Part shown: positions 1 through 7,783 of the stretch, piece after piece | Position numbering within the stretch: the first letter of the stretch is position 1 | Layout: every line of letters begins with the position of its first letter | Assembly: GCF_000143415.4 (NCBI RefSeq) | Contig: NW_003314655.1 | Coordinates: forward strand, 1-7,783 | Source of the DNA: Selaginella moellendorffii | Lineage: Eukaryota; Plantae; Lycopodiophyta | Length of the DNA stretch: 7,783 bases | Direction of reading: 5' to 3' | Notes under the pieces: model-generated | What the model saw: the letters and a program-made list of their open reading frames with translations, nothing else | The model's database searches: none | What the model was told of the DNA's origin: nothing | Made by a program: the position numbers and the translations under genes

Positions 1-132
1 TGCGGGCCGGTGGAGCGACGAATCCAGATCCGTTTCTGTGGAAACGGGTGGACTCACGCAAGCTTTCAACGGTTCAAGTCCCACCGCAAACCGAGCCATG
101 GATCTTGCCCACTCGCGCAAAACCCATATCCA
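1..132 (+). repeat. Partial 150-bp subrepeat (B type)
   Basis: Matches 1248-1381 apart from two single-base homopolymer deletions near 21 and 67. Confidence 0.9.
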
Positions 133-303
133 GACCCTAGCCCTAGCCACGTGTCACGGGGACCGCCGGTCAAACTCATCGCCGCCGGTCAACCACCCCA
201 CCGCACCGACGGCCGCGATTGCCCCAACTTAAGCCCCACTTAATCGCACTAAGCGCTCCCCATAATCGCCCTTTGCTAGTTAAACCCCCTCCCCCACAAA
301 CCC

Positions 304-314
304 AATAAATTTAA
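304..314 (+). promoter_or_regulatory. TATA-like element upstream of the small RNA (present in every unit)
   Basis: AATAAATTTAA, 11 consecutive A/T in a GC-rich unit, beginning about 30 nt upstream of the predicted start, where TBP/TFIIIB normally binds. Confidence 0.5.
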
Positions 315-346
315 CCGACACGAAATATGTAACGGAGAGGTGGTAG

Positions 347-357
347 AGGCCTAGTGG
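347..357 (+). promoter_or_regulatory. Pol III A box (present in every unit)
   Basis: AGGCCTAGTGG versus consensus TGGCNNAGTGG, one mismatch. It lies about 10-13 nt inside the predicted 5' end. Confidence 0.7.
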
Positions 358-401
358 CAGAGACCCCCAATCTAAAAACAAGTCCACTCAAATAGGTCCC
401 T

Positions 402-412
402 GGGTCGAGACC
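402..412 (+). promoter_or_regulatory. Pol III B box (present in every unit)
   Basis: GGGTCGAGACC versus consensus GGTTCGANNCC, one mismatch. It starts 55 nt after the A box start. Confidence 0.7.
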
Positions 413-428
413 CACCCGGAGCCACCTC

Positions 429-433
429 TTTTT
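429..433 (+). terminator. Pol III oligo-T terminator (present in every unit)
   Basis: TTTTT directly at the 3' strand of the terminal stem. It is the only T5 run I see on the + strand of the unit. Confidence 0.7.
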
Positions 434-977
434 GGCACAATTTAAGTAGTGGAGGGAATATTCTCTCGGAATAATGGAGAATGCGGGCGTTGGGGGCCGT
501 TTTCTCGCGAACCGTGCGTGCGTTTCGCGTGGGACTGGCGCCGTTGGGTTCGTGTTCGTGGGGGGCACCCTCCCCAGTGACAGGAGGTGCAAGGACCTCT
601 CGGGGTTTGCCCCTTTCGCCCAGCGGTCGCAAGGGTGTGCCGTTTTCGACAAGGCACGCACGGTGCCAGCATGGCATGGGGGGCCCAGCCAATTCGGATC
701 GATGCCCTCGACGCGGGCTTCGCCACGGCGCTCCTGGGGTCGCGTTCCAGTGCAGGCCCGAGCGCCAGTGCGGTGTTTTCCTCGAGAGTGAGATGCACTC
801 CCGGCGGCAGCCCACGCATGGGGCCCGCGATCCGTTGGCACGGCCGCGACCGGGGCGTCACGCCGGCCGGCCCCGTTGGTGCCGGAGTGCGGGCGGGCAC
901 ACGGATCGCCACGTGGGACGCATCTTCTTCCGTGGGAAAAACCACAAAAGCAGGCGCCCAGGACATGGAAAAATGTA

Positions 978-1032
978 CTTGGCCACATGGGCCAGTTGCG
1001 CGCACCGCCCCAGTTGCTCCCATGTGCCCAAG
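978..1032. repeat. 14-bp inverted repeat enclosing an 8-bp direct repeat (present in every unit)
   Basis: CTTGGCCACATGGG (978-991) and CCCATGTGCCCAAG (1019-1032) are 13/14 complementary. CCAGTTGC occurs at 992-999 and 1010-1017. Confidence 0.8.
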
Positions 1033-1081
1033 GGCGAAAGGGGGCCCACGGTCCACGAGATATGGCAACGGGAACAGCACA

Positions 1082-1381
1082 AAACCCATTGCAATGGTGT
1101 GGGACGGTGGAGCAACGAAATCGGGATCCGTTTCTGTGGAAACGGGTGGACTCACGCAAGCTTTCCAACGGTTCAAGTCCCACCGCAAACCGAGCCATGG
1201 ATGTTGCCCACTCGCTCGAAAACCCAGCGTCAAACCCATCGCAATGGTGCGGGCCGGTGGAGCGACGAAATCCAGATCCGTTTCTGTGGAAACGGGTGGA
1301 CTCACGCAAGCTTTCCAACGGTTCAAGTCCCACCGCAAACCGAGCCATGGATCTTGCCCACTCGCGCAAAACCCATATCCA
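1082..1381 (+). repeat. Two tandem 150-bp subrepeats (A 1082-1231, B 1232-1381)
   Basis: 78-bp identical core (1125-1202 = 1275-1352) with diverged flanks. Each contains hairpin CCGTTTC-TGTG-GAAACGG and GGTTCAAGTCC. Confidence 0.97.
1170..1180 (+). promoter_or_regulatory. Spacer B-box motif (also 1320-1330 and in every subrepeat)
   Basis: GGTTCAAGTCC is a perfect match to GGTTCRANNCC. Function is inferred only. Confidence 0.45.
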
Positions 1382-1582
1382 GACCCTAGCCCTAGCCACG
1401 TGTCACGGGGACCGCCGGTCAAACTCATCGCCGCCGGTCAACCACCCCACCGCACCGACGGCCGCGATTGCCCCAACTTAAGCCCCACTTAATCGCACTA
1501 AGCGCTCCCCATAATCGCCCTTTGCTAGTTAAACCCCCTCCCCCACAAACCCAATAAATTTAACCGACACGAAATATGTAAC

Positions 1583-1682
1583 GGAGAGGTGGTAGAGGCC
1601 TAGTGGCAGAGACCCCCAATCTAAAAACAAGTCCACTCAAATAGGTCCCTGGGTCGAGACCCACCCGGAGCCACCTCTTTTT
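1583..1682 (+). ncRNA. Candidate Pol III vault-RNA-like small RNA, copy 2
   Basis: Identical to copy 1 (offset 1249). Confidence 0.75.
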
Positions 1683-2330
1683 GGCACAATTTAAGTAGTG
1701 GAGGGAATATTCTCTCGGAATAATGGAGAATGCGGGCGTTGGGGGCCGTTTTCTCGCGAACCGTGCGTGCGTTTCGCGTGGGACTGGCGCCGTTGGGTTC
1801 GTGTTCGTGGGGGGCACCCTCCCCAGTGACAGGAGGTGCAAGGACCTCTCGGGGTTTGCCCCTTTCGCCCAGCGGTCGCAAGGGTGTGCCGTTTTCGACA
1901 AGGCACGCACGGTGCCAGCATGGCATGGGGGGCCCAGCCAATTCGGATCGATGCCCTCGACGCGGGCTTCGCCACGGCGCTCCTGGGGTCGCGTTCCAGT
2001 GCAGGCCCGAGCGCCAATGCGGTGTTTTCCTCGAGAGTGAGATGCACTCCCGGCGGCAGCCCACGCATGGGGCCCGCGATCCGTTGGCACGGCCGCGACC
2101 GGGGCGTCACGCCGGCCGGCCCCGTTGGTGCCGGAGTGCGGGCGGGCACACGGATCGCCACGTGGGACGCATCTTCTTCCGTGGGAAAAACCACAAAAGC
2201 AGGCGCCCAGGACATGGAAAAATGTACTTGGCCACATGGGCCAGTTGCGCGCACCGCCCCAGTTGCTCCCATGTGCCCAAGGGCGAAAGGGGGCCCACGG
2301 TCCACGAGATATGGCAACGGGAACAGCACA

Positions 2331-2630
2331 AAACCCATTGCAATGGTGTGGGACGGTGGAGCAACGAAATCGGGATCCGTTTCTGTGGAAACGGGTGGAC
2401 TCACGCAAGCTTTCCAACGGTTCAAGTCCCACCGCAAACCGAGCCATGGATGTTGCCCACTCGCTCGAAAACCCAGCGTCAAACCCATCGCAATGGTGCG
2501 GGCCGGTGGAGCGACGAAATCCAGATCCGTTTCTGTGGAAACGGGTGGACTCACGCAAGCTTTCCAACGGTTCAAGTCCCACCGCAAACCGAGCCATGGA
2601 TCTTGCCCACTCGCGCAAAACCCATATCCA
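2331..2630 (+). repeat. Two tandem 150-bp subrepeats (A+B)
   Basis: Copy of 1082-1381 at offset 1249. Confidence 0.97.
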
Positions 2631-2831
2631 GACCCTAGCCCTAGCCACGTGTCACGGGGACCGCCGGTCAAACTCATCGCTGCCGGTCAACCACCCCACC
2701 GCACCGACGGCCGCGATTGCCCCAACTTAAGCCCCACTTAATCGCACTAAGCGCTCCCCATAATCGCCCTTTGCTAGTTAAACCCCCTCCCCCACAAACC
2801 CAATAAATTTAACCGACACGAAATATGTAAC

Positions 2832-2931
2832 GGAGAGGTGGTAGAGGCCTAGTGGCAGAGACCCCCAATCTAAAAACAAGTCCACTCAAATAGGTCCCTG
2901 GGTCGAGACCCACCCGGAGCCACCTCTTTTT
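2832..2931 (+). ncRNA. Candidate Pol III vault-RNA-like small RNA, copy 3
   Basis: Identical to copy 1 (offset 2498). Confidence 0.75.
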
Positions 2932-3579
2932 GGCACAATTTAAGTAGTGGAGGGAATATTCTCTCGGAATAATGGAGAATGCGGGCGTTGGGGGCCGTTT
3001 TCTCGCGAACCGTGCGTGCGTTTCGCGTGGGACTGGCGCCGTTGGGTTCGTGTTCGTGGGGGGCACCCTCCCCAGTGACAGGAGGTGCAAGGACCTCTCG
3101 GGGTTTGCCCCTTTCGCCCAGCGGTCGCAAGGGTGTGCCGTTTTCGACAAGGCACGCACGGTGCCAGCATGGCATGGGGGGCCCAGCCAATTCGGATCGA
3201 TGCCCTCGACGCGGGCTTCGCCACGGCGCTCCTGGGGTCGCGTTCCAGTGCAGGCCCGAGCGCCAGTGCGGTGTTTTCCTCGAGAGTGAGATGCACTCCC
3301 GGCGGCAGCCCACGCATGGGGCCCGCGATCCGTTGGCACGGCCGCGACCGGGGCGTCACGCCGGCCGGCCCCGTTGGTGCCGGAGTGCGGGCGGGCACAC
3401 GGATCGCCACGTGGGACGCATCTTCTTCCGTGGGAAAAACCACAAAAGCAGGCGCCCAGGACATGGAAAAATGTACTTGGCCACATGGGCCAGTTGCGCG
3501 CACCGCCCCAGTTGCTCCCATGTGCCCAAGGGCGAAAGGGGGCCCACGGTCCACGAGATATGGCAACGGGAACAGCACA

Positions 3580-3879
3580 AAACCCATTGCAATGGTGTGG
3601 GACGGTGGAGCAACGAAATCGGGATCCGTTTCTGTGGAAACGGGTGGACTCACGCAAGCTTTCCAACGGTTCAAGTCCCACCGCAAACCGAGCCATGGAT
3701 GTTGCCCACTCGCTCGAAAACCCAGCGTCAAACCCATCGCAATGGTGCGGGCCGGTGGAGCGACGAAATCCAGATCCGTTTCTGTGGAAACGGGTGGACT
3801 CACGCAAGCTTTCCAACGGTTCAAGTCCCACCGCAAACCGAGCCATGGATCTTGCCCACTCGCGCAAAACCCATATCCA
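3580..3879 (+). repeat. Two tandem 150-bp subrepeats (A+B)
   Basis: Copy of 1082-1381 at offset 2498. Confidence 0.97.
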
Positions 3880-4080
3880 GACCCTAGCCCTAGCCACGTG
3901 TCACGGGGACCGCCGGTCAAACTCATCGCCGCCGGTCAACCACCCCACCGCACCGACGGCCGCGATTGCCCCAACTTAAGCCCCACTTAATCGCACTAAG
4001 CGCTCCCCATAATCGCCCTTTGCTAGTTAAACCCCCTCCCCCACAAACCCAATAAATTTAACCGACACGAAATATGTAAC

Positions 4081-4180
4081 GGAGAGGTGGTAGAGGCCTA
4101 GTGGCAGAGACCCCCAATCTAAAAACAAGTCCACTCAAATAGGTCCCTGGGTCGAGACCCACCCGGAGCCACCTCTTTTT
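4081..4180 (+). ncRNA. Candidate Pol III vault-RNA-like small RNA, copy 4
   Basis: Identical to copy 1 (offset 3747). Confidence 0.75.
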
Positions 4181-4828
4181 GGCACAATTTAAGTAGTGGA
4201 GGGAATATTCTCTCGGAATAATGGAGAATGCGGGCGTTGGGGGCCGTTTTCTCGCGAACCGTGCGTGCGTTTCGCGTGGGACTGGCGCCGTTGGGTTTGT
4301 GTTCGTGGGGGGCACCCTCCCCAGTGACAGGAGGTGCAAGGACCTCTCGGGGTTTGCCCCTTTCGCCCAGCGGTCGCAAGGGTGTGCCGTTTTCGACAAG
4401 GCACGCACGGTGCCAGCATGGCATGGGGGGCCCAGCCAATTCGGATCGATGCCCTCGACGCGGGCTTCGCCACGGCGCTCCTGGGGTCGCGTTCCAGTGC
4501 AGGCCCGAGCGCCAGTGCGGTGTTTTCCTCGAGAGTGAGATGCACTCCCGGCGGCAGCCCACGCATGGGGCCCGCGATCCGTTGGCACGGCCGCGACCGG
4601 GGCGTCACGCCGGCCGGCCCCGTTGGTGCCGGAGTGCGGGCGGGCACACGGATCGCCACGTGGGACGCATCTTCTTCCGTGGGAAAAACCACAAAAGCAG
4701 GCGCCCAGGACATGGAAAAATGTACTTGGCCACATGGGCCAGTTGCGCGCACCGCCCCAGTTGCTCCCATGTGCCCAAGGGCGAAAGGGGGCCCACGGTC
4801 CACGAGATATGGCAACGGGAACAGCACA

Positions 4829-5128
4829 AAACCCATTGCAATGGTGTGGGACGGTGGAGCAACGAAATCGGGATCCGTTTCTGTGGAAACGGGTGGACTC
4901 ACGCAAGCTTTCCAACGGTTCAAGTCCCACCGCAAACCGAGCCATGGATGTTGCCCACTCGCTCGAAAACCCAGCGTCAAACCCATCGCAATGGTGCGGG
5001 CCGGTGGAGCGACGAAATCCAGATCCGTTTCTGTGGAAACGGGTGGACTCACGCAAGCTTTCCAACGGTTCAAGTCCCACCGCAAACCGAGCCATGGATC
5101 TTGCCCACTCGCGCAAAACCCATATCCA
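4829..5128 (+). repeat. Two tandem 150-bp subrepeats (A+B)
   Basis: Copy of 1082-1381 at offset 3747. Confidence 0.97.
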
Positions 5129-5329
5129 GACCCTAGCCCTAGCCACGTGTCACGGGGACCGCCGGTCAAACTCATCGCCGCCGGTCAACCACCCCACCGC
5201 ACCGACGGCCGCGATTGCCCCAACTTAAGCCCCACTTAATCGCACTAAGCGCTCCCCATAATCGCCCTTTGCTAGTTAAACCCCCTCCCCCACAAACCCA
5301 ATAAATTTAACCGACACGAAATATGTAAC

Positions 5330-5429
5330 GGAGAGGTGGTAGAGGCCTAGTGGCAGAGACCCCCAATCTAAAAACAAGTCCACTCAAATAGGTCCCTGGG
5401 TCGAGACCCACCCGGAGCCACCTCTTTTT
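5330..5429 (+). ncRNA. Candidate Pol III vault-RNA-like small RNA, copy 5
   Basis: Identical to copy 1 (offset 4996). Confidence 0.75.
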
Positions 5430-6077
5430 GGCACAATTTAAGTAGTGGAGGGAATATTCTCTCGGAATAATGGAGAATGCGGGCGTTGGGGGCCGTTTTC
5501 TCGCGAACCGTGCGTGCGTTTCGCGTGGGACTGGCGCCGTTGGGTTCGTGTTCGTGGGGGGCACCCTCCCCAGTGACAGGAGGTGCAAGGACCTCTCGGG
5601 GTTTGCCCCTTTCGCCCAGCGGTCGCAAGGGTGTGCCGTTTTCGACAAGGCACGCACGGTGCCAGCATGGCATGGGGGGCCCAGCCAATTCGGATCGATG
5701 CCCTCGACGCGGGCTTCGCCACGGCGCTCCTGGGGTCGCGTTCCAGTGCAGGCCCGAGCGCCAGTGCGGTGTTTTCCTCGAGAGTGAGATGCACTCCCGG
5801 CGGCAGCCCACGCATGGGGCCCGCGATCCGTTGGCACGGCCGCGACCGGGGCGTCACGCCGGCCGGCCCCGTTGGTGCCGGAGTGCGGGCGGGCACACGG
5901 ATCGCCACGTGGGACGCATCTTCTTCCGTGGGAAAAACCACAAAAGCAGGCGCCCAGGACATGGAAAAATGTACTTGGCCACATGGGCCAGTTGCGCGCA
6001 CCGCCCCAGTTGCTCCCATGTGCCCAAGGGCGAAAGGGGGCCCACGGTCCACGAGATATGGCAACGGGAACAGCACA

Positions 6078-6377
6078 AAACCCATTGCAATGGTGTGGGA
6101 CGGTGGAGCAACGAAATCGGGATCCGTTTCTGTGGAAACGGGTGGACTCACGCAAGCTTTCCAACGGTTCAAGTCCCACCGCAAACCGAGCCATGGATGT
6201 TGCCCACTCGCTCGAAAACCCAGCGTCAAACCCATCGCAATGGTGCGGGCCGGTGGAGCGACGAAATCCAGATCCGTTTCTGTGGAAACGGGTGGACTCA
6301 CGCAAGCTTTCCAACGGTTCAAGTCCCACCGCAAACCGAGCCATGGATCTTGCCCACTCGCGCAAAACCCATATCCA
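6078..6377 (+). repeat. Two tandem 150-bp subrepeats (A+B)
   Basis: Copy of 1082-1381 at offset 4996. Confidence 0.97.
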
Positions 6378-6578
6378 GACCCTAGCCCTAGCCACGTGTC
6401 ACGGGGACCGCCGGTCAAACTCATCGCCGCCGGTCAACCACCCCACCGCACCGACGGCCGCGATTGCCCCAACTTAAGCCCCACTTAATCGCACTAAGCG
6501 CTCCCCATAATCGCCCTTTGCTAGTTAAACCCCCTCCCCCACAAACCCAATAAATTTAACCGACACGAAATATGTAAC

Positions 6579-6678
6579 GGAGAGGTGGTAGAGGCCTAGT
6601 GGCAGAGACCCCCAATCTAAAAACAAGTCCACTCAAATAGGTCCCTGGGTCGAGACCCACCCGGAGCCACCTCTTTTT
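6579..6678 (+). ncRNA. Candidate Pol III vault-RNA-like small RNA, copy 6
   Basis: Identical to copy 1 (offset 6245). Confidence 0.75.
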
Positions 6679-7326
6679 GGCACAATTTAAGTAGTGGAGG
6701 GAATATTCTCTCGGAATAATGGAGAATGCGGGCGTTGGGGGCCGTTTTCTCGCGAACCGTGCGTGCGTTTCGCGTGGGACTGGCGCCGTTGGGTTCGTGT
6801 TCGTGGGGGGCACCCTCCCCAGTGACAGGAGGTGCAAGGACCTCTCGGGGTTTGCCCCTTTCGCCCAGCGGTCGCAAGGGTGTGCCGTTTTCGACAAGGC
6901 ACGCACGGTGCCAGCATGGCATGGGGGGCCCAGCCAATTCGGATCGATGCCCTCGACGCGGGCTTCGCCACGGCGCTCCTGGGGTCGCGTTCCAGTGCAG
7001 GCCCGAGCGCCAGTGCGGTGTTTTCCTCGAGAGTGAGATGCACTCCCGGCGCAAGCCCACGCATGGGGCCCGCGATCCGTTGGCACGGCCGCGACCGGGG
7101 CGTCACGCCGGCCGGCCCCGTTGGTACCGGAGTACGGGCGGGCACACGGATCGCCACGTGGGACGCATCTTCCTCCGTGGGAAAAACCACAAAAGCAGGC
7201 GCCCAGGACATGGAAAAATGTACTTGGCCACATGGGCCAGTTGCGCGCACCGCCCCAGTTGCTCCCATGTGCCCAAGGGCGAAAGGGGGCCCACGGTCCA
7301 CGAGATATGGCAACGGGAACAGCACA

Positions 7327-7476
7327 AAACCCATTGCAATGGTGTGGGACGGTGGAGCAACGAAATCGGGATCCGTTTCTGTGGAAACGGGTGGACTCAC
7401 GCAAGCTTTCCAACGGTTCAAGTCCCACCGCAAACCGAGCCATGGATCTTGCCCACTCGCGCAAAACCCATATCCA
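7327..7476 (+). repeat. Single chimeric A/B 150-bp subrepeat
   Basis: The 5' flank has A-type bases (CCATTGCAATGGTGTGGGAC, GCAACGAAATCGGG) and the 3' flank has B-type bases (GGATCTTG, CGCGCAAAACCCATAT). Confidence 0.93.
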
Positions 7477-7677
7477 GACCCTAGCCCTAGCCACGTGTCA
7501 CGGGGACCGCCGGTCAAACTCATCGCCGCCGGTCAACCACCCCACCGCACCGACGGCCGCGATTGCCCCAACTTAAGCCCCACTTAATCGCACTAAGCGC
7601 TCCCCATAATCGCCCTTTGCTAGTTAAACCCCCTCCCCCACAAACCCAATAAATTTAACCGACACGAAATATGTAAC

Positions 7678-7778
7678 GGAGAGGTGGTAGAGGCCTAGTG
7701 GCAGAGACCCCCAATCTAAAAACAAGTCCACTCAAATAGGTACCTGGGTCGAGACCCACCACGGAGCCACCTCTTTTT
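7678..7778 (+). ncRNA. Candidate Pol III vault-RNA-like small RNA, copy 7 (two variants)
   Basis: As copy 1 but with C>A at 7742 and an extra A at 7761. Terminal stem, A box, B box and T5 are intact. The variants may be end-of-sequence errors. Confidence 0.7.
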
Positions 7779-7783
7779 GGCAC

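What the first reader, a model, noticed from the sequence alone, without database searches (positions are those of the whole stretch)
334..433. Vault-RNA-like Pol III small RNA gene hidden in each repeat unit
Seen in sequence: a ~100-nt segment with a TATA-like element near -30, an A box, a B box, a T5 terminator and 5'/3' ends forming a 10-11 bp stem (GAGAGGTGGT/GCCACCTCTT). The stem continues as a panhandle (CC350-351/GG418-419, GTGG/CCAC, GACCC/GGGTC) around an A-rich central loop (about 367-401). Established: vault RNAs are ~90-140 nt Pol III transcripts with a terminal stem, internal A and B boxes and a variable central loop. As I recall human vtRNAs, the A-box end AGCGG pairs with CCGC following GUUCGAGAC. 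Here the equivalents are AGUGG and CCAC following GGUCGAGAC, which looks like a compensatory C-G to U-A change. Inference: this is a divergent vault RNA or an undescribed Pol III RNA with the same architecture. It cannot be a tRNA because the B box does not sit in a 5-bp T stem abutting the acceptor stem.
Basis: partly seen in the sequence, partly recalled or inferred. Interest (0 to 1): 0.85.

Follow-up and report, generated by a model that had tools for sequence, protein, structure and literature searches.

The report
Orphan Pol III cassette in satellite
Each 1.25-kb unit of a spikemoss tandem repeat carries a ~97-base segment with all the DNA signals of a small RNA polymerase III gene. It is not a vault RNA or a tRNA, and no transcript has been seen.

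Summary
Upstream lies an AT-rich TATA-like stretch (304-314). Inside are an A box (347-357, 8 of 9 consensus positions) and a B box (402-412, 8 of 10). The only T5 run on that strand of the unit ends the segment (429-433), and a 10-bp stem joins the two ends. This arrangement occurred in 11 of 5000 shuffles of the unit, and in none together with the stem.

The vault reading fails. Rfam gives no Vault, Y RNA or tRNA match, even at E up to 10 on 116 bases. ARAGORN finds no tRNA. Published work says vaults are probably absent from plants. The "compensatory pair" compares sequences whose homology is not established.

Six copies are identical, so the window cannot show conservation. The one divergent copy has two changes in 100 bases, no fewer per base than the spacer. 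Three RNA-seq runs gave zero reads, but without a positive control.

My best reading is an orphan, tRNA-gene-type Pol III unit inside a satellite, possibly silent. The closest architectural parallel is the tandemly repeated mouse 4.5SH RNA genes.

The scan had already reached the same verdict on other pieces of this genome (s1-380483, s1-361215).

The parts
304..314 (+). AT-rich, TATA-like element at about -30 to -20 from the presumed start (G334)
   Evidence: Read directly. Positions -35 to -20 are 81% A+T against 39% for the unit. The GC profile dips here.
334..433 (+). Cassette copy 1: the presumed ~96-100-nt Pol III transcription unit
   Evidence: The A box + B box + T run arrangement occurred in 11 of 5000 shuffles, and in none with the stem as well. 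No Rfam or ARAGORN match.
347..357 (+). A box, 8 of 9 specified consensus positions; the position equivalent to tRNA U8 is A
   Evidence: found at 1596 in copy 2, which is 347 in copy 1.
402..412 (+). B box, 8 of 10 consensus positions, starting 55 nt after the A box starts
   Evidence: found at 1651 in copy 2, which is 402 in copy 1.
429..433 (+). T5 run, the presumed Pol III terminator; it overlaps the 3' strand of the terminal stem
   Evidence: It is the only T5 run on the + strand of the unit.
335..344 (+). 5' strand of the 10-bp terminal stem, pairing with 421-430
   Evidence: 10 of 10 pairs. Present in every low-energy fold.
421..430 (+). 3' strand of the terminal stem
1583..1682 (+). 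Cassette copy 2, identical to copy 1
2832..2931 (+). Cassette copy 3, identical
4081..4180 (+). Cassette copy 4, identical
5330..5429 (+). Cassette copy 5, identical
6579..6678 (+). Cassette copy 6, identical
7678..7778 (+). Cassette copy 7, a variant with C>A at 7742 and an extra A at 7761

Best explanation
The segment is a genuine tRNA-gene-type (type 2) RNA polymerase III transcription unit. It sits once per unit in a homogenised 1249-bp satellite of a spikemoss, which earlier scan notes name as Selaginella moellendorffii.

Inferred mechanism:
1. TFIIIC binds the B box (402-412) and the A box (347-357).
2. TFIIIC places TFIIIB on the AT-rich stretch at about -30 (304-314).
3. Pol III starts near G334 and stops in the T5 run (429-433).
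4. The product is a 96-100-nt RNA ending in U's, whose ends are closed by a 10-bp stem.

The layout looks like a badly decayed long-variable-arm tRNA gene. Its terminal stem is extended by about 5 bp on each side: 5 of 7 acceptor-like pairs, 3 of 4 D-stem pairs, no anticodon arm, and an off-register T arm. It belongs to no described RNA family.

The motifs and their better-than-chance arrangement are shown. Factor binding, transcription and any function are inferred. I lean to a unit that can be transcribed but is mostly silenced, like clustered tRNA genes in Arabidopsis.
For: -
- The arrangement occurred in 11 of 5000 shuffles, and in none of 5000 together with the stem.
- It ends at the only T5 run on its strand of the unit.
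- Positions -35 to -20 are 81% A+T in a unit that is 39% A+T. Land-plant tRNA genes have a conserved AT-rich region at -20 to -35 (PMC13578239).
- The terminal stem has 10 of 10 pairs.
- The A-to-B spacing of 55 nt, and the 35 nt between the D-like and T-like arms, fit a long-variable-arm tRNA gene (plus general knowledge of tRNA numbering).
- There is precedent for tandemly repeated type 2 Pol III small-RNA genes with a TATA-like box at -31/-24: mouse 4.5SH (PMC10137851).
- Tandem tRNA gene clusters in Arabidopsis are largely silenced (PMC7544208, PMC12308677).
Against: - No transcript was seen. Three RNA-seq runs under the same species label gave 0 reads from about 9.2 million records each. 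There was no positive control for the organism in those runs. From the library label I take them to be standard mRNA libraries, which would capture a ~97-nt Pol III RNA poorly.
- No RNA-labelled assembly holds the sequence, except one run whose RNA label is only a guess.
- Folding energy is ordinary (z = -1.62) and two different folds are nearly equal in energy.
- There is no comparative evidence. Six copies are identical. The one divergent copy has 2 changes in 100 nt, against 5 substitutions in about 1000 nt of neighbouring spacer, so there is no sign of extra constraint.
- No relatives were found in metagenome contigs.
- Both boxes are imperfect, and the shuffle criteria were chosen after the fact.
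Confidence: 0.55

Rival explanations
1. It is a dead relic. A tRNA or tRNA-like gene was captured when the satellite formed, and array homogenisation now carries it along. No stable RNA is made. Any present role is at the DNA level, for example TFIIIC binding at the B boxes or, per earlier scan notes, serving as the landing site of site-specific LINEs.
For: - Zero RNA-seq reads.
- The cloverleaf is destroyed: no anticodon arm, and a T stem with 2 of 5 pairs in register.
- The divergent copy takes two hits in 100 nt.
- Each unit carries two more B-box-like sites without an A box or terminator.
- Clustered tRNA genes in plants are silenced.
- Earlier notes s1-361215 and s1-361229 report LINE insertions at one site in the cassette. 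I did not test this here.
Against: - Every signal needed for Pol III (AT-rich -30 region, A box, B box, T5) is still intact and correctly spaced in all seven copies, including the divergent one.
- The 10-bp terminal stem ending exactly at the terminator is not expected of a decaying tRNA gene.
- The RNA-seq result has no positive control.
Confidence: 0.3
2. It is a vault RNA: the RNA component of vault particles, bound by TEP1 inside an MVP shell.
For: - It has type 2 Pol III signals, is about 100 nt long, and has a terminal stem with a variable A-rich centre.
This rests on memory, not on a test.
Against: - No match to the Rfam Vault model at its gathering score, or at E up to 10 on 1321 or 116 bases.
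- Vaults are probably missing from plants (PMC3762200).
- As far as I know, vault RNA genes occur in a few copies, not in a 1.25-kb satellite.
- The panhandle is only one of two near-equal folds.
Confidence: 0.02
3. The motifs are a chance coincidence in a satellite with no Pol III history.
For: - Both boxes are imperfect (8/9 and 8/10).
- Folding z-score is -1.62.
- The feature was picked out by eye from a very large scan, so some chance hits are expected genome-wide.
Against: - The full arrangement occurred in 11 of 5000 shuffles, and in none with the stem.
- An AT-rich island lies exactly at -35 to -20, and the only T5 run on the strand lies exactly at the end of the stem.
Confidence: 0.1
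4. It is a working but highly unusual tRNA, for example a selenocysteine-like tRNA, an intron-bearing tRNA or a suppressor.
For: - A long terminal stem, a short T-like stem (4 pairs with a 6-nt loop) and an upstream TATA-like box recall tRNA-Sec genes. This comparison is from my own knowledge.
- The A box lies in a D-arm-like hairpin with 3 of 4 pairs.
Against: - ARAGORN finds nothing at default settings, with or without introns. At relaxed thresholds it returns only scattered low-quality calls, none on the + strand of the cassette.
- No tRNA or tRNA-Sec match in Rfam at E up to 10.
- No helix can form an anticodon arm in 365-399.
- Five nt separate the T arm from the terminal stem.
Confidence: 0.02

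Closest known systems
Mouse 4.5SH RNA genes (PMC10137851)
   Same: A Pol III RNA gene with internal A and B boxes, a TATA-like box at about -31/-24 and a T-run terminator. It is present in hundreds of copies, each inside one unit of a long tandem repeat. From my own knowledge, the RNA is about 94 nt.
   Different: 4.5SH derives from the B1 SINE and 7SL RNA, sits in a 4-5-kb unit in rodents, and is known to be expressed and functional. Here the unit is 1.25 kb, the source looks tRNA-like, there is no sequence relation, and expression is unknown.
Arabidopsis tandem tRNA gene clusters, such as the Ser/Tyr/Tyr cluster (PMC7544208, PMC12308677)
   Same: Plant tandem repeats carrying Pol III genes with tRNA-type promoters. 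They lie in heterochromatin and are silent in most tissues.
   Different: Those units hold canonical, recognisable tRNA genes. This cassette fails every tRNA detector and lacks an anticodon arm.
Vault RNAs (Rfam Vault family)
   Same: About 100 nt, type 2 Pol III signals, a terminal stem and a variable central region.
   Different: No match to the family model. The host lineage probably lacks vaults. The gene organisation (a satellite) is unlike the few-copy vault RNA loci.
SINE-derived or tRNA-derived satellites (for example PMC10702118; Xenopus satellite I from my own knowledge)
   Same: Tandem repeats that contain a Pol III promoter module inherited from a small-RNA-derived element.
   Different: No dispersed SINE copies, target-site duplications or 3' tails can be seen in this window. 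Here a T5 run closes a compact, stem-bounded unit.

Membership tests
Vault RNA | Sequence and structure match to the Rfam Vault covariance model | tested here: not met
   No match at the gathering score, nor at E up to 10 on 1321 bases or 116 bases.
Vault RNA | Internal A and B boxes plus an oligo-T terminator | tested here: met
   A box 8/9, B box 8/10, T5. This feature is shared with many unrelated Pol III genes.
Vault RNA | Panhandle formed by the 5' and 3' ends around a variable centre, supported by covariation | tested here: inconclusive
   The terminal stem has 10 of 10 pairs. The inner panhandle is one of two near-equal folds (-31.4 against -32.7 kcal/mol). The copies are identical, so covariation cannot be tested.
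Vault RNA | Host encodes MVP and TEP1, and the RNA sits in vault particles | not testable with these tools
   No tool supplied an MVP query and the genome is not searchable here. The literature says vaults are probably missing from plants (PMC3762200).
tRNA | Cloverleaf recognised by tRNA detectors | tested here: not met
   ARAGORN finds 0 genes at default settings, with or without introns. No tRNA or tRNA-Sec match in Rfam at E up to 10.
tRNA | A 5-bp T stem with a 7-nt loop in B-box register, abutting a 7-bp acceptor stem; an anticodon arm | tested here: not met
   T stem 2 of 5 pairs in register. Five nt lie between it and the terminal stem. The acceptor equivalent has 5 of 7 pairs. No helix forms in 365-399.
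Type 2 Pol III small-RNA gene (generic class, 4.5SH-like tandem genes) | A and B boxes 30-60 nt apart, an AT-rich or TATA-like region near -30, and T4 or longer just after the structured RNA | tested here: met
   The arrangement occurred in 11 of 5000 shuffles, and in none with the stem.
Type 2 Pol III small-RNA gene (generic class, 4.5SH-like tandem genes) | A transcript of the predicted size and ends | tested here: inconclusive
   0 reads in three RNA-seq runs, with no positive control and with libraries that I judge, from their label, unsuited to small RNAs.
Y RNA | Match to the Rfam Y RNA model | tested here: not met
   No match at E up to 10.
SINE | Dispersed copies with target-site duplications and a 3' tail | not tested

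The most novel reading that the evidence does not exclude
The array is the gene cluster of a lycophyte-specific, abundant ~97-nt Pol III RNA of a new family. It would be encoded by a homogenised tandem array, as 4.5SH RNA is in mice, with a cellular role still to be found. If the earlier scan notes hold, that conserved multicopy gene would also be the target of site-specific LINEs.
Probability: 0.15. Interest if true: 0.6.

Novelty: new member of a known kind. Interest (0 to 1): 0.33.

Why it matters
If transcribed, this would be a plant small RNA with no described family, made from many identical genes. That gene organisation is otherwise known for 5S RNA, for some tRNA clusters and for rodent 4.5SH RNA. 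If silent, it is an example of a satellite built around a decayed Pol III gene. That would bear on how TFIIIC sites and site-specific retrotransposons relate to repeats. Either way, the vault RNA claim, which would have been surprising in a plant, does not hold.

Tried and rejected
- **Rfam at all thresholds**. The only hits were on the opposite strand and at chance level: a trypanosomatid H/ACA snoRNA at 16 bits (E 0.45) and two microRNA models. Ribozyme families gave nothing either.
- **ARAGORN with introns and relaxed thresholds**. It returned only scattered low-score calls, including one on the minus strand of the cassette. I rejected these as noise.
- **Plant snRNA upstream element (TCCCACATCG).** The window has 12 matches with 2 mismatches, against 9.5 expected. 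None lies upstream of the cassette on its strand. A type 3 promoter is therefore unsupported.
- **Are the two 150-bp subrepeats decayed paralogues of the cassette?** A colinear alignment exists but is marginal (z = 2.2 for one subrepeat, 0.8 for the other). Not shown.
- **Coding potential.** ORFs of 300-362 aa occur in four frames with no Pfam match. This is a composition artefact of a GC-rich spacer.
- **Relatives elsewhere.** Two pattern scans of metagenome contigs found nothing. No plant genome collection is on hand.
- **Expression.** The single reads call covered 1099 letters, within the operators' limit, and gave no RNA reads.
- **Literature.** Searches for this satellite, for vault proteins in Selaginella and for site-specific LINEs in Selaginella found nothing specific.

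Full report
**What the window is.** The 7783 bases are 6.2 units of a tandem repeat with a 1249-bp period. Units 1-5 differ at 3 sites in all. The sixth unit (6579-7677) has 5 substitutions and lacks one copy of a 150-bp internal duplication. Earlier notes of this scan place the window in a spikemoss and name it Selaginella moellendorffii. I did not verify the species myself.

**Checking the observation.**
- The stretch at -35 to -20 from G334 is 81% A+T in a unit that is 39% A+T. It contains AATAAATTTAA at 304-314.
- The A box in proper register is 347-357, matching 8 of 9 specified consensus positions. The B box is 402-412, matching 8 of 10. Their starts are 55 nt apart.
- The T5 run at 429-433 is the only one on the + strand of the whole unit.
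- Positions 335-344 pair with 421-430 in 10 of 10 pairs, with a G-U pair at each end.
That fold scores -28.2 kcal/mol as drawn and -31.4 when completed.
- RNAfold prefers a Y shape at -32.7: the terminal stem, a long interrupted hairpin 348-357/384-398, and a 6-bp hairpin 400-405/414-419. The two folds are near-equal alternatives.
- Overall folding energy is not unusual (z = -1.62).
- In 5000 dinucleotide shuffles of one unit, an A box + B box + T-run arrangement of this quality appeared 11 times on either strand. It never appeared together with a terminal stem of 8 bp or more.
- I set those criteria after seeing the sequence, and the feature was selected from a huge scan. The figure argues against chance within this unit but is not a genome-wide probability.

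**What it is not.**
- Rfam gives nothing at gathering thresholds over the window.
- At E up to 10 on one unit and on 116 bases around the cassette, there is no Vault, Y RNA, tRNA, tRNA-Sec, snRNA, SRP or ribozyme match on the + strand. The only matches are chance-level ones on the opposite strand.
- ARAGORN finds no tRNA, with or without introns. Relaxed thresholds give only noise.
- Read in tRNA numbering from the two boxes, the cassette has these parts:
  - a D-arm-like hairpin with 3 of 4 pairs;
  - an acceptor equivalent with 5 of 7 pairs, extended outward by 5 more pairs;
  - 35 nt between the D-like and T-like arms, the length of a long-variable-arm tRNA, but with no helix that could be an anticodon arm;
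  - a T stem with only 2 of 5 pairs in register, separated from the terminal stem by 5 nt.
- So it is tRNA-gene-like in promoter layout and overall topology, but it is not a tRNA. A tRNA origin is my inference, not a demonstrated fact.

**The vault claim.** The defining test available here, the family covariance model, is not met. [quoted passage not shown] A 2025 paper repeats this (PMC12547018). I could not search the genome for MVP or TEP1. Without established homology, a G-C in one and an A-U in the other is not covariation. Most of the shared B-box string is the general B-box consensus.

**Conservation and expression.**
- Six copies are identical, so the window cannot show selective constraint.
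- The seventh copy (7678-7778) has C>A at 7742 and an extra A at 7761. That is 2 changes in 100 nt, against 5 substitutions in about 1000 nt of the adjoining spacer. The cassette is therefore not visibly better conserved.
With two events this means little.
- The run search listed no holder on record as RNA.
- Three raw RNA-seq runs with the same species label gave 0 reads on 1232-2330, from about 9.2 million records each. One small run of unknown type holds the repeat as contigs.
- There was no positive control for the organism in those RNA runs. From the library label I take them to be standard mRNA libraries, which would capture a 97-nt Pol III RNA poorly. The result is therefore inconclusive.
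- Two pattern scans of metagenome contigs found no relatives.

**Best explanation.** This is an orphan type 2 Pol III unit.
- *Inferred steps:* TFIIIC binds the B and A boxes. TFIIIB is placed on the AT-rich -30 stretch. Pol III starts near 334 and terminates in the T5 run. The product is a 96-100-nt RNA with a U-rich 3' end and a stem-closed structure.
- *Fit with plant tRNA genes:* land-plant tRNA genes have a conserved AT-rich region at -20 to -35 and poly(T) terminators (PMC13578239), which matches what is seen here.
- *Closest architectural parallel:* the mouse 4.5SH RNA gene family. It has hundreds of copies, each in one unit of a 4-5-kb tandem repeat, with A and B boxes, a TATA-like box at -31/-24 and a T-run terminator (PMC10137851).
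- *Closest plant parallel:* the tandem tRNA gene clusters of Arabidopsis, which are heterochromatic and silent in most tissues (PMC7544208, PMC12308677).
- *Main rival:* the cassette may be a silent relic carried by array homogenisation.

| Reading | Probability |
|---|---|
| Real Pol III-type unit that is, or can be, transcribed | about 0.55 |
| Silent relic carried along by the array | about 0.30 |
| Chance coincidence | about 0.10 |
| Vault RNA | about 0.02 |
| Working but unusual tRNA | about 0.02 |

**Other checks.**
- The plant snRNA upstream element is not present upstream of the cassette.
- ORFs of 300-362 aa in four frames have no Pfam match and reflect GC richness.
- Each 150-bp subrepeat carries a 9-of-10 B-box match on the same strand as the cassette, but no A box of comparable quality and no T run.
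- A colinear alignment between the cassette and the subrepeats is only marginal.

**Relation to earlier scan notes.** The same cassette had already been followed up on other pieces of this genome with the same verdict: an orphan Pol III unit, not a vault RNA or tRNA, with no transcript seen (s1-380483, s1-361215). Two notes add that L1/Tx1-type LINEs insert at one site in the cassette (s1-361215, s1-361229). This window holds no such insertion, so I could not test that. I treat it only as a lead.

**Verdict.** The vault interpretation is not supported. The generic reading of an undescribed Pol III-type unit is plausible but unproven. Interest is moderate to low until an RNA is shown.

Noticed in passing
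window 1082-1231 and 1232-1381 (and the same places in each unit): A 150-bp internal tandem duplication, 93% alike. Each half carries a 9-of-10 B-box match (GGTTCAAGTCC, e.g. at 1320 and 2419) on the same strand as the cassette, plus a 7-bp hairpin with a TGTG loop. Neither half has a good A box or a T run. These could be bare TFIIIC-type sites or decayed sister cassettes. Alignment to the cassette is only marginal (z = 2.2 and 0.8).
   Followed up: partly
window 6579-7677: The last full unit is 1099 bp because one 150-bp subrepeat is missing, leaving a hybrid copy. It also carries 5 substitutions. This looks like unequal crossing-over near the edge of a homogenised block.
   Followed up: partly
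Two events are too few to choose between the folds.
   Followed up: partly
window 1560-2677, both strands: ORFs of 300-362 aa in four different frames span the GC-rich spacer. None has a Pfam match. This is most likely a lack of stop codons in 65-85% GC sequence.
   Followed up: yes
window 162-204 (and each unit): A 19-bp mini-repeat (about 2.3 copies, 75% matches) lies in the C-rich stretch upstream of the cassette. Nearby at 136-149 is a doubled CCCTAG motif. Neither is explained.
   Followed up: no
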